Assembly (NCBI RefSeq): GCF_003334815.1
Contig: NZ_QOWO01000055.1
Length of the DNA: 15,478 nt
Reading direction: 5' to 3' (one strand)
Source: Escherichia coli
GTDB taxonomy: Bacteria > Pseudomonadota > Gammaproteobacteria > Enterobacterales > Enterobacteriaceae
Shown here: positions 1 to 15,478 of the stretch, piece by piece
How positions within the stretch are numbered: position 1 is the stretch's first letter
How the letters are laid out: each line of letters opens with the position of its first letter
Made by a program: the position numbers and the translations under genes
Notes under the pieces: generated by a model
What the model saw: only the letters and a program-made list of their open reading frames with translations
Databases searched by the model: none
What the model was told of the DNA's origin: nothing

Positions 1-281
1 CGTTCACACGGACCGTGGAGGCCAGTACTGTTCAGCAGATTATCAGGCGCAACTGAAGCGGCATAATCTGCGTGGAAAGCTTCTTTCATTCGCTGAAAGT
101 GGAATGTATCCATGGAGAACACTTTATCAGCCGGGAAATAATGCGGGCAACGGTGTTTAATTATATCGAATGTGATTACAATCGGTGGCGGCGGCACAGT
201 TGGTGTGGCGGCCTCAGTCCGGAACAATTTGAAAACCAGAACCTCGCTTAGGCCTGTGTCCATATTACGTGGGTAGGATCA
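1..281 (+). mobile_element. IS3 insertion sequence, 3' portion only (window begins inside the element); right terminal inverted repeat ends at 281
   Basis: Translation of 2-251 matches, from memory, the C-terminal region of IS3 OrfB/InsF ([24 protein letters not shown] ... [56 protein letters not shown]). The 3' terminus GGCCTGTGTCCATATTACGTGGGTAGGATCA (251-281) resembles the IS3 right inverted repeat (TG...GGACAC motif on the complementary strand). Confidence 0.8.
2..251 (+). pseudogene. insF: IS3 transposase OrfB (InsF) C-terminal fragment, disrupted by an internal deletion and frameshift near position 77
   Basis: The reading frame changes between ...NLRG (ends 76) and FFHSLK... (starts about 81). 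The conserved IS3-family segment between them (SMS-K/R-G-N/C-C-Y/W-DNA-x-x-E) is absent. Stop codon TAG at 249-251. Confidence 0.75.
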
Positions 282-1739
282 CCGCACTCTTGACATAAGA
301 GTGCGGTCCGTGGAAAACGGAGTTGAAAAAATGGTGTCTGAAAGAAGGTACCATCATTGCGATGACAAACACTTTGGCGTGGATAATGTAATTAATTGCT
401 GAAATTGACCGTATATGCGGTAAGACTCATATCAGTATCAGGTCCGGTTAATTGCTGATACTGACATAAACTTTTTACAAAAGGATGAATGCAGAAGGTT
501 ACTCTAATGGCCAGAGTGATGACAATGATGGTCAGACGTTGACCTGCAGAAACTGCATTTTAATTGGTCTATAAAGTCTGCAAGAGGAATCAGGGCCAGA
601 TCAGTGAGTCTTATCGCGGCCCGAAGCTATGACTGAAAGAAGGCTGGATACAGAATTGCAACAATTTGGCAATGTCAGAACACAGAAGCTTTGCAAGCAG
701 GTGAAAGGTTATGTCTAGCAAAAGGAGTATATCAGAATACATCTACTGATGTACAAAACACAACAATAGCTTCATGATATATAAATACGTGATGACGAGT
801 GGTACTCCGCATGGTTATTTAACTTCTCAGCACCACTAATGATCCTGAGCAACTTCGTATTTGGGCCATTGCCATGGAGTAGAAAGCTGTGTCTGAGAAT
901 GCAGAATTTGAGAAAAGAATTCGCTTTCTTGGAGAGCTTCTGAAAATGGCACGCTAACAACGTTTTGTTAAAAAATGTGAATCACTTGCCGAGGCTGCAT
1001 TTTCTATTCGAGGAGAATGTTGACGTAGATATTACAGAAATCTCAGCGCATCAGGATAAACTGCTACCTTAGGTCAACCACCAAAAGAAAATACAATACG
1101 TCCAGTTTGTATGCCTTTAATAACACATCTTTTAAATGTTGAAGAATTATCCCGCCTGCTGAAGAACGTTGCTCTGAGTGTGATAAACCTTTTTATTCTT
1201 GATGATGTCAGCGAGAAGATGGAATATATCCCCGACTGGGTCGTGGTTACCCGGTTAAACATCTGGTGGCGCTAATAAATCTGGCAAGTCACATTCTGTT
1301 GAATGCTGTGACAGTGCCTTACCGAGAGAGCGAAATTGTGGTGTTCTAGTGCATAGTCGCCACCATTCCGGATAATTCTATTGCGTTGTTTTACAAGTTC
1401 TTTTACAGCGCAGATCTGTCGTTGACGTTGAATCAATAGCCTGGATTTCAGAACACAATGCCCGTTTGCTGGTTGGTCCGGCAGTAGCATTAATTCATTA
1501 TCTGAATGAAATGTGTCAATCCACAGAAACCGCTGTCAATGACGCATTTTGTCGGACGTTAACACGAGGAAGTCTGGCTATTCCACAATGCCATCTTCTT
1601 TCGTAATGGATTGAGAATGCTGGATTTTTAATTATATTACGCGCAGTATTGATCGTGTAAATGTTTTGCGGTCAGCAATGGTGGGGGATCCATTGTTCTG
1701 TTCAATGAATACCATCATACAATTGAATCAGGAGTCGGT

Positions 1740-2285
1740 ATGATGATTTTGGTGACGGGGGGCGCACGGAGCGGGAAGAGTCGCCACGCAGAGGCGCTTA
1801 TTGGGGACTCTTCACAGGTTCTGTATATCGCCACCTCGCAAATCCTTGATGACGAGATGGCTGCACGGATAGAACATCATCGGCAAGGCCGTCCGGCGCA
1901 CTGGCGCACGGTGGAGCGTTGGCAACATCTTGATGAATTAATTCATGCAGACATTAACCCGCATGAAGCTGTGTTGCTGGAATGCGTTACCACAATGGTG
2001 ACTAATCTGTTGTTTGATTATGGCGGCGATAAAGACCCTGATGAATGGGATTATCAGGCGATGGAACAGGCGATTAATGCTGAGATTCAGTCGTTGATTG
2101 CTGCCTGCCAACGTTGCCCCGCAAAGGTTGTATTAGTGACTAACGAAGTGGGAATGGGGATTGTGCCGGAGAGTCGTCTGGCACGACATTTTCGTGATAT
2201 TGCCGGGCGGGTAAATCAGCAGCTGGCCGCTGCGGCAAATGAAGTATGGCTGGTGGTTTCGGGTATTGGAGTAAAAATCAAATGA
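1740..2285 (+). CDS. cobU: Adenosylcobinamide kinase / adenosylcobinamide-phosphate guanylyltransferase CobU
   Basis: 181-aa ORF with P-loop GGARSGKS near the N-terminus; sequence and length match E. coli CobU as remembered; first gene of a cobU-cobS-cobT cluster. Confidence 0.95.
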
Positions 2286-3025
2286 GTAAATTATTTTGGG
2301 CGATGCTCTCATTTATTACGCGTCTGCCTGTACCGCGTCGCTGGTCCCAGGGACTGGATTTCGAGCATTATTCTCGCGGTATTATTACTTTTCCTTTAAT
2401 TGGATTATTGCTTGGCGCGATTAGCGGGCTGGTCTTCATGGTGCTGCAGGCATGGTGTGGCGTACCACTGGCGGCACTGTTTAGCGTACTTGTGCTGGCG
2501 CTGATGACCGGGGGATTCCACCTAGACGGCCTCGCCGATACCTGTGATGGCGTATTTTCTGCACGTAGCCGCGATCGCATGTTGGAAATCATGCGTGATA
2601 GCCGTTTAGGCACCCATGGCGGTCTGGCATTGATTTTTGTTGTACTGGCAAAGATTCTGGTATTAAGCGAGTTGGCTCTGCGTGGCGAACCGATCCTTGC
2701 ATCGCTGGCGGCAGCATGTGCGGTCAGCCGCGGGACTGCCGCATTATTGATGTATCGTCATCGTTATGCCCGGGAAGAAGGGCTTGGCAATGTGTTCATT
2801 GGCAAAATTGATGGGCGACAAACCTGCGTCACACTCGGCTTAGCCGCTATTTTTGCTGCCGTATTATTGCCAGGTATGCATGGTGTGGCTGCTATGGTGG
2901 TGACGATGGTGGCGATTTTCATCCTCGGTCAGCTTCTCAAACGTACGCTGGGCGGGCAAACCGGCGATACGCTGGGAGCTGCTATAGAGCTTGGTGAACT
3001 GGTCTTCCTGCTGGCACTGCTATAA
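2282..3025 (+). CDS. cobS: Adenosylcobinamide-GDP ribazoletransferase (cobalamin synthase) CobS
   Basis: Polytopic membrane protein. Start chosen at ATG 2282 ([11 protein letters not shown]...), giving 247 aa, rather than the ORF-track start at 2246; the ATG overlaps the cobU stop (ATGA at 2282-2285). Confidence 0.93.
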
Positions 3026-3036
3026 AGAGACGTGAC

Positions 3037-4116
3037 ATGCAAACACTTGCCGATTTACTGAATACGATCCCTGCTATCGATCCTGCCGCTATGTCGCGTG
3101 CACAACGGCATATTGACGGGTTACTCAAACCTGTTGGTAGCCTGGGAAGGCTGGAGGCGCTTGCCATACAACTGGCGGGAATGCCGGGGTTGAATGGCAT
3201 ACCGCATGTGGGCAAAAAAGCGGTACTGGTTATGTGTGCCGATCACGGCGTCTGGGAGGAAGGGGTCGCTATTTCCCCAAAAGAAGTGACAGCCATTCAG
3301 GCTGAAAATATGACCCGCGGAACAACCGGCGTGTGTGTGCTGGCAGCACAAGCGGGCGCTAACGTCCACGTAGTTGATGTTGGTATTGATAGTGCTGAGC
3401 CTATCCCCGGGCTTATCAACATGCGTGTCGCACGAGGTAGCGGCAATATTGCTTCAGCTCCGGCAATGAGTCGCCGTCAGGCTGAAAAGTTGCTTTTGGA
3501 CGTCATATGTTATACGCGGGAGCTGGCAAAAAACGGTGTCACGCTGTTTGGTGTAGGTGAACTGGGGATGGCAAACACGACACCGGCAGCGGCAATAGTC
3601 AGCACAATCACTGGCCGGGATCCTGAAGAAGTGGTTGGGATTGGCGCAAACCTGCCGACAGATAAACTGGCTAATAAAATTGATGTTGTGCGCCGGGCGA
3701 TTACGTTGAATCAACCAAATCCGCAGGATGGCGTTGATGTTCTGGCAAAAGTGGGGGGATTTGATTTGGTCGGAATGGCTGGCGTGATGTTAGGCGCTGC
3801 TTCCTGCGGTTTACCCGTGTTGCTGGATGGATTTCTTTCTTATGCTGCTGCGCTCGCAGCCTGCCAGATGTCTCCTGCAATCAAACCGTATCTCATTCCT
3901 TCTCACCTGTCGGCAGAAAAAGGGGCGCGTATAGCGCTGTCGCATTTGGGGCTGGAGCCTTATCTCAATATGGAGATGCGTTTAGGTGAGGGGAGTGGCG
4001 CAGCTCTGGCGATGCCCATCATCGAAGCTGCCTGTGCGATATATAACAACATGGGCGAACTTGCTGCCAGTAATATTGTTCTACCGGGGAATACGACTTC
4101 TGATTTGAACAGTTAA
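3037..4116 (+). CDS. cobT: Nicotinate-nucleotide--dimethylbenzimidazole phosphoribosyltransferase CobT
   Basis: 359-aa ORF ([40 protein letters not shown]...), 11 bp downstream of cobS; matches E. coli CobT as remembered. Confidence 0.95.
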
Positions 4117-4177
4117 AAACGAAAAGTCTGATAAAAGCTATACTTAACGGATAGCTTTCGCGACATAGGAAAGGGAC

Positions 4178-5113
4178 ATGATGCGTCGTGTAAATATTCT
4201 TTGCTCATTTGCTCTGCTTTTTGCCAGCCATACTAGCCTGGCGGTAACTTATCCATTACCTCCAGAGGGTAGCCGTTTGGTGGGGCAGTCGCTTACTGTA
4301 ACTGTTCCTGATCACAATACCCAGCCGCTGGAGACTTTTGCCGCACAATACGGGCAAGGGTTAAGTAACATGCTGGAAGCGAATCCGGGCGCTGATGTTT
4401 TCTTGCCGAAGTCTGGCTCGCAACTCACCATTCCGCAGCAACTGATTTTGCCCGCCACTGTTCGTAAAGGGATTGTGGTTAACGTCGCTGAGATGCGTCT
4501 TTATTACTACCCGCCAGACAGTAATACTGTGGAAGTCTTTCCTATTGGTATCGGCCAGGCTGGGCGAGAAACCCCGCGTAACTGGGTGACTACCGTTGAA
4601 CGTAAACAAGAAGCTCCAACCTGGACGCCAACGCCGAACACTCGGCGCGAATATGCGAAACGAGGGGAGAGTTTGCCCGCATTTGTTCCTGCGGGGCCCG
4701 ATAATCCCATGGGGCTGTACGCGATTTATATTGGCAGGTTGTATGCCATCCACGGTACCAATGCCAATTTTGGTATTGGACTTCGGGTAAGTCAGGGCTG
4801 TATTCGTCTGCGCAATGACGATATCAAATATCTGTTTGATAATGTTCCTGTTGGAACGCGTGTGCAAATTATCGACCAGCCAGTAAAATACACCACTGAA
4901 CCAGATGGCTCGAACTGGCTGGAAGTTCATGAGCCGCTGTCGCGCAATCGTGCAGAATATGAGTCTGACCGAAAAGTGCCATTGCCGGTAACCCCATCTT
5001 TGCGGGCGTTTATCAACGGGCAAGAAGTTGATGTGAATCGCGCAAAAGCTGCGTTGCAACGTCGATCGGGAATGCCTGTGCAAATTAGTTCTGGTTCAAG
5101 ACAGATGTTTTAA
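4178..5113 (+). CDS. ldtA: L,D-transpeptidase LdtA (ErfK), YkuD-domain periplasmic protein
   Basis: ORF with N-terminal signal peptide ([22 protein letters not shown]) and L,D-transpeptidase catalytic region (HGT...SQGCIRL). Tandem ATGs at 4178 and 4181; K-12 ErfK is 310 aa, which fits a start at 4181. RBS AGGAAAGGGA at 4167-4176. Confidence 0.9.
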
Positions 5114-5135
5114 GAGCGTTGGTAATTAGAAAGCA

Positions 5136-5164
5136 AAAAGCCTGCTAGAAAGCAGGCTTTTTTG
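5136..5164. terminator. Bidirectional rho-independent terminator between ldtA (+) and tRNA-Asn (-)
   Basis: Stem AGCCTGCT (5139-5146), loop AGAA, stem AGCAGGCT (5151-5158), flanked by an A-run upstream and a T-run downstream, so it works in both directions. Confidence 0.7.
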
Positions 5165-5168
5165 AATT

Positions 5169-5244
5169 TGGCTCCTCTGACTGGACTCGAACCAGTGACA
5201 TACGGATTAACAGTCCGCCGTTCTACCGACTGAACTACAGAGGA
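5169..5244 (-). tRNA. asnV: tRNA-Asn (anticodon GUU)
   Basis: Reverse complement is TCCTCTGTAGTTCAGTCGGTAGAACGGCGGACTGTTAATCCGTATGTCACTGGTTCGAGTCCAGTCAGAGGAGCCA, 76 nt with encoded CCA and anticodon loop CTGTTAA. Gene name assigned by synteny (between nac and erfK in K-12). Confidence 0.96.
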
Positions 5245-5262
5245 ATCGTGTGAATGGGGCGC

Positions 5263-5291
5263 ATATTAATGGCAGTGCATGGTGATGTCAA
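5263..5291 (-). promoter_or_regulatory. Sigma70 promoter of tRNA-Asn (asnV) with GC-rich discriminator
   Basis: On the minus strand: -35 TTGACA (5286-5291), 17-bp spacer, -10 TAATAT (5263-5268), then GC-rich discriminator GCGCCCC before the tRNA 5' end; typical stable-RNA promoter layout. Confidence 0.6.
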
Positions 5292-5364
5292 AGGGTGAAA
5301 TGCATTTTTTTGTTTGTTTGCTGCCAATTTCAACAAAGTGATGAGATTTCAATCTTATTGGTAA

Positions 5365-5381
5365 TGAACCATCGTGGTGCA
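5365..5381 (+). promoter_or_regulatory. Candidate NtrC (NRI) enhancer half-site pair upstream of nac
   Basis: TGAACCATCGTGGTGCA resembles the NtrC consensus TGCACCA-N3-TGGTGCA; it lies about 150 bp upstream of the predicted sigma54 start site. Confidence 0.35.
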
Positions 5382-5498
5382 TACCCTCCTTTTATAGGGC
5401 AGGGGAACGCGACTGCTGGTGAAAAGAGCCAATGACGAATCTATCATAATCTCTTATTTGACAGTTGGTTAGCTTGTACATCAACGCCAAAATAAAAC

Positions 5499-5514
5499 TG
5501 GCAAGCATCTTGCA
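5499..5514 (+). promoter_or_regulatory. Sigma54 (RpoN) promoter of nac
   Basis: TGGCAAGCATCTTGCA: near-consensus -24 GG / -12 GC elements (TGGCA-N7-TTGCA) about 55 bp upstream of the nac ATG; nac is a known sigma54/NtrC-dependent gene. Confidence 0.75.
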
Positions 5515-5569
5515 GTCTGGTTGTAAGTAATGGCGGCACTTGGGCCGATTCTCAAAAACCGGAGGCAAC

Positions 5570-6487
5570 ATGAACTTCAGACGCCTGAAATACTTCGTAA
5601 AAATTGTAGATATTGGTAGCCTGACTCAGGCTGCTGAAGTATTGCATATCGCACAACCAGCGCTCAGCCAGCAGGTTGCCACACTGGAAGGTGAGTTAAA
5701 TCAACAACTTTTGATTCGCACAAAACGGGGCGTTACGCCAACAGACGCCGGAAAAATTCTCTATACCCATGCGCGGGCCATTTTACGTCAGTGTGAGCAG
5801 GCCCAACTGGCGGTGCATAACGTTGGTCAGGCATTATCGGGGCAAGTCTCGATTGGCTTTGCGCCAGGAACCGCTGCGTCATCTATCACCATGCCCTTAT
5901 TACAAGCGGTTCGCGCTGAATTCCCGGAGATCGTTATCTATCTTCATGAAAATAGCGGTGCAGTGCTTAACGAAAAACTGATAAATCACCAACTCGATAT
6001 GGCGGTGATTTATGAGCATTCCCCTGTGGCTGGGGTATCCAGTCAGGCTTTGCTGAAAGAAGATCTTTTCCTGGTAGGAACTCAAGATTGCCCGGGGCAA
6101 AGCGTTGATGTTAATGCTATTGCGCAAATGAACCTCTTTCTCCCCAGTGATTACAGTGCTGTTAGACTTCGTGTTGATGAGGCTTTTTCCCTACGGCGGC
6201 TCACGGCAAAAGTCATTGGTGAAATTGAGTCTATTGCCACGCTTACCGCAGCGATTGCCAGCGGCATGGGCGTTGCAGTATTACCCGAATCGGCCGCGCG
6301 TTCGTTATGTGGCGCAGTAAATGGGTGGATGTCACGCATTACCACGCCTTCCATGAGTCTCTCTTTGTCATTAAATTTACCCGCCAGAGCGAACTTATCG
6401 CCACAGGCACAGGCAGTGAAAGAGTTGTTAATGTCAGTGATTAGTTCTCCAGTGATGGAAAAAAGGCAGTGGCAATTGGTGAGCTAA
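5570..6487 (+). CDS. nac: LysR-family nitrogen assimilation control protein Nac
   Basis: Start at ATG 5570 (MNFRRLKYFVKIVDIGSLTQAAEVLHIAQPALSQQ...), 305 aa, matching E. coli Nac as remembered. The ORF-track start at 5540 is a TTG extension. RBS GGAGG at 5561-5565. Confidence 0.93.
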   Translation: MNFRRLKYFVKIVDIGSLTQAAEVLHIAQPALSQQVATLEGELNQQLLIRTKRGVTPTDAGKILYTHARAILRQCEQAQLAVHNVGQALSGQVSIGFAPGTAASSITMPLLQAVRAEFPEIVIYLHENSGAVLNEKLINHQLDMAVIYEHSPVAGVSSQALLKEDLFLVGTQDCPGQSVDVNAIAQMNLFLPSDYSAVRLRVDEAFSLRRLTAKVIGEIESIATLTAAIASGMGVAVLPESAARSLCGAVNGWMSRITTPSMSLSLSLNLPARANLSPQAQAVKELLMSVISSPVMEKRQWQLVS

Positions 6488-6588
6488 GCGTTATATCGGG
6501 ATGGAATAAGATGCGGGTTTTTATTATTTGTTATGCCGGGCATTAGACTTTAACAATAACGGGAAATCTGAGCTGCCCGGAGTTTACC

Positions 6589-7539
6589 GTGAATTTCCAA
6601 CAACTAAAGATAATCCGCGAGGCTGCACGTCAGGATTACAACCTGACAGAGGTTGCGAATATGCTTTTTACCTCACAGTCCGGCGTCAGCCGTCATATTC
6701 GGGAACTGGAGGATGAACTTGGCATCGAAATATTTGTTCGACGAGGTAAGCGACTGCTGGGCATGACTGAACCGGGCAAAGCATTACTGGTCATTGCAGA
6801 ACGTATTCTGAATGAAGCCAGTAATGTTCGTCGGCTTGCAGACCTGTTTACCAACGATACGTCTGGCGTTCTCACTATTGCAACGACGCATACTCAGGCA
6901 CGTTATAGCTTGCCTGAGGTCATTAAAGCTTTTCGCGAACTTTTCCCGGAGGTTCGGCTGGAGCTAATCCAGGGTACGCCACAGGAAATTGCGACGTTGT
7001 TGCAAAATGGCGAAGCTGATATTGGTATCGCCAGCGAGCGTTTGAGTAATGACCCGCAGCTCGTCGCCTTCCCGTGGTTTCGTTGGCACCATAGTTTGCT
7101 TGTTCCACTCGATCATCCCTTGACGCAAATTACACCGTTGACGCTGGAATCAATAGCGAAGTGGCCGTTAATCACTTACCGACAGGGGATTACGGGGCGC
7201 TCACGTATTGATGACGCATTTGCCCGCAAAGGTTTGCTGGCAGATATTGTATTAAGTGCGCAGGATTCTGATGTCATTAAAACCTATGTTGCTCTTGGGC
7301 TGGGGATTGGATTAGTTGCCGAACAATCCAGCGGCGAACAAGAGGAAGAGAATTTAATCCGTCTGGATACGCGGCATCTTTTCGATGCCAATACTGTATG
7401 GTTGGGACTGAAGCGAGGGCAACTTCAACGTAACTATGTCTGGCGCTTTCTGGAACTTTGTAATGCAGGACTGTCAGTTGAGGATATCAAGCGCCAGGTG
7501 ATGGAGAACAGTGAAGAGGAAATTGATTATCAGATATAG
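6589..7539 (+). CDS. cbl: LysR-family regulator Cbl (CysB-like; sulfonate-sulfur utilisation activator)
   Basis: 316-aa ORF starting with GTG at 6589 (MNFQQLKIIREAARQDYNLTEVANMLFTSQSGVSRHIRELEDELG...), immediately downstream of nac as in E. coli. Confidence 0.93.
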   Translation: MNFQQLKIIREAARQDYNLTEVANMLFTSQSGVSRHIRELEDELGIEIFVRRGKRLLGMTEPGKALLVIAERILNEASNVRRLADLFTNDTSGVLTIATTHTQARYSLPEVIKAFRELFPEVRLELIQGTPQEIATLLQNGEADIGIASERLSNDPQLVAFPWFRWHHSLLVPLDHPLTQITPLTLESIAKWPLITYRQGITGRSRIDDAFARKGLLADIVLSAQDSDVIKTYVALGLGIGLVAEQSSGEQEEENLIRLDTRHLFDANTVWLGLKRGQLQRNYVWRFLELCNAGLSVEDIKRQVMENSEEEIDYQI

Positions 7540-7544
7540 CAAGA

Positions 7545-7568
7545 AGCCCGCTATAAAAGCGGGCTTTT
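7545..7568. terminator. Bidirectional rho-independent terminator between cbl (+) and tRNA-Asn (-)
   Basis: Stem AGCCCGC (7545-7551), loop TATAAAA, stem GCGGGCT (7559-7565), then TTTT. Confidence 0.7.
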
Positions 7569-7576
7569 CAGAAATT

Positions 7577-7652
7577 TGGCTCCTCTGACTGGACTCGAAC
7601 CAGTGACATACGGATTAACAGTCCGCCGTTCTACCGACTGAACTACAGAGGA
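7577..7652 (-). tRNA. asnU: tRNA-Asn (anticodon GUU)
   Basis: Identical 76-nt sequence to the other two tRNA-Asn copies (reverse complement of 7577-7652). Name by synteny (between cbl and yeeO). Confidence 0.96.
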
Positions 7653-7668
7653 ATCGCTGTTGAGGCAC

Positions 7669-7696
7669 ATCTTAACGGCGAAAAATCTTTTGTCAA
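7669..7696 (-). promoter_or_regulatory. Sigma70 promoter of tRNA-Asn (asnU)
   Basis: Minus strand: -35 TTGACA (7691-7696), 16-bp spacer, -10 TAAGAT (7669-7674), GC-rich discriminator GTGCCTC, then tRNA. Confidence 0.6.
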
Positions 7697-7812
7697 ACCC
7701 GATTTTTAAATTTCCCAACTGTTTGCCGTTTCTATCAACAGTTTGTTGCATTTGCAGACAATTTGTTGGCGAAAATCTTTGCAGCTTTGCTGATTCTCCC
7801 TCATTATTTGAA

Positions 7813-9300
7813 ATGTGGTTTCACTTTCTGCAATTAAGGTCGGCTTTGAATATCTCCTCTGCTTTACGCCAGGTTGTTCACGGCACTCGCTGGCACGCTA
7901 AACGCAAGAGCTACAAAGTGTTGTTCTGGCGCGAGATAACCCCGCTTGCTGTTCCTATCTTCATGGAGAATGCCTGTGTCCTGTTGATGGGTGTCCTGAG
8001 CACTTTTCTGGTCAGCTGGCTGGGAAAAGATGCGATGGCCGGCGTGGGATTGGCGGACAGCTTCAATATGGTCATTATGGCTTTTTTTGCTGCTATCGAT
8101 CTTGGTACTACTGTCGTTGTGGCATTTAGTCTCGGTAAGCGGGATCGACGACGAGCGAGGGTGGCGACGCGGCAGTCATTGGTGATCATGACGTTGTTTG
8201 CCGTACTGTTGGCAACGCTTATTCATCATTTTGGCGAACAAATTATTGATTTCGTCGCGGGTGATGCCACGACAGAAGTTAAAGCACTGGCGTTGACTTA
8301 TCTGGAGCTGACGGTACTCAGTTATCCAGCAGTTGCCATCACTTTGATTGGTAGCGGGGCACTTCGTGGTGCAGGGAATACGAAAATACCGCTACTGATT
8401 AACGGTAGCCTGAATATTCTTAATATTATTATTAGCGGCATATTGATTTACGGCCTTTTCTCCTGGCCGGGACTGGGATTTGTCGGGGCAGGGCTGGGTT
8501 TAACCATTTCTCGTTATATTGGCGCAGTTGCAATTTTGTGGGTGCTGGCGATTGGTTTTAATCCTGCGCTAAGGATTTCGTTAAAGAGCTATTTTAAACC
8601 GCTGAATTTTAGCATTATCTGGGAAGTCATGGGGATTGGTATTCCCGCTAGTGTCGAATCAGTGTTATTTACCAGTGGTCGGTTATTAACCCAAATGTTC
8701 GTTGCCGGGATGGGGACCAGTGTTATTGCCGGAAATTTTATCGCGTTTTCAATTGCGGCTCTTATCAACTTACCCGGAAGTGCGCTCGGCTCTGCTTCTA
8801 CGATCATTACAGGCCGAAGGTTGGGGGTAGGGCAGATAGCGCAAGCAGAGATTCAGTTGCGGCATGTGTTCTGGCTGTCCACTCTTGGATTAACGGCCAT
8901 CGCCTGGCTAACGGCTCCCTTTGCCGGGCTTATGGCATCGTTTTACACCCAGGATCCACAGGTTAAACATGTCGTTGTGATTCTGATTTGGCTAAATGCT
9001 TTATTTATGCCTATTTGGTCCGCCTCATGGGTGCTACCCGCTGGATTTAAAGGTGCTCGTGATGCCCGTTACGCCATGTGGGTTTCGATGTTGAGCATGT
9101 GGGGTTGTCGGGTTGTCGTCGGTTATGTGCTGGGAATCATGCTTGGCTGGGGTGTGGTTGGTGTCTGGATGGGAATGTTTGCCGACTGGGCTGTGCGGGC
9201 TGTGCTGTTTTACTGGCGAATGGTTACTGGACGTTGGCTATGGAAATACCCTCGACCCGAGCCGCAAAAGTGTGAAAAAAAGCCAGTTGTGTCGGAATAA
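7813..9300 (+). CDS. yeeO: MATE-family efflux transporter YeeO (reported flavin/dipeptide exporter)
   Basis: Start placed at ATG 7813 (MWFHFLQLRSALNISSALRQ...), giving 495 aa with multiple hydrophobic transmembrane segments. The ORF-track 546-aa version starts at TTG 7660 and runs through the asnU promoter. Confidence 0.88.
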   Translation: MWFHFLQLRSALNISSALRQVVHGTRWHAKRKSYKVLFWREITPLAVPIFMENACVLLMGVLSTFLVSWLGKDAMAGVGLADSFNMVIMAFFAAIDLGTTVVVAFSLGKRDRRRARVATRQSLVIMTLFAVLLATLIHHFGEQIIDFVAGDATTEVKALALTYLELTVLSYPAVAITLIGSGALRGAGNTKIPLLINGSLNILNIIISGILIYGLFSWPGLGFVGAGLGLTISRYIGAVAILWVLAIGFNPALRISLKSYFKPLNFSIIWEVMGIGIPASVESVLFTSGRLLTQMFVAGMGTSVIAGNFIAFSIAALINLPGSALGSASTIITGRRLGVGQIAQAEIQLRHVFWLSTLGLTAIAWLTAPFAGLMASFYTQDPQVKHVVVILIWLNALFMPIWSASWVLPAGFKGARDARYAMWVSMLSMWGCRVVVGYVLGIMLGWGVVGVWMGMFADWAVRAVLFYWRMVTGRWLWKYPRPEPQKCEKKPVVSE

Positions 9301-9353
9301 ACGACAAAATGCAGATTATTTCAGCAAACGATTTCAAATTTAAAAAACAGGCT

Positions 9354-9382
9354 TTGACATTGTGGGTGGGCATCGCTAATAT
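9354..9382 (+). promoter_or_regulatory. Sigma70 promoter of tRNA-Asn (asnW) with upstream AT-rich UP-like region
   Basis: -35 TTGACA (9354-9359), 17-bp spacer, -10 TAATAT (9377-9382), GC-rich discriminator TCGCCTCG; AT-rich tract ATTTCAAATTTAAAAAACAG upstream. Confidence 0.65.
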
Positions 9383-9400
9383 TCGCCTCGTTCTCACGAT

Positions 9401-9476
9401 TCCTCTGTAGTTCAGTCGGTAGAACGGCGGACTGTTAATCCGTATGTCACTGGTTCGAGTCCAGTCAGAGGAGCCA
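9401..9476 (+). tRNA. asnW: tRNA-Asn (anticodon GUU)
   Basis: TCCTCTGTAGTTCAGTCGGTAGAACGGCGGACTGTTAATCCGTATGTCACTGGTTCGAGTCCAGTCAGAGGAGCCA. Name by synteny (between yeeO and yeeN). Confidence 0.96.
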
Positions 9477-9537
9477 AATTTTAGTTTTGAGACATCTCTA
9501 TGAGTCTCAAAACAGTTAAAAAATAAAAGTTATTTTT

Positions 9538-9574
9538 ACCCGGTTACCTTGTAAAAAAGTGACCGGGTTTTTTG
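9538..9574 (+). terminator. Rho-independent terminator downstream of asnW
   Basis: ACCCGGT (9538-9544), long loop, ACCGGGT (9562-9568), followed by TTTTTTG. A separate 10-bp perfect palindrome GTTTTGAGAC...GTCTCAAAAC at 9484-9513 precedes it. Confidence 0.6.
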
Positions 9575-9888
9575 ATTTCTGTGTTTCGTGCGCTTAATCG
9601 AGTCTCACGCTTCAGTGAGCAAGTTGCCCCCCAACAGACATCACGATTCGCAAGGTCAAAAACTCTGTTCCATGAAGTACCGTACAAAGATAAAGAGAAA
9701 AATGCCTTATGCGGGATGTCGCTATCGCGTCTTTATCGGGAAACTATGCGTAATTGCCACTTTGCCTTCTGTAATCAGAAAAAGAAGAACTGGAATTTTA
9801 ATAAATATTATTTCTCTGGGAACGGGGATTTTTTATAATCAATATGACGAGTTGAACATTATATTTTTTATAAGGGTTATATGAGATT

Positions 9889-9919
9889 AAAGAAATCTGC
9901 CGTAAAGACAGATTTCTTT
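9889..9919 (-). terminator. Stem-loop downstream of yeeN (putative terminator)
   Basis: 11-bp perfect inverted repeat AAAGAAATCTG / CAGATTTCTTT with a 9-nt loop, 10 bp past the yeeN stop; the flanking U-tract on the minus strand is weak. Confidence 0.4.
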
Positions 9920-9928
9920 AAAATATAA

Positions 9929-10645
9929 TTAGAGATTTGCGACGTTATGATAAACTTTTTGTACATCGTCGTCATCTTCAAGGGCATCAACAAGCCCTTC
10001 AAAGATTTCTAAATCTTCTGGGGAAAGCTCAACTTCAGATTGCGCAATCATTTCTAATTCTGTTGTTGAGAACTCAGTGATTCCAGCTGCTTTTAGAGCC
10101 GCGATTCCTTTATGAAGGTCAGTAGGTTCGGTATAAATAACAATGTTACCTTCTTCTTCAGTCACATCACGAACATCAACTTCAGCTTCAAGTAAAATTT
10201 CAAAAATATGGTCAGGGTCTGATCCTTTAAATACAATCACACCCGTATTGTCAAACATATAGCTGACAGAACCTGCCGCTCCGATATTGCCGCCTTTTTT
10301 ATTGAAAATTGTGCGAACGTTAGCAATCGTACGGTTAACATTTGAAGTCAATGTCTCGGCGATAATCATTGAGCCATTAGGACCAAAGCCTTCATAACGG
10401 CCCTGCACGAACGTTTCATCTCCGCCGCCTTTGGCTTTATCAATTGCTTTATCAATAACGTGCTTTGGAACTTGTGCCTGCTTTGCACGTTCAATAACGA
10501 ATTTTAAAGATGTGTTTAATTCTGGATCGGGTTCACCTTGTTTAGCAGCAGCATAGATTTCTACACCGAATTTTGCATAAATTTTAGACGTTGCACCGTC
10601 TTTAGCCGTTTTTTTAGCAACAATATTGGCCCATTTACGTCCCAC
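9929..10645 (-). CDS. yeeN: YebC/PmpR-family transcriptional regulatory protein YeeN
   Basis: 238-aa ORF ([31 protein letters not shown]...), characteristic YebC-family N-terminus; matches E. coli YeeN in length. Confidence 0.92.
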
Positions 10646-10987
10646 TGGAATGATCTCCTCGAAAATTTATTTACATTACTGGTAAATCGTTAACATGTGT
10701 TAAATCAGCATATTATATCATAACAGGAAAAATCTCGTCTATTAGAAATAAAAATATTCTAAAGCCATAATCTTATATTTTGTTTTATAAAAACTAATGT
10801 TGTTGGCGGGATTTTTTATAATTATATTTTGAAAGCATACATGCTTTTAATATGCGGAAATCATTAAGACGATAATGAAACTCGCATCTGCCCAAGGAAG
10901 CAAACAGCCCGCGTTGATTGCAGGCTATTTGCCAGATGTCTTACTTAATCCTTCACATCTATTTCTGATGAGAAGGTTCAGAACTTA

Positions 10988-12442
10988 TTATCGGAACGGC
11001 GGCTCATTAAAGGTTCGTAATTTACGCGAATGCAGTCGGTCGCCTTCTGCGCGCAGCAAATCGATCGCCCGAATGCCAATTTGCAGGTGTTCGGAAATAG
11101 CACCTTCATAAAAACGGTTAGCCTGACCGGGAAGTTTAATCTCGCCATGCAACGGTTTATCTGAAACACACAGTAGTGTCCCGTATGGCACGCGGAAACG
11201 ATATCCTTGCGCGGCAATGGTTGCACTTTCCATATCAATTGCTACGGCCCGGCTTAAGTTAAAACGAAGTGCAGAAGCTGAGTAACGTAATTCCCAGTTC
11301 CTGTCATCTGTGGTTACCACAGTACCAGTACGTAGCCGCTGTTTGACTTCCTCACCGGGCCTGCCACTCACCAGCTTGGTGGCGTCATAAAGCGCACGTT
11401 GCACTTCAGCAATGCTCGGAATAGGAATATCGGGCGGCAGAACCGCATCAAGAACGTGGTCATCGCGTAAATAAGCGTGTGCAAGTACATAATCGCCAAT
11501 GGCCTGACTTTCACGTAATCCGCCACAGTGACCAATCATCAACCAGACATCCGGGCGTAGCACTGCCAGATGATCGCAGATGGTTTTAGCATTGGAAGGT
11601 CCCACGCCAATATTCACCAGAGTAATACCCTGAGCATCGGCGGTAATTAAATGCCATGCTGGCATCTGGTGTTTTTTCCATGCAAGGTCGGAAATGGCTT
11701 CTTCTGGCGCTTCGGTTTCGGCGGTGATCCAGTTCCCGCCAGCACAAGAAAGGGCAATGTAAGGACTATCAGGATCGAGGATCTGGCTGCATCCCCAACG
11801 AACGAATTCATCCACATAACGTGTGTAGTTGGTAAACAAGACGAACGGCTGAAAATGTTCAACTGGCGTACCGGTATAATGGCGCAACCGTGCGAGGGAA
11901 AAATCGACGCGGCGCGCATCAAAATGCGATAGCGGGGAGAATTCCGTTGGATGATAAATGCCGTCTGCAGTTTCATCGCCAATTTGCGCCAGTTCTGTTG
12001 TCGGGAAGTAGCGAGTTAACCCAGCGCTCATTGAGCGATCAAGTGTCAATTCAGAGCCATCGATGACATAAGGATAAGGGATTTCATGCTGCGAGGGTTG
12101 CACAGAGATATGCGCACCATAATCCTGATACAGCAACGTAAGTTGTTCATTAAGATACGAACGAAAGAGAGTAGGGCGAGTAATCGTGGTGGTGTAGCTG
12201 CCTGCGTGAGTAAAACGACCAAATGCGCGCGTTTTGGGGGGATTGGTTGTGCTACCGTCCCAGGTTACGGTCAGTGATGGATAGACAAAAAGACCTTGTT
12301 TGCGGGCGTTTTCATCAGGTAATTCGCCACTTGTAATATAGTTGCCAATGGCGTTGCGTAATGCGACTACAGATTGCTCATACAGCGCGTCGAGTTTATC
12401 CAGTGCCTGAGCTGGGGTCAGACCGGAGCCCTTATTATTCAT
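10988..12442 (-). CDS. amn: AMP nucleosidase
   Basis: Start at ATG 12442 (MNNKGSGLTPAQALDKLDALYEQSVVALRNAIGNYITSGELPDENARKQGLFVYPSL...), 484 aa; RBS AGGAG just upstream on the minus strand. The ORF-track start at 12598 is an extension that overlaps the shiA 3' end. Confidence 0.93.
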   Translation of the reverse strand: MNNKGSGLTPAQALDKLDALYEQSVVALRNAIGNYITSGELPDENARKQGLFVYPSLTVTWDGSTTNPPKTRAFGRFTHAGSYTTTITRPTLFRSYLNEQLTLLYQDYGAHISVQPSQHEIPYPYVIDGSELTLDRSMSAGLTRYFPTTELAQIGDETADGIYHPTEFSPLSHFDARRVDFSLARLRHYTGTPVEHFQPFVLFTNYTRYVDEFVRWGCSQILDPDSPYIALSCAGGNWITAETEAPEEAISDLAWKKHQMPAWHLITADAQGITLVNIGVGPSNAKTICDHLAVLRPDVWLMIGHCGGLRESQAIGDYVLAHAYLRDDHVLDAVLPPDIPIPSIAEVQRALYDATKLVSGRPGEEVKQRLRTGTVVTTDDRNWELRYSASALRFNLSRAVAIDMESATIAAQGYRFRVPYGTLLCVSDKPLHGEIKLPGQANRFYEGAISEHLQIGIRAIDLLRAEGDRLHSRKLRTFNEPPFR

Positions 12443-12513
12443 GTGTGTCTCCTGTTCCATACAATTACCGCACATCCGATAGTATGTCACAGAAATGTGA
12501 AACAAAAGTGTAA

Positions 12514-12537
12514 GGCGAAGATCGGATGATCTTCGCC
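12514..12537 (-). terminator. Stem-loop just downstream of shiA (putative terminator, in the amn upstream region)
   Basis: Perfect 10-bp inverted repeat GGCGAAGATC / GATCTTCGCC with 4-nt loop GGAT, 7 bp past the shiA stop. Confidence 0.5.
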
Positions 12538-12543
12538 AGGCTA

Positions 12544-13860
12544 TCAAGCGCGTTGACTGTCTTTCATCAACAAAGCGGTCATTGCGGAAATCAGGCATCC
12601 AGCCAGCAAATAAATGGCGACGCTATGCCAGTTCCCGGCAAAGTAAGTGATGAGTGCAGCGGCAATAAAAGGTGTAAATCCACCGCCAACCACACTGGCA
12701 ACCTGATAACCGACTCCAGCGCCACTATAGCGATAACTGGCACCAAACATTTCGGTAAACATCGGTTGTTGCACACACACCACCATGTCATGCGCAATGT
12801 TTGCCAGCATTATGGAGAAGAAAACTATCCAGAAAATAGATTGTGCTTCAAGCGCCATAAAGAAAGGAAATGCGCTCAACGTTCCGATTAACGCACCTGT
12901 GATATAAACCCTACGGCGACCAAAACGATCGGCAAGCCAGGCAAAACAGGGAATTGTCAGGCAGCTTAATCCACCTACCAGCAAACCAATATTAAGGAAA
13001 AGTTCGCGCGGTAGCCCCATATTCTGGGTTGAATAATTAAGTGCAAAGGCAGTAACGATGTACATCGTCAGCAATTCGCACAGTCGTAGCGCAATAATCT
13101 TCAGGAAAGCACCGGGATGTCGTAACAGCGCTTCGATAACCGGGATGCGTTTTTTCGCGGCAGCTTGATAATGTTGCTGTTGTTCAAATTCCGCGGACTC
13201 TTCCATGCCATTGCGCACCCACAATGCTCCCAGTACCAGTACGATGCTAAACAGGAAAGGAATGCGCCAGCCCCAGCTTAAAAACTGTTCGTCAGTCGTC
13301 ATCATACTGATCAATGAAACCAGTCCGGTTGAAAGCAGTAAACCTACACCGTAGCCAACTTGTACACCGCTACTGTAAAAGGCTTTTTTATTTTTCGGTG
13401 CACTTTCAACGGAAAGCAACGCCGCGCCTCCCCATTCGCCGCCGACGGCAAATCCCTGAATGGCACGCAGTGTCACCAGCAAAATAGGTGCCCACCACCC
13501 AATGGTCGAGAATGAAGGAAGAATACCAATCAAGGCTGTCGCGATGCCCATCATCCAGACGGTCAGCATTAACATGCGCTTACGTCCCAGTCGGTCGCCA
13601 AAGTGACCGAAAATGACACCGCCGAGCGGACGGAAAAGGAATCCGACGCCAAAGGTAGCAAATGCGGCGAGCGTTCCCATCGCCGGGCTTACTTGCGGGA
13701 AAAACTCGCGATTAAACACCAGTGCGGCGGTGATGCCATAGAGTAAAAAATCATACCAGTCGACGACGGCACCAGCGAAGCTGCCTAACGCAGCTCGTCG
13801 GGCGCGACTTAACGAAAGCGTCCCTTCATCGGGACGAGTGGAGATGAGCGTGGAGTCCAT
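12544..13860 (-). CDS. shiA: Shikimate transporter ShiA (major facilitator superfamily)
   Basis: 438-aa polytopic membrane ORF (MDSTLISTRPDEGTLSLSRARRAALGSFAGAVVDWYDFLLYG...), MFS signature GHFGDRLGRKR; length matches E. coli ShiA. Confidence 0.93.
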   Translation of the reverse strand: MDSTLISTRPDEGTLSLSRARRAALGSFAGAVVDWYDFLLYGITAALVFNREFFPQVSPAMGTLAAFATFGVGFLFRPLGGVIFGHFGDRLGRKRMLMLTVWMMGIATALIGILPSFSTIGWWAPILLVTLRAIQGFAVGGEWGGAALLSVESAPKNKKAFYSSGVQVGYGVGLLLSTGLVSLISMMTTDEQFLSWGWRIPFLFSIVLVLGALWVRNGMEESAEFEQQQHYQAAAKKRIPVIEALLRHPGAFLKIIALRLCELLTMYIVTAFALNYSTQNMGLPRELFLNIGLLVGGLSCLTIPCFAWLADRFGRRRVYITGALIGTLSAFPFFMALEAQSIFWIVFFSIMLANIAHDMVVCVQQPMFTEMFGASYRYSGAGVGYQVASVVGGGFTPFIAAALITYFAGNWHSVAIYLLAGCLISAMTALLMKDSQRA

Positions 13861-14174
13861 AATGATCCTGTTTGTACTGTCTTTTTATAATTAGTATGGA
13901 AAAGGTAACTCACATTGCCGTCGATCTATAAACGAACCTTATGAGACTACCTCGACAGAGCGCATCTGCAAATGATTTTATGGCTGATTAGCGGCAACAT
14001 GAAAAATTCGATGGAAGATGAAAGCGCAGGAGTTGCTGGTGTTGTTTAAGGATTAAGCAGAGGACCCACAGGTTAGAGATATGAAACATAAAAGTCCGCA
14101 TATGCACAAAATGGCACCCTGATGAGTCTGATAGACTGCATTGCATTATAACCAGTAGGGAGGCGAGGTTAGGT

Positions 14175-14777
14175 ATGTTTTTAGCATCATTGTTGAGACG
14201 TATTGCATTTAGTTACTACGATTATAAAGCTTATAATTTCAATATTGAAAAAACAGACTTTGTTGTCATCCATATTCCCGATCAGATTGGCGATGCTATG
14301 GCCATCTTTCCTGTTATTCGGGCGCTTGAATTGCATAAAATTAAGCATCTATTAATTGTTACGTCGACAATTAATTTAGAAGTCTTTAATGCGCTCAAAC
14401 TTGAACTGACTAAATTAACATTAGTTACAATGACTATGCAGGATCACGCAACATTAAAAGAAATAAAAAATTTAGCGAAGAACATAACACTGCAATACGG
14501 TACGCCGGATCTTTGTATAGAGGCGATGCGTAAAAAGAACCTGAAAACGATGATATTTATCAGTCAGTTGAAAGCAAAAACGAATTTTCAGGTTGTTGGT
14601 ATAACCATGAATTGCTTCTCCCCTTTGTGCAAGAACGCGTCCCGTATGGATCAGAAACTCCGGGCTCCCGTACCTATGACATGGGCATTTATGATGCGTG
14701 AGGCGGGTTTTCCAGCAGTCAGGCCAATATATGAATTGAATCGCCACGGGTTTAACAGACACCTCAGAGTCATTTAA
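14175..14777 (+). pseudogene. yeeL: yeeL-like putative glycosyltransferase (family 9 heptosyltransferase-like N-terminal region), 3'-truncated remnant
   Basis: The 200-aa ORF has an N-terminal pattern resembling GT9 heptosyltransferases (VVIHIPDQIGDAMAIFPVIRALE) but is far shorter than the ~320-350 aa typical for the family. AT-rich body until about 14600, then a GC-richer tail that runs into the IS3-family element. Position divergent from shiA matches K-12 yeeL, which is a pseudogene there. Confidence 0.5.
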
Positions 14778-15050
14778 GATGACTTAAAGAGAGGTGCCCA
14801 TGAGTGGTAAGCGTTATCCCGAAGAGTTTAAAATTGAAGCAGTCAAACAGGTTGTTGATCGCGGTTATTCTGTTGCCAGCGTTGCAACACGTCTCGATAT
14901 CACCACCCACAGCCTTTACTCCTGGATAAAGAAGTACGGTCCGGATTCTTCCACTAATAAAGAACAGTCAGATGCTCAGGCCGAGATCCGCCGTCTCCAG
15001 AAAGAGCTGAAGCGGGTTACCGACGAACGGGACATATTAAAAAAAGCCGT
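14732..15050 (+). mobile_element. IS3-family insertion sequence (possibly IS600-like), 5' portion; left boundary approximate; interrupted at 15050/15051 by IS30
   Basis: Contains an IS3-family OrfA. Upstream sequence GGGTTTAACAGACACC carries the GGACAC-like motif common in IS3-family left ends. Left end placed 60-70 bp upstream of the orfA ATG by analogy; not verified. Confidence 0.55.
14800..15050 (+). pseudogene. IS3-family transposase OrfA (HTH plus leucine-zipper protein), C-terminally truncated by the IS30 insertion
   Basis: MSGKRYPEEFKIEAVKQVVDRGYSVASVATRLDITTHSLYSWIKKYGPDSSTNKEQSDAQAEIRRLQKELKRVTDERDILKKA, then reads into the IS30 end. Programmed -1 frameshift-type heptamer A_AAA_AAA at 15039-15045. 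The ORF-track start at GTG 14794 is 2 codons upstream. Confidence 0.75.
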
Positions 15051-15478
15051 TGTAGATTCAATCTGTCAATGCAACACCCCTTTCAATTATCTCTTTCGGT
15101 GTTTTGAACTTCAGTGTCTTTCTCGGTCTGTTGTTTAGCTGAGCAGCAACCAGATCTAGTTCATGTTGAGTATATTGGGCAAGACATGTCTTTTTAGGAA
15201 AGTACTGCCGAATTAGCCCATTTGTGTTCTCATTTGTTCCCCGCTGCCAAGGACTCTGAGGATCGCAGAAGTAAACTTTAACGCCGGTGCTGACAGTAAA
15301 TTCTAGATGTCTGGCCAGTTCCATTCCTCTGTCCCATGTCAGTGATTTTCTGAGTTCTGACGGTAAACTCAGGAATTTGTCGGTAAGAGCCTGATTTACT
15401 GAGACAGAATCTTTGCCCCTGAGTCTAAGGATGATCGTATAACGTGATTTTCGGTCTACAAGTGTGGCTATATGAGAG
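15051..15478 (-). mobile_element. IS30 insertion sequence, one end (terminal inverted repeat begins TGTAGATTCAAT at 15051); continues beyond the window
   Basis: The terminal sequence TGTAGATTCAATCTGTCAATGCAAC matches the remembered IS30 inverted repeat, and the adjacent ORF on the minus strand is the IS30 transposase C-terminus. Confidence 0.8.
15058..15478 (-). CDS. insI: IS30 transposase (DDE, IS30 family), C-terminal 139 codons; N-terminus lies outside the window
   Basis: The minus-strand frame is open from the window edge: SHIATLVDRKSRYTIILRLRGKDSVSVNQALTDKFLSLPSELRKSLTWDRGMELARHLEFTVSTGVKVYFCDPQSPWQRGTNENTNGLIRQYFPKKTCLAQYTQHELDLVAAQLNNRPRKTLKFKTPKEIIERGVALTD. It contains the IS30-family signature PWQRG-NENTNGL-RQYFPK. 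Confidence 0.85.
   Translation of the reverse strand, partial: SHIATLVDRKSRYTIILRLRGKDSVSVNQALTDKFLSLPSELRKSLTWDRGMELARHLEFTVSTGVKVYFCDPQSPWQRGTNENTNGLIRQYFPKKTCLAQYTQHELDLVAAQLNNRPRKTLKFKTPKEIIERGVALTD

Follow-up and report, generated by a model that had tools for sequence, protein, structure and literature searches.

The first 281 bp of the window (the whole 15,478-bp stretch of Escherichia coli DNA analysed here) are the right end of an IS3 element that lies upstream of cobUST, and this element has lost exactly 44 bp between two exact 10-bp direct repeats, which throws its transposase gene out of frame. The copy is a member of IS3 by descent, defective and not functional. The observations as a whole are best explained, at a probability that we would put near 0.88, by a repeat-mediated deletion that arose in place and gave rise to a frameshifted, non-autonomous and vertically inherited IS3. 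According to this explanation, an IS3 resident at the cob/CP4-44 junction would have lost positions 1001-1044 when two exact copies of CTGCGTGGAA, 44 bp apart, were misaligned, most likely by replication slippage. The OrfB and OrfAB products, deprived of E231, K238 and the rve_2 part of the catalytic core, would no longer support the catalysis of transposition. With its terminal inverted repeats and orfA unchanged, the element would have persisted as a non-autonomous sequence that is passed on vertically and that has decayed further in certain lineages.

E. coli 52F4 (NZ_CM147848.1) matches the entire window at 100% identity, and its full element measures 1214 bp (L005:3068-4281, a window position being the L005 position minus 4000), the remainder of the deleted IS3 sitting to the left of the window. 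Identity to IS3 is at the level of an isoform: outside the gap there are 0 mismatches to the IS3 of enterotoxigenic E. coli (ETEC) H10407 over the window, and position 904 and the deletion are all that distinguish the full 52F4 copy from intact ones. The last base of the window copy, at the end of ...GGATCA, is the true terminus of IS3, given that copies at other loci all diverge past ...TAGGATCA. The left end of the full 52F4 copy begins TGATCTTACC, and the two ends form imperfect inverted repeats with 5'-TG...CA-3' termini. To the left of the window, the 52F4 copy also has the overlapping orfA and orfB whose -1 programmed frameshift yields OrfAB, and this overlap is identical to that of copies that carry the PGAP label 'programmed frameshift'. 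The orfA region and the left end are identical to those of intact copies, and both terminal inverted repeats are intact.

The deletion and the reading frames

Pairwise alignments of the window to two intact elements, the IS3 of ETEC H10407 (L001:2068-3325) and IS3A of K-12, each reveal one 44-bp gap with its flanking repeats. The H10407 copy, which shares the right flank of the window, shows 0 differences over 320 bp apart from this gap. The earlier note on this DNA, which was made from the letters alone, had taken the region to be an IS3 copy with a deletion of roughly 44 bp, possibly between short direct repeats, and these proposals are borne out in every part. Intact IS3 reads AAT-CTGCGTGGAA-GTATGAGCGCAAAAGGTTGCTGCTACGATAATGC-CTGCGTGGAA-AGC, with 34 bp between the exact 10-bp repeats and a start-to-start spacing of 44 bp, and both copies of the repeat are seen in the H10407 and the K-12 element. 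At the junction, the window reads AAT-CTGCGTGGAA-AGC. The deletion corresponds to IS3 1001-1044 in 1258-bp coordinates, with a register that is ambiguous across the 10 repeat bases. Coordinates of the features in the window are collected in Table 1.

Table 1. Positions of the IS3 features and of the tRNA-Asn genes in the window
Feature	Positions	Strand	Remarks
Right-hand 281 bp of the 1214-bp deleted IS3	1..281	+	IS3 934-1000 plus 1045-1258 of the 1258-bp element; alignment to intact IS3
Upstream OrfB (InsF) frame	2..160	+	Native to G216 (74-76), then 27 out-of-frame residues; TAA at 158-160
GAC codon of D195, second aspartate of the DDE triad	11..13	+	In frame with upstream OrfB
Sole surviving 10-bp direct repeat CTGCGTGGAA, the deletion junction	68..77	+	Alignments to H10407 and K-12 IS3A
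Stranded C-terminal OrfB frame, C229 to A288	69..251	+	rve_2 region; TAG at 249-251; not joinable to the N-terminal part
GAA codon of the catalytic glutamate E231 (in VESFFHSLK)	75..77	+	Frame 3, out of frame with upstream OrfB
Right terminal inverted repeat, intact, ending ...GGATCA	242..281	+	28/40 positions match the left end in the full 52F4 copy; termini from flank comparison
tRNA-Asn genes, three	5169-5244, 7577-7652, 9401-9476	-, -, +	52F4 annotation

Since 44 is not divisible by 3, both OrfB and OrfAB run out of frame past InsF G216 and meet a stop 27 codons on. A break in OrfB had been placed between NLRG and FFHSLK, and it is real and located there. Frame 2 carries native OrfB followed by nonsense, and frame 3 carries the C-terminal part of OrfB, ending ...ENQNLA*. 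On the NCBIfam IS3 transposase profile the frame-2 piece occupies positions 279-302 and the frame-3 piece positions 317-369, with the 14 positions in between (303-316) missing.

Intact InsF has 288 residues, with Pfam rve at 126-222 and rve_2 at 231-287; its DDE residues are D135, D195 and E231, and K238 lies seven residues past the glutamate. The deletion takes out SMSAKGCCYDNA (InsF 217-228) plus two bases. The suggestion that a conserved segment had disappeared together with the catalytic glutamate therefore stands for the segment but not for the glutamate codon, which is still present in the DNA as part of the retained repeat. It is the frameshift, and not the removal of its codon, that keeps E231 out of the protein. 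The predicted product would comprise InsF residues 1-216, ending ...HNLRG, and 27 foreign residues. It would retain D135 and D195 and lack E231, K238 and the rve_2 region, and no single frame of the window holds a complete DDE (rve) core, in which 35 residues lie between D and E. Judging from the residues that it retains, the predicted product keeps the DNA-binding and multimerisation regions. From established facts on DDE transposases, we infer that such a truncated protein would be unable to catalyse transposition.

A frame break of this kind might also be expected of a distinct IS3-family member that naturally lacks the segment, or of an error in sequencing or assembly, and the raw break is the one observation that speaks for either. 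Against both, the window is base for base the same as intact IS3 on the two sides of the gap, the length of the gap and the early stop are those of a frameshifting lesion, and PGAP also marks the copy as frameshifted. Moreover, the same junction is present in 532 independently assembled complete genomes, which it would not be if it were an assembly artefact. The alignment to H10407 and this count together rule out both a distinct family member and an artefact.

Alleles of IS3 at the cob locus

The element lies between a phosphotriesterase-related pseudogene on one side and a decayed spacer upstream of cobU-cobS-cobT on the other. This is the cobU-yeeX site, which is listed as the CP4-44 site in the E. 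coli W genome paper and at which K-12 carries CP4-44 (PMC3032704). No 3-bp target-site duplication surrounds the window copy; the left flank is AGG and the right flank CCG, in 52F4 as in every copy with these flanks, and one side has thus been rearranged after insertion. The left flank differs by strain, being a php remnant, a DUF932 gene, an ISL3 remnant or an IS100 region, which shows that there were IS3-associated rearrangements on that side. The missing duplication, a sign that one end was rearranged later, is not an argument against the identity of the element as IS3.

A megablast search of window positions 1-400 against 5426 complete E. coli genomes detects IS3 in 5032 of them, and the IS3 end and the cob flank are both covered in 465. 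A few of the matches, such as that in ETEC H10407, span 444 bp rather than 400. Split matches merge into one place, so coverage counts of this sort cannot tell deleted from intact copies, and for this reason a short probe and strict E-value limits were used. The junction was probed with a 50-bp sequence spanning it, at an E-value limit too strict for intact IS3 to pass, and is identified in 532 of the 5426 genomes. It occurs at 567 places, of which 544 are chromosomal and 23 lie on plasmids, with up to 4 in a genome and nearly always at 100% identity. Intact IS3 at the cob right junction was counted with a 414-bp probe, for which a single-segment match to both an intact copy and the cob right flank was required, and is present in 37 genomes. 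Subtraction of these 37 from the 465 leaves the deleted allele at the cob junction in about 428 genomes.

Copies whose flanks are identical, with AATAAGG on the left of IS3 and CCGCACT on the right, can be arranged in a series. IS3 is intact with 904G in YD786 and OkiPb01676, and intact with the synonymous SNP 904A in 873.10. The deletion accompanies 904A in 52F4 (the same as the window), 203740 and ATCC 43886; to these two changes O26:H11 11368 adds a stop codon, 825A, and NCTC86 adds a right-end deletion that runs from IS3 1121 into the flank. All sampled deleted copies at the cob locus have 904A, and the intact 873.10 copy has it as well, so that the simplest order of events is insertion, 904A, the 44-bp deletion in place and further decay. 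This series points to decay in place and supports the status of a relic at the cob locus. The earlier note had spoken of a fixed relic, a description that fits the cob locus, with its approximately 428 genomes and their common right junction, but is too narrow for the allele as a whole, since the junction is also found in at least three other contexts, among them ETEC plasmids and an ICE.

Alternatively, another IS3 that was already deleted could have donated the deletion to this copy through homologous recombination or gene conversion, or the intact copies could be conversions back to wild type. Such exchange would agree with the occurrence of an identical junction on at least two SNP backgrounds and in at least four flank contexts. 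It would also agree with the cob-locus copy of ETEC 504237 (L016:2016-3090), a mosaic that combines 511A, 904A, the 44-bp deletion and an NCTC86-type right-end truncation and that testifies to exchange between IS3 copies, by recombination or gene conversion, in one lineage. In addition, H10407 and HS30-1 have an intact IS3 with the right flank found at cob and with different left flanks and SNPs, which shows that recombination or rearrangement has taken place at the element. However, the intact 873.10 copy has both flanks identical and carries the same 904A as all sampled cob-locus deleted copies, and the deleted copies of the 511A haplotype are without 904A. Although recombination between copies could in principle have imported the deletion or restored intact copies, we consider it quite improbable as the origin of this allele, and a deletion that occurred in place is the reading that we retain.

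The 52F4 copy is an ordinary pseudogenised insertion sequence that is already flagged in annotation, where PGAP gives it the label 'IS3 family transposase, frameshifted' (AC0BNW_RS01950). A full-text literature search combining IS3, '44-bp deletion' and transposase returned no description of the 44-bp allele, and one combining IS3 and cobU matched the E. coli W genome paper only. This silence on the allele reflects its low importance and not any novelty of kind. What is gained is the exact lesion of a pseudogene that PGAP merely calls 'frameshifted' in several hundred E. coli genomes, and a junction sequence, GCATAATCTGCGTGGAAAGC, that can mark lineages at the cob/CP4-44 junction. Beyond good annotation its importance is slight, and no long-standing question is opened or settled by it.

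The window has several other features of note. A hairpin with a perfect 12-bp stem, ACCGCACTCTTG-ACA-TAAGAGTGCGGT, occupies positions 281-307, its first base being the last base of IS3; it has a folding dG of -23.5 kcal/mol (z -4.35), includes a TTGACA hexamer and adjoins every sampled cob-locus IS3 copy. The decayed spacer between IS3 and cobU extends from 282 to 1739 and is presumably the remnant of a lost upstream cob/cbi operon. Within it, PGAP annotates, in the identical 52F4 record, an IS4-family transposase fragment at 1248-1436 and, just upstream of cobU, the C-terminal remains of a gene for cobalamin biosynthesis at 1445-1606. The annotation of cobU as frameshifted in ETEC 203740 (L008), ATCC 43886 (L009) and NCTC86 suggests that the cobUST salvage genes are still decaying in some lineages. 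Farther to the right, the 52F4 annotation places ldtA, nac, cbl and yeeO among the three tRNA-Asn genes; the tRNA-Asn cluster is a classic site of island insertion. Finally, another, different IS3-family transposase is represented in positions 14800-15478 by its N-terminal part (NCBIfam transpos_IS3 positions 1-82). It is interrupted at about 15058 by an IS30 that continues beyond the window, and the C-terminal part of the transposase resumes past IS30 in 52F4.

The same junction on plasmids and in an ICE

The deleted allele is also found away from the cob locus. It lies downstream of vapBC on the ETEC plasmid pTW10722_36 and, as a second copy, on the ETEC-2265 plasmid, which has another near parM, and it resides in an ICE adjoining the CBASS gene cap3 in strains 67-1, 504239 and TW11681. 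Among PLSDB plasmids, 18 contain the junction, many of them in two copies. The plasmid and ICE copies have 511A in common, mostly together with 1132A, and are without 904A. The 511A variant is rare, with 35 places in 21 genomes, and intact copies such as that of PapRG-06-5 can carry it as well. Thus, the deletion is seen on two haplotypes (904A and 511A/1132A) that each have intact counterparts, which favours independent recurrence at the repeats, although the ETEC 504237 mosaic shows that IS3 copies also recombine with one another. The junction allele has either recurred or been moved or copied between contexts.

One plasmid junction, the 96%-identical one of pOkiPb01685, was considered as an independent deletion, but was rejected. 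It is a recombinant of canonical IS3 with an old IS3-like remnant that is 75-90% identical to IS3 and sits next to iha on 57 STEC plasmids (L004:1907-3235; L020:1665-2190; L021:1552-2190). The exchange took place at GCATAATCTGCGTG and mimics the 44-bp junction; whether the iha-side remnant itself has the 44-bp deletion is ambiguous in the alignment. On pO104_H21, a canonical IS3 is inserted into the old IS3-like remnant.

Mobilisation of deleted copies in trans is possible. If the deleted IS3 were an active non-autonomous element mobilised by intact IS3, this would account for its occurrence on the chromosome as well as on plasmids and in an ICE, in up to 4 copies per genome. In favour of such movement, its ends are intact, its transposase is broken and the deleted allele is present in at least four flank contexts, three of which combine the deletion with the rare 511A. 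The number and plasmid share of the junction places given above would also be in keeping with movement. However, across eight flank contexts, no 3-bp target-site duplication was found around either deleted or intact copies, and thus no sampled deleted copy presents a clean insertion event. The deletion could have recurred on the 511A background, given the intact copies that carry this variant, and changes of flank could stem from exchange between IS3 copies by recombination. For the window copy at the cob locus, vertical inheritance is all that is seen. We therefore regard trans-mobilisation as unlikely. A more elaborate proposal is that the repeats are a hot spot for recurrent deletion, giving rise to a trans-mobilised IS3 that expresses OrfA and a catalytically dead, end-binding OrfAB and that dampens IS3 activity in the approximately 10% of E. 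coli genomes carrying the deletion; this we would consider a long shot. The explanation by deletion in place and vertical inheritance is thus preferred for the window copy, with the dissimilar AGG and CCG flanks, the presence of the junction on the 511A/1132A background and the ETEC 504237 mosaic as the points that run counter to it.

Replication slippage is the textbook explanation for deletion junctions at direct repeats. Three pairs of exact 10-bp direct repeats within 300 bp are present in intact IS3, with spacings of 117, 111 and 44 bp, of which the CTGCGTGGAA pair is the closest. The junctions predicted for the other two pairs were constructed and then searched for in complete E. coli genomes (hits H224-H235). 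The 111-bp deletion, given by GGCGCAACTG, is present in 8 genomes, and the 117-bp deletion, given by GTAAACAGCA, in 4, all on plasmids. The commonest deletion allele is therefore the one that comes from the closest-spaced pair, and the existence in nature of junctions for all three pairs shows that repeat-mediated deletion is a general route of IS3 decay.

Comparison with known systems

IS3A of K-12 (insE/insF; NC_000913.3 315229-316483) is the same element; it ends at the same right terminus and has the two CTGCGTGGAA repeats of intact IS3. Over IS3 934-1258, the window differs from it by the 44-bp gap and by one base, C instead of A at position 1214, which gives ENQNLA in the window and ENKNLA in K-12. 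Unlike K-12 IS3A, the window copy is without IS3 1001-1044, has InsF and the OrfAB fusion frameshifted past G216, and is not flanked by a 3-bp target duplication. The pseudogenes that PGAP annotates at the cob locus in O26:H11 11368 (ECO26_RS32235) and in 52F4 represent the same allele at the same site, with the extra stop codon as the difference in the former. Their labels flag the frameshift alone, leaving unstated the lesion itself, 44 bp between 10-bp repeats.

The classical deletion hot spots of lacI and RecA-independent repeat deletion are known examples of short-direct-repeat deletions by slippage. The IS3 deletion resembles those of the lacI type in that the repeats are exact, here 10 bp long and 44 bp apart, and in that one copy is left at the junction. 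Unlike in those cases, the mechanism is here deduced solely from the anatomy of the junction.

With respect to the protein, the offset of 36 residues between D195 and E231 of InsF equals that between D306 and E342 of the IS2 transposase (PMC3219604). A further parallel is OrfAB[149] of IS911 (PMC1636345), likewise an IS3-family transposase without its catalytic C-terminus, which can still bind the ends of the element. OrfAB[149] is an engineered derivative, whereas the product predicted here would retain D135 and D195 and add a foreign tail of 27 residues.

Follow-up and report, generated by a model that had tools for sequence, protein, structure and literature searches.

A hairpin abutting an IS3 end in Escherichia coli as the probable clipped remainder of a palindrome at the broken edge of a decayed ISEc11-like element

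Main finding

The hairpin described here lies at the left of the window, by which we mean the whole stretch of 15,478 nucleotides of E. coli DNA that was analysed. It is probably the remainder of a 41 bp palindrome that was clipped by an IS3 end; on this reading the palindrome sits at the broken 5′ edge of a dead ISEc11-like element, originated by template switching and has no function now. The hairpin is genomic debris at the edge of an island, and its explanation is mundane and ordinary. In its present form in the window it most likely does nothing. It has little importance for cell biology and some value for annotation, and it serves as a reminder that a perfect hairpin next to an IS end, however striking, is not necessarily a signal.

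The hairpin and the IS3 boundary

The hairpin (281–307, no strand assigned) is a perfect 11 bp inverted repeat, with a left arm at 281–291 (ACCGCACTCTT), the loop GACAT at 292–296 and a right arm at 297–307 (AAGAGTGCGGT). It therefore has the form in which a sequence-only reading of this DNA had reported it, namely a perfect 11 bp stem abutting the right end of IS3. Folding of the RNA in both orientations, which that reading had proposed, gave a stable structure on either strand (−17.7 kcal/mol for the plus strand and −17.2 kcal/mol for the minus strand, with a z score of about −6.7), and none of 200 shuffled sequences folded as stably as RNA. Folded as DNA, the hairpin gave −12.7 kcal/mol. 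Perfect stems of at least 11 bp with loops of 3–10 nt occur four times in the window, against a mean of 0.025 expected from 200 shuffles. The hairpin is real and non-random. Two further perfect inverted repeats were noted at 5135–5162 and 9887–9921 of the window. The inverted repeat AAAAAGCCTGCT/AGCAGGCTTTTT, 3′ of ldtA, resembles a bidirectional terminator; the inverted repeat TTAAAGAAATCTG/CAGATTTCTTTAA has 13 bp arms and a 9 nt spacer.

The first 281 bp of the window (1–281, plus strand) are the right-hand part of a defective IS3 and comprise the 3′ end of orfB with its stop codon (249–251) and the right inverted repeat (243–281). The identical locus L001 contains the whole copy, which is labelled 'IS3 family transposase, frameshifted' by PGAP and is 1214 bp long (L001:5068–6281); the canonical length of IS3 is 1258 bp. 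An internal deletion shifts the orfB frame between ...HNLRG and ESFFHSLK.... The right inverted repeat (taken as the reverse complement of 243–281) and the left inverted repeat (from L001:5068 onward) both start with TGATC and match at 27 of 39 positions. Identity to IS3-free alleles starts at 281/282, and A281 is ambiguous: IS3 ends on this base, and IS3-free alleles have the same base there. The repeat match and the break in the alignment leave the boundary where it had been placed, with the hairpin beginning at the last base of the IS3 terminal repeat. The hairpin as part of the IS3 terminus was rejected: the inverted repeat ends at 281, and positions 282–307, far from being absent from IS-free alleles, occur without IS3 in about 2,200 genomes.

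The palindrome in IS3-free alleles

Comparison with genomes that lack the IS3 copy, the check put forward in the sequence-only reading, revealed that the palindrome pre-exists there and is longer. The IS3-free allele reads ...GGTTGTA-TCCACGGACCGCACTCTT-GACAT-AAGAGTGCGGTCCGTGGA-AAACGG and forms a perfect 18 bp stem with a 5 nt loop, 41 bp in total (L004:3993–4033); it folds with −37.4 kcal/mol as RNA and −24.4 kcal/mol as DNA. The window keeps the inner part of this ancestral palindrome as its hairpin; the outer 7 bp of the left arm have been replaced by IS3. Alignment with the K-12 C600 and O157:H7 alleles identified CCGTGGA at 308–314 (no strand assigned) as the outer 7 nt of the right arm, now orphaned: in the window the IS3 end stands where the partner TCCACGG was. 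K-12 and O157:H7 share the right-hand sequence of the window, without IS3 and with the TonB-dependent receptor gene yoeA at the left.

Among 5,426 complete E. coli genomes, the full palindrome was counted in 2,212 (IS3-free genomes with it, about 2,100–2,200), and only the portion to the right of the IS3 junction in approximately 550. Strains with the full palindrome include K-12, B, O157:H7, Nissle 1917 and ABU83972. The clipped form is a subset of the full form and is thus the derived one. The palindrome occupies a single locus per genome in these 5,426 genomes; each record returned a second matching 'place' at the same position, which is presumably the palindrome matching its own opposite strand. 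A REP-like repeat was rejected on the ground that there is one locus per genome. The source locus is on the E. coli chromosome, and the same 1.5 kb is found at 100% identity in many complete genomes. In strain ECCRA-119 the order is php and ggt pseudogenes, frameshifted IS3, an unannotated stretch, an IS4-family fragment and a cbi fragment, continuing with cobU, cobS, cobT, ldtA, tRNA-Asn, nac and cbl.

yoeH and the nested element

The hairpin spans the first codons of the equivalent of yoeH (K-12 b4641), which was placed at 284–442 on the plus strand from the MG1655 annotation and tblastn and corresponds to the last 53 codons of a decayed ISEc11-like transposase. In MG1655, yoeH lies in the CP4-44 cryptic prophage region and starts within the palindrome at GCACTCTTGACATAAGAG, a point 208 bp upstream of the start codon of yoeA. 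It translates as ALLT*ECGPWKTELKKWCLKEGTIIVMTNTLAWIM*LIAEIDRICGKTHISIR. In tblastn, all 53 of the 53 residues of the peptide aligned with residues 285–337 of 339-residue IS110-family transposases (annotated ISEc11 and ISEc66) at 43–49% identity, and the match had E = 6e-10 in a local search. Transposases of the ISEc11/ISEc66 type are 36% identical to those of IS5075/IS4321, which places them in the IS1111 group.

The remnant keeps only the 3′ third of the element, with stop codons; the N-terminal ~284 codons are missing and the left end is deleted. DNA homology extends for approximately 260 nt beyond the position of the stop codon, through a long non-coding right end, to about position 701 of the window. 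This decayed right end was assigned to 443–701 (plus strand) with an uncertain right boundary at 701–716, the local alignment of ISEc11 reaching L004:4420, which is window position 701. The element is nested in an IS66-family remnant that adjoins cobU and is tnpB/tnpC-like (696–1253, plus strand; yoeG in K-12), with approximately 70% DNA identity to plasmid tnpB/tnpC. The plasmids L007 and L074 likewise have an ISEc11-like element nested in an IS66-family one. The IS1111-group element had inserted into the IS66-family element, and yoeH, as judged by homology, is the tail of a decayed ISEc11-like element of the IS110 family, IS1111 group.

No relative of the remnant closer than approximately 50% amino-acid or 71% nucleotide identity was found in the collections searched. 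A word-indexed protein search with the yoeH peptide gave no match, and an exhaustive HMMER search gave only two weak matches (51% identity) and no close intact relative. The 17-mer GGCCAGAGTGATGACAA, a pattern too short for scanning genome contigs, gave 50 matches there, with an IS110-type transposase at none of these loci, and the matches were treated as chance.

Several observations were made alongside. Directly after the hairpin comes a short ORF, MVSERRYHHCDDKHFGVDNVINC (window 331–402), whose ATG is preceded at 8 nt by GGAG; its frame differs from that of the transposase remnant, and it is probably spurious. Further ISEc11-like elements (among L007:665–2668, L074:484–3143 and L009:1054–4220) lie within IS66-family elements on Shigella and E. 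coli plasmids, as in the window, and on a Pantoea plasmid one lies between umuD and umuC. Such insertion sites suggest sequence-specific targeting. Downstream of ISEc11 on the Shigella dysenteriae plasmid, an Rfam match to group II intron domain D1-D4-2 was recorded (L007:5000–5113, 81.8 bits).

Right end of intact relatives

In a multiple alignment of intact relatives the right-end region (L006–L013:2669–2935) is conserved and folds into a multi-stem RNA, with covariation at 11 of the 58 predicted pairs (for example CCTGA/TCAGG versus CTCAC/GTGAG). For elements of the IS1111 group a right-end bridge RNA has been predicted (PMC11208160); the right end of the intact relatives fits this prediction and is a candidate for such an RNA. 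No Rfam family was assigned to either the right-end RNA or the hairpin when the IS3-free allele and two intact relatives were scanned; the sole Rfam match at the hairpin, to a microRNA, was far below threshold and was discarded. A 13 bp inverted repeat, ATATCAGTATCAG/CTGATACTGACAT, straddles the position of the transposase stop codon in the window (429–467), and a repeat of this type is kept in all of the ISEc11-like relatives (L006–L013, about 2645–2685). The right-end RNA may begin with this repeat as its first stem. The bridge-RNA-like right end of the yoeH element is still recognizable beside cobU, which is of value for annotation.

Origin of the palindrome

At the palindrome site the intact relatives show no more than an imperfect inverted repeat. 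In ISEc11 its arms, TTATCCACGG and CCGTGGATAA, stand 37 nt apart and arise from the codons for (F)IHG and PWI(T). In the remnant, the 150 nt that follow the right arm align colinearly with ISEc11-like genes (z = 12–20), whereas the 40–150 nt upstream of the left arm give z of about 0 against the same genes, and the left flank showed no match to IS110 or IS66 sequence. Homology downstream without homology upstream indicates that the palindrome marks the 5′ break of the remnant. Transposase codons 114–124 gave a putative match to the left flank, CAGTCGGTCTCTGGTT..., which was dropped because it was no better than shuffled controls.

Compared with its cousins, the remnant has an interior shorter by 10 nt and clustered changes, all of which raise complementarity, so that an imperfect repeat in the relatives is opposed to a perfect one in the remnant, as a template switch at a quasi-palindrome would require. 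Reporter assays in E. coli have established template switching at quasi-palindromes as a mechanism of mutation (PMC7202029), and perfect hairpins have been proposed to arise in this way (PMC8794818). A fold-back or template-switch origin is most likely for the palindrome, as far as comparison of the alleles and relatives can indicate. When the gene was truncated, a fold-back or template switch that started from the natural quasi-palindrome, in the course of replication or of the repair of a break, would have copied one arm from the other and so made the palindrome perfect. The palindrome would afterwards have been neutral, hairpin-prone and unstable DNA. In the lineage of the window, an IS3 end presumably came to lie within the left arm, leaving the 11 bp stem.

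Several points count against this account. The step from an imperfect to a perfect repeat is deduced from distant cousins, and translation of the left arm in the frame of the transposase gives ALL(T), corresponding to residues 285–288, so part of that arm may be original coding sequence and not a copy. The nearly unchanged state of the palindrome in more than 2,000 genomes is expected from the low divergence of E. coli and may also be compatible with selection.

Instability of the locus and the arrival of the IS3 end

The palindrome has been altered in several ways in other strains. In BCE049 (L014:3976–4040), an exact excision between two direct repeats of ACGGA, situated at the base of the stem, has removed 40 bp with the palindrome in them, in what looks like slipped mispairing across the hairpin. 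At least one genome has this excision allele; in the search, genomes that keep the palindrome ranked above it through two-piece matches. Two alleles derive from the IS3 allele: in TW10722 (L003:3900–4100) a deletion took the IS3 end and the whole hairpin, and in WS0115A (L020:2430–2560) IS3 was lost through the 3 nt microhomology GCA, leaving an 8 bp stem beside the php pseudogene. SNPs within the palindrome were found in two strains, one in the loop and one in an arm. In further strains an IS629-like end lies 24 nt, and an IS1 end approximately 43 nt, upstream of the palindrome, giving several junctions within ~60 bp (WP8-S17-ESBL-08, L021:2420–2600; LH13-b, L072:200–320). For research on palindrome instability, thousands of sequenced E. 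coli provide a natural series of alleles at this locus, in which the palindrome is full, clipped by an IS, excised exactly or point-mutated.

These alleles raise the question of whether the palindrome acts as a natural fragile site that directed the IS3 end into its arm, drove the ACGGA excision and attracted the other IS ends, possibly doubling as an RNase III or aptamer element of the yoeH antisense RNA. If true, this would be an example from a wild population of palindrome-driven rearrangement; we regard it as doubtful.

A narrower proposal, that the structure of the hairpin attracted IS3 as palindromes attract certain other insertion sequences, appears distinctly unlikely. It would account for an IS3 end within the left arm and for the IS629-like and IS1 ends close by, but the IS3 end represents a single event, and the region is the edge of an island crowded with IS debris, where clustering is expected without any role for the palindrome. 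The flanks of the IS3 copy, AGG on the left and CCG on the right, form no 3 bp target duplication, and its left flank is foreign. A chimeric query for the reciprocal junction, joining the yoeA-side flank and CCG to the left end of IS3, was absent from all 5,426 genomes. Without a target duplication or a reciprocal junction, and with a foreign left flank, the IS3 end possibly arrived by rearrangement and not by simple insertion. Either insertion followed by loss of the left side or an IS3-mediated deletion could have brought it there. Of the three guesses offered in the sequence-only reading, a structured insertion target thus came nearest, in that the palindrome was there beforehand; the targeting itself is circumstantial for the reasons just given.

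Possible inherited structure or RNA element

The palindrome could instead be an inherited functional structure of the ISEc11-like element, for example in control of transposase expression or of the start of the downstream bridge RNA, and now a fossil. The outer stem TTATCCACGG/CCGTGGATAA, or a version of it that tolerates G–U pairs, is present in eight of eight ISEc11-clade genes and in a Burkholderia gene of 60% identity; L011 has one double change from C–G to T–A, and a rare ATA codon recurs. Against this, the amino acids IHG and PWI dictate seven of the ten pairs and leave the pairing little room to vary. Relatives at 36–47% identity lack the pairing, Bradyrhizobium shows it poorly, the interior pairing of the intact genes is weak and variable, and at 78–98% nucleotide identity the sequences are too similar for covariation. 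We read the quasi-palindromic pairing as a probable by-product of the coding sequence, within a sample of close relatives, and consider an inherited function very unlikely.

An equally slim chance is given to the 18 bp hairpin being an RNA element of a yoeH sense/antisense pair in IS3-free strains, either as a substrate of RNase III or as the aptamer iRAP#6850, which triggers Rho-dependent termination, and disabled in the window allele. In K-12 a constitutive promoter, TTTTCA-18-TATAAT, is directed toward yoeH (PMC3946193); in the IS3-free allele (L004:3837–3866) it points at the hairpin from approximately 125 nt upstream, and in the window allele it has been replaced by IS3. The yoeH region of K-12 is transcribed on both strands, and its RNase III-sensitive antisense RNA, which is detectable only in an rnc mutant, ends at the RNA-polymerase-binding aptamer iRAP#6850 (PMC6847712). 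The authors of that study assign the RNase III sensitivity to sense–antisense pairing, however, and the hairpin has been lost or clipped in hundreds of natural strains with no sign of compensation. The full hairpin may have a role at the RNA level in IS3-free strains.

Upstream of the yoeA homologue and outside the window, TGTAATGATAATTATTTTC (L004:3818–3840) resembles a Fur box, matching the consensus by eye at about 15 of 19 positions. Such a box would suit an iron-regulated receptor gene.

The terminator and insulator readings

The sequence that follows the stem is CCGTGGAAAACGG on the plus strand and GATCCTACCC on the minus strand (ATACAACC in IS3-free alleles), and a T-run 3′ of the stem is absent on either strand. 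A terminator scan did not call the hairpin in the window or in the IS3-free allele on either strand. In IS3-free alleles the hairpin lies upstream of yoeA, within the yoeH remnant, and not at the end of a gene. TTGACA in the loop region was considered as a promoter −35 element and rejected, as there is no usable −10 hexamer 17 nt downstream. The lack of a U-tract means that the hairpin in the window cannot terminate read-through from IS3 by the intrinsic route.

That the hairpin is a transcription terminator or insulator, ending a former neighbouring gene or blocking read-through from IS3, is hardly credible: the stem is strong and GC-rich, with stabilities of −17.7 kcal/mol (11 bp) and −37.4 kcal/mol (18 bp), and in the window it follows the IS3 orfB stop codon by 30 nt, but it has no T-run, is not called in either allele, sits in decayed coding sequence and not after a gene, and is dispensable, having been deleted in BCE049 and TW10722. 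Neither of the remaining suggestions in the sequence-only reading is supported. The absent T-run, the silent scan and the position inside a decayed transposase coding remnant speak against a terminator of a former neighbour, and the greater age of the hairpin, which IS3 shortened, speaks against an insulator.

Comparison with known systems

Intrinsic (Rho-independent) terminators share with the hairpin a stable, GC-rich stem-loop; the hairpin differs from them in having no U-tract in either orientation and in not standing at a gene end. IS1397 and ISKpn1 target REP/BIME palindromes. A further insertion sequence that targets extragenic palindromes is ISPpu9 (PMC12288879). The likeness to such targets is that an IS end lies within a palindrome; here the junction is in the stem and not in the loop, and there is no target duplication.

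Template-switch mutations resemble the present case in that the relatives have an imperfect repeat where a perfect one is found here, with clustered differences that raise complementarity. The event here differs in coinciding with truncation of a gene, and its mechanism is drawn from distant cousins and not reconstructed. With ISEc11 and ISEc66 the remnant shares the last 53 codons (43–49% identical), the right end (approximately 70% identical) and the nesting in an IS66-family element; the intact elements have an imperfect repeat with a 37 nt interior, whereas the remnant has a perfect repeat with a 5 nt loop. The closest counterpart is yoeH of K-12 MG1655, which has the same locus and sequence as the window. 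In K-12 the palindrome is complete, with its 18 bp stem and yoeA at the left; the window has IS3 in place of the outer left arm and of all that lay beyond it on that side.

Follow-up and report, generated by a model that had tools for sequence, protein, structure and literature searches.

Unrelated IS3-family elements at the two edges of the cobUST–shiA block of Escherichia coli

Do the two IS3-family elements that bracket the cobUST–shiA genes in the same orientation mobilise or rearrange the DNA between them? The stretch that raises this question, referred to here as the window, comprises 15,478 nucleotides of the E. coli chromosome and is collinear, in reversed orientation, with the 2.05-2.07 Mb region of K-12; from position 1346 to 14738 the collinear alignment has 98.4% identity. 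The closest complete genome, strain 52F4 (GCF_055807995.1), lies 4 SNPs from the window and served as the reference for annotation and copy counts, and population frequencies were taken from 5,426 complete E. coli genomes. The following anatomy was observed directly, as were the sequence identities, the genome frequencies and the copy numbers in 52F4.

1–281, + strand: 3′ end of IS3 (3′ part of orfB and right terminal inverted repeat), from the sequence and the PGAP annotation of 52F4
282–1606, no strand given: pseudogene rubble of a CP4-44-type island adjoining cobU, matching the K-12 yoeH/yoeG/yeeH region
1248–1436, inside the island rubble: IS4-family fragment
1445–1606, inside the island rubble: remnant of a cobalamin-biosynthesis gene
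1740–2285, + strand: cobU
2282–3025, + strand: cobS
3037–4116, + strand: cobT
4178–5113, + strand: ldtA (erfK), L,D-transpeptidase
5169–5244, − strand: asnV, tRNA-Asn
5570–6487, + strand: nac, LysR-type regulator
6589–7539, + strand: cbl, LysR-type regulator
7577–7652, − strand: asnU, tRNA-Asn
7813–9300, + strand: yeeO, MATE efflux transporter
9401–9476, + strand: asnW, tRNA-Asn, inverted relative to asnV and asnU (inverted-repeat pairs)
9929–10645, − strand: yeeN
10988–12442, − strand: amn
12544–13860, − strand: shiA
14175–14736, + strand: yeeL′, a family-9 glycosyltransferase pseudogene cut off by the right-hand element, ISR (homology to K-12 ends at 14738)
14737–15050, + strand: the 5′ 314 bp of ISR, with the left terminal repeat, orfA from 14801 and an A AAA AAG frameshift window at the end
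15051–15478, transposase on the − strand: 428 bp of IS30, up to the window end

The first-pass annotation placed cobUST through shiA between the two elements, and this arrangement is confirmed, with the truncated yeeL following shiA. The core between the elements (282-14736; 14,455 bp) was found in 5425 of the 5426 genomes, is contiguous in 4245 of them (78%), and its locus was unchanged in every genome inspected. We are therefore confident that the cobUST–shiA block is ordinary, ancestral E. coli core chromosome and not mobile cargo; the stretch is already well known and conserved, and finding it here is ordinary. The island rubble next to cobU is 99.2% identical to K-12 2068422-2067354, although K-12 carries an IS5H at the equivalent of window positions 1346-1349 that the window lacks. 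Neither the yeeL′ fragment nor the cobalamin-gene remnant had a match in NCBIfam. The three tRNAs were the sole matches in an Rfam scan of the window, which thus revealed no riboswitch or small RNA linked to the IS bracketing.

What are the two flanking elements? As the first-pass annotation supposed, the left one is a partial IS3 on the plus strand: positions 1-281 are its 3′ end, and the right terminal inverted repeat, ending ...CGTGGGTAGGATCA, stops exactly at 281 (the terminal repeat sequence of IS3 is TGATC(T/C)TACCC...). Read in 52F4, the element has the TG...CA repeats and the orfA/orfB layout of the IS3 family, both of which it shares with IS3 itself (insE/insF). It differs from IS3 in lacking 44 bp of orfB and the 3-bp target duplication. 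The 44 bp were lost between 10-bp CTGCGTGGAA direct repeats at approximately window positions 67-77, and the deletion frameshifts orfB just ahead of the region encoding the catalytic Glu. The copy in 52F4 is consequently 1214 bp long, versus 1258 bp for the intact IS3 that ETEC H10407 carries at this site, which is annotated with a "programmed frameshift"; apart from the deletion, the two copies differ at 4 positions. PGAP labels the 52F4 copy "IS3 family transposase, frameshifted". The absence of the target duplication (the flanks read agg and ccg in 52F4, cag and ccg in H10407) fits a later adjacent deletion and is no argument against membership in IS3. The DNA to the left of IS3 varies from strain to strain, and because a variable far flank accompanies a missing duplication, past IS-adjacent deletions at IS3 seem probable. 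The IS3 junction is carried by 465 genomes, or ~9% of the complete E. coli genomes, and strain 19-5 has lost IS3 through 10-bp microhomology. We suggest that the left IS3 is an old insertion and that the 44-bp deletion in orfB, probably a slippage event, killed it afterwards.

The right-hand element, ISR, is a second IS3-family element, 1229 bp long once the IS30 within it is taken out; the remainder lies past the window end. The first-pass annotation put its start at about 14732. The strand was correct, with orfA on the plus strand from 14801, and the exact start is 14737. As reconstructed in 52F4, the terminal repeats of ISR match over TGAATCGCCACGG, its A AAA AAG frameshift motif is located at the orfA/orfB overlap, and against the IS3-family model NF033516 its orfB scores 358 bits (cutoff 160) and its orfA 66 bits. 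These features assign ISR to the IS3 family as judged from sequence; PGAP and NCBIfam give it no name more specific than "IS3 family". No target duplication flanks it (left flank aat, right flank gtg). ISR stands in place of K-12 2046772-2052764, 5,993 bp of yeeL-yeeJ, and the replacement of 6 kb speaks for a deletion next to the IS. In a small clade, the right-hand IS has removed most of the adhesin gene yeeJ. The junction between yeeL′ and the left end of ISR occurs in 49 genomes (~1%), and the form bearing IS30 at this locus in 24. Full-length copies of ISR with 98-99% identity are present in 184 genomes.

The right end had been described as a cluster of an IS3-family element and IS30 with the transposase frames on the plus strand. 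Instead, the two are nested. IS30 lies inside ISR, splitting orfA from orfB and flanked by a 2-bp duplication, GT, at 15049-15050, and only ISR reads on the plus strand, the IS30 transposase being on the minus strand. In 52F4 this IS30 is intact, 1221 bp long, 99.8% identical to K-12 IS30A and IS30D, and bounded by TGTAGATTCAAT... terminal repeats, and its transposase scores 276 bits against NF033563. Length, transposase, terminal repeats and 2-bp duplication all identify it, by sequence features, as IS30. PGAP marks both IS3 and ISR as pseudogenes. The right cluster of other strains has taken up additional nested insertions, both IS elements and a group II intron. We suppose that ISR is a recent arrival and that IS30 then inactivated it by way of a hot spot in the ISR frameshift window.

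Two IS3-family elements, similarly oriented on either side of a gene block, recall composite transposons such as Tn10 and Tn5, in which an IS likewise lies at each end of a block of genes, and could be read as a unit able to move cobUST–shiA. The first-pass annotation thought this improbable, and we would go further, giving it next to no probability. In contrast to Tn10 and Tn5, the flanking elements are unlike, both are defective, no duplication flanks the whole, and the cargo is ancestral core DNA at a constant locus. The complete IS3 and ISR of 52F4 share 72% identity over 153 bp only and have different terminal repeats, bearing out the suggestion that they are different IS3-family members; the two ends carry neither the same IS nor cross-recognised ones. 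Within the window, which holds opposite ends of IS3 and ISR, a search found no repeats joining its two ends. A functional transposase is missing from both sides, since IS3 orfB is frameshifted and ISR is split, and the outer flanks of the IS3-core-ISR unit, agg and gtg, show no target duplication. Nor does the unit occupy variable loci: the core is at one locus in 5425 of 5426 genomes, no genome among the matches listed has a second core copy, and the IS junctions are present in just 465 and 49. By chance alone, two unrelated IS point the same way in 1 of 2 cases, and their agreement here has no statistical force. A composite transposon is thus effectively ruled out, and recombination between IS3 and ISR is rejected for want of usable homology; without such homology and with unlike ends, the two elements cannot act as a composite or recombine together. 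Because the core is nearly universal and the junctions are rare, we infer that IS3 and ISR are late arrivals at ancestral edges. We propose that the core lies between two regions that accumulate mobile DNA, the CP4-44-type remnant on the cobU side and yeeL/yeeJ on the shiA side, and that two unrelated IS3-family elements landed at its edges independently. As a lead, the bracketing is closed: what flanks the block is a pair of unrelated IS copies, both dead.

Could the flanking IS, together with homologous copies elsewhere, be actively rearranging the block in this lineage? The first-pass annotation proposed that other copies in the genome could drive its deletion, inversion or duplication. Potential partners do exist. 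By an IS census that is a proxy, giving places per record in 52F4 without position or orientation, the chromosome has one further IS3 copy and three further IS30 copies. Chimeric queries, used to bring the 24-genome clade of the window to the top of the match table for copy counts, gave 2-8 matching places per chromosome within that clade for the IS3 tail plus junction and 1-7 for the junction plus IS30, and the ISR 3′ part with its yeeJ flank matched 2 places in 52F4. The intact IS30 adds to the case, as IS30 generates deletions and inversions (PMC9333248), and the missing target duplications of IS3 and ISR speak for earlier rearrangements, of which we infer both the mechanism, adjacent deletion, and the order.

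IS629/IS1203-type deletions are common in O157. The one deletion of the entire block that was found is in O157:H7 strain WS4202, which has lost cobU to shiA with part of yeeJ, and an IS3-family element, IS1203, lies exactly at the deletion junction, which is the type of event that the first-pass annotation predicted. Both the element and the lineage differ from those of the window, however, and in the window's own clade the block is intact. No deletion of the block caused by IS3 or ISR was found, nor was any variant of it traceable to IS30; the search likewise found no inversion or duplication of cobUST–shiA, in finished assemblies, which hide rare within-culture variants. All six genomes inspected at the locus (52F4, 19-5, NCCP 15734, LH13-b, K-12 and H10407) are collinear, H10407 at the cobU-side end only and the other five over the whole block. 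Both IS ends do have structural variants at or next to them, but these remodel the IS elements themselves or sequence beyond the block, the block itself being collinear in the inspected genomes.

Uniqueness and decay of both elements, named at the outset as what would speak against their role, are found in part: both are decayed and the ISR 5′ part, having no other copy in the 52F4 chromosome, is without a partner, whereas IS3 has its one other copy and IS30 its three. Recombination that involves the block through partner IS3 or IS30 copies is possible in principle, and any future rearrangement would need those copies, as is generic to any IS. The proposal is in this sense generic and partly supported: the partners are there, and no rearrangement attributable to them was found. 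We consider active rearrangement of the block by its flanking IS in this lineage quite improbable.

Where, then, does the block break? The core is contiguous in most genomes, and where it is split the breakpoints lie at asnV (window ~5165) and asnW (~9490-9750), not at the IS ends. The three tRNA-Asn genes asnV, asnU and asnW are mutual repeats of 84-104 nt. It has been reported that the pks island inserts at asnW, asnV or asnU and that the 4.3-kb asnV-asnW segment inverts (PMC8209727), and the asnV and asnW breakpoints fit this published island insertion and inversion. The window resembles carriers of the pks island or the HPI, which reside at asnT/U/V/W, in holding asnV, asnU and asnW, of which asnV and asnW are where the core breaks in the population; it differs from those carriers in that all three genes are free of islands and in retaining the K-12 orientation. 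Structural change in this region is really concentrated at the asn tRNA genes and in IS nests that lie beyond the block.

Finally, we note that a single insertion point in ISR holds IS30 in either orientation (643 and 586 genomes), which is the pattern of a hot spot that is hit repeatedly and independently. The same is true of K-12, where IS911A::IS30A and IS911B::IS30D (insN/insI/insO) carry IS30 at the homologous point, in both orientations, likewise just after A AAA AAG and with a 2-bp duplication. ISR differs from IS911 in being another, 1229-bp IS3-family member, and blastn gave no match between the two. IS30 is known to prefer hot-spot sequences (PMC9333248). Might the nested ISR::IS30 instead go back to one founding insertion, carried around by plasmids and islands, with no hot spot involved? 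The same junction between the ISR 5′ part and IS30 does recur in many different settings, ColV-type plasmids near tsh among them. The flipped junctions disfavor a single ancestor, because the orientation of IS30 relative to its flank cannot be changed by recombination within the element, and the 586 genomes with the opposite orientation at the same nucleotide position, the K-12 IS911 copies and the documented preference of IS30 together make such an ancestor unlikely. Preferring a hot spot, we tentatively put forward a broader possibility, to which we give somewhat less than even weight: the frameshift window of IS911-like IS3-family elements (ATATTAAAAAA(A)G-C, followed by the 2-bp target) may serve as a hot spot dedicated to IS30, through which this subgroup would be systematically disabled throughout E. 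coli. ISR::IS30 occurs in ~640 and ~590 genomes in the two orientations, against the 184 with intact ISR; if the proposal is correct, antagonism between one IS and another would shape which elements stay active.

How are the insertion elements at the two edges of the cobUST-shiA block related to each other, and what have they done to the DNA between them? In a megablast comparison of the whole window with 5,426 complete E. coli genomes, every genome matched, and the top match, strain 52F4 (NZ_CM147848.1), covers the full window length with only 4 positions different. Its annotation gives the following order.

Gene order at the locus in strain 52F4 (52F4 annotation)
Start: IS3 (frameshifted), IS4-family fragment, cobalamin-biosynthesis gene fragment
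Then: cobU, cobS, cobT, ldtA
Then: tRNA-Asn, nac, cbl, tRNA-Asn, yeeO, tRNA-Asn
Then: yeeN, amn, shiA, truncated family-9 glycosyltransferase (yeeL)
Then: partial transposase, IS30 (minus strand), remainder of the IS3-family transposase
End: truncated yeeJ, tRNA-Asn (asnT), mtfA

The window is the K-12 2.04-2.08 Mb region in reverse, collinear by BLAST at 98.4% over 1346-14738 and at 99.2% over 281-1349; the sole difference within this span is IS5H, which K-12 carries and for which the window has an empty site (1346-1349). Upstream of cobU, the stretch 1248-1606 holds an IS4-family fragment and a cobalamin-biosynthesis gene remnant (1445-1606). ARAGORN and Rfam searches of the window returned nothing beyond three tRNA-Asn genes. 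The G+C content is 34-41% over yeeN and its flanks (9501-11000) and 36% over the yeeL remnant (14001-14500), versus about 48-54% in most neighbouring genes. Outside the window, sbmC, a DNA gyrase inhibitor gene, is annotated in 52F4 as a pseudogene with an internal stop (locus extract L001, 2685-3158).

Full-length IS3 and the full-length right-hand IS3-family element, which we call ISR, share 72% identity over 153 bp only, in the catalytic core (blastn). Their terminal repeats are unrelated, and no duplication is common to the outer flanks of the IS3-ISR unit. A composite transposon is therefore ruled out, as is recombination between the two elements. The first-pass annotation had likewise taken them for different IS3-family members and the block for probably not a composite transposon; it had also placed the whole right-hand cluster on the plus strand, which is wrong for IS30. 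The bracketing it described is largely real, but what brackets the block is a pair of inactivated IS elements, unrelated to each other, each of which came independently to one edge of a conserved core stretch.

The left element terminates with ...GGCCTGTGTCCATATTACGTGGGTAGGATCA at window position 281, and in 52F4 it starts with TGATCTTACCCAGCAATAGTGG..., 1,214 bp upstream. ETEC H10407 supplies the reference, an intact 1,258-bp "IS3-like element IS3 family transposase" with the same right-hand junction; the left IS3 differs from it at 4 aligned positions and by one 44-bp deletion, which is bounded by a pair of CTGCGTGGAA repeats (window about 67-77) and frameshifts orfB. No 3-bp target duplication is present (flanks agg/ccg in 52F4, cag/ccg in H10407). 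The junction with the right flank occurs in 465 of the 5,426 genomes, among them O26:H11, EAEC 042 and H10407, so the insertion is an old one. The left flank is variable, with a phosphotriesterase-like pseudogene fragment in most genomes; that of H10407 (L006 1850-3325) is DNA that in strain 19-5 (L003 4363-6000) lies 1.4 kb further out. Such differences between flanks fit deletions next to the IS. In strain 19-5 IS3 itself is gone, removed by a deletion between a 10-bp GTCCATATTA repeat in the left flank (L003 5990-6030) and its second copy in the element's right terminal repeat (window 258-281), which has left the last 24 bp of IS3 as a scar. The shiA gene of this strain has an internal stop (L003 18289-19605).

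ISR begins at 14737 with TGAATCGCCACGGGTTTAACAGACAC and encodes orfA on the plus strand from 14801. It is cut at 15051 by IS30, which starts TGTAGATTCAATCTGTC... and in 52F4 is 1,221 bp long, with its transposase on the minus strand and a GT duplication at its flanks. Rebuilt without IS30, ISR is a 1,229-bp IS3-family element whose terminal repeats match; it has an A AAA AAG frameshift window, its orfB scores 358 bits on NF033516, and full-length copies of 98-99% identity occur in 184 genomes. It has no target duplication (flanks aat and gtg) and occupies the place of 5,993 bp in K-12, made up of the yeeL 3' part together with 5.2 kb of yeeJ, and so is linked to an adjacent deletion. The truncated yeeL is joined to the first 40 bp of ISR in only 49 genomes, and 24 genomes have the IS30-bearing ISR at this locus. 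Other members of this small clade retain no more of ISR than those 40 bp, after which NCCP 15734 carries another IS3-family element with a group II intron (L004 2002-5542), and LH13-b carries a truncated IS30 along with two additional IS3-family elements (L005 1729-6046). The yeeL-yeeJ junction is a fast-evolving IS "nest".

The nested arrangement of ISR and IS30 is itself recurrent. The window's junction between them (15031-15070) recurs on plasmids as well as at many places in the chromosome; the 643 genomes that have it far outnumber the 184 with an intact ISR. A flipped junction, built in silico by reversing IS30 at the same nucleotide of ISR, is found in 586 genomes at up to 100% identity. 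Because recombination inside IS30 cannot turn the element around with respect to its flank, the two orientations represent independent insertions at one site. The frameshift windows of K-12 IS911A and IS911B are occupied at the homologous point by IS30A and IS30D, one in each orientation (L015 2500-2570 and L016 2930-2990). The target is ATATTAAAAAAGGCT[AC] in IS911 and ATATTAAAAAAAGCC[GT] in ISR; blastn detects no similarity between the genuine K-12 IS911A or IS911B and ISR. IS30 is known to favour hot-spot sequences and its own terminal repeats (PMC9333248). An IS30 hot spot thus appears to be common to IS911-like elements, and hot-spot insertion best explains the nested element in the window. 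At another chromosomal locus, in AH21 (L008 3502-5698), the nested element lacks ISR 315-567 immediately beside IS30, which suggests an IS30-adjacent deletion.

Could copies elsewhere in the genome rearrange the block, as the first-pass annotation proposed? Partners were counted as matching places per chromosome, the window's own copy included, with queries built to rank the 24-genome clade first.

Matching places in the 52F4 chromosome
Truncated yeeL and 5' part of ISR: 1 place, no other copy
IS3 tail and junction: 3 places, one other IS3
Junction and IS30: 4 places, three other IS30
3' part of ISR and yeeJ flank: 2 places

Across the clade, the places per chromosome range from 2 to 8 for the IS3-tail query and from 1 to 7 for the IS30 query. 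Both bracketing elements have decayed. In the 52F4 chromosome ISR is essentially unique, whereas IS3 and IS30 have homologous partners. The outcome named beforehand as refuting the proposal, with both elements unique, decayed and lacking partners, is therefore only half borne out. The proposal is partly supported and is a generic one, and we see nothing new in kind in the IS-bracketed block.

A core query (window 1740-14000) was found in 5,425 of the 5,426 genomes and is contiguous in 4,245. In the non-contiguous genomes sampled, the breaks lie at query positions of about 3,425 and about 7,750-8,000, that is, at asnV and asnW, in agreement with published work that describes asnW, asnV or asnU as the insertion site of the pks island and, in some strains, an inversion of the 4.3-kb segment asnV-asnU-asnW (PMC8209727). 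The three identical tRNA-Asn genes form direct and inverted repeats of 84-104 nt (window 5165-5268, 7572-7656 and 9377-9481).

Repeats formed by the tRNA-Asn genes
asnV/asnU: direct repeat, 84 nt, 100%
asnV/asnW: inverted repeat, 104 nt, 96%
asnU/asnW: inverted repeat, 85 nt, 100%

All six genomes inspected closely are collinear at the locus, H10407 at the cobU-side end only. One further genome gave no match to the core query, and O157:H7 WS4202 is the sole genome of the 5,426 whose match was just tRNA-Asn-sized. WS4202 (L007 4001-8713) lacks all of the cobU-shiA block together with yeeL and a portion of yeeJ, and an intact IS1203 lies exactly where an island remnant meets the truncated yeeJ. 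The block has here been lost entirely, in a real deletion associated with an IS3-family element, yet both the element and the lineage differ from those of the window, and the loss suggests that cells can do without the block, at least in culture.

Follow-up and report, generated by a model that had tools for sequence, protein, structure and literature searches.

Truncated insertion sequences and a cbiG remnant adjoining cobU in Escherichia coli

The native part of the region analyzed here can be compared with the cobalamin locus of Salmonella. The Salmonella reference used for comparison carries the complete pdu-pocR-cbiA...P-cobUST locus. In Salmonella and Escherichia, pduF, pocR, the leader, the cob genes and ldtA are found in the same flanking order, and the encoded proteins are similar, i.e. 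CobU displays 83% identity and PocR 88% over the compared part. However, of the 17 cbi genes of Salmonella, Escherichia retains only codons 1 to approximately 137 of cbiG, and the E. coli sequence described here retains only about the last 57 codons of its remnant, without pocR and without the riboswitch. The remaining part of the region is related to known insertion sequences. ISEc11, an IS1111-type element, has an essential non-coding region 3′ of its transposase gene which encodes a seekRNA and is a hallmark of the IS1111 type (PMC11187229). IS66 elements have the gene order tnpA-tnpB-tnpC. In the E. coli K-12 record, the corresponding region contains the pseudogenes yoeH, yoeG and yeeH, which are listed without a product, and the stump of cbiG (termed cbiG′) is not annotated. 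Literature searches on yoeG, yoeH and yeeH yield passing mentions only, and searches on cobUST, cbiG and pocR in E. coli show nothing on a cbiG relic.

The window is a stretch of 15,478 nucleotides from E. coli (assembly GCF_003334815.1, contig NZ_QOWO01000055.1). Window features are on the plus strand unless stated otherwise. Positions 282–1739 are limited on the left by the right end of an IS3 element (positions 1–281, from PGAP annotation of sequence-identical genomes) and on the right by an intact cobU open reading frame of 181 aa (positions 1740–2285), which is annotated as cobU in identical genomes. The region between these limits is very probably debris without function, located at that end of the island annotated as CP4-44 in K-12 which is nearer to cobU. 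It consists of the tail of an IS110/IS1111-type transposase gene, the head of an IS66 tnpC gene, a slice of an IS4 transposase gene and the cbiG′ stump. All of the fragments are co-oriented on the cobU strand, and each is truncated and displays stop codons or frameshifts. A preliminary description of the region, made from the sequence alone, had proposed a gene or genes eroded by stops and frameshifts. The decay is supported here, and the proposal is refined in that there are four juxtaposed fragments, from IS110/IS1111, IS66, IS4 and cbiG, and not a single gene.

The GC content of 282–1739 is 41.4%, versus 49.5% in the IS3 end, 51.5% in cobU, 53.0% in cobS and 52.7% in cobT. The region had been judged AT-rich by eye, and the computed difference from the 51–53% of cobUST agrees with this. 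The longest plus-strand open reading frames are 54 aa (positions 1111–1275) and 46 aa (positions 1466–1606) in length. On the minus strand there are exactly three of at least 60 aa, at positions 772–960, 1074–1262 and 1272–1490, with chain lengths of 62–72 aa. The listing thus bears out the earlier statement that there is no plus-strand open reading frame of 60 aa or more and only three short ones on the minus strand. The longest stop-free run is 87 aa, and a run of this length or longer is found in 49% of 500 shuffled sequences. Since such a run is typical of shuffles, the region resembles non-coding sequence by its open reading frame content. A search of all six frames against NCBIfam gives a weak IS4 match and nothing else.

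The sequence at positions 284–451 corresponds by tblastn to the C-terminus of an IS110/IS1111-family transposase, at approximately residues 285–337 of 340. The transposase of an intact IS110-family element on a plasmid matches the window over its C-terminal 53 or so residues (E-value = 2e-9), and the same protein displays 49% identity to the K-12 sequence (E-value = 1e-7). There are two in-frame stops ahead of the natural stop codon, which is at positions 449–451, and the catalytic N-terminal domain of the DEDD transposase is absent from the fragment. Downstream, positions 452–696 appear as a fossil of the 3′ non-coding region of the element, by DNA identity to the plasmid copy. Window positions 410–696 show 71% identity over 287 bp to positions 2127–2417 of the intact plasmid element (L005), which comprise the end of the transposase gene and about 250 bp of non-coding DNA downstream of it. 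The likeness to IS1111-type elements, e.g. ISEc11, is in the C-terminal transposase match and apparently also in the conserved stretch of about 250 bp of non-coding DNA beyond the stop codon. Identity of the fragment to genes of the ISEc11 family is approximately 45%–49% over about 53 aa. Unlike these elements, the window keeps the last 55 or so codons, with two internal stops, and the non-coding tail, and has neither a catalytic domain nor a left end.

Two inverted repeats with arms of 10 bp are found in this part of the region. The first had been reported in the preliminary description at 432–441 and 455–464, and it is exact (TCAGTATCAG and CTGATACTGA). It forms a stem at positions 432–464 around the stop codon of the IS110-type transposase. 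At least one repeat of this kind arises in 28 of 500 shuffled sequences (about 6%), and by itself the repeat is weak evidence. The stem is kept at the same position in the intact element on pCFSAN004181P, at 9 of 10 pairs. Because it is conserved in an intact copy, the repeat is an inherited feature of the insertion sequence and not a feature of this locus. The second repeat has its arms at 282–291 and 297–306 and is the remnant of a hairpin (positions 282–306, not assigned to a strand) at the 5′ truncation point of the fragment. K-12 has a full 17-bp perfect palindrome there, CCACGGACCGCACTCTT-GACAT-AAGAGTGCGGTCCGTGG, and in the window its left arm is cut by IS3. The K-12 palindrome (L003, approximately positions 8400–8440) is located exactly at the point where the IS110-type sequence is truncated, and it may record how the truncation arose.

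Positions 811–1254 display similarity to the N-terminal residues 1–151 of the 513-residue IS66-family TnpC protein. The tblastn match has 47% identity over 152 aa (E-value = 2e-24), and IS66 genes on plasmids match the window at an E-value of 4e-18. The tnpC remnant carries four in-frame stops and two frameshifts. Its reading path runs from 811 to 999, continues in the next frame from 1001 to 1072 and then runs from 1090 to 1277. The possibility that the TnpC similarity extends beyond 1254, where VPYRES resembles an LPLYRQ-like sequence, was rejected since this stretch falls in the IS4 alignment. Upstream, positions 715–777 hold a tentative trace of the tnpB C-terminus, from tblastn and spacing. 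TnpB residues 107–124 match positions 715–768 at 50% identity, a weak similarity (E-value = 0.04). The trace ends 34 nt ahead of the tnpC start, compared with 43 nt in the intact element. Thus the fragment resembles IS66 elements in the alignment of TnpC residues 1–151 and in a putative tnpB end at about the expected spacing upstream. In contrast to a complete element, it ends before the DDE catalytic domain and has no tnpA, which was searched for in the window and not found; it is a dead fragment. Pfam searches with the stop-masked IS66 fragment and with protein P0009 gave no match.

Of the two protein-like runs quoted in the preliminary description as possible gene remnants, both are present, at positions 1135–1272 and 644–715. 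The first is a genuine remnant of IS66 TnpC. The second is probably not a protein remnant, because it falls in the 3′ non-coding part of that IS110-type element.

An internal fragment of an IS4-family transposase, corresponding to residues 166–228 of 445, is at positions 1248–1436 and is detected by tblastn, NCBIfam and PGAP. It displays 73% aa identity (tblastn, E-value = 2e-24) and 77% DNA identity to the IS4 transposase of a plasmid, and a further plasmid match has an E-value of 9e-21. PGAP annotates the same positions in sequence-identical genomes as an "IS4 family transposase" pseudogene. The NCBIfam model NF033592 matches at an E-value of 6e-4, which falls well short of its curated cut-off, as no more than 63 residues are left. 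One in-frame stop is present. The protein match ends at 1436, and positions 1437–1443 are assigned to IS4 only because cbiG′ homology begins at 1444. An N-terminus of cbiG at 1350–1398 had been considered, based on the resemblance of TIPDNSIALF to KPESIALF of CbiG and on NCBIfam matches; this was ruled out by the 73% identity to IS4 across 1248–1436 and by the intact cbiG′ allele, which matches from 1444 only.

The IS4 sequence is also found in an E. coli contig that still has pdu, pocR and the riboswitch (L006). Positions 1853–1897 of this contig are identical to window positions 1399–1443. This is a 45-nt scar inside cbiG′ that matches IS4 residues 216–228. Since the scar coexists there with pdu, pocR and the riboswitch, IS4 would have entered cbiG′ while these were still in place.

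Nothing in 282–1443 looks functional, because every gene piece is truncated and broken and there is no credible match to an RNA family. This part would therefore be debris without function, as judged from its sequence. The preliminary description had named an intact short gene or sRNA as something that could explain the region, and neither an intact small gene nor an Rfam RNA was found. The main alternative is that a small functional gene or RNA is hidden here, i.e. the 54-aa open reading frame at 1111–1275 or an RNA transcribed from the seekRNA fossil at 452–696. In its favor, PGAP annotates the open reading frame in some genomes, as the "hypothetical protein" WP_001128468.1, and a genomic-SELEX table (PMC3946193) gives a constitutive RpoD promoter ahead of yoeG. 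A motif search places a sigma-70 motif, TGTACA-17-CATGAT, at 750–778. Given the listed yoeG promoter, transcription may take place in part of the debris. The region is also highly conserved. It matches 5,404 of the 5,426 complete E. coli genomes, with identity of at least 95% in 4,563 records and of 90%–95% in 843 more, and 3,446 of the 5,426 have at least 80% query coverage in one place. Identity of 95%–100% in thousands of genomes is expected from shared ancestry, and does not alone exclude function. However, the 54-aa sequence falls entirely within the TnpC alignment, where it is the longest open stretch and forms the open tail of the dead tnpC, and it is left uncalled in sequence-identical genomes. 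As to an RNA, the Rfam scan of the window shows no family at the gathering score. The sole match at E ≤ 1 is to a plant snoRNA family (20.4 bits, E-value = 0.96), which is attributed to chance. There is no Rfam match either in the fossil 452–696 or in the intact IS110-type plasmid element. The predicted fold of 425–700 is no better than that of shuffled sequences (z = −0.21), and no more than 55 codons, interrupted by stops, are left of the IS110-type transposase by which a seekRNA would be used. A hidden gene or RNA is thus very unlikely.

The calling of WP_001128468.1 is itself inconsistent: PGAP calls the protein in one genome (L001) and not in another (L002), though the sequences are identical.

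The sequences of the window and of K-12 MG1655 are collinear, with 99.2% identity for positions 281–1349 and 97.8% for positions 1346–2400. In K-12, IS5H is inserted at window positions 1346–1349. As the preliminary description had stated, cobU of K-12 adjoins IS5H and the annotated CP4-44 feature. Mapping of the MG1655 pseudogenes places yoeH (b4641) at window positions 284–442, yoeG (b4640) at 811–1343 and yeeH (b4639) at 1350–1436, all in the same orientation as in K-12. The three K-12 pseudogenes can thus be identified: yoeH is an IS110/IS1111-type tail, yoeG is the head of an IS66 tnpC and yeeH is a slice of IS4.

By coordinates, 282 to approximately 1484 is inside the K-12 feature "cryptic prophage CP4-44", and this placement invites the reading that the whole 1.4 kb represents one or two decayed prophage genes. 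The reading is highly improbable. All identifiable content of the island part is derived from insertion sequences, and every identifiable piece of the region as a whole is either of this origin or cob-derived. Four unrelated genes are joined at internal positions, and nothing phage-like is present among the pieces identified.

The debris reading places the acquired sequence next to native DNA, and the boundary between the two can be located. In about 843 E. coli genomes the island is missing, and yeeX/pduV′ directly adjoins cbiG′. In these island-free genomes, as well as in the intact cbiG′ allele, blastn homology to the window starts at position 1444. The acquired/native boundary is therefore at 1443/1444. 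The junctions were taken from blastn, as MAFFT mis-aligned the non-homologous left parts. The K-12 limit of CP4-44, at approximately window position 1484, by comparison extends the feature some 40 bp into native DNA. An island boundary at this side of cobU had been suggested in the preliminary description, and one is indeed present. Its further suggestion that the region is acquired DNA holds for 282–1443 and fails for 1444–1739, which is native cob-operon DNA common to island-free Escherichia genomes.

The native DNA begins with the 3′ part of cbiG′ at positions 1444–1606, approximately codons 89–145 (about 57 codons). Window positions 1444–1800 are 97.8% identical to positions 4267–4623 of an E. 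coli locus (L011), a stretch which begins in the tail of an intact cbiG′ open reading frame of 136 aa, and it is because of this DNA identity that the stump is assigned to cbiG. Salmonella CbiG shows no tblastn match to the window's own piece at E < 0.05. The intact Escherichia cbiG′ open reading frames match residues 1–137 of Salmonella CbiG with E-values of 3e-19 to 3e-25, and the NCBIfam model NF004463 (cobalt-precorrin-5A hydrolase) matches the less-decayed alleles. A full-length two-domain CbiG, as in Salmonella (351 aa), is not present; the best Escherichia alleles end at approximately residue 137–145. The PGAP annotation of sequence-identical genomes has a "cobalamin biosynthesis protein" pseudogene at 1445–1606. 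There is next to no likelihood that the fragment is instead the C-terminus of cbiP, which adjoins cobU directly in Salmonella and would fit a single deletion from cbiA through most of cbiP and the PGAP label "missing N-terminus", because CbiP gives no tblastn match in the window, L006, L007, L011 or L012, CbiG 1–137 is alone in matching among the 17 Salmonella Cbi proteins, and the NCBIfam matches are to cobalt-precorrin-5A hydrolase.

Between the cbiG′ stump and cobU there is a native spacer (positions 1607–1739, from comparison with related loci), and its sequence hardly varies among the related loci, including L006 and L007. It contains a sigma-70 promoter motif for cobUST, TTGAGA-16-TATATT, at positions 1611–1638, with 10 of 12 matches, and a ribosome-binding site, AGGAG, at positions 1730–1734. 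The identical promoter motif is listed as a constitutive RpoD promoter of cobUST (PMC3946193). This promoter is likely the sole working part of the region, and we infer its activity in the present strain from the motif. A search with the Rfam covariance model of the cobalamin riboswitch (RF00174) shows no match anywhere in the window. The cobUST genes of this strain thus appear to lack the context of riboswitch and PocR, which is retained in some other E. coli.

The order pduF-pocR-leader-cbiG′ (136–144 aa)-cobUST-ldtA is found in E. albertii, E. marmotae, another Escherichia species and E. coli L011. The intact cbiG′ open reading frames, e.g. L011 4001–4411, L012 418–855 and, in L016, L017 and L018, 2501–2935, are located between pocR/riboswitch and cobU and form a family of 136–145 aa with members in E. 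coli, E. albertii, E. marmotae and other Escherichia. In the E. coli contig L006 there is a cobalamin riboswitch (113.8 bits) between pocR and cbiG′. The pduF-pocR-riboswitch arrangement is present in 646 of 5,426 complete E. coli genomes (about 12%). In the majority of E. coli, cobUST is thus run without this riboswitch, which persists in about 12% of strains.

When all 17 Salmonella Cbi proteins are used as tblastn queries, CbiG 1–137 alone can be traced in the intact Escherichia alleles, and no remnants of cbiA-F or cbiH-P are detected in the Escherichia loci. Because this is the only cbi trace, two genus-wide deletions appear to have cut the operon to cbiG′-cobUST. The cbiG relic beside cobU throughout Escherichia is direct evidence for the loss of cbi by deletion from a Salmonella-like operon. 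Sequence comparison establishes the ancestral Escherichia arrangement pduF-pocR-riboswitch-cbiG′-cobUST, together with the identities of the fragments and the 1443/1444 junction.

In E. albertii L016 (positions 2935–4377) neither cobU nor cobT is called, and cbiG′ is followed by a gap of approximately 520 bp, then by cobS and then by ldtA. The cobU and cobT genes may be decayed in this strain.

The dN/dS ratio of cbiG′ is 0.30–0.47 between species and 0.81 within E. coli, versus 0.02–0.21 for pocR, cobU and cobS from the same loci. By this measure, constraint on cbiG′ is clearly relaxed, yet the open reading frame remains open in several species. Related to possible function, it is conceivable, though rather unlikely, that cbiG′ persists in the genus as a translated leader that relays riboswitch and PocR control to cobUST. 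This idea derives from the open reading frame staying open at 144–145 codons in E. albertii, E. marmotae, another Escherichia species and part of E. coli, in every case between the riboswitch and cobU, and from a dN/dS of 0.30–0.47 and not 1. It concerns the intact alleles and excludes the window's own cbiG′ copy, which is destroyed. If the leader reading were true, the insertion sequence debris of the window would mark a regulatory rewiring, by which cobUST in the majority of E. coli was uncoupled from B12 sensing and placed under a constitutive promoter.

With respect to the order of events, an Escherichia ancestor would have lost cbiA-F and the segment from mid-cbiG through cbiP, leaving pocR, the cobalamin riboswitch, cbiG′ (about 145 codons) and cobUST. 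In the lineage that led to the window, insertions of IS elements and later deletions may then have eliminated pdu and pocR together with the riboswitch and some 88 codons from the start of cbiG′. IS4 would have entered cbiG′ first, and the other insertion sequences, the internal deletions and the loss of pdu and pocR would have followed. The insertions of IS3 in this lineage and of IS5 in K-12 would be the latest events. The promoter at 1611–1638 would now drive cobUST without riboswitch or PocR input. The locus is an ordinary relic, already annotated and present in most E. coli. It is a textbook case of an island edge that gathers nested, truncated insertion sequences, and it carries little weight as a discovery.

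K-12 has no IS3 at this location, and K-12 homology starts at window position 281. To the left of IS3, the DNA differs between L001 and L002, both of which are identical to the window on the right, and none of it matches the K-12 locus. Because the left flanks differ between two otherwise identical genomes, the comparison suggests a deletion or recombination mediated by IS3. The unrelated left-hand sequences of L001 (approximately position 2744) and L002 (approximately position 2788) contain IS100 and other transposases in one and a phosphotriesterase-related pseudogene in the other.

Two PLSDB records are also notable. NZ_CP126949.1, a 145-kb "plasmid", carries the region with cobU at 100% protein identity, and NZ_CP141089.1 (4.9 Mb) is evidently a chromosome despite its listing as a plasmid. 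Errors of assembly could account for these records, as could the capture of chromosomal DNA by a plasmid. Elsewhere in the window there are three tRNA-Asn (GTT) genes, at positions 5169–5244 (minus strand), 7577–7652 (minus strand) and 9401–9476 (plus strand), and two more low-GC patches (31%–39% GC) are present downstream of the cob genes, at positions 9750–10950 and 14000–14600.

Follow-up and report, generated by a model that had tools for sequence, protein, structure and literature searches.

In the window analysed here, a 15,478-nucleotide stretch of the Escherichia coli chromosome that includes the cobU-cobS-cobT operon, cobS is almost certainly translated from the ATG at 2282, yielding a 247-aa CobS. 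This start codon (2282–2284) overlaps the TGA stop codon of cobU (2283–2285) in the tetranucleotide ATGA. The overlap had been claimed in a first-pass annotation of this DNA and is read directly in the window sequence; the claim that cobT follows 11 nt after cobS was borne out in the same way (cobS ends at 3025, cobT starts at 3037). The junction is real but ordinary and already known, RefSeq having cobS at 2282. The whole account, in which cobS is translated from ATG 2282 and fed both by termination-reinitiation and by Shine-Dalgarno (SD)-driven de novo initiation, is very probable; judged from the arrangement, a material contribution of cobU-cobS coupling in vivo is fairly likely. The features concerned are as follows.

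1740–2285, plus strand: cobU coding sequence, adenosylcobinamide kinase / adenosylcobinamide-phosphate guanylyltransferase, 181 aa (ORF, NCBIfam, RefSeq)
2246–2248, plus strand: upstream in-frame ATG, start of the longest ORF, rejected for cobS; arises from a synonymous cobU codon choice (GTA-TGG)
2268–2271, plus strand: GGAG, SD-like motif for cobS, within cobU Gly-Val codons (GGA GTA)
2282–2285, plus strand: ATGA, 4-nt overlap of the cobS start ATG (2282–2284) and the cobU TGA (2283–2285)
2283–2285, plus strand: cobU stop TGA, closing the 181-codon ORF from 1740
2282–3025, plus strand: cobS coding sequence, adenosylcobinamide-GDP ribazoletransferase (cobamide synthase), 247 aa (TIGR00317, RefSeq, homologs)
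3026–3036, plus strand: cobS-cobT spacer, 11 nt, agagacgtgac, with a weak SD-like GAGA
3037–4116, plus strand: cobT coding sequence, nicotinate-nucleotide--dimethylbenzimidazole phosphoribosyltransferase, 359 aa (NCBIfam, RefSeq)

The names cobU, cobS and cobT given in the first-pass annotation hold, as the products match NCBIfam equivalogs far over their cut-offs and RefSeq agrees at these coordinates. CobU scored 246.6 bits against NF004469 (cut-off 161), CobS gave a full-length equivalog match of 305.2 bits to TIGR00317 (cut-off 110), and CobT scored 471 bits against NF000996 and 395 bits against TIGR03160. By its profile, length (247 aa, in a family of about 240–260 aa), N-terminus and neighbours (cobU upstream and cobT downstream, each matching its own NCBIfam equivalog), CobS is a member of the cobamide synthase family (TIGR00317, Pfam PF02654), with the corresponding predicted activity. 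E. coli strain 52F4 matched a 1.6-kb segment covering cobU-cobS at 100% identity, and matches to this segment were present in 5416 of 5426 complete E. coli genomes. The RefSeq order in 52F4 and K-12 is cobU 1740–2285, cobS 2282–3025, cobT 3037–4116 and then ldtA (window coordinates). The K-12 pair (b1993-b1992) has an identical junction, with the 4-nt ATGA, a 247-aa CobS and the 11-nt spacer to cobT, and differs in strain-level polymorphism only (CobS 98.8% and CobU 98.3% identical). A PDB search by sequence for a CobS relative, by which the N-terminus could have been fixed, gave no match, and a search across the window for a B12 riboswitch or other RNA families returned three tRNA matches only. 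Five of the ~5400 matches to the cobU-cobS segment in the E. coli collection are on plasmid records, not chromosomes.

At the junction the cobU frame reads GGT ATT GGA GTA AAA ATC AAA TGA; the last A of the final cobU Lys codon together with TG forms the ATG at 2282–2284, in frame with the ORF ending at 3025. The tetranucleotide itself is ordinary (77 occurrences of ATGA on the plus strand of the window, ~72 expected from base composition), and it is its position and conservation that go beyond chance. The 4-nt overlap was kept in 56 of 56 Enterobacteriaceae species loci, which span Escherichia, Citrobacter, Salmonella, Raoultella, Kluyvera, Pseudocitrobacter, Buttiauxella and Intestinirhabdus, and within E. 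coli the 44-nt junction was 100% identical in 5213 of 5404 records. Salmonella, Citrobacter, Raoultella, Kluyvera and Buttiauxella share the ATGA overlap, the GGAG motif and the CobU C-terminus GIGVKIK. Residue 2 of CobS varies (Ser, Ile or Asn), its codon always beginning with A.

The GGAG at 2268–2271 lies 10 nt before the ATG at 2282, with a calculated anti-SD duplex of –5.9 kcal/mol. Of the 56 species, 54 encode the Gly within it as GGA, whereas two positions upstream all four Gly codons are in use (GGT 25, GGA 14, GGC 3, GGG 14), which indicates selection on the SD motif at a synonymous site. Initiation at this site can be read from published INRI-seq data, that is, ribosome profiling with retapamulin on synthetic transcripts of all K-12 genes, translated in the PURE system (PMC9825163). 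The annotated cobS site (K-12 position 2065222) was detected in five of five replicates at 43–104 CPM (PMC9825163, Table S2), roughly ten times the signal of cobU (7–12 CPM; PMC9825163). ATG 2282 is thus a working initiation site in vitro. Each template spans –30 to +153 of its gene, so that no cobU start is present on the cobS fragment; the strong cobS peak on such a fragment means that independent initiation is possible, at least with the fragment on its own and in a system of purified components. The in vivo Ribo-RET column for cobS in the same Table S2 has the value 0 (PMC9825163). In the part of the TRAINSPOTTER N-terminomics supplement that was available, cobU is listed and cobS is not.

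A mechanically made ORF list started cobS at 2246, the longest ORF being 2246–3025 (259 aa), and the first-pass annotation had preferred the shorter form, a choice favoured by every test applied (profile, homologs, species DNA and SD motif). Translation from ATG 2246 would give a 259-aa protein with a 12-residue extension and a 40-nt overlap with cobU. This codon is the first ATG of the open frame and is retained throughout the seven E. coli-clade loci (L001–L007). However, the 12 extra residues fall outside the CobS profile: positions 1–241 of the 241 in TIGR00317 align to residues 13–258 of the long ORF, position 1 being Met2282. Nearly all of the best 120 database homologs of CobS are 247 aa long and cover 95% of the long form. 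In 118 full-length distant representatives (33–52% identity), the N-terminal stretch ahead of the conserved Arg of the (T/S)R(L/I)P motif is 12–13 residues long in 72. A start at 2282 gives CobS 13 such residues; a start at 2246 would give it 25, a value far out in the tail of the distribution. Neither close nor distant homologs share the longer N-terminus. At the DNA level, the in-frame upstream ATG is present only in the seven E. coli-clade loci and missing in the other 49 of the 56, and in 39 of 56 a stop codon stands in the cobS frame immediately 5' of the cobS ATG, because cobU ATT-AAA yields TAA in that frame. In most of the Salmonella, Citrobacter, Raoultella, Kluyvera and Buttiauxella species the penultimate cobU codon, an Ile codon, is ATT and not ATC, which puts TAA directly before the cobS ATG and leaves them with no long ORF. 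Nor does ATG 2246 have an SD motif like that of 2282, its anti-SD pairing being negligible (–1.7 kcal/mol), and RefSeq does not start cobS there. INRI-seq does not bear on this codon, since the template ends at –30 and ATG 2246 is at –36, outside the assay.

Codon differences were also counted, upstream of the junction in comparison with the 49 loci that do not belong to the E. coli clade. Across the 12 codons upstream of 2282, 222 synonymous and 5 non-synonymous differences were found in the cobU frame, and 0 synonymous and 272 non-synonymous in the cobS frame. Across cobS codons 2–12, the cobS frame showed 181 synonymous and 58 non-synonymous differences, and the continued cobU frame 7 and 243. 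Purifying selection therefore changes frame exactly at the ATGA. ATG 2246 is already refuted as a conserved start, and we regard it as an accidental in-frame ATG within the 3' end of cobU; that it starts cobS is extremely unlikely. The same frame switch excludes the downstream ATG at 2303 (Met8), which is in frame with cobS and would make the ATGA coincidental. Its anti-SD pairing is weak (–2.4 kcal/mol), the residues of cobS codons 2–7 are conserved and most changes in their DNA are synonymous, the profile and the homologs begin at Met1, and only 1 of the 118 distant homologs has an N-terminus as short as a Met8 start would give. The INRI-seq peak, moreover, is assigned to the annotated cobS start, and Table S3 of that study contains no alternative cobS site. 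The probability left to ATG 2303 is negligible.

Judged by their sequences, none of the longer database homologs supports a conserved CobS extension. P0006 (389 aa) is a chimera produced by a frameshift, on a single error-ridden contig; in P0043 the C-terminus is aberrant; and the canonical ATG is missing from P0097. The last of these, a Raoultella-like CobS from a JGI metagenome (..LNDQIILGYALFLSRLPVP compared with MIKLFWATLSFLSRLPVP), is called as 293 aa and extends deep into cobU; it may start at a non-ATG codon, or may reflect a local rearrangement or an error of assembly.

On the comparison of loci, the long cobS ORF is an accident of the E. coli clade. There alone, two synonymous cobU choices open the 12-codon extension of the cobS frame: GTA-TGG creates ATG 2246, and ATC removes the TAA. 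The clade also has a run of five A at 2273–2277, where tRNA-Lys slipping by –1 would produce a CobU-CobS fusion. A programmed –1 frameshift on this run was considered and rejected as unsupported: other genera lack the run (GTC AAA ATT in Citrobacter and Salmonella), and the GGAG lies only 2 nt from it, a geometry not known to stimulate –1 shifts. P0006 is the sole fusion-like protein seen, and nothing found supports a fusion or extension reading; it is very improbable that a small share of CobS in E. coli carries an N-terminal extension, or is fused to CobU, and serves in regulation or assembly. The cobU-cobS junction is a clean case against taking the longest ORF as the gene, which misleads here because the frame under purifying selection switches at the ATGA. 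Its importance hardly goes further than annotation hygiene: there is nothing new in it, and what was done is a correct routine annotation check.

The arrangement suggests how cobS may be fed by cobU. The two genes are adjacent and co-directional with a –4 ATGA overlap, the structure of the stop/start-overlap class, and they also have a frequent though non-obligatory trait of overlap pairs, an SD motif with a 10-nt spacer inside the upstream gene. Because the ATGA merges the cobU stop with the cobS start, a ribosome finishing cobU would stop directly on the cobS initiation codon, and the GGAG 10 nt upstream, encoded by cobU Gly-Val, could hold the 30S subunit there. Two routes into cobS are thus proposed: re-initiation by ribosomes terminating on cobU, and ordinary SD-driven de novo initiation. 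Re-initiation would tie the output of CobS, a toxic membrane enzyme, to that of CobU. When over-produced, CobS is lethal to E. coli and dissipates its proton motive force; the enzyme has also been proposed as the anchor of a complex with CobU and CobC among its members (PMC8749415). The –4 ATGA overlap is the commonest configuration of E. coli co-directional gene pairs (PMC10666635). Re-initiation needs overlaps or very short distances and collapses at ~20 nt spacing, and pairs so arranged often code for subunits of a complex (PMC10666635). In reporter tests, 13 of 14 pairs with 4-nt or 1-nt overlaps were strictly coupled by termination-reinitiation, and some of these coupled pairs carry SD motifs (PMC6728339). 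The coupled pairs of these two studies resemble cobU-cobS in being co-directional, with a 4-nt ATGA and an SD inside the upstream gene; dependence on upstream translation was measured for them, whereas cobU-cobS is likened to them by arrangement (PMC6728339, PMC10666635). The classical trpB-trpA TGATG differs in having a 1-nt overlap, compared with 4 nt in cobU-cobS.

The 4-nt overlap has no room for a terminator and a promoter between the genes, and a consensus scan found no promoter-like site near the junction. Weak terminator-like hairpins were seen within cobU at 2161–2186 and 2173–2187, the total of the scan being no higher than in shuffled sequence. An mRNA structure masking the cobS start was tried and rejected: the E. 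coli minimum-free-energy fold contains a helix AAAUGAG/CUCAUUU but is no stabler than shuffled sequence (z = +0.87), and the consensus fold of 20 species reached only –4.7 kcal/mol and did not contain that helix. With no significant or conserved masking structure, coupling of the unfolding type is without support.

Against a coupling function, the overlap could be a frozen compact junction, with cobS made essentially only by independent SD-driven initiation at ATG 2282. Strong initiation on an INRI-seq fragment without the cobU start is in keeping with this, as are the preservation of GGAG at a synonymous site and the accessibility of the cobS site, which no structure occludes. Conservation of the ATGA, moreover, cannot be read as selection for coupling, because the cobS start and the cobU stop already fix all four bases; under this double constraint any change destroys one or the other. 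However, the in vitro fragment is without its native polycistronic context, and the strict coupling of 13 of the 14 tested overlap pairs, some despite SD motifs (PMC6728339), weighs against an overlap without a coupling function. We consider such an overlap rather unlikely and prefer the account in which re-initiation and de novo initiation both contribute. A literature search on cob-operon coupling found no direct experiment on cobU-cobS, and one on cobUST evolution found nothing relevant. If true, coupling would be a simple means to keep toxic CobS proportionate to CobU, its proposed partner (PMC8749415); it would still be one further instance of a mechanism known for many E. coli gene pairs.

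The cobS-cobT spacer (3026–3036) shows weak anti-SD pairing (–2.9 kcal/mol), and spacings of +9 to +12 form a second small peak among E. coli gene pairs (203 pairs; PMC10666635). Among the 38 loci with a located cobT start, 6 have the 11-nt spacer, and these belong to the E. coli clade. The spacer is 24–48 nt in the remaining loci (E. whittamii, Citrobacter, Salmonella, Kluyvera, Buttiauxella); the genera compared above thus differ from E. coli in this respect. Comparison with one of the E. coli-clade loci, L006 (taagactgattacctaagagacgcgacatg), suggests that ~13 nt were lost from the spacer in E. coli.

Some E. coli strains carry a 1-bp deletion in cobS at codon 17 (the G of CCTGTACC; L084:1145–1265 and L085:1145–1265, equivalent to window position 2330). 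In these strains, represented by a protein cluster of 710 member sequences (P0005), the ATGA junction is intact and cobS can no longer be read through in its canonical frame; gene-calling programs instead give a 242-aa product that starts at a TTG in a different frame (MGDALFYYASALPRRW...). In this lineage cobS is probably a specific pseudogene that has been mis-annotated as intact.

E. coli keeps only cobUST of a larger cob operon. The region 5' of cobU (1–1606) contains decayed elements: a frameshifted IS3 transposase (1–251), an IS4 transposase fragment (1248–1436) and 162 nt left from the 3' end of a 'cobalamin biosynthesis protein' gene (1445–1606). This last remnant appears to be a relic of the larger operon lost by E. 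coli. K-12 has an intact IS5 instead at the position upstream of cobU. The start of cobU itself has two adjacent ATGs (1740–1745, MMILV...), with AGGAG 5 and 8 nt upstream of them. INRI-seq reported an alternative in-frame 'ATT +6' site for cobU in four of five replicates (PMC9825163); with the weak annotated peak, this makes the cobU initiation codon less certain than that of cobS.

Further along the window, longest ORFs and annotated starts also differ: nac (5540–6487) has its longest ORF from TTG 5540 and a RefSeq start at 5570, yeeO (7660–9300) from TTG 7660 and 7813, respectively, and on the minus strand the amn ORF (10988–12598) extends to 12598 with annotation to 12442. Three tRNA-Asn (GTT) genes, each scoring 72.6 bits in Rfam, are interspersed among ldtA, nac, cbl and yeeO (5169–5244, minus strand; 7577–7652, minus strand; 9401–9476, plus strand). 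A strong hairpin with a T-run at 5135–5162 separates ldtA from the first tRNA and is a possible terminator for transcription from either side. At its right end (14175–15478) the window carries a truncated pseudogene of glycosyltransferase family 9, a fragment of a transposase and the beginning of an IS30 element.

Follow-up and report, generated by a model that had tools for sequence, protein, structure and literature searches.

The asnV, asnU and asnW tRNA genes of an island-free Escherichia coli segment and natural rearrangements between their identical copies

In Klebsiella, ICEKp uses any of several asn tRNA genes. In Yersinia, multiple identical asn tRNA copies act as alternative integration sites (PMC8209727). 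The E. coli locus analysed here is alike in offering alternative asn tRNA sites, but those systems belong to different species. In E. coli, two medically important islands, the yersiniabactin High Pathogenicity Island (HPI) and the colibactin island (pks), insert at the asn tRNA cluster, and according to the literature the last ~17-25 nt of the tRNA gene is the attachment site for the P4-type tyrosine integrases of the HPI, pks and related conjugative elements. The pks island at asnW and the HPI at asnT or asnV have these same tRNA genes as their attachment sites. The three asn genes have been reported to be 100% identical, and pks has been found inserted at asnW, asnV or asnU (PMC8209727; PMC8461471).

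The cluster is also known to rearrange. Inversion of the block between asnV and asnW has already been published (Auvray 2021, Wami 2021, Russell 2019): typical pks+ B2 strains carry a 4309-bp region in inverted orientation (PMC8209727; PMC8461471), and in a culture of UTI89 the asnW/asnV inversion was observed (Russell 2019, PMC6458436).

Gene order and orientation of the segment

The window (the whole stretch of DNA that was analysed, 15,478 nucleotides) is identical over its full length (100%) to the chromosome of E. coli 52F4, and matches to it were present in all 5426 complete E. coli genomes. The RefSeq annotation of the 52F4 record gives the order cobUST-ldtA-tRNA-nac-cbl-tRNA-yeeO-tRNA-yeeN-amn-shiA, in which the tRNA cluster spans positions 5169-9476 (4308 bp). 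Two core genes, ldtA (4178-5113, plus strand) and yeeN (9929-10645, minus strand), lie opposite the 3' ends of asnV and asnW, respectively. Between the tRNA genes are two modules, the LysR-type regulator genes nac and cbl (5570-7539, plus strand) between asnV and asnU, and the MATE efflux transporter gene yeeO (7813-9300, plus strand) between asnU and asnW.

The window shares with K-12 the sequence of the three tRNA genes, their neighbours (ldtA/nac, cbl/yeeO and yeeO/yeeN), their relative orientations and the 4.3-kb span, and the junction queries matched K-12 records at 97.5-98.3% identity. No substantive difference was seen between the two. Unlike K-12, the window strain is a bovine isolate, and additional IS fragments lie near the ends of the window. 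Note that the K-12 map draws the segment on the strand opposite to that of the window. With yeeO, cbl and nac/gltC around the tRNA genes, the window has the order asnW-asnU-asnV that was published (PMC8209727), and the gene names and strands assigned in a preliminary description of this DNA agree both with the K-12 map and with the published order. Nothing contradicts the identification, and we consider it about 95% probable that the region is the standard asnV-nac-cbl-asnU-yeeO-asnW segment of E. coli, free of islands. The cluster in this ordinary state is textbook biology, already known.

Junctions were then counted in the 5426 complete genomes. The intact, empty junction was present at asnV in 4665 genomes (86%), at asnU in 5177 (95%) and at asnW in 4975 (92%), and the empty, collinear layout is the majority state. 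These counts provide a baseline for the intactness of the sites and for the frequency with which identical tRNA copies recombine, which helps when an insertion site is assigned to 'asnV' or 'asnW' from short-read data: since the tRNA bodies are identical, the copies can be told apart only by their flanks, and recombination swaps those flanks. Beyond such bookkeeping, the finding matters little.

The published 4309-bp inversion has the same inverted tRNA copies as its substrate, and the window represents the non-inverted state. The hybrid junction of the asnV/asnW inversion, with a tRNA gene between yeeN and nac, was found in 265/5426 genomes (~4.9%), and in strain HM670 the block 5165-9481 is inverted relative to its flanks. 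It could be argued from the repeat itself that the window layout is the derived one, produced by an asnV/asnW exchange, and that the orientation of the pks+ B2 strains is ancestral: positions 9377-9480 pair in inverted orientation with 5165-5268, forming a 104-nt repeat (96% identity) that covers asnV and asnW and reaches 24 nt into their promoters, which is compatible with a past exchange. However, the window layout is found in 86-95% of the genomes, against 265 with the hybrid junction, and the inverted state has been described as derived and tied to the fixation of pks in B2 (PMC8209727; PMC8461471). Moreover, SE15 is the only genome in which the block is inverted and the tRNA 3' end adjoins ldtA without an island between them. 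We regard a derived origin of the window layout as unlikely, and take its orientation to be the standard one.

Three tRNA-Asn genes with unoccupied 3' ends

Exactly three tRNA-Asn genes, all with anticodon GTT, were found in the window using ARAGORN: asnV (5169-5244, minus strand), which has 76 bp including the encoded CCA and lies between ldtA and nac; asnU (7577-7652, minus strand), between cbl and yeeO; and asnW (9401-9476, plus strand), between yeeO and yeeN. Each of them scored 72.6 bits with Rfam family RF00005, whose gathering score is 29, and the Rfam scan of the whole window returned these three tRNAs only and gave no small RNA for the interval from asnW to yeeN. String comparison revealed that the three 76-bp sequences are identical, and in the alignment the identity continues for 4 bp past the genes on both sides (CGAT upstream and AATT downstream). 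Thus, string comparison, alignment and the 100% repeats detailed below all agree with the initial observation of three identical 76-bp tRNA-Asn genes within 4.3 kb. The single tRNA-Asn(GUU) gene of E. coli has four chromosomal copies, three of which are located here; the fourth is asnT.

Each gene is preceded by a sigma-70 match of 10/12 that includes a TTGACA -35 hexamer, a consensus match only, from a scan that over all returned 10 promoter-like sites when 6.9 were expected. The promoter-like site of asnV (5263-5291, minus strand) has a 17-nt spacing, TAATAT and then a G+C-rich discriminator, and a TTTGACA block is conserved there in the alignment; that of asnU (7669-7696, minus strand) has 16 nt and TAAGAT, and that of asnW (9354-9382, plus strand) has 17 nt and TAATAT. 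Downstream of asnV, the scan predicted a terminator hairpin (5135-5162, minus strand) whose 12-bp stem precedes a run of U (fold -18 kcal/mol, z -5.5). Since it sits between asnV and the convergent ldtA, this predicted terminator may serve both genes. The putative asnU terminator (7544-7566, minus strand) has a 9-bp G+C-rich stem (fold -16.3 kcal/mol, z -3.6), while asnW is followed by two hairpins, at 9484-9513 and 9538-9568, the second one preceding UUUUUU (9484-9574, plus strand; fold -33.6 kcal/mol, z -5.9). Judged from these motifs, each tRNA gene would be a monocistronic unit with a predicted strong sigma-70 promoter and an intrinsic terminator.

The preliminary description had also proposed that core genes follow each tRNA 3' end within a few hundred bp, with neither an integrase gene beside the tRNAs nor a second copy of the 3'-end repeat, and all of this held. 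In the RefSeq annotation, the 3' ends of asnV, asnU and asnW lie 55 bp from the end of ldtA, 37 bp from cbl and 452 bp from yeeN, respectively. No integrase is annotated in the window, nor within 17 kb on either side of it in the identical strain 52F4, and the annotation of the region contains none of the cargo genes ybt/irp/fyuA or clb. Searches for partial repeats gave the same picture: allowing up to 3 mismatches, neither the 25-nt motif from the 3' end nor the 17-nt CCAGTCAGAGGAGCCAA motif was present in the window outside the three tRNAs (0.00 and 0.03 chance matches expected, respectively). When 49 kb of 52F4, including 17 kb on either side, was searched with the 17-mer and up to 2 mismatches were allowed, the sole further copy was asnT, which is also empty in that strain. 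Unlike the sites that bear pks or the HPI, therefore, the three sites of the window carry no island, no P4-type tyrosine integrase 3' of the tRNA, no second direct repeat flanking an insert and no cargo. All three tRNA 3' ends are unoccupied, and with all sites empty the strain is one without the HPI and pks at their usual places.

The asnW site deserves a comment here, because its spacer, at 452 bp, far exceeds the 37-55 bp seen at asnU and asnV, is A+T-rich, and contains the two hairpins and ~300 bp without any annotated feature. Such a spacer might be the decayed remnant of an old island, in which case the site would not be virgin. Against this, a search of the spacer for part of the tRNA 3' end, with up to 3 mismatches allowed, found none, and the spacer has neither an annotated integrase-like gene nor an Rfam match; it is kept at 95.6-100% identity across 4975 genomes, and it remains joined to yeeN in the B2 genomes with the inverted block. 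This conservation, together with the persistent link to yeeN, indicates that the spacer is core sequence of the species, and we consider a remnant very unlikely.

Occupied sites were found in other strains, in support of the initial view, shared by the literature, that asn tRNA genes are island sites. HM670 carries an integrase and clb genes downstream of asnW, and ECKH-505 an integrase and ybt genes downstream of asnV; FHI_NMBU_03 is a further occupied example, and an integrase lies downstream of the tRNA also in TC24, KL53 and 2016C-3878. At the occupied sites of pks and HPI genomes, the integrase gene starts ~160 bp past the tRNA. Note that a broken native junction can't be equated with the presence of an island, since in I4 the asnU junction is broken by inversion of yeeO, without any island. 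Copies of tRNA-Asn were also matched at 13-14 places on plasmids; the one inspected, a linear record of 5969 bp, was a mis-binned chromosomal fragment, and plasmid-borne copies were set aside for this reason.

Recombination between the tRNA copies

Apart from the asnV/asnW repeat, the tRNA copies form a direct repeat of 84 nt at 100% identity, between 5165-5248 (asnV) and 7573-7656 (asnU), and an inverted repeat of 85 nt, also at 100%, between 7572-7656 (asnU) and 9397-9481 (asnW). The minimal homology for recombination is ~25 bp, which the repeats of 84, 85 and 104 nt all exceed, and natural variants have their breakpoints inside them. The position of the breakpoints suggests that the near-identical 84-104 bp would provide the short homology for RecA-type recombination. 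Exchange between inverted copies would invert either yeeO alone (asnU/asnW) or the whole 4.3-kb block (asnV/asnW), while the direct asnV/asnU pair would delete nac-cbl. Because only the tRNA body and the 3' flank would be swapped, each promoter would keep the same tRNA sequence under its control, and the inversions are expected to be close to neutral.

All three types of product (yeeO inversion, block inversion and nac-cbl deletion) occur in natural genomes. The preliminary description had predicted the asnU/asnW and asnV/asnU exchanges, both of which were recovered. It had left unmentioned the asnV/asnW inversion, which at 265 genomes is the most frequent of the three. The proposal of that description to compare yeeO orientation and nac-cbl presence across related genomes was followed in the 5426 genomes, among which both rearrangements were found. 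A synthetic junction of the asnU/asnW inversion was matched over its full length in 32/5426 genomes, and the reciprocal junction in 34/5426 (~0.6%). TC24, Santai and I4 have clean inversions of yeeO only, in which the inverted segment corresponds to window positions 7572-9481 and shares 85 bp at either end with the alignments of its flanks, placing the breakpoints inside the tRNA repeats.

Loss of nac-cbl was very rare. The module was wholly absent from 7/5426 genomes (0.13%) and covered over less than 80% of its length in 9 more, and MEI3O-23, the one genome inspected, has the clean deletion expected from the asnV/asnU pair. The ldtA-tRNA-yeeO junction was seen in 35 genomes, which at first suggested nac-cbl deletions. 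However, the members inspected of its 97.5%-identity group, 2016C-3878 and PK12, belong to a rearranged lineage and keep nac-cbl at a distance of ~17 kb, beyond two integrase islands placed back to back. Since these genomes are not simple deletions, the presence of nac-cbl was counted directly.

Errors at this locus are present in some 'complete' assemblies (the 5969-bp linear 'plasmid' record is a fragment of it), so a few of the rearranged genomes could be assembly errors, although the 85-bp repeats are shorter than ordinary reads. We consider it very unlikely that the yeeO-only inversions and nac-cbl deletions as a whole are assembly artefacts. One assembly at least is demonstrably wrong at the asn locus, but a repeat of 85 bp fits within a short read and is far exceeded by a long one, both reciprocal inversion junctions occur in largely the same genomes, the junctions are spread over several identity classes (97.0-99.7%) and over various hosts, countries and laboratories, and the inversion is common to separately submitted strains, such as AH62 and AH65 or ES7 and ES8.

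We would put at slightly under even odds that the yeeO-only inversion is a recurrent and possibly reversible polymorphism that arose independently in several lineages, and that, by reversing the direction of yeeO and of two tRNA-Asn genes with respect to the replication fork, it might slightly affect fitness or expression. No description of the yeeO-only inversion or of the asnV/asnU deletion was found in the papers searched. Both are of one kind with the published 4309-bp inversion, though smaller. The recurrent yeeO-only inversion is only a small addition to known biology.

The locus and the repeats formed by its tRNA genes

The 15,478-bp window belongs to the E. coli chromosome. Strain 52F4 contains it with 100% identity (NZ_CM147848.1, 436137-451614), and matches to it were present in 5426/5426 complete E. 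coli genomes searched. In the RefSeq annotation of the identical 52F4 sequence, the order in the window orientation is cobU-cobS-cobT-ldtA, tRNA-Asn(-), nac, cbl, tRNA-Asn(-), yeeO, tRNA-Asn(+), yeeN(-), amn(-), shiA(-). ARAGORN placed the tRNA-Asn(GTT) genes at 5169-5244 (-), 7577-7652 (-) and 9401-9476 (+), each scoring 72.6 bits with the Rfam tRNA model; after the K-12 map, we take these to be asnV, asnU and asnW, respectively. The names fit the order given in the literature, asnW-asnU-asnV around yeeO, cbl and gltC/nac, and the three genes span 4308 bp here versus a published 4309 bp (PMC8209727).

Both window edges carry insertion sequence remnants. The left edge (1-1606) has a frameshifted IS3-family transposase end (1-251), an IS4 fragment (1248-1436) and, immediately upstream of cobU, a truncated cobalamin-biosynthesis gene (1445-1606). 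In the lineages of strains 2016C-3878 and PK12, pduF-pocR, a cobalamin riboswitch and a hypothetical gene adjoin cobU instead, and thus the cob/pdu region has decayed in the window. At the right edge (14175-15478), a yeeL-like glycosyltransferase family 9 gene is cut short at 14738; a transposase fragment (14800-15048) comes next, and then an IS30 element begins. Beyond this edge in 52F4, yeeJ is likewise truncated by IS3 and IS30 (positions 32058-36022 of the 52F4 stretch examined).

The preliminary description had reported three identical 76-bp tRNA genes. Comparison of the sequences bore this out, and the identity reaches 4 bp past both ends. The asnV/asnU pair forms a perfect direct repeat of 84 nt, asnU/asnW a perfect inverted repeat of 85 nt, and asnV/asnW an inverted repeat of 104 nt (96%). 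Note that 24 nt upstream of the tRNA, extending into the -10 region and discriminator, are common to asnV (5245-5268) and asnW (9377-9400) and absent from asnU, a likeness that could stem from an earlier duplication or gene conversion involving these two copies.

Each gene is preceded by a putative promoter (TTGACA -35, 16-17-nt spacer, TAATAT or TAAGAT -10; score 10 of 12), with a G+C-rich stretch between the -10 and the tRNA start in all three. Stable hairpins lie downstream of asnV (5135-5162, -18 kcal/mol), asnU (7544-7566, -16.3 kcal/mol) and asnW (9484-9513 and 9538-9568, with a U run after the second). The predicted promoters and terminators are sequence-level indications only.

Empty and occupied attachment sites

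P4-type integrases of the High Pathogenicity Island (HPI) and the colibactin (pks) island use the tRNA 3' end as their attachment site (PMC8209727). All three sites are empty in the window. As initially proposed, core genes follow closely, the stops of ldtA, cbl and yeeN lying 55, 37 and 452 bp from the 3' ends of asnV, asnU and asnW; the 52F4 annotation shows no integrase within the window or in the 17 kb to each side; and 25-nt and 17-nt 3'-end motifs, searched in the window with up to 3 mismatches, are confined to the tRNA genes. In 49 kb of 52F4, searched with up to 2 mismatches, the only further copy belongs to the fourth gene, asnT, which is directly followed by yeeJ, with no island. Occupied sites look quite unlike these: in HM670 (pks+) an integrase gene starts 162 bp past asnW, with clbS to clbN behind it; in ECKH-505 asnV is followed by an integrase and ybtS-ybtX-ybtQ-ybtP; and in FHI_NMBU_03 the HPI is located at asnT.

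To gauge how common the empty state is, native junction queries (1076 bp, tRNA at the centre) were considered intact when one place covered at least 80% of the query. Among the 5426 complete genomes, the junction was intact in 4665 for asnV, 5177 for asnU and 4975 for asnW; a broken junction does not always denote an island, since some genomes are rearranged. The window layout is the commonest, unremarkable state of an already known feature.

Rearrangements between the tRNA genes

Synthetic junctions mimicking the predicted exchange products were searched in the complete genomes. The proposed asnU/asnW inversion of yeeO occurs in nature: the cbl|tRNA|yeeO-3' junction was found at full length in 32 genomes and its reciprocal, yeeO-5'|tRNA|yeeN, in 34, mostly the same strains. 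TC24, O157:H16 Santai and I4 carry the clean arrangement tRNA(-) nac cbl tRNA(-) yeeO(-) tRNA(+) yeeN(-). By blastn against the window, the inverted segment is exactly 7572-9481 and shares 85 bp with the alignment on either flank, which places the breakpoints inside the tRNA repeats. This inversion is present in about 0.6% of complete genomes, and its junctions fall into several identity classes (97.0-99.7%) from various hosts and countries, which suggests that it may have arisen more than once.

The asnV/asnU deletion of nac-cbl, also anticipated, exists as well. The ldtA|tRNA|yeeO-5' junction was found in 35 genomes, and MEI3O-23 is a clean example (ldtA, tRNA, yeeO, tRNA, yeeN). To the left of the junction tRNA, MEI3O-23 matches the window at 99.83% identity, against only 97.7% to the right. 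Ancestry thus changes at the very point of the deletion, a hint that the deletion may have arisen when imported DNA was recombined in. A direct count found nac-cbl missing from only 7 genomes, with under 80% of it present in another 9. From a 97.5%-identity group with the ldtA|tRNA|yeeO-5' junction, we inspected 2016C-3878 and PK12 and rejected them as deletions, since nac-cbl lies about 17 kb away; they represent a rearranged lineage in which two facing integrase islands separate it from the junction. Their order is ldtA-tRNA(-)-yeeO-tRNA(+), the two islands, which carry Rhs and toxin-antitoxin genes, and lastly tRNA(-)-nac-cbl. Here cbl is followed by a type VI secretion island rather than by a tRNA.

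The third product, inversion of the whole asnV/asnW block, is already published. The three asn genes were described as 100% identical, with pks possible at asnW, asnV or asnU and the inverted orientation specific to typical pks+ B2 strains (Auvray et al. 2021, PMC8209727); a yeeO-tRNA(Asn)-cbl-gltC inversion was described (Wami et al. 2021, PMC8461471); and an asnW/asnV inversion was detected within UTI89 cultures and called possibly dynamic (Russell et al. 2019, PMC6458436). Here, the yeeN|tRNA|nac hybrid junction occurred in 265 genomes. In HM670 the block 5165-9481 is inverted relative to its own flanks. The counterpart junction, in which ldtA sits immediately at the tRNA 3' end, was found in one genome only, SE15. 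Moreover, KL53 has undergone a double exchange, with swapped 3' flanks on all three tRNA-Asn genes. In KL53, yeeN adjoins the nac-side tRNA and is split by an ISVsa5 insertion, yeeO is inverted and an integrase island follows the third tRNA.

Neither the yeeO-only inversion nor the nac-cbl deletion was described in the full-text literature searched, though both may be described elsewhere. What this analysis adds is modest: counts of the recombination products at population scale, the yeeO-only inversion included.

Proposed mechanism and reliability of the assemblies

The identical repeats, the breakpoints within them and all three products are shown by these data. What the preliminary description observed is confirmed, and its interpretation is supported. 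Ordinary homologous recombination over 84-104 bp of identity would generate all three. Some 'complete' assemblies are faulty at this locus: the 5969-bp linear 'plasmid unnamed2' of AH21A060 (NZ_CP196293.1) is actually chromosomal yeeO'-tRNA-cbl-nac-tRNA-ldtA-cobTS, an assembly or binning artefact. Judged from the assemblies, wholesale artefact among the rearranged genomes is unlikely because sequencing reads exceed the repeats in length.

Recombination between the repeats would swap only the tRNA body and 3' flank. Each promoter would still drive an identical tRNA with a terminator, and the inversions would therefore be nearly neutral. With the deletion, a cell would lose two regulators as well as one of its four tRNA-Asn copies, and this would account for how rare the deletion is. 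Finally, the complete genomes of FHI_NMBU_03 and O157:H7 WS4202 gave a single match each to the tRNA-Asn junction queries, FHI_NMBU_03 retaining only asnT, with its HPI. Both strains have apparently lost the entire asnW-asnV region in a large deletion and manage with a single tRNA-Asn gene instead of the usual four.

Follow-up and report, generated by a model that had tools for sequence, protein, structure and literature searches.

The stretch of DNA analyzed here (15.5 kb; hereafter the window) belongs to the E. coli chromosome and covers the cobUST-ldtA-asnV-nac-cbl region, as identified from its open reading frames, an ARAGORN tRNA scan, and RefSeq annotation. The genes cobU, cobS, cobT, and ldtA lie on the plus strand, followed by asnV (tRNA-Asn, minus strand), nac and cbl (both plus), a second tRNA-Asn gene (minus), yeeO (plus), a third tRNA-Asn gene (plus), and yeeN, amn, and shiA (minus). 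The RefSeq annotation is that of a genome identical over a 521-bp query (window positions 5100-5620) and that of a K-12-like genome. Of 5426 complete E. coli genomes, 5425 contain the query, 5410 of them at coverage of at least 80%.

The three tRNA-Asn (GTT) genes fall within 4.3 kb (5169-5244, 7577-7652, and 9401-9476) and are interleaved with nac-cbl and yeeO, an asnV/asnU/asnW layout that is standard for E. coli. Genes for asparagine tRNA are insertion sites for islands in some strains; within the window no island lies next to any of the three, because gene order there is that of the K-12-like genome. The best-matching genome has IS elements and pseudogenes upstream of cobU, a region that takes in window positions 1-1739; gene order was compared from there onward.

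The gene downstream of the region studied here (Table 1) is annotated as nac by RefSeq in genomes identical to the window over the 521-bp query. Its product is a full-length Nac protein, scoring 600.7 bits against NCBIfam model NF008410 (the NAC equivalog; cutoff 309) across residues 1-305. The annotated start is the ATG at 5570, and the list of open reading frames gives an upstream in-frame TTG at 5540.

Table 1. Features of the nac control region in the window, with mean column identity in an alignment of 32 species
Feature	Position	Strand	Mean column identity	Details
Predicted high-affinity NtrC (NRI) dyad TGAACCATCGTGGTGCA	5365-5381			centre 5373, -152 from the predicted start
NtrC dyad, left half			0.82	
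NtrC dyad, central 3 bp			0.54	
NtrC dyad, right half			0.92	
Candidate low-affinity NtrC site	5385-5401			centre 5393 (about -132), two helical turns (20 bp) closer to the promoter than the dyad; CCTCCTTTTATAGGGCA in the window
Right half (ATGGGGCA) of this second block across species			0.97	
Candidate Nac-type operator ATCATAATCTCTTAT (ATC-N9-TAT)	5443-5457		0.76	centre 5450, about -75
Sigma-54 (RpoN) promoter CTGGCAAGCATCTTGCA, full 17-mer	5498-5514	+	0.92	GG 5500-5501 (-25/-24), GC 5512-5513 (-13/-12)
TGGCA (-24) and TTGCA (-12)			1.00	invariant in 32 species
Predicted transcription start (A)	5525	+		12 nt downstream of the C in the -12 GC
nac leader	5526-5569	+		Shine-Dalgarno GGAGG at 5561-5565
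nac coding sequence	5570-6487	+		305 aa, LysR-type regulator NAC; ORF and RefSeq
Inter-block spacers			0.49-0.54	

A first-pass annotation had placed a near-consensus sigma-54 promoter at 5499-5514, and our analysis supports this in full. By direct reading, TGGCAAGCATCTTGCA occupies these positions on the plus strand, with its GG and GC doublets 10 bp apart in the pattern TGGCAC-N5-TTGCW; it has one mismatch to TGGCACG-N4-TTGCW and is the sole match with no more than one on either strand of the window (0.18 expected by chance per window; at least one in 35 of 200 shuffles). For the weight-matrix scoring suggested with that annotation, a matrix was built in leave-one-out fashion from 41 other intergenic ChIP-seq sites tabulated by Bonocora et al. 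(PMC4591121). The 17-mer at 5498-5514 scores 17.75 bits, the best match in the window (the runner-up has 14.4) and a significant one, since only one of 200 shuffled windows reaches this value; pooled with the 41 known sites (range 8.8-21.3, median 16.0) it ranks 12th of 42.

All 17 nucleotides are identical to CTGGCAAGCATCTTGCA, site OS19 of MG1655, which Bonocora et al. (2015; PMC4591121) place 45 nt upstream of nac and mark as a confirmed promoter; its sigma-54 ChIP-seq signal was 24-fold above threshold, and it was their positive control for induction under limiting nitrogen. In vivo occupancy of the nac promoter by sigma-54 would carry over to this genome from that identity. The element faces nac, and the published distances (45 nt between start and gene, 64 nt between motif centre and ATG; PMC4591121) match the window, where the motif centre is at 5506 and the ATG at 5570, so the transcription start is placed, provisionally, at 5525. 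In K-12, nac transcription has been reported to depend on rpoN and an enhancer-binding ATPase (PMC4591121; PMC4066584; PMC3870243). A hairpin resembling a terminator, on the minus strand at 5513-5501, reflects the GCAAG/CTTGC symmetry within the sigma-54 element and was set aside.

The upstream element, TGAACCATCGTGGTGCA, was likewise confirmed by direct reading of the plus strand. It has one mismatch to TGCACCA-N3-TGGTGCA, and nothing else in the window matches this consensus even at three mismatches or fewer; dyads with at most one mismatch are expected 0.01 times per window and appeared in 2 of 200 shuffles. Its centre is 152 bp from position 5525, within the range of roughly 100-160 bp upstream taken for an enhancer, and thus the earlier description of an NtrC dyad "about 150 bp upstream" is correct. 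Motifs derived from ChIP-exo for NtrC (GCaCcaaaAtgGtGC), RpoN (tGGcacgattttTGCa), and Nac (ATAagnaaaanttAT) match the three conserved blocks of nac, the dyad agreeing with the NtrC motif save for the C of its left GC (PMC9853098).

Binding of NtrC at the nac dyad was reportedly documented in classic footprinting papers, by Feng and coworkers in 1995 and by Muse and Bender in 1998, and occupancy of exactly 5365-5381 is assumed here on the strength of that literature; a full-text literature search returned no mention of the sequence TGAACCATCGTGGTGCA itself. Genome-wide data place NtrC at the locus: a ChIP-seq peak with 59.6-fold enrichment was assigned to nac-cbl (Brown et al. 2014; PMC4066584), and gSELEX gave RpoN and NtrC peaks in the nac/asnV spacer, where the signal climbs to 86% when the two proteins are present together (Shimada et al. 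2021; PMC8743547). The 80-bp interval of Brown et al. (MG1655 2059941-2060021) corresponds to about 5506-5586 in the window and so contains the promoter and the ATG, not the dyad some 130 bp upstream; the bases contacted by NtrC are therefore below the resolution of the in vivo data. Peak-calling resolution or cross-linking through a DNA loop may account for the offset.

A scan for the Nac protein with one genome per species gave 80 loci in about 30 enterobacterial genera, and the 330 bp upstream of nac were aligned from 32 of these; all comparative counts refer to this alignment. Dyad and promoter form a phylogenetic footprint at near-fixed spacing across the 32 species, the dyad with the consensus tGCACcnttnTgGTGCA standing out from a flanking spacer of 0.50 column identity. 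Measured from the predicted start, the dyad is centred between -150 and -153 in 29 of the 32 species (Raoultella ornithinolytica is included because its alignment has the arrangement of its sister species; the script had chosen a tied sigma-54 match elsewhere). The exceptions are Pseudocitrobacter (L053) at -140 and two Kluyvera (L040 and L064) at -130; they are shorter by about 11 and 22 bp, that is, by whole helical turns, so the face of the helix is preserved. This is the pattern predicted for a looping enhancer with face-of-helix constraints, and the alignment illustrates how the enhancer-promoter distance has been held at about 152 bp, or cut by whole turns, across some 30 genera.

It is very unlikely that the sigma-54 promoter is real and the dyad is not a working enhancer; NtrC would then work from solution or some other place, and the dyad would be coincidental or serve a different regulator, for instance one of the divergent asnV promoter. 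The left half of the dyad is indeed imperfect (TGAACC), the published NtrC interval is centred on the promoter, and the opposite strand carries the asnV promoter within about 75-100 bp of the dyad. Against this, a one-mismatch dyad is rarely produced by chance, as the expectation above indicates; the TGGTGCA of the right half does not vary among six Escherichia sequences and is highly conserved across the 32 species; and the cross-species consensus of the dyad is the NtrC consensus itself. The distance of the dyad is conserved to the sigma-54 element, not to asnV, and in Lelliottia both dyad and spacing persist despite replacement of the tRNA flank.

Reading the dyad as the nac enhancer, we find a second conserved block on its promoter-proximal side. 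Its 32-species consensus is nTACCcCtnATGGGGCA, and its right half, ATGGGGCA, is one mismatch from the TGGTGCA half-site. The half-site reads TGGGGCA in most genera and TAGGGCA in the window, where the 17-mer (CCTCCTTTTATAGGGCA, compared with TACCCCTnATGGGGCA across genera) has mismatches at 8 of the 14 positions of the NtrC dyad consensus. Within the genus, ATGGGGCA is kept in E. whittamii and in divergent Escherichia sequences, and ATAGGGCA is found in the window and the K-12-like strain. The TACCCCTnATGGGGCA block (orthologous positions in loci L005-L081; degenerate in the window) has a CCCC/GGGG symmetry of its own, and its right half is more conserved than the dyad itself. By analogy, the block at 5385-5401 is probably a weak second NtrC site; its assignment to NtrC follows what is reportedly the description of the K. 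aerogenes enhancer.

The mismatch in the left half-site falls at the information-rich C of the GCAC core, where A takes the place of C; with this TGAACC half and a degenerate neighbor, the E. coli enhancer appears sub-optimal, and the Escherichia nac enhancer is, to judge from its bases, weaker than the family consensus. Expression of nac needs a high level of phosphorylated NtrC (NtrC-P), making it a late, high-threshold NtrC target; the mechanistic detail of this requirement is said to be in work by Feng and coworkers (1995) and Atkinson and coworkers (2002). A sub-consensus enhancer would fit such a requirement. The order of activation has been given as glnAp2, followed by glnK and nac (PMC3870243).

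Between enhancer and promoter lies a third block, ATC-N9-TAT, with the 32-species consensus ATcAgaatcnCTTAT; its column identity exceeds that of the flanking spacers, it is invariant in six Escherichia sequences, and it is compatible with the ChIP-exo Nac motif ATAagnaaaanttAT (PMC9853098). The block is one mismatch from the core ATA-N9-TAT, which alone is too short for significance because three exact copies were seen in the window and 3.5 were expected. One of these copies, at 5381-5395 and abutting the dyad, was rejected as a Nac site, being neither significant nor conserved as such. The centre of the ATC-N9-TAT block, at about -75, falls between -152 and -24, as anti-activation of the K. 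aerogenes kind requires; the nac promoter of K. aerogenes has been cited for a repressor bound between an enhancer and a sigma-54 promoter (PMC4740811). On this evidence Nac autorepression probably takes place at 5443-5457. The Kluyvera deletion is next to a diverged version of the ATC-N9-TAT block, in which TTAT, near-invariant elsewhere, is lost.

No IHF-like site with one mismatch or fewer was found between 5382 and 5498, so an IHF-assisted loop is not proposed. The nac promoter of K. aerogenes is reported to be independent of IHF, which would fit the lack of such a site here. The same spacer contains, at 5419-5447 on the plus strand, a weak sigma-70-like match (GTGAAA-17-TATCAT), which offers the one argument for supposing that both the sigma-54 and the NtrC motif are chance occurrences and that nac is transcribed from a sigma-70 promoter. 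This match agrees at only 9 of 12 positions and overlaps the conserved Nac-type block, with no conserved -35/-10 pair; the joint motif statistics, the deep conservation, and the ChIP-seq data speak strongly against chance, and we give this possibility next to no weight, less than to any other considered here.

The first-pass annotation had also held that the region matches the known nitrogen-limitation control of nac and had suggested that this regulation is intact. Among Escherichia sequences there is little or no variation in the promoter 17-mer, the ATC-N9-TAT block, and the TGGTGCA half-site; the TGAACC half is shared by the window, the K-12-like strain, Escherichia sp. MOD1, and E. whittamii, and TGTTCC occurs in two divergent lineages. 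The K-12-like genome has the same dyad and the same promoter 17-mer as the window, so nac regulation looks intact in this genome. Alignment to the reference promoters, a check proposed with that annotation, puts the K-12 and Klebsiella elements at the same places, and nac is a known target in K-12; both statements are supported.

Three features of the window could be taken to mean that the elements are present and regulation is impaired: the base at 5515, directly 3' of the -12 TTGCA, is G here and A in K-12 and 29 of the 32 species; the second site is degenerate; and, relative to K-12, a deletion of 1 bp lies upstream of the dyad. The degenerate site and TGAACC are, however, common to K-12-like sequence, and in K-12 nac is a documented NtrC/sigma-54 target. 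Position 5515 is outside the published 17-nt motif, and G also occurs there in two other genera and in roughly one complete E. coli genome in five, going by the 1102 of 5377 E. coli records that match the surrounding 59-nt core at no less than 99%. The 1-bp indel, being upstream of the dyad, leaves the phasing of enhancer and promoter unchanged. Impaired regulation is accordingly less credible still than a dyad without enhancer function.

Among known systems, the E. coli K-12 nac promoter (Muse and Bender 1998; OS19) is the same locus, with the same 17-nt sigma-54 element, dyad TGAACCATCGTGGTGCA, ATC-N9-TAT block, and 45-nt leader. Identity is 97.5% over 521 bp; the differences are G for A at 5515, the 1-bp indel, and scattered spacer changes, and the core motifs are unchanged.

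The nac promoter of Klebsiella has the same architecture, with the sigma-54 element TGGCAAGCAAATTGCA, an NtrC dyad (TGCACCGTTGTAGTGCG in K. pneumoniae ATCC 13883) at -152, a second block 20 bp downstream of the dyad, and ATC-N9-TAT between enhancer and promoter. Two 1995 papers by Feng, Goss, Bender, and Ninfa reportedly deal with this promoter in K. aerogenes and K. pneumoniae. Klebsiella has a consensus GCAC left half-site and an intact second block, TACCCCTAATGGGGCA, whereas in E. coli the half-site is TGAACC and the second block is degenerate; the spacers of the two are otherwise unalignable (about 50% column identity).

The E. coli glnAp2 and glnK promoters belong to the same class, in which a -24/-12 promoter is activated by NtrC-P from upstream dyads via looping. 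At glnAp2 two strong NtrC sites lie next to each other, and low NtrC-P is enough for the promoter to fire; unlike it, nac has one good dyad with a weak neighbor and a putative operator for its own product. The glnAp2, glnK, and nac promoters were all bound in one sigma-54 ChIP-seq data set (PMC4591121).

Taken with its neighbors, the region from 5365 to 5569 is almost certainly the native, already characterized NtrC/sigma-54 control region of E. coli nac, and we found no evidence that contradicts this reading. It is a textbook element and not a novel one, and in this genome it is present, intact, and ordinary. The scheme that would apply draws on general knowledge of bacterial enhancer-binding proteins, namely that sigma-54 polymerase forms a closed complex, that NtrC-P oligomerizes and contacts it through a loop, and that ATP hydrolysis drives opening. 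Sigma-54 RNA polymerase would sit on the -24/-12 element at 5498-5514 in a closed complex that cannot start transcription alone. When nitrogen is limiting, NtrB would phosphorylate NtrC, and NtrC-P would oligomerize on the enhancer centred at 5373 (-152), probably aided by the weak neighbor at about -132. It would reach the polymerase by looping out some 130 bp and open the promoter by hydrolyzing ATP, and transcription would then begin near 5525. Nac most likely binds ATC-N9-TAT at about -75 and would damp its own synthesis.

The genome thus appears to carry the standard NtrC-to-Nac cascade, by which the nitrogen-starvation response is extended from sigma-54 to sigma-70 promoters. The significance of the finding beyond annotation is small.

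The nac leader ends in a conserved block, A(C/G)GGAGGCAA-ATG, with a column identity of 0.88 in the 32-species alignment. The leader contains a possible short hairpin at 5532-5549 on the plus strand (CGGC at 5534-5537 with GCCG at 5544-5547), for which other genera have CCAG/CTGG or GCCG/CGGC. A hand-specified 5-bp stem pairs in register in 70.7% of cells (29-41% when the partners are slid), with five of five pairs changed on both sides, which suggests moderate support for the stem. RNAalifold returned no consensus structure for the nac leader, and its single-sequence fold is no better than that of shuffled sequences (z = +1.15). That the leader hairpin is a post-transcriptional control element, or that the TACCCCTnATGGGGCA block beside the dyad is the target of an undescribed nac regulator whose site has decayed specifically in E. 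coli, is unlikely, slightly less so than the case of a dyad without enhancer function.

On the minus strand, asnV has a near-consensus sigma-70 promoter at 5263-5291 (-35 TTGACA, a 17-bp spacer, and -10 TAATAT), with a GC-rich discriminator (GCGCCCC) after the -10 and a column identity of 0.96-0.99 over 32 species; it is a typical stable-RNA promoter. An imperfect palindrome, TGCTGCCAATTTCAACA, lies at 5319-5335 (32-species consensus TGCTGACAATTTCAGCA, identity 0.90), centred about 71 bp upstream of the predicted asnV start (near 5256) and, on the nac side, about 198 bp before that gene's predicted start. In position and shape it is similar to the FIS upstream activating sites of stable-RNA promoters, and by this likeness it is a probable, still putative, FIS-like upstream site of asnV. 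At the other end of the tRNA gene, the intergenic region between the convergent ldtA and asnV (5135-5162) contains a 12-bp stem-loop with A-runs and T-runs on both sides (AAAAAGCCTGCTTTCTAGCAGGCTTTTT) that looks like a shared bidirectional terminator.

Follow-up and report, generated by a model that had tools for sequence, protein, structure and literature searches.

The DNA analysed here (the window) is a stretch of 15,478 nucleotides from Escherichia coli, in which comparison with RefSeq recovers the E. coli gene order cbl-asnU-yeeO-asnW. The tRNA-Asn (GTT) gene asnU occupies positions 7577-7652 of the minus strand, as found by ARAGORN and by the Rfam tRNA model (72.6 bits) and as annotated in RefSeq. 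On the plus strand the mechanically called yeeO ORF runs from a TTG at 7660, 8 nt away from the 5′ end of asnU (7652), to 9300 and encodes 546 aa. Its first 51 codons (7660-7812, 153 nt) precede an ATG at 7813, from which a protein of 495 aa opening with MWFHFLQ can be translated, and a second TTG at 7846 leaves 484 aa (7846-9300). Public records differ over which start to use. In K-12 MG1655 the RefSeq protein (b1985, NP_416491.3) has 547 aa and begins at a TTG equivalent to window position 7657, which is CTG in the window. For the identical strain RefSeq places the start at ATG 7813 (WP_014639941.1), and 495 aa is also the length given in most RefSeq E. coli records. The equivalent of TTG 7846 was chosen, by RefSeq or by the depositor, in E. 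albertii (484 aa), Enterobacter, Kosakonia, Pluralibacter, Klebsiella pneumoniae MGH78578 (478 aa) and three E. coli genomes (484 aa, WP_047644735.1). That a single well-known E. coli gene has three N-termini in reference databases, of 547, 495 and 484 aa, makes the question mainly one of practical value.

A consensus scan of 7300-8100 returned a single sigma-70-like match (10 of 12 positions), and it belongs to asnU: a minus-strand core promoter at 7669-7696 with a -35 TTGACA (7696-7691), a 16-nt spacer and a -10 TAAGAT (7674-7669). Between the -10 and the mature 5′ end of the tRNA lie the discriminator GTGCCTC, which is rich in GC, and a short leader whose last letters are CGAT. The same architecture, including the discriminator G(T/C)GCC(T/C)C, is common to all three tRNA-Asn genes of the window (asnU, asnV and asnW), and the columns 7653-7700 are almost invariant among 73 loci from several genera. 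Sigma-70 stable-RNA (tRNA) promoters are marked by near-consensus hexamers 16-18 nt apart, a discriminator rich in GC and a mature 5′ end close downstream; we assign these elements to that class, with a predicted transcription start site (TSS). Where the tRNA was found (72 loci), 265-273 nt separate its 5′ end from the FWREI anchor, with two exceptions, a constancy expected of a tightly packed regulatory region. The original prediction had the ORF from 7660 running over the asnU promoter; the scan agrees, placing the minus-strand -35 and -10 within the first 13 codons of that ORF, and asnU, TTG 7660 and ATG 7813 also lie where they had been reported.

Does the extension upstream of ATG 7813 encode protein? 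Orthologous sequences were compared from about 30 enterobacterial genera, 81 in all; in just 12 does the frame stay open as far as the tRNA, all of these from Escherichia species, seven Citrobacter species or K. pneumoniae. It is shut by stops or frameshifts in the other 69, which include E. albertii, Salmonella, six Citrobacter and one genome labelled E. coli. Variability over 7660-7812 is flat with respect to codon position (0.237/0.221/0.227 at positions 1/2/3). Compared with Citrobacter, the extension differs at 12, 10 and 13 nucleotides at the three codon positions and carries 3-4 synonymous against 19-21 non-synonymous codon changes; for the gene body the figures are 76 synonymous and 18 non-synonymous. 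The amino-acid identity of about 60% to Citrobacter is best attributed to nucleotide conservation of promoter DNA, since the changes show no codon-position bias and non-synonymous ones outnumber synonymous ones by about 20 to 3. In profile searches with the 546-aa ORF, neither the NCBIfam YeeO profile nor the Pfam profiles reached into 7660-7812. Neither a frame kept open among orthologues nor the third-position excess and surplus of synonymous changes of a genuine coding sequence was thus found, and the open frame of 51 codons is not beyond chance and shared ancestry. The earlier view of this extension as an annotation trap is borne out: when homologues were checked across it, no conservation of the coding type emerged. 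As far as comparison can tell, the segment is ordinary promoter DNA rather than protein, made up of the asnU promoter together with the DNA upstream of it, and of the promoter region of yeeO.

The K-12 annotation would be right if yeeO were translated from TTG 7660 (7657 in K-12) into 546 or 547 aa, from a transcript starting within asnU or running antisense through it. A GAGGA lies 7 nt before TTG 7660 (-6.0 kcal/mol), NP_416491.3 keeps the 547 aa, and the single TSS that has been published for yeeO (Kim 2012; 7 reads) falls inside asnU at window 7632. This is K-12 position 2057895 in older genome-version coordinates, 25 nt before the annotated 7657 start; the same study gives no TSS for the Klebsiella orthologue. 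However, the GAGGA is the 5′ end of the tRNA read on the opposite strand and is there for the tRNA, the TTG used in K-12 is a CTG in the window, and by eye no -10-like hexamer is seen before 7632. A hairpin with a short T-run between cbl and asnU, which the scan did not flag, makes read-through from cbl unlikely. Together with the closed frames, the flat codon-position pattern, the excess of non-synonymous changes, the conserved asnU core promoter beneath the first codons and profiles that stop short of the extension, this brings the long form close to refuted by comparison, and we give it next to no credence in spite of the frame being open in Escherichia, several Citrobacter and K. pneumoniae.

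A coding signature begins exactly at 7846, where the variability at codon positions 1/2/3 becomes 0.166/0.097/0.344 and then 0.046/0.002/0.329. The codon itself (codon -26) is TTG in 80 of the 81 orthologous sequences and GTG in one, and is never replaced by a synonymous Leu codon; 11 other conserved Leu columns each use 3-6 codons, with a TTG share of 0-18%. Six nucleotides before it lies a Shine–Dalgarno sequence, TAAGG (7835-7839), with a predicted anti-SD duplex of -5.9 kcal/mol. The ‘Arg’ codon that would be read at this sequence, three codons before the TTG, is AGG in 75 of 77 loci and otherwise GGG or GGA, unlike real Arg columns, which are mostly CGN. The spacer between the two is 6 nt long throughout, with letters that vary. 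The NCBIfam profile NF007562 identifies the ORF product as a member of the EmmdR/YeeO family of MATE transporters (909.5 bits, cut-off 465), its positions 2-469 of 470 aligning to residues 66-533 of the 546-aa ORF so that the profile begins 2 residues after TTG 7846. Two tandem MatE domains (PF01554) occupy residues 99-259 (E=1.6e-36) and 329-490 (E=3.4e-20) of the same ORF. A conserved start codon, a Shine–Dalgarno sequence at proper spacing and the onset of the coding signature thus coincide at this position, and the conserved start of yeeO is probably TTG 7846, giving a protein of 484 aa. TTG is a rare and weak start codon, which counts against this assignment. An ATG at codon -15 (MRTPWY), used in some Kosakonia records (471 aa), was also considered as the family start and rejected: E. 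coli and many genera lack it, and the codons upstream of it (-25 to -16) vary synonymously, Arg -19 for instance being CGC, CGT or CGA.

The original prediction had preferred the 495-aa form starting at ATG 7813 and had suggested looking for a ribosome binding site before it. This preference finds no support in the comparison. No Shine–Dalgarno sequence precedes the ATG (anti-SD duplex +0.4 kcal/mol), and its distance to the TTG is variable among orthologous loci (30, 31, 32, 33, 34 or 44 nt). Of 81 orthologous sequences, 34 have it in frame and open, and the remaining 47 could not use it to begin yeeO: it is out of frame in 28 loci, followed by an in-frame stop in 11, missing from 4 and unusable in 4 further loci. 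In ten of the loci with a stop the codon right after the ATG is TAG, TAA or TGA, and in the eleventh the stop lies farther down. Within E. coli itself a TAA equivalent to 7831 is present in G1/2, G6/7 and G8, whose RefSeq annotation even so has an intact YeeO of 484 aa beginning at the TTG, and the same stop recurs in locus L007 of the comparison. A query carrying this stop matched no more than 3 of 5426 genomes; nearly every E. coli genome has an open, in-frame ATG. The 11 codons from ATG to TTG (7813-7845) again display flat variability (0.202/0.184/0.153) and, against Citrobacter, 1 synonymous and 6 non-synonymous changes; they most likely represent 5′ UTR or operator and not conserved coding sequence. 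With neither an upstream Shine–Dalgarno sequence nor a conserved frame to the gene body, ATG 7813 is, on this comparative evidence, probably not the conserved yeeO start.

Why then is the ATG so often present? It lies within a putative operator of the PlaR/KdgR type (IclR family), the 21-bp sequence ATTTGAAATGTGGTTTCACTT at 7806-7826. It is the one sequence of the window that fits the PlaR box ATnTGAAACnnnGTTTCAnTT, a published palindrome also written ATnTGAAACnnnGTT(T)CAnTT; the fit has 1 mismatch, where 0.01 matches are expected from 200 shuffles. The PlaR consensus as printed has 20 letters for a ‘21-bp’ box, and GTTTCA was assumed in the search. The operator core TGAAAY-N3-GTTTCA keeps this position in 67 of 82 loci, the set of 82 including two duplicate copies of this E. 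coli region. The ATG would owe its conservation as DNA to the operator half-site TGAAAT, which contains it, and not to a protein starting there; a conserved ATG is no evidence of a start codon, and the yeeO case may serve as a warning in this respect. In the genomic SELEX study of PlaR (PMC6958661) the top gSELEX peak lies in the yeeO-asnU spacer; the portions consulted report no in vivo control of E. coli yeeO by PlaR or KdgR, and no in vivo expression data for the E. coli gene were found. Rodionov 2004, quoted in PMC6127512, predicted yeeO to be a KdgR target. A PlaR/KdgR box pinned on the annotated ATG would tie the flavin and multidrug exporter YeeO to the pectin/galacturonate regulon.

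YeeO of E. coli could nevertheless start at ATG 7813, either alone or together with TTG 7846 as two proteoforms. Initiation would have to be independent of a Shine–Dalgarno sequence, and it would be leaderless if transcription began with the A of the ATG, as the -10 proposed below (7802-7807) would predict. ATG is the intrinsically stronger start codon, it is the choice of the RefSeq annotation, and it opens an uninterrupted frame in K-12 as well as in the window and in almost every E. coli genome, so that some initiation from it is possible in this species. In addition, the K. pneumoniae phosphopeptide MLFQH(p)FSLR (PMC5445275 supplement) corresponds to the N-terminus of the ATG form; its N-terminal side is not tryptic and it looks like a true N-terminus, albeit a single peptide from a small phospho-His dataset, which hints that the ATG may also be used. 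Set against this are the missing Shine–Dalgarno sequence, the embedding in an operator that accounts for the nucleotide conservation, the stops and frame shifts behind the ATG in many loci, the absence of periodicity and the surplus of non-synonymous changes in the 11 codons, their position outside the NCBIfam profile, and the stop-carrying E. coli strains that are annotated as intact from the TTG. We consider this form of YeeO unlikely, at perhaps a fraction of the weight given to the TTG. Less likely still is that a weak antisense transcript from 7632 is occasionally translated to give a new, lineage-specific 62-residue N-terminal extension in Escherichia, part of Citrobacter and Klebsiella; a milder version has E. 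coli making both the 495- and the 484-aa proteoforms. The former would mean that a YeeO N-terminal extension is encoded by tRNA-promoter DNA, the latter that a longer proteoform arises from an AUG that is leaderless or lacks a Shine–Dalgarno sequence inside a repressor's operator. For the E. coli yeeO start we found no initiation-site profiling or N-terminal proteomics data, and TRAINSPOTTER holds no yeeO entry.

Upstream of the operator, and overlapping it at 7806-7807, we propose a yeeO promoter at 7779-7807 on the plus strand, composed of a -35 TTGCAG (7779-7784), a 17-nt spacer and a -10 CATTAT (7802-7807). The -35 sits inside the invariant block CTTTGCAG, and the conservation pattern is that of a block, a spacer of fixed length and variable sequence, and a second block. 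Both hexamers match the consensus weakly (3/6 and 4/6) and were not reported by the sigma-70 consensus scan. A low-resolution gSELEX peak for the RpoS holoenzyme has been located near window 7795 ± 100 bp (PMC5493296), and no yeeO TSS at the proposed promoter was found in the available portions of the Cappable-seq and SMRT-Cappable-seq supplements. Several other explanations for the conserved blocks were tried and rejected. The invariant TTGCA within CTTTGCAGG, with a TGG about 10 nt upstream, resembles a -24/-12 sigma-54 promoter in Citrobacter and Enterobacter, but E. coli (11 nt), Kosakonia and Kluyvera depart from the GG-N10-GC spacing, and others do not have it at all. CRP, FNR, Fur, TyrR and marbox motifs fitted neither in spacing nor in sequence. 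A conserved leader peptide starting at the ATG is not apparent, as the out-of-frame ORFs range from ‘M*’, ‘MWF*’ and ‘MEFQLSR*’ to 28-40 aa; that they often end at a TAA is a by-product of the TAAGG Shine–Dalgarno sequence. A search for a riboswitch or other structured RNA in the leader with Rfam (E<=1) gave only the tRNA and chance matches, all within 7500-7652, and the TTGAAA/TTTCAA palindrome is better explained as a DNA operator than as RNA structure.

Our preferred reading, to which we assign a probability of roughly three in four, is that 7653-7845 is divergent regulatory DNA and that yeeO starts at TTG 7846. The segment would be a compact region devoid of coding sequence, with the asnU promoter (-35 at 7691-7696, -10 at 7669-7674) and its upstream region serving the minus strand, and a weak yeeO promoter (TTGCAG 7779-7784 and CATTAT 7802-7807) serving the plus strand. 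Transcription of yeeO would start near 7813. An IclR-family regulator, PlaR or KdgR, bound at 7806-7826 would overlap this promoter and may repress it by occlusion. A short leader with the TAAGG at 7835-7839 would then lead to TTG 7846 and the 484-aa MATE transporter, and the ORF of 546 or 547 aa would merely reflect a frame that is open by happenstance in Escherichia, some Citrobacter and Klebsiella. Conservation, frame breaks, the Shine–Dalgarno and start-codon signature and the operator match come from the present analysis, and PlaR binding from the literature. The outcome is a refinement of the annotation; it contains no new biology and no new type of element or mechanism.

The protein itself is that of the known EmmdR/YeeO MATE family, represented by YeeO of E. 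coli (b1985) and EmmdR of Enterobacter cloacae. The window protein is 97-100% identical to E. coli YeeO, with matching cbl-asnU-yeeO-asnW synteny and two MatE domains, and the protein body shows no difference; only the annotated N-terminus varies between records. The operator likewise resembles those described for PlaR (YiaJ) and KdgR at yiaK, kduI, kdgT and eda, with a palindromic TGAAA-N5-TTTCA in a box of 21 bp and AT-rich sequence on either side. Of the 16 specified positions of the PlaR box it agrees with 15; it adjoins or covers the putative -10 and falls within the top gSELEX peak. The acting repressor at yeeO could be either of the two proteins. Finally, the 7660 ORF is in most respects a generic over-long ORF call, in which the longest-ORF rule takes a rare start codon far upstream and the resulting extension lacks homolog support and covers the control region of another gene. 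It differs in that the usual remedy of moving to the first ATG also seems wrong, since the conserved start is a TTG farther downstream and the ATG appears to be conserved for a reason that lies at the level of the DNA.

The cbl, asnU, yeeO and asnW genes were identified by comparison with K-12. E. coli strain 52F4 matches this region of the window at 100% identity, and 5,214 of 5,426 complete E. coli genomes carry it, as cbl / tRNA-Asn / yeeO. Annotations of the yeeO start disagree. The mechanical ORF (7660..9300, plus strand, 546 aa) opens with a TTG only 8 nt from the 5′ end of asnU, a tRNA-Asn (GTT) gene on the minus strand (7577-7652). In K-12 MG1655 RefSeq gives a 547 aa protein (b1985, NP_416491.3) from a TTG 4 nt from asnU; this codon reads CTG in the window (7657-7659), which makes the annotated start a polymorphic position within the species. 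In the strain identical over this region, RefSeq starts yeeO at ATG 7813 (495 aa), and many orthologues from other genera are annotated shorter still, opening with MNV../LNV..ALRQ, which corresponds to TTG 7846 of the window. The original prediction had regarded the 51 codons of 7660-7812 as an annotation trap and preferred the ATG; the distance to the tRNA, the codon count and the 495 aa protein opening with MWFHFLQ are all as it described.

We compared 80 yeeO loci from ~30 enterobacterial genera (one scan of species-representative genomes), which with the window makes 81 sequences, with codon numbers counted relative to the conserved FWREI motif (window 7924). Only 12 of the 81 keep the frame open as far back as the tRNA: the window itself, six Citrobacter, four further Escherichia genomes and K. 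pneumoniae. Stops or frameshifts close it in the remainder, including E. albertii, Salmonella, six Citrobacter and L007, an orthologous locus labelled E. coli. Column variability by codon position is flat across 7660-7812 (0.237/0.221/0.227), compared with 0.046/0.002/0.329 in the gene body. Relative to the open-frame Citrobacter sequences, the extension differs at 12/10/13 sites by position, the changed codons being synonymous in 3-4 cases and non-synonymous in 19-21, while the first 150 codons past the FWREI motif differ at 23/2/83 sites, with 76 synonymous and 18 non-synonymous changes. The ~60% amino-acid similarity to Citrobacter thus reflects nucleotide conservation of regulatory DNA, and on the criterion of amino-acid conservation among homologs the extension fails as coding sequence. 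We therefore consider it, with a probability of about 95%, an artefact, promoter DNA in which a reading frame happens to be open, as had been suspected.

The asnU promoter (minus strand; -35 TTGACA 7696-7691, 16 nt spacer, -10 TAAGAT 7674-7669) was the sole sigma-70-like site found by a consensus scan within 7300-8100. Within 4.3 kb the window has three tRNA-Asn (GTT) genes, and every one has its own promoter of the same architecture. In the other two (5169-5244, minus; 9401-9476, plus) the order is TTTGACA, a 16-17 nt spacer, TAATAT, a GC-rich discriminator, then a leader whose last bases, CGAT, precede TCCTCTGTAG. A GCAAAC block ~30 nt upstream of the -35, common to the tRNA-Asn genes of the window, is possibly a shared upstream activator site. 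Given this common layout and the near invariance of 7653-7700 in an alignment of 73 orthologous loci, the first ~13 codons of the long ORF overlie a conserved core promoter for the tRNA, and the SD-like GAGGA preceding TTG 7660 is just the tRNA 5′ end read on the complementary strand. Between the convergent cbl and asnU, a hairpin (AAGCCCGC-TATAAAA-GCGGGCTT, 7543-7567) with flanking T/A runs looks like a bidirectional terminator, missed by a simple scan because its T-run is short.

A second long-ORF trap in the window is the 536 aa amn call (10988-12598, minus): AMP nucleosidase profiles begin at residue 49-62, K-12 amn has 1455 nt (484 aa), and the surplus 5′ codons of the call run into the 3′ end of shiA (12544-13860, minus). 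Beyond shiA lie an IS3-family transposase N-terminal fragment (14794-15138, plus; 64.7 bits, below cut-off) and a 200 aa ORF (14175-14777, plus) that matched nothing in NCBIfam. The right end of the window thus seems to differ from K-12 (yeeL/yeeJ).

Several observations point to TTG 7846 as the conserved and probably main start of yeeO. The equivalent codon is TTG in 80 of 81 sequences and GTG in the other, never a synonymous Leu codon, while the 11 other conserved Leu columns of the first 125 codons each use 3-6 different codons with TTG in the minority. Three codons upstream, what looks like an Arg codon reads AGG in 75 of 77 loci and GGG or GGA in the others, whereas true Arg columns are mostly CGN; the 6 nt separating it from the TTG are fixed in length and free in sequence, and the anti-SD duplex reaches -5.9 kcal/mol. 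Codon periodicity begins at this TTG. The EmmdR/YeeO profile curated in NCBIfam (470 positions, 909 bits) begins two residues past the TTG, and the first MatE domain 36 residues past it. A 40-nt query matching only with a CAA-to-TAA change at 7831 identified three complete E. coli genomes (G1/2, G6/7 and G8) with a stop at this position, in which RefSeq annotates an intact 484 aa YeeO from the TTG.

The preference for ATG 7813 was not supported by the comparison. No SD was seen in the 20 nt upstream (best anti-SD duplex +0.4 kcal/mol), and the 11 codons from the ATG lack periodicity (0.202/0.184/0.153), with 1 synonymous and 6 non-synonymous changes relative to Citrobacter. Of the 77 sequences bearing the FWREI motif (76 loci plus the window), 34 have the ATG in an open frame, and 11 have it in frame but followed by a stop, in ten cases as the very next codon. 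In 28 the ATG is out of frame (distances of 31, 32, 34 or 44 nt) and in 4 it is absent; it is likewise unusable in four loci without the motif. That it serves in E. coli as the sole or an additional start appears unlikely. A phospho-His study of K. pneumoniae NTUH-K2044 does list a YeeO peptide, MLFQH(p)FSLR (PMC5445275 supplement), which corresponds to the N-terminus of the ATG form and, being preceded by Glu, is not tryptic. Although this is one peptide in a small dataset, it keeps in play the use of the ATG where the frame allows. GAAATG is nonetheless nearly invariant in the alignment, which is explained by its position within the 21-bp palindrome ATTTGAAATGTGGTTTCACTT (7806-7826).

At one mismatch, the palindrome is the window's only match to the published PlaR (YiaJ) box ATnTGAAACnnnGTT(T)CAnTT (0.01 expected). 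Its core, TGAAAY-N3-GTTTCA, occupies the equivalent position in 67 of 82 loci, two of the 82 being re-fetches of this E. coli region. Variability in the block peaks at 7816-7817, which correspond to two of the box's three central 'n' positions, and it is also here that stop codons arise. In two loci (L059 and L063; Pseudescherichia / 'Escherichia sp. ESNIH1') a 12-nt insertion (CTCTCGCACTCT-like; window-equivalent 7825-7835) between operator and SD lengthens the leader and leaves both intact.

Upstream of the operator, the alignment reveals an invariant CTTTGCAG block (7777-7784), a variable stretch with a fixed length of 17 nt, and TCAT[CT]AT. From this arrangement we infer a weak yeeO promoter (-35 TTGCAG; -10 CATTAT, 7802-7807), which received no call in the consensus scan and for which no TSS was found in the published TSS data searched. 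Transcription from it would start at ~7813-7816, and the operator would then span -10 to +13, a usual layout for a repressor. A low-resolution RpoS-holoenzyme gSELEX peak near 7795 (PMC5493296) could equally be attributed to the asnU promoter ~100 bp away. Kim et al. (2012) list a 7-read TSS at K-12 position 2057895 (older genome-version coordinates), assigned to b1985 with a 25-nt leader. It corresponds to 7632 (plus strand) of the window, antisense within asnU at the complement of tRNA position 21, and no -10-like hexamer is seen before it in the window sequence. We take it for noise or a minor antisense start, perhaps a library artefact of an abundant, modified tRNA rather than a promoter.

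The operator at yeeO is already in the literature, as a prediction and as a site bound in vitro. PMC6127512 cites Rodionov et al. (2004) for the prediction that KdgR targets yeeO, and Shimada et al. (2019; PMC6958661) report their highest PlaR gSELEX peak in exactly the yeeO-asnU spacer and a resemblance between the PlaR and KdgR boxes. The outcome is thus a refinement of the start site, of low general interest, all elements at yeeO-asnU being of known kinds.

Follow-up and report, generated by a model that had tools for sequence, protein, structure and literature searches.

The asnW–yeeN spacer of Escherichia coli: a probable seam of relic DNA between two predicted terminators

The intergenic region between the convergent genes asnW and yeeN of Escherichia coli very probably contains no gene and represents a seam of relic DNA, bounded by two terminators that are predicted to be functional. 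The region was analyzed within a 15,478-nucleotide stretch of E. coli DNA (GCF_003334815.1 NZ_QOWO01000055.1), hereafter termed the window. An apparently empty gap of 450 bp, in the best-studied of genomes, could then be explained by the terminators together with two pseudogene stubs, one derived from the 5′ end of a P4-type integrase gene (on the asnW strand) and the other from the 5′ end of a GyrI-like gene (on the yeeN strand). The presence of two such facing stubs would account for a gap of ∼450 bp rather than ∼100 bp, and its middle portion, roughly positions 9580-9885, would have no function of its own. The spacer alone matters little, and its composition is a warning that the region should not be mistaken for the locus of an sRNA or a small protein.

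The gene order in the window is cobUST-ldtA-asnV-nac-cbl-asnU-yeeO-asnW-yeeN-amn-shiA. The tRNA-Asn gene asnW occupies positions 9401-9476 of the plus strand and the yeeN ORF positions 9929-10645 of the minus strand, such that the asnW-yeeN spacer extends from 9477 to 9928. With its 452 bp it exceeds every other intergenic gap of the window, the next in size being yeeN-amn (342 bp) and asnV-nac (∼295 bp). An earlier note, made from the sequence, had singled out a long convergent spacer of about 450 bp with two palindromes, and both the length and the listed features were confirmed. The spacer of K-12 is of equal length and is 97.5% identical to that of the window. Of the 5,426 complete E. coli genomes, 5,425 were matched by a 600-base query comprising the tRNA, the spacer and the 3′ end of yeeN, and 5,398 contained one match that covered at least 80% of the query, with 94–100% identity. 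The spacer is also intact in the pks+ strain UTI89, and in one strain, CFIAFB20180511, an IS1 element is found in place of its middle part. No annotation was present inside the spacer, either in MG1655 or by PGAP. The earlier note had itself counted identity with the K-12 spacer, coupled with the lack of an expression signal, against any special meaning of the region. The spacer is essentially that of K-12, and while its length stands, it is thus ordinary for E. coli and displays nothing peculiar to the strain. In a repeat search of the window the spacer was unrepeated, recurrence being confined to the tRNA genes with their short flanks. When compared with dinucleotide shuffles, the spacer folded better on both strands (z = −5.3 for the plus strand and −4.3 for the minus strand), and this excess of folding energy is due to three hairpins.

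The product of asnW is tRNA-Asn(GUU), as identified by ARAGORN and by the Rfam tRNA model (72.6 bits); the gene is b1984 in MG1655. A putative sigma-70-like promoter, TTGACA-17-TAATAT, which agrees with the consensus in 10 of 12 positions, is located upstream at 9354-9383 (plus strand). The gene is followed on the same strand by a 3′ trailer and integrase leader (9477-9633), which, by its homology to sequences of E. whittamii and Salmonella, would constitute the attL-side edge of an ancient island. Positions 9478-9579 of the window are 79.4% identical over 102 nt (E 1e-19) to the spacer between tRNA-Asn and int in E. whittamii, and the trailer is 70% identical over 160 nt (E 1.4e-12) to that of Salmonella. 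In Salmonella, trailers of the asnW type occur after both of the tRNA-Asn copies that flank yeeO, while in E. whittamii the trailer occurs after the nac-side tRNA-Asn; in both cases it leads, after ∼150–165 nt, to an ORF fragment carrying Arm-DNA-bind_3, the domain found N-terminally in P4-type integrases. Unlike asnW, the asnU and asnV genes and both of the E. albertii tRNA-Asn copies are followed by a simple terminator, located 5–6 nt past the CCA.

Two hairpins are carried by the trailer, a 10-bp perfect palindrome and the asnW terminator, both of which had been pointed out in the earlier note and proved to be present. The first of these (hairpin 1; 9484-9513, plus strand) consists of a 10-bp stem and a 10-nt loop, with no U-tract. 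Its arms, GTTTTGAGAC (9484-9493) and GTCTCAAAAC (9504-9513), are perfectly paired at 10 of 10 positions. The pairing is maintained in 13 sequences, and two of the pairs are preserved in Salmonella by double compensatory changes. Within E. coli, A-to-G changes in hairpin 1 result in U.G pairs, which are valid only in the plus-strand RNA and therefore suggest a role in the asnW precursor. The conservation of hairpin 1 since the split between Escherichia and Salmonella hints at some function; that it acts in the 3′ processing or the protection of the asnW precursor would be our guess.

The second hairpin is the predicted asnW intrinsic (Rho-independent) terminator (9538-9574, plus strand), the stem of which is formed by ACCCGGTTAC (9538-9547) and GTGACCGGGT (9559-9568), followed by a T-run to position 9574. 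A G+C-rich hairpin of 10–13 bp followed by T5-7 was observed in 11 of 11 E. coli variants and in both of the Salmonella variants. All 13 fold at −15 to −25 kcal/mol, despite substitutions in the stem (T-A to C-G). The variants were folded sequence by sequence, since RNAalifold missed the terminator in the aligned trailer owing to gaps of loop length. The element resembles Rho-independent terminators in its G+C-rich stem and succeeding U-tract. That this hairpin and U-tract would end the transcription of asnW can be considered partly shown.

At the opposite end of the spacer, yeeN is followed by a hairpin (9889-9919, minus strand) previously described as having an 11-bp stem, which was found as such. 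Its arms, AAAGAAATCTG (9889-9899) and CAGATTTCTTT (9909-9919), pair at 11 of 11 positions, and the stem can be extended to 13–15 bp. The symmetric arrangement of A-tract, stem and U-tract is that of bidirectional terminators between convergent genes, and on the basis of sequence and fold the hairpin is likely to operate in both directions; its presumed role in ending yeeN is likewise established in part. Only 1 of its 31 columns is variable in E. coli. A simple terminator scan called neither 9538-9574 nor 9889-9919, in the latter of which the U-tract belongs to the stem.

Downstream of the leader, on the asnW strand, lies the 5′ stub of a P4-type (Arm-DNA-bind_3) integrase gene (9634-9713), which was recognized from peptide blocks and DNA homology. 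The stub has lost its start codon, and an internal deletion of ∼63 nt has left two blocks in different frames: TDITIRKVKNS (9634-9666) and GQKLCSMKYRTKIKRKM-PYA (9654-9713). These match MALTDTAIRK... and GSKLWYMKYRIDEKEKKLAFGPYA, respectively, of integrase fragments from Salmonella and E. whittamii, the N-terminal sequence of which reads MALTDTAIRKIKPT...GSKLWYMKYRIDEKEKKLAFGPYA. At the DNA level, positions 9659-9702 are 82% identical to codons 35–49 of E. whittamii int (E 1e-6). The Salmonella and E. whittamii fragments carry Pfam PF13356 (Arm-DNA-bind_3 / DUF4102), and the stub of the window, being too short for Pfam itself, is related to them by DNA (E 1e-6) and by the peptide blocks. The stub begins at 9634, i.e., ∼155–158 nt past the end of the tRNA; elsewhere, the gap between tRNA and int measures 161 nt (pks), 153 nt (E. 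whittamii) or ∼164 nt (Salmonella). A tblastn search with the full pks integrase revealed nothing significant for the catalytic domain (Phage_integrase, R-H-R-Y), either in the spacer or in the window, and the stub is thus a remnant rather than a functional member of the family.

The 90 proteins closest to the 58-aa integrase N-terminus were all fragments, of 36–102 aa, from Salmonella enterica, S. bongori, Citrobacter, Hafnia, Pseudocitrobacter, E. whittamii and E. coli. No intact relative was found among the matches to this 58-aa query, in a word-based search that distant intact integrases may escape. Since the closest proteins are all fragments, the lineage appears to be an old and decayed one.

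The remnant shares several features with the known asn-tRNA islands (HPI at asnT; pks at asnW, asnU or asnV). Like them, it is located 3′ of a tRNA-Asn gene and in the same orientation, with the start of int ∼150–165 nt further on; an N-terminal arm-type DNA-binding motif (MALTDxxIRK...GSKxWxxKYR) would be common to both, and the native tRNA flank would have been displaced to the far side. In contrast to these islands, the remnant in the window is limited to ∼27 codons; its start codon is gone, ∼63 nt have been deleted and the frame is shifted, and it carries neither a catalytic domain nor a flanking direct repeat. A similar situation is found in Salmonella, where pseudogenes annotated as ‘DUF4102 / Arm DNA-binding domain-containing protein’ at the yeeO-flanking tRNA-Asn genes possess a leader homologous to that of the window, hairpin 1 and the terminator included, and a homologous 5′ end of int. 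Both Salmonella and E. whittamii (in the form of a 55-aa equivalent) have the tRNA family and the yeeO neighbourhood in common with the window. They retain an ORF of 55–100 codons that is called by annotation pipelines, whereas degradation of the E. coli copy has gone too far for it to be annotated. Moreover, the E. whittamii stub is located after the nac-side tRNA and, unlike that of E. coli, still has cargo genes behind it. Integrase remnants adjacent to tRNA genes are a well-known kind of element, and the E. coli copy is simply unannotated.

On the far side of yeeN, an orphan and degenerate terminator of the tRNA-Asn type (AACAGCCCGCGTTGATTGCAGGCTATTTGC; 10903-10932, plus strand) is located 56 bp from the amn stop codon, in the orientation of asnW, and would represent the old attR-side flank. 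The sequence is identical in 24 of 30 positions to the terminator that directly follows the amn-side tRNA-Asn in E. albertii, and its alignment with the asnU trailer extends to position 10949. The scores of these alignments were reached by none of 500 shuffles. In E. albertii, amn is separated by 68 bp from a tRNA-Asn gene, and both yeeN and the spacer are missing. Taken together with the orphan terminator, this order makes the ∼1.43 kb between 9477 and ∼10902 look as if inserted exactly at the 3′ end of the tRNA, which is what a tRNA-integrated island would produce. As the tRNA copies recombine, the E. albertii arrangement could also have arisen secondarily, by a deletion between them, and need not be a true empty site. 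The 17-bp 3′ end of the tRNA (CCAGTCAGAGGAGCCAA), sought with up to 3 mismatches as an attL/attR direct repeat, was found in the three tRNA genes only; with no surviving repeat of this length, the right boundary of the island is placed from the orphan terminator only.

Based on these data, we propose that the 3′ end of the amn-side tRNA-Asn gene was the site at which a genomic island, equipped with a P4-type tyrosine integrase, recombined. The leader and int of the island would thereby have been placed directly after the tRNA, and the native terminator would have been pushed away, to be represented today by the degenerate copy at 10903-10932. Decay of the island would have left the leader (9477-9633) and ∼27 integrase codons (9634-9713). 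The island is the probable donor of the asnW terminator now in place, while the native one has been decaying beside amn. From the other side, a yeeN cassette of ∼1 kb from a donor resembling Lactococcus taiwanensis would have contributed its promoter, its terminator and the start of a GyrI-like gene, the latter having presumably decayed to a stub at ∼9755-9815 (minus strand). The cassette may have arrived either as cargo of the island or by later insertion. Read-through on the asnW strand would be stopped by Rho just inside yeeN. The suggestion, made in the earlier note, that the region is a scar of past island integration at asnW is supported by the P4-type integrase stub ∼155 nt after asnW and by the displaced tRNA terminator next to amn, and such an asn-tRNA island scar would date to before the divergence of Escherichia and Salmonella.

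The GyrI-like stub (∼9755-9815, minus strand) would have travelled with yeeN. The gene downstream of yeeN in L. taiwanensis has the same orientation and is GyrI-like, its product matching Pfam PF06445 (E 3e-10). Positions 9755-9815 of the window are homologous at the DNA level to stubs in the Citrobacter and Kluyvera loci L010, L011, L005 and L018 (scores reached in 0–1 of 500 shuffles), and no DNA homology was detected with the stub-less loci L006, L007 and L009. The stubs of L010 and L011 (Citrobacter R56 and Cu233) in turn align with the N-terminal part of the GyrI-like protein of L. taiwanensis, with scores of 89 and 53 against a null of 26 ± 4 (0 of 300 shuffles). The translation of the window stub (IKIPVLLFLITEGKVA) showed no significant similarity to the Lactococcus GyrI-like protein, tblastn of that protein against the window yielded nothing at E ≤ 1, and a Pfam search of the better-preserved Citrobacter stub was negative. 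The GyrI-like link to Lactococcus is therefore transitive, via the Citrobacter stubs, and the assignment of 9755-9815 to such a stub is made with moderate confidence.

Between the integrase and GyrI-like stubs is a junction (9714-9754) with no significant homology. By eye, there is a weak hint that the GyrI-like stub may extend to ∼9725 (GCGATAGCG versus GCGATAGGCG in Lactococcus). The parts assigned here leave out these ∼40 bp and, beyond the yeeN cassette, positions 10758-10902. The segment between this stub and the yeeN terminator (9816-9888, minus strand) is the AT-rich intergenic part of the yeeN cassette, with a GC content of ∼26%. It is common to the enterobacterial cassettes up to ∼9828-9830, including TTGATTATAAAAAAT, and is the most indel-prone part of the spacer within E. 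coli.

Evidence on transcription was obtained from a single published dataset, the K-12 Term-seq of Adams et al. 2021 (PMC7815308), the supplements of which were checked for positions 2,057,500–2,058,099. The mature asnW end is recorded at 2058025 in three conditions, and no RNA 3′ end inside the spacer is listed in these supplements (PMC7815308). A Rho-termination region on the asnW strand peaks at 2057519(−), equivalent to window position ∼9984, which is just inside yeeN and antisense to it (PMC7815308). Coverage at this peak was 1121/26 without bicyclomycin and 843/182 with bicyclomycin (p = 3.7e-37; PMC7815308). The location of the Rho peak past the spacer, together with the lack of a 3′ end inside it, indicates that the spacer is traversed by some transcription, which Rho then clears, and that no stable RNA ends inside.

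In a scan against Rfam 15 at a permissive E-value, the tRNA alone reached its gathering score. The weaker matches, to manA-II (31 of 100 bits), STnc370 (27 of 54) and OrzO-P (25 of 60), were rejected as look-alikes of terminators. The earlier proposal of an sRNA in the spacer is thus left unsupported: neither an Rfam match nor a K-12 Term-seq 3′ end was found for it, and IS1 replaces the middle of the region in one strain.

Among the specific forms that an RNA gene might take, the asnW trailer (9477-9574) could itself be a functional sRNA, i.e., a fragment of ∼98 nt released after tRNA processing and composed of a hairpin, an A/U-rich linker, a terminator and a U-tail. Such a fragment, which we consider unlikely, would act like the 3′ETS-leuZ sponge or as an Hfq or ProQ ligand. 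The sequence architecture is like that of Hfq-dependent sRNAs, and the trailer would be co-transcribed with a highly expressed tRNA. In addition, the pairing of hairpin 1 is conserved from E. coli to Salmonella, two pairs by compensatory changes, and its A-to-G changes in E. coli give U.G pairs in the plus-strand RNA only. However, Term-seq under three conditions detected the mature tRNA end and no end at the U-tract of the terminator, so that no stable trailer species passed the threshold of that study. The trailer also has no Rfam match above noise (manA-II, 31 bits versus a gathering score of 100), and its linker and terminator stem are free to vary among strains, with 30% of the columns variable. 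The 3′ETS-leuZ sponge is a tRNA 3′ external transcribed spacer RNA. The asnW trailer is likewise structured and ends at an intrinsic terminator, but differs from it in having no Term-seq 3′ end at that terminator.

Still less credible is the idea that the middle of the spacer (∼9575-9888) harbours a separate gene for an sRNA or antisense RNA, with a promoter of its own. A weak promoter-like site (9822-9795, minus strand) and a weak terminator-like site (9813-9838, plus strand) are indeed present, positions 9575-9700 are well conserved within E. coli, and the spacer as a whole folds better than its shuffled counterparts. The additional folding energy, however, originates in the three hairpins at the edges, the T-run of the terminator-like site is replaced in K-12, homopolymer indels are frequent in the mid-spacer, and the segment is replaced by IS1 in one strain. 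No Rfam family and no curated RNA 3′ end fall in the spacer, and the mid-spacer sequence is accounted for by the pseudogene stubs.

Two ORFs occur in the spacer, at 9572-9838 (88 aa, starting with TTG) and 9588-9884 (98 aa, starting with GTG), along with an internal, ATG-started ORF of 60 aa (9702-9884). It is highly improbable that any one of these encodes a small protein. The ORF at ATG 9702 is preceded by a purine-rich stretch and stays open for at least 50 codons in all 12 strains of an alignment spanning E. coli diversity. In the same alignment, however, 4 strains have an intact 88-aa ORF and 5 an intact 98-aa ORF, the full frames being disrupted by frameshifts or stops in the other 7–8. 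Within the first 50 codons of the 9702 ORF, the SNPs are distributed 7/11/9 by codon position, and 23 non-synonymous changes, many of them radical, were counted versus 5 synonymous ones. The small ORFs are therefore broken in most strains and lack a coding signature, and the 88- and 98-aa ORFs are as non-coding in appearance as the earlier note had judged them. Their frame is the leftover frame of the integrase, continuing through antisense pseudogene DNA, and they are annotated neither by PGAP nor in MG1655.

Finally, an origin of the scar specifically in pks, the colibactin island, or in the HPI, for which comparison with the pks junction had been recommended, can practically be dismissed: these islands do insert at asn tRNA genes, with P4-type integrases ∼160 nt past the tRNA (PMC8209727), but the spacer lacks homology at the DNA level with the attL-int region of pks (best match 18 nt, E 0.012), the protein similarity between its stub and the pks integrase is insignificant, the relatives of the stub form a separate, fragment-only lineage (Salmonella, S. 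bongori, Citrobacter and E. whittamii), and in pks+ UTI89 the pks island follows the nac-side tRNA-Asn while the asnW-yeeN spacer is intact. Published pks configurations, as well as the inversion known for the asnV-asnW segment, are consistent with the UTI89 layout (PMC8209727).

The preferred reading, a seam of relic DNA between two predicted terminators, joins the edge of an old island to the yeeN cassette, and the cassette is of broader interest than the spacer itself. The yeeN gene (9929-10645, minus strand) is the cargo of this cassette, as judged from its L. taiwanensis homology, and YeeN (YebC_II) is a translation factor of the Streptococcaceae type (PMC12234827). Its promoter and 5′ UTR (10646-10757, minus strand) also appear to be part of the cassette, the enterobacterial homology of which ends at 10754-10758. 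The YeeN protein is 92% identical to that of L. taiwanensis (MAFFT matrix), with 93% for the best tblastn segment, compared with 83–84% for the L. garvieae group and 75–78% for Streptococcus. Conversely, L. taiwanensis YeeN is 88–93% identical to the enterobacterial proteins versus at most 84% to any other Lactococcus, and enterobacterial YeeN nests inside the diversity of Lactococcus. The G+C content of yeeN is 40.2%, close to the 40.8% of the L. taiwanensis locus and unlike the 50% of amn.

DNA homology to L. taiwanensis extends from 9890 to 10654 at 81% identity, and includes the terminator hairpin. A hairpin is found at the equivalent position in all of the enterobacterial cassettes and in L. 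taiwanensis, although the stem sequence of the latter differs. The -10 region of yeeN (TGATATAATAT) is also retained in L. taiwanensis. The E. coli gene therefore resembles the Streptococcaceae yeeN in its 92% identical protein, in the common -10 region and in the position of the terminator hairpin. Unlike the gene of L. taiwanensis, that of E. coli is a solitary import beside a tRNA, and the downstream GyrI-like gene would survive only as a stub. The right-hand third of the spacer belongs to this Lactococcus-derived yeeN cassette, a point that had been overlooked in the earlier note.

The cassette, from ∼9755/9830 to 10757, is 85–89% identical in DNA sequence to other enterobacterial loci. 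These were found in Citrobacter, Superficieibacter, Kluyvera, Shimwellia, a Raoultella MAG and Salmonella. The flanks of the cassette are unrelated among the loci, and include pth-ychF, a csp-like gene, btuE, an ars operon and STM4498-STM4500, among others. Neither a tRNA gene nor an integrase was found near the other enterobacterial yeeN cassettes, and no mobility gene, terminal repeat, or plasmid or phage carrier of the cassette was detected. Apparent matches in plasmids or phages proved to be mis-filed chromosomes or distant Firmicute yebC genes. One locus (L005), recorded as an E. coli with yeeN beside icd, was set aside as probably mislabelled: the arrangement is present in no complete E. 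coli genome, and the sole match of its icd end in E. coli was in a single record, at 78% identity.

These observations raise the possibility, advanced here tentatively and with less than even confidence, that a single-gene yeeN cassette of ∼1.1 kb, with its own promoter and terminator and derived from an L. taiwanensis-like donor, now resides at 9 or more unrelated sites in the Enterobacteriaceae. The candidate sites include the asnW-amn gap of E. coli, STM4498-STM4500 of Salmonella, and several in Citrobacter, Kluyvera and Superficieibacter. If this is true, the cassette would represent an unrecognised route of single-gene spread, and the YebC_II translation factor of E. coli would be an import from the Firmicutes. 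Such repeated relocation of a single gene would be more notable than the spacer that gave rise to the analysis. For E. coli, a yeeN gene of Lactococcus type, under a foreign promoter and ending at a foreign terminator, would bear on its expression and on its redundancy with yebC. The amn-yeeN gap has been described as an H-NS-bound “promoter island” (PMC3661553, PMC3946193), which fits foreign DNA.

Remnants of the asnW type are also found in relatives of E. coli. In an E. whittamii locus (L101, 3772-6862), the tRNA-Asn gene on the nac side is followed by an asnW-type trailer (the hairpin and intrinsic terminator directly 3' of the gene) and a P4-type integrase stub, and then by a LysR gene, a short-chain dehydrogenase gene and a C-terminal Phage_integrase fragment. 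This remnant is less decayed than that of E. coli, and possibly belongs to the same island family. In a Salmonella locus (L097), both of the tRNA-Asn genes that flank yeeO carry an asnW-type trailer with a 5' integrase stub (2971-3537 and 5271-5640); the two copies are in inverted orientation, and an arsenic-resistance gene block adjoins one of the two stubs.

In the window, asnV and asnW, each with its upstream flank, form a 104-nt inverted repeat of 96% identity (5165-5268 and 9377-9480), which brackets the 4.1-kb nac-cbl-asnU-yeeO segment. An inversion of this segment has been reported for many pks+ B2 strains (PMC8209727), and the orientation of yeeO also differs in E. albertii and Salmonella.

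The yeeN gene, which encodes a YebC_II translation factor, shows a kinship with Lactococcus. The L. taiwanensis gene is 92% identical to that of E. coli in protein and 81% in DNA, the E. coli YeeN is enclosed by Lactococcus diversity, and the GC content of yeeN is Lactococcus-like. Upon comparison of yeeN and its promoter region (9929-10757) with loci L005-L019, L016 and L103 from other genomes, the cassette of ∼1 kb was observed in at least nine unrelated chromosomal contexts within the Enterobacteriaceae, and no mobility gene was seen near it across these contexts. The word “horizontal” does not occur in a recent yeeN/YebC paper (PMC12234827, word search). In one of the loci (L005, a record labelled E. 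coli SCPM-O-B-8794), the cassette sits between icd and a pdeG-like gene. None of the complete E. coli genomes has this arrangement. For the icd end of L005, a single E. coli record gave the only match, at just 78% identity, and the true source of the L005 record is probably another genus.

The amn-yeeN gap (10646-10987) is strongly AT-rich (GC 23-39%), and published K-12 lists include it as a “promoter island” that is bound by H-NS and contains a constitutive RpoD promoter (PMC3661553, PMC3946193). The shared cassette accounts for no more than the 112 bp of the gap nearest to yeeN, and a search for homologs of 10758-10902 returned none. A degenerate tRNA-Asn terminator, a copy of the native one, is stranded at 10903-10932 (+), 56 bp from the amn stop; it is identical at 24 of 30 positions to the E. 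albertii terminator that is placed directly after tRNA-Asn.

A simple terminator scan gave a single terminator-like call, at 9813-9838 (+; TCTCTGGGAACGGGGA followed by T6) in the spacer between asnW and yeeN. This site is probably not functional, since K-12 has G's in place of the T-run and the site is indel-prone among strains. A published Rho-dependent termination region, antisense within the 3' end of yeeN (K-12 2057519, minus strand; Adams et al. 2021), corresponds to window position ∼9984 (+), and indicates read-through from the asnW side over the entire spacer and beyond the yeeN terminator hairpin (9889-9919). In E. coli CFIAFB20180511 (L100, 4098-4870), an IS1A element stands in place of most of the spacer's central part, with the asnW trailer and yeeN left intact.

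Follow-up and report, generated by a model that had tools for sequence, protein, structure and literature searches.

The window analysed here is a stretch of 15,478 nucleotides of Escherichia coli DNA, and positions refer to it unless K-12 coordinates are named. It contains the gene shiA and a yeeL-like pseudogene, which are divergently oriented on both sides of a spacer. In the preliminary description, this spacer was treated as a divergent shiA/yeeL control region of 314 bp, and its bounds (13861–14174) proved to be exact. The counterpart in K-12 (2053329–2053642) has equal length and carries no annotation. The spacer matched that of the K-12 derivative strain DHB4 at 100%, and this identity gives a simple conversion (window coordinate = 2067503 - K-12 coordinate). 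The window was also identical to E. coli strain RM14721 across 701 bp (100% identity). Of 5426 complete E. coli genomes, 5208 contain at least 80% of the spacer. RefSeq/PGAP showed no annotated feature inside it in the listed complete E. coli genomes. The features discussed below are collected in Table 1.

Table 1. Features of the shiA/yeeL spacer and its borders (window coordinates).
Feature	Position	Strand	Basis or remark
shiA	12544–13860	-	ATG at 13860
shiA Shine-Dalgarno sequence AGGA (13869–13866) and start codon (13860–13858)	13858–13869	-	ACAGGA...ATGGA near-invariant in all loci
shiA 5' UTR, RyhB-responsive leader, 78 nt	13861–13938	-	published transcription start; conserved from Escherichia to Rouxiella
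UCCAUA, predicted partner of start-codon UAUGGA (13862–13857)	13895–13900	-	MFE/centroid
RyhB pairing site, core GCAAUGUGAG at 13918–13909 (-58 to -49 from ATG)	13908–13922	-	RyhB complementarity
5'-terminal hairpin	13921–13938	-	covariation
shiA transcription start (G)	13938	-	published K-12 start, mapped to the window
Invariant block GGTAGTCTCAT with -10 hexamer TAGTCT (13949–13944)	13941–13951	-	cross-locus conservation
shiA -35 element TTTGCA	13967–13972	-	17-bp spacing to -10; preceded by A-tract CATAAAATCA (13973–13982)
Mini-ORF1 MKNSMEDESAGVAGVV	13999–14049	+	in-frame ATG at 13972 gives 25 aa; straddles the putative ancestral/island junction
yeeL-proximal, E. coli-specific spacer part	14008–14174		putative right end of a yeeJ-yeeL insertion between asnT and shiA
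Mini-ORF2 MKHKSPHMHKMAP	14081–14122	+	wholly in putative island DNA on the yeeL side
yeeL Shine-Dalgarno sequence GGGAGG	14158–14163	+	within the yeeL-proximal spacer part
yeeL-like family-9 glycosyltransferase pseudogene	from ATG 14175	+	far side of the spacer

Among the SMRT-Cappable-seq entries in the supplement of PMC6131387, transcription of shiA (b1981) starts at NC_000913.3 position 2053565. The same entries include a shiA mRNA that is monocistronic and extends about 34 nt past the stop codon and a shiA-amn read-through transcript (K-12 2053565–2056608, i.e., window 13938 to ~10895 on the minus strand). With the start at window position 13938, TAGTCT is identified as the -10 hexamer and TTTGCA as the -35 element, and the leader is 78 nt long. 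TAGTCT occupies positions -12 to -7, ending 6 nt ahead of the published start. The real shiA promoter was not picked up by a consensus promoter scan at the threshold of the tool. Another hexamer, TATAGA (13930–13925), considered as a -10 element with a start near -59, was rejected because the covarying hairpin upstream of that start must be transcribed and the published start lies at 13938. A search of the spacer for a Fur box gave a best match of 11/19, which was equalled in 84% of shuffles, and an Rfam scan of positions 13400–14700 with E values of up to 10 gave no relevant match.

To compare this promoter between genera, 80 shiA loci of Enterobacterales were fetched, and conservation counts are given over 81. 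The motif GTA[G/A]TCTCA (GTAGTCTCA, or GTAATCTCA in a few Citrobacter/Klebsiella loci) was found in 69/81 loci at 74–125 nt upstream of the ATG. Ahead of it there is, across genera, a 17-bp spacer that is fixed in length and variable in sequence, then a T-rich block and an A-tract. The block GGTAGTCTCAT around the non-consensus -10 hexamer showed little or no variation between loci as far apart as those of Escherichia, Rahnella and Rouxiella. Such conservation exceeds the needs of a sigma-70 -10 element, and a protein-binding site may overlap it.

In most genera, the -35 element is overlapped by a palindrome AAAA(N)CGTTTT, which resembles a LacI-family operator. In Enterobacter it has the form GAnAAAACGTTTTnTC (palindrome AAAACGTTTT), and in locus L016, for example, it is located about 31 nt upstream of GTAGTCTCA. 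In E. coli the palindrome is degenerate (ATAAAATCATTTGC, window 13973–13982). To our knowledge, no regulator has been described for this palindrome at shiA.

The first ~18 nt of the shiA mRNA can form a 5'-terminal hairpin. In E. coli it is weak, with a stem of 3–4 bp (UCG 13935–13933 with CGA 13923–13921, or, in the MFE structure, GGUU with GAUC). The stem sequence varies by genus, and CAGUCG/CGACUG, UCCGU/ACGGA, GCGGC/GCCGC and AGCGUUGC/GCAACGCU were all found. In an alignment of 46 sequences, changes on both sides were seen in 5/5 pairs; double-change cells numbered 37, compared to 16 ± 3 in shuffles (0/500), and the covariation score was 0.41, compared to at most 0.19 when the partner column was slid. 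This covariation argues that the hairpin is under selection at the RNA level. By analogy with the ompA 5' UTR, it probably protects the 5' end of the mRNA. The two leaders are alike in that the hairpin starts within 0–3 nt of the 5' end and shows compensatory changes across genera. They differ in that the stem of the E. coli shiA hairpin is so short and that its 3' arm adjoins the RyhB site, and a stabilising role of this hairpin is putative.

Directly 3' of the hairpin lies GCAAUGUGAG, a perfect 10-nt complement to the RyhB seed. RNAduplex predicted pairing of RyhB nt 44–57 with positions -62 to -48 of shiA at -19.2 kcal/mol, and the site (13922–13908) corresponds to +17 to +31 of the mRNA, inside the transcribed leader. 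At least 7 contiguous RyhB-complementary nucleotides were present at the equivalent position in 51/81 loci, including those of Escherichia, Citrobacter, Enterobacter, Lelliottia, Leclercia, Pseudocitrobacter, Kosakonia, Rouxiella and others. The site was absent from the loci of Klebsiella, Raoultella, Rahnella, Tatumella and Pantoea in the same set.

In the leaders of Klebsiella and Raoultella (L042, L045, L047–L049, L056, L057, L061–L063 and L069), the hairpin is followed instead by GCGUCUCAUUCC, which is complementary to AUGGAC. Judging by these leader sequences, shiA may be controlled differently in the two genera.

An energy-only scan of the whole window for RyhB targets left the true site outside the top matches. 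Several stronger chance duplexes appear in the window, so RNAduplex energy alone is not discriminating. One of the stronger duplexes involves GUACUGGGAGCAUUGUGGGUGCGCAAUG (13209–13236, minus strand, codons ~209–218 of the shiA CDS), which is complementary to RyhB nt 39–62 at -29.7 kcal/mol; it is probably due to chance, since other parts of the window give duplexes of equal strength.

The structure of the start region was predicted for a 108-nt RNA. In both the MFE and centroid structures, GUGAGU pairs with GCUCAU (+12 to +17) and UCCAUA (13900–13895) pairs with UAUGGA, and the probability of the AUG being unpaired was 0.13–0.17. The UCCAUA/UAUGGA helix was paired in 85% of cells across genera, and its only changes were C-to-U wobble changes. 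The predicted fold appears consistent with the published inhibitory structure, which masks the ribosome-binding site and the first codon. The leader MFE (-13.4 kcal/mol) was no better than that of shuffles (z = +0.99), RNAalifold gave no consensus fold from the true 5' end, and in silico blocking of the RyhB site raised the unpaired probability of the AUG merely from 0.13 to 0.21. The inhibitory structure therefore rests on the published experiments and not on the present computations.

A terminator scan found a sole terminator-like site, which lies within the shiA CDS. A terminator-like hairpin CGUCCC-GAUGAA-GGGACG followed by CUUUCGUU is present at 13819–13836 (minus strand, shiA codons 9–14). 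It was rejected as a candidate element: it occurs only in Escherichia and is not conserved, and the N-terminal residues 8–17 are variable in other genera.

RyhB is the sRNA of iron starvation, and its activation of shiA translation was reportedly described by Prevost et al. 2007, Mol Microbiol 64:1260 (cited in PMC4231740, PMC4666370 and PMC8896160). RyhB raises both the translation and the transcript level of shiA, as reporter fusions (GFP, lacZ) together with Ribo-seq and qPCR have confirmed (PMC4231740, PMC4666370, PMC4676285, PMC8896160). Hfq binding was detected within 20 nt of the RyhB site (PMC3458560). According to the published model, RyhB and Hfq would bind the leader and open an intrinsic fold in which the ribosome-binding site and the start codon are hidden; ShiA synthesis would be switched on, providing shikimate import for siderophore production. 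In terms of the leader delimited here, RyhB and Hfq would pair at +17 to +31 of the mRNA, and this pairing would remove the lower helices of a weak inhibitory fold and expose the start region.

The locus is the same as that of the published RyhB-shiA system and does not differ from it in kind: it has GCAAUGUGAG at -58 to -49, the 78-nt leader and a predicted fold in which the AUG is paired. The present analysis adds a description of the covarying hairpin, of the near-invariant -10 block and of the distribution of the RyhB site among genera. The published model is also similar to the anti-antisense activation of rpoS by DsrA, RprA and ArcZ, where the 5' UTR inhibits itself by folding and the pairing of an sRNA, together with Hfq, to the upstream arm of the fold makes the ribosome-binding site accessible. 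However, rpoS has a leader of several hundred nt with a stable long hairpin, whereas the shiA leader is short, A/U-rich and thermodynamically weak. The shiA promoter and the RyhB-activated leader are thus known elements, and their activation has already been published. The preliminary description missed them: the real control element of the spacer, made up of the promoter and the RyhB-responsive 5' UTR of shiA, is on the opposite strand to the mini-ORFs listed there.

It is possible, although rather unlikely, that two undescribed layers of control also act on shiA, namely a putative transcription factor (e.g., a repressor responding to shikimate or aromatics) and an element stabilising the 5' end, both acting together with RyhB. 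This reading is based on the near-invariance of the 11-bp GGTAGTCTCAT block, the palindrome at the -35 element and the covarying hairpin abutting the RyhB site, and it gives the mini-ORFs no role.

A very improbable explanation of the conserved block is that the leader is longer and begins with GGTAGTCTCAT as an RNA element, which pairs with AUGGACUCC (containing the start codon) or with the RyhB site and so forms a three-way switch. The complementarity between GGTAGTCTCAT and the AUG region is striking: 98% of cells were paired, and one pair covaried (GC 27, GU 15, AU 4, no A-C), and a transcribed block would make a 13-bp helix with AUGUGAGUUACCU. However, the published start (2053565) is downstream of the block, so the block is not in the mRNA. 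It is also placed exactly as a -10 hexamer should be, with the 17-bp spacer to a conserved T-rich -35 element. If it were transcribed, the model would have RyhB closing the AUG (unpaired probability from 0.91 to 0.07), which is the opposite of the published activation. The upstream TAAAAT that this explanation needs as its -10 element is not conserved in Enterobacter or Rahnella, and the combination of TAAAAT with the block as RNA partner of the AUG was rejected on the basis of the transcription start and the wrong sign of the predicted regulation.

The preliminary description had placed two ATG-initiated mini-ORFs in the spacer and considered them most likely to be chance ORFs. Both exist on the plus strand. 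The second, MKHKSPHMHKMAP, was located exactly, whereas the first, MKNSMEDESAGVAGVV, had been assigned to 14010–14060 and actually begins and ends 11 nt upstream of that. In 2000 dinucleotide-preserving shuffles of the spacer, a mean of 2.2 ATG-initiated ORFs of at least 13 codons was obtained per strand, and the probability of at least two such ORFs on one strand was 0.75. The energy of the duplex with the anti-Shine-Dalgarno sequence was -1.7 kcal/mol for ORF1, -3.5 kcal/mol for ORF2 and -11.8 kcal/mol for yeeL; the median for the background of 566 ATGs from the window was -1.9 kcal/mol. A Shine-Dalgarno sequence is lacking ahead of ORF1 and weak ahead of ORF2 (AGG 9–12 nt before the ATG).

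Variation was evaluated in an alignment of 10 E. coli-type spacers, namely those of the window, eight RefSeq E. coli genomes and contig L004. This contig is labelled as a 'Candidatus Nanosynbacter' MAG and carries an E. coli-type spacer and a ShiA that is 100% identical to that of E. coli; its label is almost certainly the result of binning contamination. In the alignment, 3/122 sites were variable in 13861–13982 vs. 21/193 in 13983–14174. Variable sites numbered 4/51 in ORF1 and 4/43 in ORF2, compared to 3/31 and 5/52 in the non-ORF spacer. The density of variable sites in the mini-ORFs thus equals that of the flanking spacer, with no sign of purifying selection on the peptides. The changes within E. 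coli were mostly amino-acid-changing (M5L and A10T in ORF1, H9Y and M11I in ORF2). Both frames were open in 10/10 of these spacers, which carries little weight because the spacers are 97–100% identical.

More distant relatives were also compared. Escherichia sp. MOD1-EC7003 (L005) carries a 1-nt insertion that shifts the frame of ORF2, and 9 nt are deleted from its ORF1. In a divergent Escherichia lineage that keeps the shiA-spacer-yeeL arrangement (L095, 89% identity), the ATG of ORF2 is changed to AGG and a 1-nt insertion is present, while ORF1 shows six nonsynonymous and four synonymous differences. A conservation check in Enterobacteriaceae, which had been proposed in the preliminary description, revealed that the mini-ORFs are not conserved and that their DNA is missing upstream of shiA in other genera. 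Lack of conservation and of ribosome-binding sites in relatives, the outcome that had been named there as refuting, was what we found. The shuffles, the poor Shine-Dalgarno sequences, the flank-like variability and the disruption of ORF2 in relatives support the view that these are chance ORFs.

The origin of the ORF DNA was examined from the ends of homology upstream of shiA. Homology extends to about -122 (window 13982) in other Escherichia species, Enterobacter and Lelliottia, and farther, to between -147 and -158, in E. albertii and Citrobacter. The Citrobacter locus has a tRNA-Asn gene (asnT) with a classic terminator ~220 nt upstream of shiA. The left end of the Citrobacter asnT-shiA spacer matches K-12 asnT and its right end matches window positions 13865–14007; homology with the Citrobacter locus stops 4 nt beyond the 3' end of the tRNA. 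The gene order in K-12 is asnT-yeeJ-yeeL-shiA. Given the adjacency of asnT and shiA in Citrobacter, a segment of ~8.7 kb (yeeJ-yeeL) would have been inserted in E. coli. Synteny suggests that the segment is an island and places its right edge at approximately 14008–14020.

ORF1 begins in DNA of the ancestral type and finishes in DNA of the island, and its ATGAAAAAT is the reverse complement of the conserved TATTTTTCAT block. It would have arisen by the juxtaposition of ancestral and island DNA, and ORF2 would lie within fast-evolving island DNA. The ~150 bp next to shiA (13861 to about 14007) would be ancestral, whereas the ~165 bp next to yeeL would contribute nothing beyond the ribosome-binding site of yeeL and, presumably, its promoter. 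Homologues of yeeL with 62–66% identity have nothing in common upstream of the start codon.

The homologues in other contexts (L092/L093, and L094 at 2501–3376) are located beside a ClpB-like AAA+ gene or in a P2-like prophage; the prophage-borne one sits between the tail-sheath/tube and tail-fibre genes. This suggests that the YeeL glycosyltransferase gene is mobile cargo. In the window, yeeL (14175–15478) is truncated after ~188 codons and followed by a fragment of an IS3-family transposase. In RM14721, a group II intron (ltrA) is found just beyond, and in O157:H7, IAI39 and others, the gene is intact and encodes 350 aa.

The window contains three tRNA-Asn(GUU) genes (5169–5244, 7577–7652 and 9401–9476); K-12 has a fourth, asnT, on the far side of yeeJ. 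In other Escherichia species, a tRNA-Ser(CGA) gene is present ~350–430 nt upstream of shiA. The neighbourhood is a tRNA-Asn cluster whose inserts vary between species. Islands associated with tRNA-Asn genes occur in Enterobacteriaceae, e.g., at asnT, asnW and asnV. Judging by synteny, the ~8.7 kb between asnT and shiA, with the yeeJ adhesin and yeeL glycosyltransferase genes, would be a similar island.

It is extremely unlikely that ORF2 (or ORF1) is a translated uORF or leader peptide in the yeeL mRNA that tunes yeeL expression. ORF2 is on the strand of yeeL, 53 nt upstream of its start, its frame and weak AGG are those described above, and its peptide has three His among 13 residues. However, the frame is broken in L005 and its ATG is lost in L095, where yeeL is kept, and its substitutions are mostly nonsynonymous and as dense as those in the adjacent spacer. 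No similarity to the mini-ORF DNA was found upstream of the yeeL homologues in other contexts (L092–L094), and yeeL is a pseudogene in both K-12 and the window. Among the entries of the SMRT-Cappable-seq tables (PMC6131387), there is no transcript start in K-12 20533xx–20534xx. No terminator-like hairpin was found on the plus strand of the spacer, including the part between ORF2 and yeeL.

True attenuation leader peptides (hisL, trpL, pheL, ivbL) are encoded in the transcript of the regulated gene, have a Shine-Dalgarno sequence and runs of regulatory codons, are conserved, and are followed by alternative terminator/antiterminator hairpins. The mini-ORFs resemble them in that they are short, start with ATG and lie in the spacer ahead of a gene. 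They differ in all that follows: both are antisense to the shiA leader, their anti-Shine-Dalgarno energies do not point to a functional ribosome-binding site, no terminator comes after them, and they are not conserved where the downstream gene is kept (L005, L095).

The chance that a 52-aa minus-strand ORF (14146–13988) or the 25-aa extended ORF1 is a real small protein gene overlooked by RefSeq is practically negligible: the 52-aa frame is a 'hypothetical protein' in older GenBank records (e.g., ECP_1953 of E. coli 536) and the 25-aa frame was given the same name by JGI gene callers on 270 contigs, but the former has no Shine-Dalgarno sequence (-2.2 kcal/mol), is broken by the L005 and L095 indels, is rich in Cys, Leu and Phe, as is typical of translated AT-rich non-coding DNA, and has its ATG upstream of the shiA promoter, where the entries of the SMRT-Cappable-seq tables report no transcription start, PGAP does not annotate either frame in the listed complete genomes, and an NCBIfam search with the 22-, 25- and 52-aa frames gave no match. 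The mini-ORFs are very probably chance frames antisense to shiA that encode neither a leader peptide nor a small protein.

Taken as a whole, the spacer is very probably a composite of the ancestral shiA promoter and RyhB-responsive leader on the minus strand and island DNA on the yeeL side, with mini-ORFs that arose by chance. Two spurious small-ORF candidates are thereby removed, and the spacer is assigned to textbook sRNA-mediated translational activation. What is new is descriptive only, namely the near-invariant -10 block, the palindrome at the -35 element outside Escherichia and the covarying 5' hairpin. The comparison across Enterobacterales shows which members retain the RyhB site, and the -10 block, the promoter palindrome and the 5' hairpin are possible leads for later work on the regulation of shiA.

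Follow-up and report, generated by a model that had tools for sequence, protein, structure and literature searches.

A nested IS30 insertion beside the putative frameshift site of an ISEhe3-like element at the yeeL-yeeJ locus of Escherichia coli

Introduction

The insertion sequence IS30 is described to have "nearly palindromic" non-IR hot spots, in which the element inserts at the central 2 bp (PMC9333248). The natural hot spot that has been used experimentally, lambda LHS (lambda 33244-33498), is such a nearly palindromic site with insertion at its central 2 bp (PMC9333248). The same paper describes IS911A::IS30A of E. coli K-12, in which IS911 is interrupted by IS30A. The K-12 chromosome carries two further nests of this kind, IS911B::IS30D::IS600 and ISX (insX, b4505) with IS30B in the CP4-6 prophage, so that IS30 insertions within IS3-family elements are already known from annotation. 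Another published nest, in which IS30 and a group II intron lie within an IS3-family element close to fragments of ISEhe3, resembles the present case by its description; its locus and host element are different. In the literature, we found no paper stating that the frameshift windows of IS3-family elements are a hot spot of IS30. The generalisation may already be contained in the 1998 paper on IS30 target specificity by Olasz et al. (Mol Microbiol 28:691).

Here we analyse a stretch of 15,478 nucleotides of an E. coli genome (GCF_003334815.1, contig NZ_QOWO01000055.1), in the following called the window, in which IS30 parts orfA of an IS3-family element from its orfB. The window ends 428 bp into IS30, and all structure past position 15478 is taken from sister genomes.

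Results

The outer element is a member of the IS3 family

The left segment of the outer element occupies positions 14737 to 15050 on the plus strand (314 bp of a 1,229-bp element), as delimited by alignment to uninterrupted and composite copies. It starts with the terminal inverted repeat of the left side, contains orfA and includes the left one of the two copies of the target duplication made by IS30. The left repeat, TGAATCGCCACGG at 14737-14749, is the exact inverse of the right end ...CCGTGGCGATTCA read in sister genomes, forming 13-bp perfect repeats with the ends 5'-TG...CA-3' of the IS3 family. An earlier note on this DNA had placed the start of the element at 14732; the perfect inverse of the right end sets it at 14737, and the misassignment is explained by the bases TGAAT of yeeL, which stand directly before 14737. 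Codons 1-83 of the 92-codon orfA (MSGKRYPEEF...ERDILKKA) were read without interruption at 14800-15048 on the plus strand, as that note had reported, with an ATG start at 14800 and a match to positions 1-81 of the IS3-family profile NF033516. The open frame continues into IS30 and stops at 15138, which adds about 30 foreign residues. RefSeq labels this gene "transposase, missing C-terminus" in the sister genomes.

A slippery heptamer A_AAA_AAA, a putative site of programmed -1 frameshifting, lies at 15039-15045 on the plus strand and was placed by reconstruction of an intact copy. In this copy, the heptamer falls where both frames are open, and a -1 shift would fuse OrfA and OrfB into a protein of 382 aa, the length of the CDS of 1,148 nt annotated by RefSeq as "programmed frameshift". 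The reading frames are consistent with the overlap of orfA and orfB and the -1 shift at an A6G or A7 heptamer that is typical of the IS3 family. No frameshift or pseudoknot family was matched in an Rfam scan of the intact outer element, and the predicted stem of 10-11 bp in the folded region after the heptamer was statistically not unusual (z = -1.5). The displaced orfB part, located beyond the window and read in strain 52F4, matches positions 87-369 of NF033516 with 360 bits (cut-off 160) and encodes the DDE integrase-core transposase domain of OrfB.

The uninterrupted comparison copy lies at 1757-2985 of L006, and the true uninterrupted reference was taken from strain EC77. Two other candidates for an intact reference were rejected: the copy on plasmid p40EC-3 carries a 133-bp IS30 remnant, and the copy of ATCC 11775 is an IS911/ISEhe3 chimera. 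The outer element corresponds to ISX/insX of the K-12 annotation and to ISEhe3 in the literature, a name that follows the usage of two papers: ISEhe3 is equated with insX in Table 3 of PMC3032704, and the Shigella annotations quoted in PMC4924310 list "ISEhe3 orfA (92aa)", in agreement with the 92-aa OrfA found here. The target duplication of 3-4 bp expected for the IS3 family is absent at yeeL/yeeJ and present (TTGC/TTGC) around the composite in strain AR_0128. Its absence presumably reflects a deletion or recombination at yeeL/yeeJ and not membership of another family.

IS30 begins 5 nt past the slippery heptamer

The IS30 right end spans 15051-15478 on the minus strand, inverted with respect to the outer element, and comprises 428 of 1,221 bp up to the edge of the window. 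Reverse-complemented, the right end of IS30A (K-12 MG1655, NC_000913.3) is identical to this segment at 426 of 428 positions, which bears out the assignment made in the earlier note. The right terminal repeat, starting with TGTAGATTCAATCTGTCAATGCAACA, lies at 15051-15076, 5 nt past the heptamer as previously located, and matches the right one of the 26-bp terminal inverted repeats (from 5'-TGTAGATTCAAT) exactly; the left repeat was read in sister genomes. Translation of 15051-15478 on the minus strand matches the IS30 transposase profile NF033563 with 165 bits (cut-off 80), the C-terminal 139 codons being located at 15058-15477. In strain 52F4, beyond the window, the complete element of 1,221 bp (988-2208) encodes a single DDE transposase of 383 aa (276 bits) and is flanked by GT/GT. 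LR-21-1 and EC102 are annotated with the same layout, namely a 1,221-bp IS30 with an intact 383-aa transposase and a GT duplication. The 2-bp target duplication and the displaced orfB, both proposed earlier as checks, are thus found in the sister genomes. In the window, the bases between heptamer and IS30 are GCCGT (15046-15050), and by comparison with the sister genomes, which read GCCGT / IS30 / GTGGCGTACTTC, GT at 15049-15050 is the left copy of the duplication.

The outer element joins yeeL to yeeJ

The 5' remnant of yeeL lies at 14175-14736 on the plus strand and comprises codons 1-187/188 of 350. In BLASTP, 181 of 188 residues (96%) were identical to residues 1-188 of the intact 350-aa homologue and the sequence diverged thereafter, confirming the truncation of yeeL; of the roughly 350 aa that make up a complete GT9/heptosyltransferase-like protein, only residues 1-188 are left here. 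The label glycosyltransferase family 9 is the one that RefSeq gives to the intact homologue, WP_001461136.1, and an NCBIfam profile search of the fragment gave no match. RefSeq describes the remnant in sister genomes as "missing C-terminus". The DNA alignment to K-12 yeeL stops at ...ATATGAATTG, and the bases TG at 14737-14738 can be assigned to either yeeL or the insertion sequence.

The outer element had been taken to lie inside yeeL. It does truncate this gene; however, it bridges yeeL codon 188 and a yeeJ truncated to its first ~1.8 kb, and the 5,993 bp that separate the flanks ...GAAT(TG) and GTGG... in K-12 are missing between the two junctions. Comparison of the flanks with K-12 revealed no target duplication around the outer element at yeeL/yeeJ, which disfavours simple insertion. 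We propose that the element was placed by an IS-associated deletion or by recombination between two copies.

The whole 1,379-bp stretch 14100-15478 is present in 24 complete E. coli genomes with 99.8-100% identity, so that the arrangement is no product of chance, and strain 52F4 is 100.0% identical to the entire window. Beyond the window, 52F4, LR-21-1 and EC102 contain the 894-bp orfB part, and the right end of the outer element adjoins yeeJ. By analogy, the last 793 bases of IS30 would lie past 15478 in the source genome, followed by GTGGCGTACTTCGC..., 915 bp of the outer element up to its right end ...CCGTGGCGATTCA, and GTGGCATCAGCG of yeeJ. One sister genome, N18-04097, has an additional 177-bp deletion beside IS30. 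The strains with this arrangement are ordinary isolates from humans, livestock and the environment and do not fit the Shigella-like or laboratory E. coli-like genome suggested earlier.

IS30 recurs at the same register

Junction searches were run over 5,426 complete E. coli genomes. The junction of orfA with the IS30 right end was found in 678 and the junction with the left end, representing the opposite orientation, in 545 genomes, numbers that exceed those of independent events because many shared junctions are inherited. Distinct combinations of element, orientation and duplication indicate a minimum of about ten events. The uninterrupted site was found in 128 genomes, so that among ISEhe3-like copies in E. 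coli occupied sites outnumber uninterrupted ones roughly ten to one. The same dinucleotide is occupied in unrelated genomic contexts including plasmids. IS600 and IS911 both contain IS30 at the homologous register in both orientations, and three of the four K-12 copies (IS30A, B and D) adjoin orfA ends of IS3-family elements.

An unbiased search with the left end of IS30 in species-representative genomes yielded 15 loci. Eight of them adjoin IS3-family frameshift windows: one each in Silvania, Kluyvera, Tatumella, Shewanella, Marinifaba and a Chryseobacterium contig, and two in Yersinia. Two other Yersinia loci were rejected as IS3-family sites upon translation of their flanks: L034 lies past the stop codon of an ordinary gene, L037 at the start of one. 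When ten distinct targets were aligned at the duplication, all had YTAA at -12..-9, with the consensus TATTAAAAAAgGc. / NN /.GCGt.cTT. In the E. coli copies the duplication is GT, yet most uninterrupted copies read GCCGCGGCG, which predicts GC.

Comparison with the described nests

K-12 ISX is the same outer element with 97.1% identity over window positions 14736-15047, and the IS30 right end adjoins orfA at the same nucleotide and in the same orientation. In K-12, by contrast, IS1B has shortened IS30B to 181 bp, nothing is left of the orfB half and the copy adjoins yagB instead of lying at yeeL/yeeJ. Since its flank reads GCTGC and not GCCGT, the K-12 ISX/IS30B nest is probably a separate event. 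In IS911A::IS30A and IS911B::IS30D::IS600, IS30 likewise stands 3 nt past the heptamer with a 2-bp duplication (AC), and orfA of an IS3-family host is parted from its orfB. Here, the hosts are IS911 and IS600, the orfA of IS911 being clearly different in sequence, and the orientation of IS30A is opposite to that in the window. IS30D is flanked by the orfA ends of two different elements, which points to later recombination.

Lambda LHS resembles the IS3-family sites in having an A-rich run followed by G/C directly left of the insertion point (...CAATAAAAGTGGCG / ATAGTGAATTT), its central dinucleotide being derived from the coordinates given in PMC9333248. It does not belong to an IS3-family element and shows only moderate similarity to these sites. 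The AR_0128 composite lies in an island on the ychF side and is gap-free with ~99.2% identity and a flanking 4-bp repeat TTGC.

Discussion

Very probably, the window ends within two nested levels of insertion sequences on an ordinary E. coli chromosome, with IS30 occupying a recurrent target of the outer element. We propose that a complete IS30 inserted into the outer element in inverted orientation, by a 2-bp staggered cut on positions +4/+5 past the A7 heptamer and before a predicted GGCGUAC...GUACGCC stem. As anticipated by the earlier note, the insertion splits orfA from orfB, the latter being displaced in the sister genomes. Due to this separation, the OrfAB transposase would no longer be made by frameshifting, and the outer element is presumably dead unless transposase is supplied in trans; orfA may still be translated as a truncated fusion. 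IS30 is target-selective, and the slippery region of the IS3 family (YTAAAAAAGGC-NN-GCG..CTT) would fit a preferred, partly palindromic target. Such a fit could explain why IS30 recurs at one register in either orientation, in different IS3-family elements and across several genera, a recurrence that is shown by the comparison of sequences.

How the nest arose can be seen in different ways. The earlier note took the stacked insertions as the sign of a tolerated locus, and the locus is indeed permissive: yeeL is a pseudogene in K-12, yeeJ of a close relative carries another IS3-family insertion, and the yeeL'::IS junction is common to 49 genomes whose interiors hold further insertion sequences and a group II intron. 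On this basis, a dispensable yeeL/yeeJ region could gather independent insertions, IS30 having entered in situ at a position within the copy that has no meaning. In situ entry is compatible with all results. However, permissiveness accounts for the persistence of the nest and not for the presence of IS30 5 nt past the heptamer, and among the genomes sharing the junction no IS30-free ISEhe3-like copy was found at yeeL. Because the same dinucleotide or its homologous position is hit in hundreds of genomes, on plasmids and in other unrelated contexts, in the opposite orientation, in IS600, in IS911 and in other genera, we regard the target specificity of IS30 as the primary cause of the stacking and an explanation by permissiveness as unlikely. 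A misassembly of repeats, finally, as a source of the orfA-IS30 juxtaposition has nothing in its favour except that IS copies are hard to assemble in general. Given that 24 complete genomes, each sequenced independently, share the 1,379-bp stretch, that the K-12 MG1655 reference annotation contains an equivalent junction and that both the 2-bp duplication and the half of orfB complementing the orfA part are present, its probability is negligible.

Alternatively, a single entry of IS30 into an ISEhe3-like copy may have taken place at another site, after which the 2,452-bp composite, or its interior, would have reached yeeL/yeeJ as a unit. An intact relative could have driven its transposition in trans, or a composite on a plasmid could have been the partner in homologous recombination or gene conversion. 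The chances of such an import are about even. In its favour, plasmids and other sites on the chromosome have the same junctions, including the unusual T variant (GCCGT...GTGGCG), with 100% identity across 140 bp, and LR-64-1, a strain of the yeeL type, has the junction on a plasmid as well. The AR_0128 composite is collinear and flanked by a 4-bp repeat, and its IS30 and outer parts have diverged similarly (about 0.5% and 1.0%). A target duplication around the outer element is nevertheless no proof that IS30 was already inside when the element moved, and mobilisation in trans is a conjectured route. Moreover, the class with opposite orientation has the same T variant, so that a second hit on a rare variant or an unexplained origin of the T would be needed. 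Weighing a ready-made composite against entry of IS30 in situ, we lean slightly towards import.

Beyond this locus, we consider it likely that the programmed-frameshift window of IS3-family elements would be a natural hot spot of IS30 across genera, with a proposed 2-bp cut 3 nt past the slippery heptamer in the sequence YTAAAAAAGGC-NN encoding (I/L)LKKA. IS30 would then be a recurrent, site-specific inactivator of ISEhe3-like elements, IS911, IS600 and their relatives. IS30 lodged at this position may have seeded chimeric IS3-family elements with the crossover exactly there, such as the IS911/ISEhe3 hybrid of ATCC 11775.

In itself, the structure is a matter of routine annotation: two mobile elements that are dead or half-dead, and two accessory genes that are broken. 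The pattern suggests that elements of one IS family are favoured as targets by those of another, which could be of use for the ecology of mobile elements. It would account for the observation that some IS3-family elements exist in E. coli mostly as split pseudogenes, labelled by annotation pipelines only as "transposase, incomplete". Nested insertion sequences call for caution before a permissive locus is assumed where target specificity suffices as an explanation, and the site described here offers a compact natural target, about 25 bp long, on which site choice by the IS30 transposase can be studied.

Results

Layout of the nested insertions

Over the final 1.3 kb of the window, the plus strand carries yeeL, the left end of an outer insertion sequence, its orfA and an inverted IS30 end. 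The glycosyltransferase family 9 gene yeeL starts at 14175 (plus strand) and meets the outer element at 14736/14737, the IS3-family left end beginning at 14737 (plus strand) with TGAATCGCCACGG. The earlier note had recognized this nesting correctly and its coordinates were right apart from the start of the outer element, which it placed at 14732; a TGAAT belonging to yeeL directly precedes the true terminal TGAAT. The orfA reading frame (MSGKRYPEEF...ERDILKKA; plus strand, ATG at 14800, read to 15048) corresponds to positions 1-81 of the IS3-family transposase model in the profile search, and the plus-strand A7 run at 15039-15045 has GCCGT as its next five bases. The right end of IS30, in reverse complement (minus strand), occupies 15051 to the window end. 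Its 428 bases share 426/428 identity with IS30A annotated in E. coli K-12 MG1655, its minus-strand translation scores 165 bits against the NCBIfam IS30 transposase model (cut-off 80), and the assignment is secure. Elsewhere in the window (10988-12598, minus strand), the mechanical amn ORF of 536 aa exceeds the 484-aa CDS (1,455 bp) of the sister genomes by ~50 N-terminal codons, which almost certainly reflects no more than an in-frame start farther upstream.

The uninterrupted outer element of strain EC77 has 1,229 bp and a 92-aa OrfA, and a computed -1 shift at the A7 heptamer yields a 382-aa OrfAB equal in length to the RefSeq "programmed frameshift" CDS. In K-12 the left part is annotated as ISX/insX (b4505), adjoining truncated IS30B. 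The name ISEhe3-like is taken from the equation of insX with ISEhe3 by Archer et al. (PMC3032704), the "ISEhe3 orfA (92aa)" of Shigella annotations (PMC4924310) and the 92-aa OrfA match. IS30 lies between the heptamer and a downstream GGCGUAC...GUACGCC stem, which is predicted by folding and statistically not unusual; in Rfam no family matched. The OrfAB transposase can thus not be made from the copy in the window: as had been proposed, orfA is split from orfB and the host element inactivated, the heptamer being cut off from the downstream half. The interrupted orfA frame stays open and ends ~30 codons inside IS30; synthesis of its truncated product, or a regulatory role for it, is speculative.

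Continuation in sister genomes

Over its full length the window matches 52F4 at 100.0% identity and both N18-04097 and LR-21-1 at 99.9%, and 14100-15478 is present in 24 complete genomes at 99.8-100% identity. Past the window end, 52F4, LR-21-1 and EC102 contain all 1,221 bp of IS30, its 383-aa transposase intact, a GT copying that at 15049-15050, then GGCGTACTTCGC... and 915 bp of the outer element up to its terminus ...CCGTGGCGATTCA, and finally yeeJ, truncated to ~1.8 kb. The displaced orfB frame covers positions 87-369 of the IS3-family model (360 bits), the exact complement of the orfA part. Both this orfB and the 2-bp duplication had been predicted, and the duplication together with the complementary half identifies IS30 as a simple insertion with its characteristic duplication. 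Judged by sequence, the sister genomes have an apparently intact IS30; N18-04097 lacks an additional 177 bp beside the IS30 left end. Strains carrying this stretch come from humans, livestock, food and water and are ordinary E. coli, not the Shigella-like or laboratory-like ones that had been suggested.

The yeeL/yeeJ locus

The outer element does cut yeeL short, the window retaining residues 1-188 of a 350-aa intact homologue, but it is not a plain insertion into yeeL as first read. Compared with K-12, yeeL homology ends at the IS left end and restarts inside yeeJ at the IS right end, 5,993 bp away, so that the element has taken the place of the yeeL 3' part, ~5.2 kb of yeeJ and the region between the two genes. 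The yeeL and yeeJ flanks have no 3-4-bp repeat in common. The replacement probably arose by IS-mediated adjacent deletion or by recombination between two copies.

The yeeL'::IS junction is common to 49 genomes, including 24 of the window type, and no IS30-free outer element at yeeL was found among them. Some carry a second IS3-family element with a group II intron 40 bp into the left repeat, and one has further ISs and a partial IS30 with an unchanged right-hand junction. Strains 204446, RM14721 and ET670 (comparison loci L012, 9040-12530, L014 and L015) share the yeeL'/yeeJ' junctions of the window; there the outer element is reduced to its first 40 bp and last ~460-480 bp, enclosing a different IS3-family element (left end TGGACTGACCCC) together with an ltrA-bearing group II intron. 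In the close relative F3_13_1_3 (L022, 2073-10501), yeeL is intact and yeeJ is split ~2.05 kb from its start by another IS3-family element, annotated with an "AL1L pseudoknot", which marks yeeJ as a repeated insertion-sequence target.

Recurrence of the IS30 position

Of 5,426 complete E. coli genomes queried with junction-spanning sequences, 678 have orfA joined to the IS30 right end, on chromosomes and plasmids, 545 have it joined to the left end (opposite orientation, same nucleotide), and 128 have the site without interruption. Homologous recombination between IS30 copies cannot swap the end abutting a flank, so the two orientations represent separate insertions. The same register, heptamer plus three bases plus 2-bp duplication, recurs in two other IS3-family elements, IS600 (AAAAAAAGCA-AC-AGCGTATTTTGC) and IS911 (AAAAAAGGCT-AC-CGCGCTCTTG), both occupied in both orientations. 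Three of the four K-12 IS30 copies (A, B and D) lie next to IS3-family orfA ends, the sole exception being IS30C in ydbA.

Outside E. coli, a search with the exact 26-nt IS30 left end (one genome per species) gave 15 loci, in 8 of which IS30 abuts an IS3-family frameshift window: ISEhe3-like in Silvania, Kluyvera and Tatumella (duplication GC), IS911 in Yersinia aleksiciae and a Chryseobacterium contig, and other IS3-family elements in Yersinia, Shewanella and Marinifaba. Aligning ten distinct targets at the duplication shows YTAA in all of them at -12 to -9 and a consensus of TATTAAAAAAgGc.|NN|.GCGt.cTT, with arms that are partly palindromic (6-7/12 positions at most sites). The non-IS targets (ydbA and two others) match the left half, which indicates that the sequence preferred by IS30 is one that the slippery regions of IS3-family elements contain by coincidence.

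Discussion

A 24-bp symmetric IS30 target consensus was reportedly described by Olasz et al. in 1998. In the lambda LHS hot spot the bases to the left of the insertion point are similarly an A-run and then G/C. Our target pattern agrees with the published description of non-IR hot spots as "nearly palindromic" sites entered at their central 2 bp, in a study that also notes IS911 interrupted by IS30A in K-12 (PMC9333248).

The 2,452-bp composite also occurs in the ychF-side island of AR_0128, gap-free at ~99.2% identity and bounded by the 4-bp repeat TTGC, and its IS30 and outer portions have diverged similarly from the yeeL composite. Some plasmids, among them one of a yeeL-type strain, carry junctions that are 100% identical over 140 bp. 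Independent IS30 insertions at the hot spot could also give such copies; the sequence comparison favours an old composite that moved or recombined as a unit. Occupied ISEhe3-like sites in E. coli have GT on either side in both orientations (window 15046-15050; comparison locus L019, 983-987 and 2209-2213), most uninterrupted copies read GCCGCGGCG, and insertions outside E. coli duplicate GC. One uninterrupted T-variant copy exists, in strain D1. The T could be a favoured target variant, descend from a single ancestral copy or be an excision product.

Several related copies are rearranged. The IS3-family element of E. coli ATCC 11775 (L005, 2110-3390; NZ_CP033092.2, 4325862-4327142), annotated with a programmed frameshift (WP_371415536.1), is a chimera: as far as AAAAAAGGC it consists of the left end and orfA of IS911, and from GGCGTACTTCGC onward it is ISEhe3-like, closing with an ISEhe3-type right end, with the crossover exactly at the IS30 insertion point; recombination of IS911::IS30 with ISEhe3::IS30 and subsequent loss of IS30 would fit. 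Plasmid p40EC-3 (NZ_CP070923.1; L003, 3064-4282) has the orfA/IS30 junction of the window, with 133 bp of IS30 left, joined to orfB at CACCTGTTGC, and an 11-bp deletion farther along; its annotation, only "IS3 family transposase, frameshifted", masks a deletion derivative. In plasmid pCP131-IncFIB (L025, 1151-4169) an orfB start is found at either IS30 flank, and in K-12 (L017, 4126-6802; IS911B/IS30D/IS600) IS30D lies between the IS911B orfA end and an inverted IS600 orfA end. Such mixed flanks point to recombination among IS30 copies in different IS3-family elements.

The structural interpretation of the earlier note was essentially right. Nests of IS30 in IS3-family elements are already annotated and published, and the finding as such is known; a statement of the generalisation to the frameshift window was not found in the searchable literature. 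That IS30 repeatedly targets this window, across elements, orientations and genera, is well supported, and the stacking at yeeL, formerly read as a sign of a tolerated locus, owes more to IS30 target choice than to permissiveness of the locus.

Follow-up and report, generated by a model that had tools for sequence, protein, structure and literature searches.

Enzymes of the GT-B fold require both of their domains, the C-terminal one of which binds the nucleotide sugar. The described systems closest to the locus considered here are the GT-B glycosyltransferases WaaC (HepI) and WaaF (HepII) of CAZy family GT9, and the Escherichia coli gene yeeL itself. ST131 carries an intact yeeL encoding a 350-aa protein (WP_000480517.1), and the protein cluster of intact YeeL holds 10,923 member sequences. 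The MG1655 counterpart is the pseudogene yeeL (b4497), which lies between yeeJ and shiA. In the literature yeeL is used as a neutral integration site, and no functional or biochemical study of YeeL was found there. A TraDIS screen of ST131 associated yeeL disruption with enhanced motility, with insertions enriched among the hyper-motile mutants (PMC5425062).

The DNA analysed here (the window) is a stretch of 15,478 nucleotides of the E. coli chromosome, which matches strain N18-04097 (NZ_CP047277.1) from end to end, apart from 8 mismatches and a single gap (99.94% identity). In the annotation of the matching genome, the gene order is cobUST-ldtA-tRNA-Asn-nac-cbl-tRNA-Asn-yeeO-tRNA-Asn-yeeN-amn-shiA, followed by a partial 'glycosyltransferase family 9 protein', a partial transposase and IS30. 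The shikimate transporter gene shiA (12544–13860, minus strand, a 438-aa ORF), which is annotated in N18-04097, a K-12-like strain, ST131 and MG1655, serves as the anchor of the yeeL locus, being its conserved neighbour in divergent orientation, and the arrangement is identical in MG1655, the K-12-like strain and ST131. A 200-aa ORF beginning with ATG (14175–14777, plus strand), whose translation includes IPDQIGDAMAIFPVIRALE, is placed divergently beside shiA in the window, as in the YeeL orthologue group. The shiA–yeeL intergenic region (13861–14174) is intact and colinear with the intact and K-12 alleles, and direct reading of the sequence shows Shine–Dalgarno-like AGGGAGG (14157–14163) and GAGG (14165–14168) ahead of the ATG at 14175. 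Scanning 13800–14850 for promoters and terminators gave none beyond shuffle expectation (three promoter-like consensus sites versus 3.1 in shuffles), and Rfam gave no ncRNA in or near the yeeL region, its matches in the window being three tRNA genes elsewhere. These genes (5172–5244 and 7580–7652 on the minus strand, 9401–9473 on the plus strand; tRNA-Asn in the matching genome) are surrounded by repeats of ~85–120 bp, in both direct and inverted orientation. Another IS-scarred spot of the window is found just upstream of cobU, where the matching-genome annotation places a fragment of an IS4-family transposase and a cobalamin biosynthesis gene truncated at the N terminus (~1249–1607; L008 1262–1620).

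The extent of yeeL in the window was defined by aligning its DNA with the K-12 and intact ST131 alleles; this three-way alignment runs without gaps from ahead of the start codon as far as position 14738, beyond which the window diverges completely. The aligned part of the gene (14175–14738, plus strand, 564 bp) comprises codons 1–188 of 350; codon 188 (TTG) ends at 14738, and the original reading frame is kept, with no indels. Colinearity with the 350-aa protein is therefore limited to these codons, over which the full-length homologues of about 350–370 aa in E. albertii, Pseudocitrobacter, Erwinia and Rosenbergiella also align, in frame 1. Matches to the 940 bases from 13861 to 14800 were obtained in 5376 of the 5426 complete E. 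coli genomes, almost all of which lose homology at query base 878, corresponding to window position 14738. The AT-rich gene yeeL occurs in nearly all E. coli. The remainder of the ORF (14739–14777, plus strand) is a tail of 12 codons (NRHGFNRHLRVI) and a TAA stop, encoded within the left inverted repeat of an IS. An earlier note, made from the sequence alone, had named the gene yeeL and read it as what is left of a GT9-like glycosyltransferase gene that breaks off directly ahead of an IS. Both points agree with the alignment: the window yeeL is 98.5% identical to K-12-type sequence and 100% identical to N18-04097, b4497 occupies the same place in MG1655, and the IS abuts the gene at 14737/14738. 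We conclude that 14175–14738 is almost certainly the 5′ part of yeeL, cut at the IS junction, and that the GC step within it, described below, is the edge of an island intrinsic to the gene and unrelated to the truncation. The locus is already known as a pseudogene locus, and the RefSeq annotation of the remnant ('glycosyltransferase family 9 protein, incomplete, missing C-terminus') is correct. A 96-aa ORF on the minus strand (14472–14762) overlaps the GC-rich island, and with its GTG start inside the IS inverted repeat it is chimeric and probably spurious.

To place the remnant within its family, the intact protein was compared with profile and structure databases. The only Pfam GT9 match of intact YeeL is to PF01075 (Glyco_transf_9) at residues 232–321 (E-value 7e-7), a region deleted in the window, and its match to the NCBIfam heptosyltransferase I model, over residues 206–347, scored 39 bits versus a cut-off of 185 bits. 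A YeeL family profile matched WaaC chains in the PDB weakly, in the C-terminal region, and hhalign to WaaC and WaaF agreed. The likeness to WaaC and WaaF by TIGR02193, PF01075 and hhalign is confined to residues ~206–347, which are absent from the window. A profile link between the N-terminal domain and WaaC, WaaF or PDB chains was rejected, as the C-terminal region alone aligns, and the N-terminal resemblance thus rests on the fold and a short motif. The AlphaFold2 model of intact YeeL, built on 20 family members, has a mean pLDDT of 84.6 and consists of two Rossmann-like domains. Its best Foldseek matches in the PDB are 3TOV, WaaF (1PSW) and WaaC (2GT1/2H1H), with TM scores of 0.64–0.72 over the full length at 12–15% identity, so that a GT-B fold nearest to the solved GT9 structures is found, by model, for the intact orthologue only.

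The short motif is an N-terminal strand followed by Gly-Asp, which reads VVIHIPDQIGDAMAIFP in YeeL, VLIVKTSSMGDVLHTLP in WaaC and ILVIGPSWVGDMMM in WaaF, a pattern match only. YeeL and WaaC have GD-x5-P in common, and WaaF is without the Pro. The earlier note had called the N-terminal motif GT9-like, and it does parallel WaaC and WaaF; G39, D40 and P46 are invariant among the 20 family members. The Asp of this motif presumably corresponds to Asp13 of WaaC, the proposed catalytic residue. Erwinia and Rosenbergiella retain the top conserved block of the family, ASRMDQxxRAPVPMTWxxMREAGFP, and S156, D159, Q160, R163–V166, W170, M174, R175 and A177–P180 do not vary among 20 sequences with identities as low as 52%. 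The top conserved stretch, residues 141–170 (window 14595–14684), contains the invariant C147 and C152; C114 is also invariant. Residues 141–164 are the worst modelled in the AlphaFold2 prediction (pLDDT < 50). This segment may be a family-specific acceptor-binding or metal-binding loop. From the modelled fold, intact YeeL is predicted to be a divergent GT9-like (heptosyltransferase-like) GT-B enzyme that catalyses sugar transfer.

What the remnant still encodes is the N-terminal Rossmann-like domain, which includes the GD motif, and the conserved loop and helix region. In the model of intact YeeL, the strands and helices of the first domain, the only one covered by the window, extend to about residue 176 and the second domain starts near residue 192, shortly after the point at which the remnant ends. 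The remnant ORF has no Pfam match at E ≤ 0.001, PF01075 included, and no significant heptosyltransferase or glycosyltransferase match in NCBIfam. Judging from how GT-B enzymes work, the remnant, without the C-terminal nucleotide-sugar-binding domain, could not be an active transferase even if it were expressed, and would therefore be a pseudogene. A point against this view is that the 188 codons are open and the ribosome-binding site is intact, so that expression of a truncated protein is conceivable. The ORF might even be a functioning gene, from which the N-terminal domain with its 12-residue IS tail is made, for example as an acceptor-binding or decoy protein; it stays open for 200 codons behind a native upstream region and Shine–Dalgarno sequence, and 49 genomes from varied hosts still carry the allele. 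However, this persistence amounts to clonal inheritance, and the half that is gone is the donor-binding one, in a fold that needs both. The intact short family, aligning end to end with the ORF, that the earlier note had allowed for did not emerge: no protein family of the remnant's length was found, and every short match is a partial or otherwise disrupted copy. In addition, yeeL has been inactivated independently in other lineages (a nonsense codon at position 234 in K-12, partial copies in Shigella), which suggests a dispensable gene. We consider it extremely unlikely that the truncated ORF is a functioning gene, and treat it as a pseudogene.

The first 425 bp of the remnant (14175–14599) have a GC content of 0.339, compared to 0.506 in shiA, in keeping with the AT-richness remarked on in the earlier note. 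The break that it had placed near 14600 is also real, and GC is not uniform across the ORF: a single-break scan of 14175–14738 put the best break at 14614 (GC 0.335 on the left and 0.52 on the right, z 3.77), a contrast reached in 5 of 2000 shuffles, and the same step is visible in a 100-nt GC profile. The note had taken the break for an internal deletion or frameshift in yeeL, or for a fragment of another, GC-richer gene fused before the IS and read in a different frame, and had pointed to a protein-like run, VQERVPYGSETPGSRTYDMGIYDA, in an alternative frame. The run does exist, within a stop-free stretch of 55 codons in frame 3. Its protein-like status does not stand, however, since its length is at chance level: frame 2 offers a comparable stop-free run of 52 codons, and the ORF listing contains no frame 3 ORF of ≥30 aa with a start codon near the GC step. 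The frame 3 run is open by chance. Through 14738 the DNA follows the intact alleles colinearly and without a gap, which argues against a deletion or frameshift at the step, and it is frame 1 that continues the family motif through the GC-richer part and encodes the invariant residues from S156 to P180. Substitutions relative to the ST131 allele in this stretch also favour frame 1, with a ratio of synonymous to non-synonymous changes of 5:5, compared to 2:8 and 1:10 in the other frames. Based on the substitution pattern and the family alignment, a frameshift or fused foreign fragment is rejected. The GC-richer island is moreover present in intact genes and in homologues of 66–72% identity, and the probability that a lesion or fusion lies at ~14600 is close to nil. 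The sole lesion is the IS junction at 14737/14738.

The GC-richer island starts in the window at the change-point (14614–14738, plus strand), and this part encodes the top conserved motif ASRMDQKLRAPVPMTWAFMMREAGFP. In the intact gene the island spans about codons 121–220, and the window ends partway through it: GC in the ST131 gene goes from about 0.3–0.4 to 0.47–0.54 at positions of about 390–660, and back to 0.32–0.39. A bump in both GC and GC3 is also seen in the E. albertii homologue (66% identity) and in a 72% variant, both of which are at other loci. The GC step is an old feature intrinsic to yeeL and independent of the truncation. Across the step, second codon positions go from a GC of 0.27 to one of 0.43, and amino-acid content therefore explains part of it; the island is partly accounted for by the Ala/Arg/Pro/Gly-rich composition of the top conserved segment. 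Conservation as the sole cause was rejected, because per-codon conservation is correlated with total GC (rho 0.23, p 1e-5) but not significantly with GC3. GC3, which is free of protein constraint, climbs to 0.50–0.67 at codons ~101–180 versus about 0.2–0.35 elsewhere, and the equally conserved block at codons 271–320 keeps a GC3 of 0.17–0.33, so protein constraint is not the full explanation.

The GC3 values, together with the even, host-like GC of the Erwinia and Rosenbergiella homologues, are what would be expected if the island were a relic of ancient intragenic recombination, that is, of a mosaic origin of yeeL, and not a by-product of protein constraint. Set against this origin are the per-codon correlation between total GC and conservation, and the occurrence of the bump in three Escherichia-type versions that differ at 66–72% protein identity and occupy different loci. 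We regard a mosaic origin as rather unlikely; since the bump is common to divergent versions at different loci, any such event would be very old and irrelevant to the remnant. What resembles a fusion point in the composition is an ancient feature of the gene, and there is no hidden second gene or frameshift to explain.

The left part of the IS3-family element that truncates yeeL occupies 14737–15050 (plus strand), with the left inverted repeat at 14737–14774 (TGAATCGCC...) and a truncated orfA, annotated as transposase, at 14800–15048, of which the first 83 codons are left ahead of IS30. The TG at 14737–14738 is common to yeeL and the left end of the IS. In the matching genome the element is bounded by 38-nt imperfect inverted repeats (TGAATCGCC.../...GGCGATTCA), whose arms (TGAATCGCCACGG... 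/ ...CCGTGGCGATTCA) are 74% complementary and have the imperfect 5′-TG...CA-3′ termini of the IS3 family. Strain 20AH011 has an intact copy of 1229 bp that shows the orfA–orfB organization with programmed –1 frameshift; its annotation reads 'IS3 family transposase, programmed frameshift'. The 3–4 bp target duplication of the family is missing: the left flank ends in ...ATGAAT and the right flank begins with GTGGCATC... (AAT versus GTG). The flanks are in fact parts of different genes, yeeL on one side and yeeJ on the other, which, with no duplication, fits a deletion or recombination between IS copies.

Beyond the right end of the IS, yeeJ, an inverse autotransporter adhesin gene, is truncated to 1833 bp and is without its C-terminal part (L001 9146–10978); this truncation and the far side of the IS lie outside the window and are inferred from N18-04097, which is 99.94% identical across it. 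Estimated against the K-12 arrangement (yeeJ length differs from strain to strain), about 6 kb is gone: the 3′ 489 bp of yeeL, the 261 bp between the two genes and some 5.2 kb of yeeJ. Given the truncated yeeJ opposite yeeL and the lack of a target-site duplication, we infer that these three segments were lost through a deletion associated with the IS or through recombination of two IS copies, and that IS30 inserted into the IS3-family element afterwards. The shortened ORF runs 12 codons into the left inverted repeat and stops. The functions of yeeL and yeeJ were lost in one event in this lineage.

IS30 lies at 15051–15478 in the window, which ends within it, and continues beyond (L001 7191–8411); its transposase is on the minus strand and is annotated 'IS30-like element IS30 family transposase', and in the matching genome 26-nt inverted repeats enclose 1221 bp. 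Compared to the intact 1229-bp copy, the host IS lacks 180 bp precisely where IS30 went in, pointing to an adjacent deletion associated with IS30. Of 5426 complete E. coli genomes, 49 carry the junction, as shown by a 101-bp probe across it. One of these, RM14721 (L009 5147–8552), has the same yeeL::IS3-family::yeeJ ends, but the IS contains a group II intron (with an ltrA reverse transcriptase/maturase) and not IS30. The yeeL–yeeJ deletion is therefore older than either secondary insertion, and is a shared event.

Examination of the genomic context of YeeL homologues in Erwinia, Rosenbergiella, E. albertii and the 72% variant revealed no conserved neighbours. A role of YeeL as a dedicated glycosyltransferase of the YeeJ adhesin, comparable to the autotransporter heptosyltransferases, was rejected, as those homologues are without an adhesin neighbour or synteny; autotransporter heptosyltransferase structures were absent from the top 50 fold matches of the YeeL model. 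A link with the MFS transporters that neighbour the gene in Erwinia, Rosenbergiella and E. coli was also dismissed as coincidence, the transporters being unrelated to each other beyond the superfamily. YeeL-type genes occur at different sites in Escherichia (L011 5001–6059, in E. albertii, and L012 5001–6059), one between tonB-like and yciA-like genes and another between an hchA-like gene and mtfA. With its differing sites and its AT-richness relative to the flanks, the YeeL-type gene behaves like a small mobile islet.

It is very unlikely, in our estimate, either that losing the 3′ half of yeeL along with most of yeeJ was adaptive or that the retained N-terminal domain is still made and binds an acceptor. 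If the loss were adaptive, a change in motility or in biofilm behaviour could follow from dropping an adhesin together with a GT9-like orphan enzyme that modifies the surface. The window adds one further route of inactivation for a gene that is dispensable in E. coli, and the yeeL::IS3-family::yeeJ junction is a clonal marker for a small lineage. Intact YeeL represents a family of conserved, GT9-like orphan enzymes that have an invariant loop of their own, and for learning the function of this family the truncated copy is of no help.

Compared to known systems, the mobile element resembles IS3-family sequences in its imperfect TG...CA terminal inverted repeats and, through the intact copy, in the orfA/orfB programmed frameshift. 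It differs from a typical member of the family in having no target-site duplication and different genes on either side, and in being broken by IS30 with 180 bp missing. The K-12 gene (b4497) is in the same shiA–yeeJ locus, with 98.5% DNA identity over the shared part and the same N-terminal 188 residues apart from 6 substitutions, and both copies are inactivated. However, K-12 yeeL keeps the full 1053 bp with one nonsense codon, at position 234 (as seen in the K-12-like genome), whereas the window gene has lost codons 189–350, along with most of yeeJ, in a deletion associated with the IS. Over residues 1–188, intact YeeL (WP_000480517.1) is colinear with the window and 92% identical to the 200-aa ORF, but it has a C-terminal Rossmann domain with the PF01075 match and a DTS/H motif region, neither of which is present in the window. 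As for WaaC and WaaF, the predicted GT-B fold of intact YeeL is nearest to 2GT1, 2H1H, 1PSW and 3TOV, the C-terminal donor-site region aligns weakly with both, and the N-terminal strand-GD-x5-P is common to YeeL and WaaC, with WaaF similar except for the Pro. In contrast to these two enzymes, to which it is 12–15% identical with a score of 39 bits against the equivalog cut-off of 185, YeeL is encoded outside the waa cluster with no conserved neighbours, and has its own conserved Cys-containing loop at residues 141–170.
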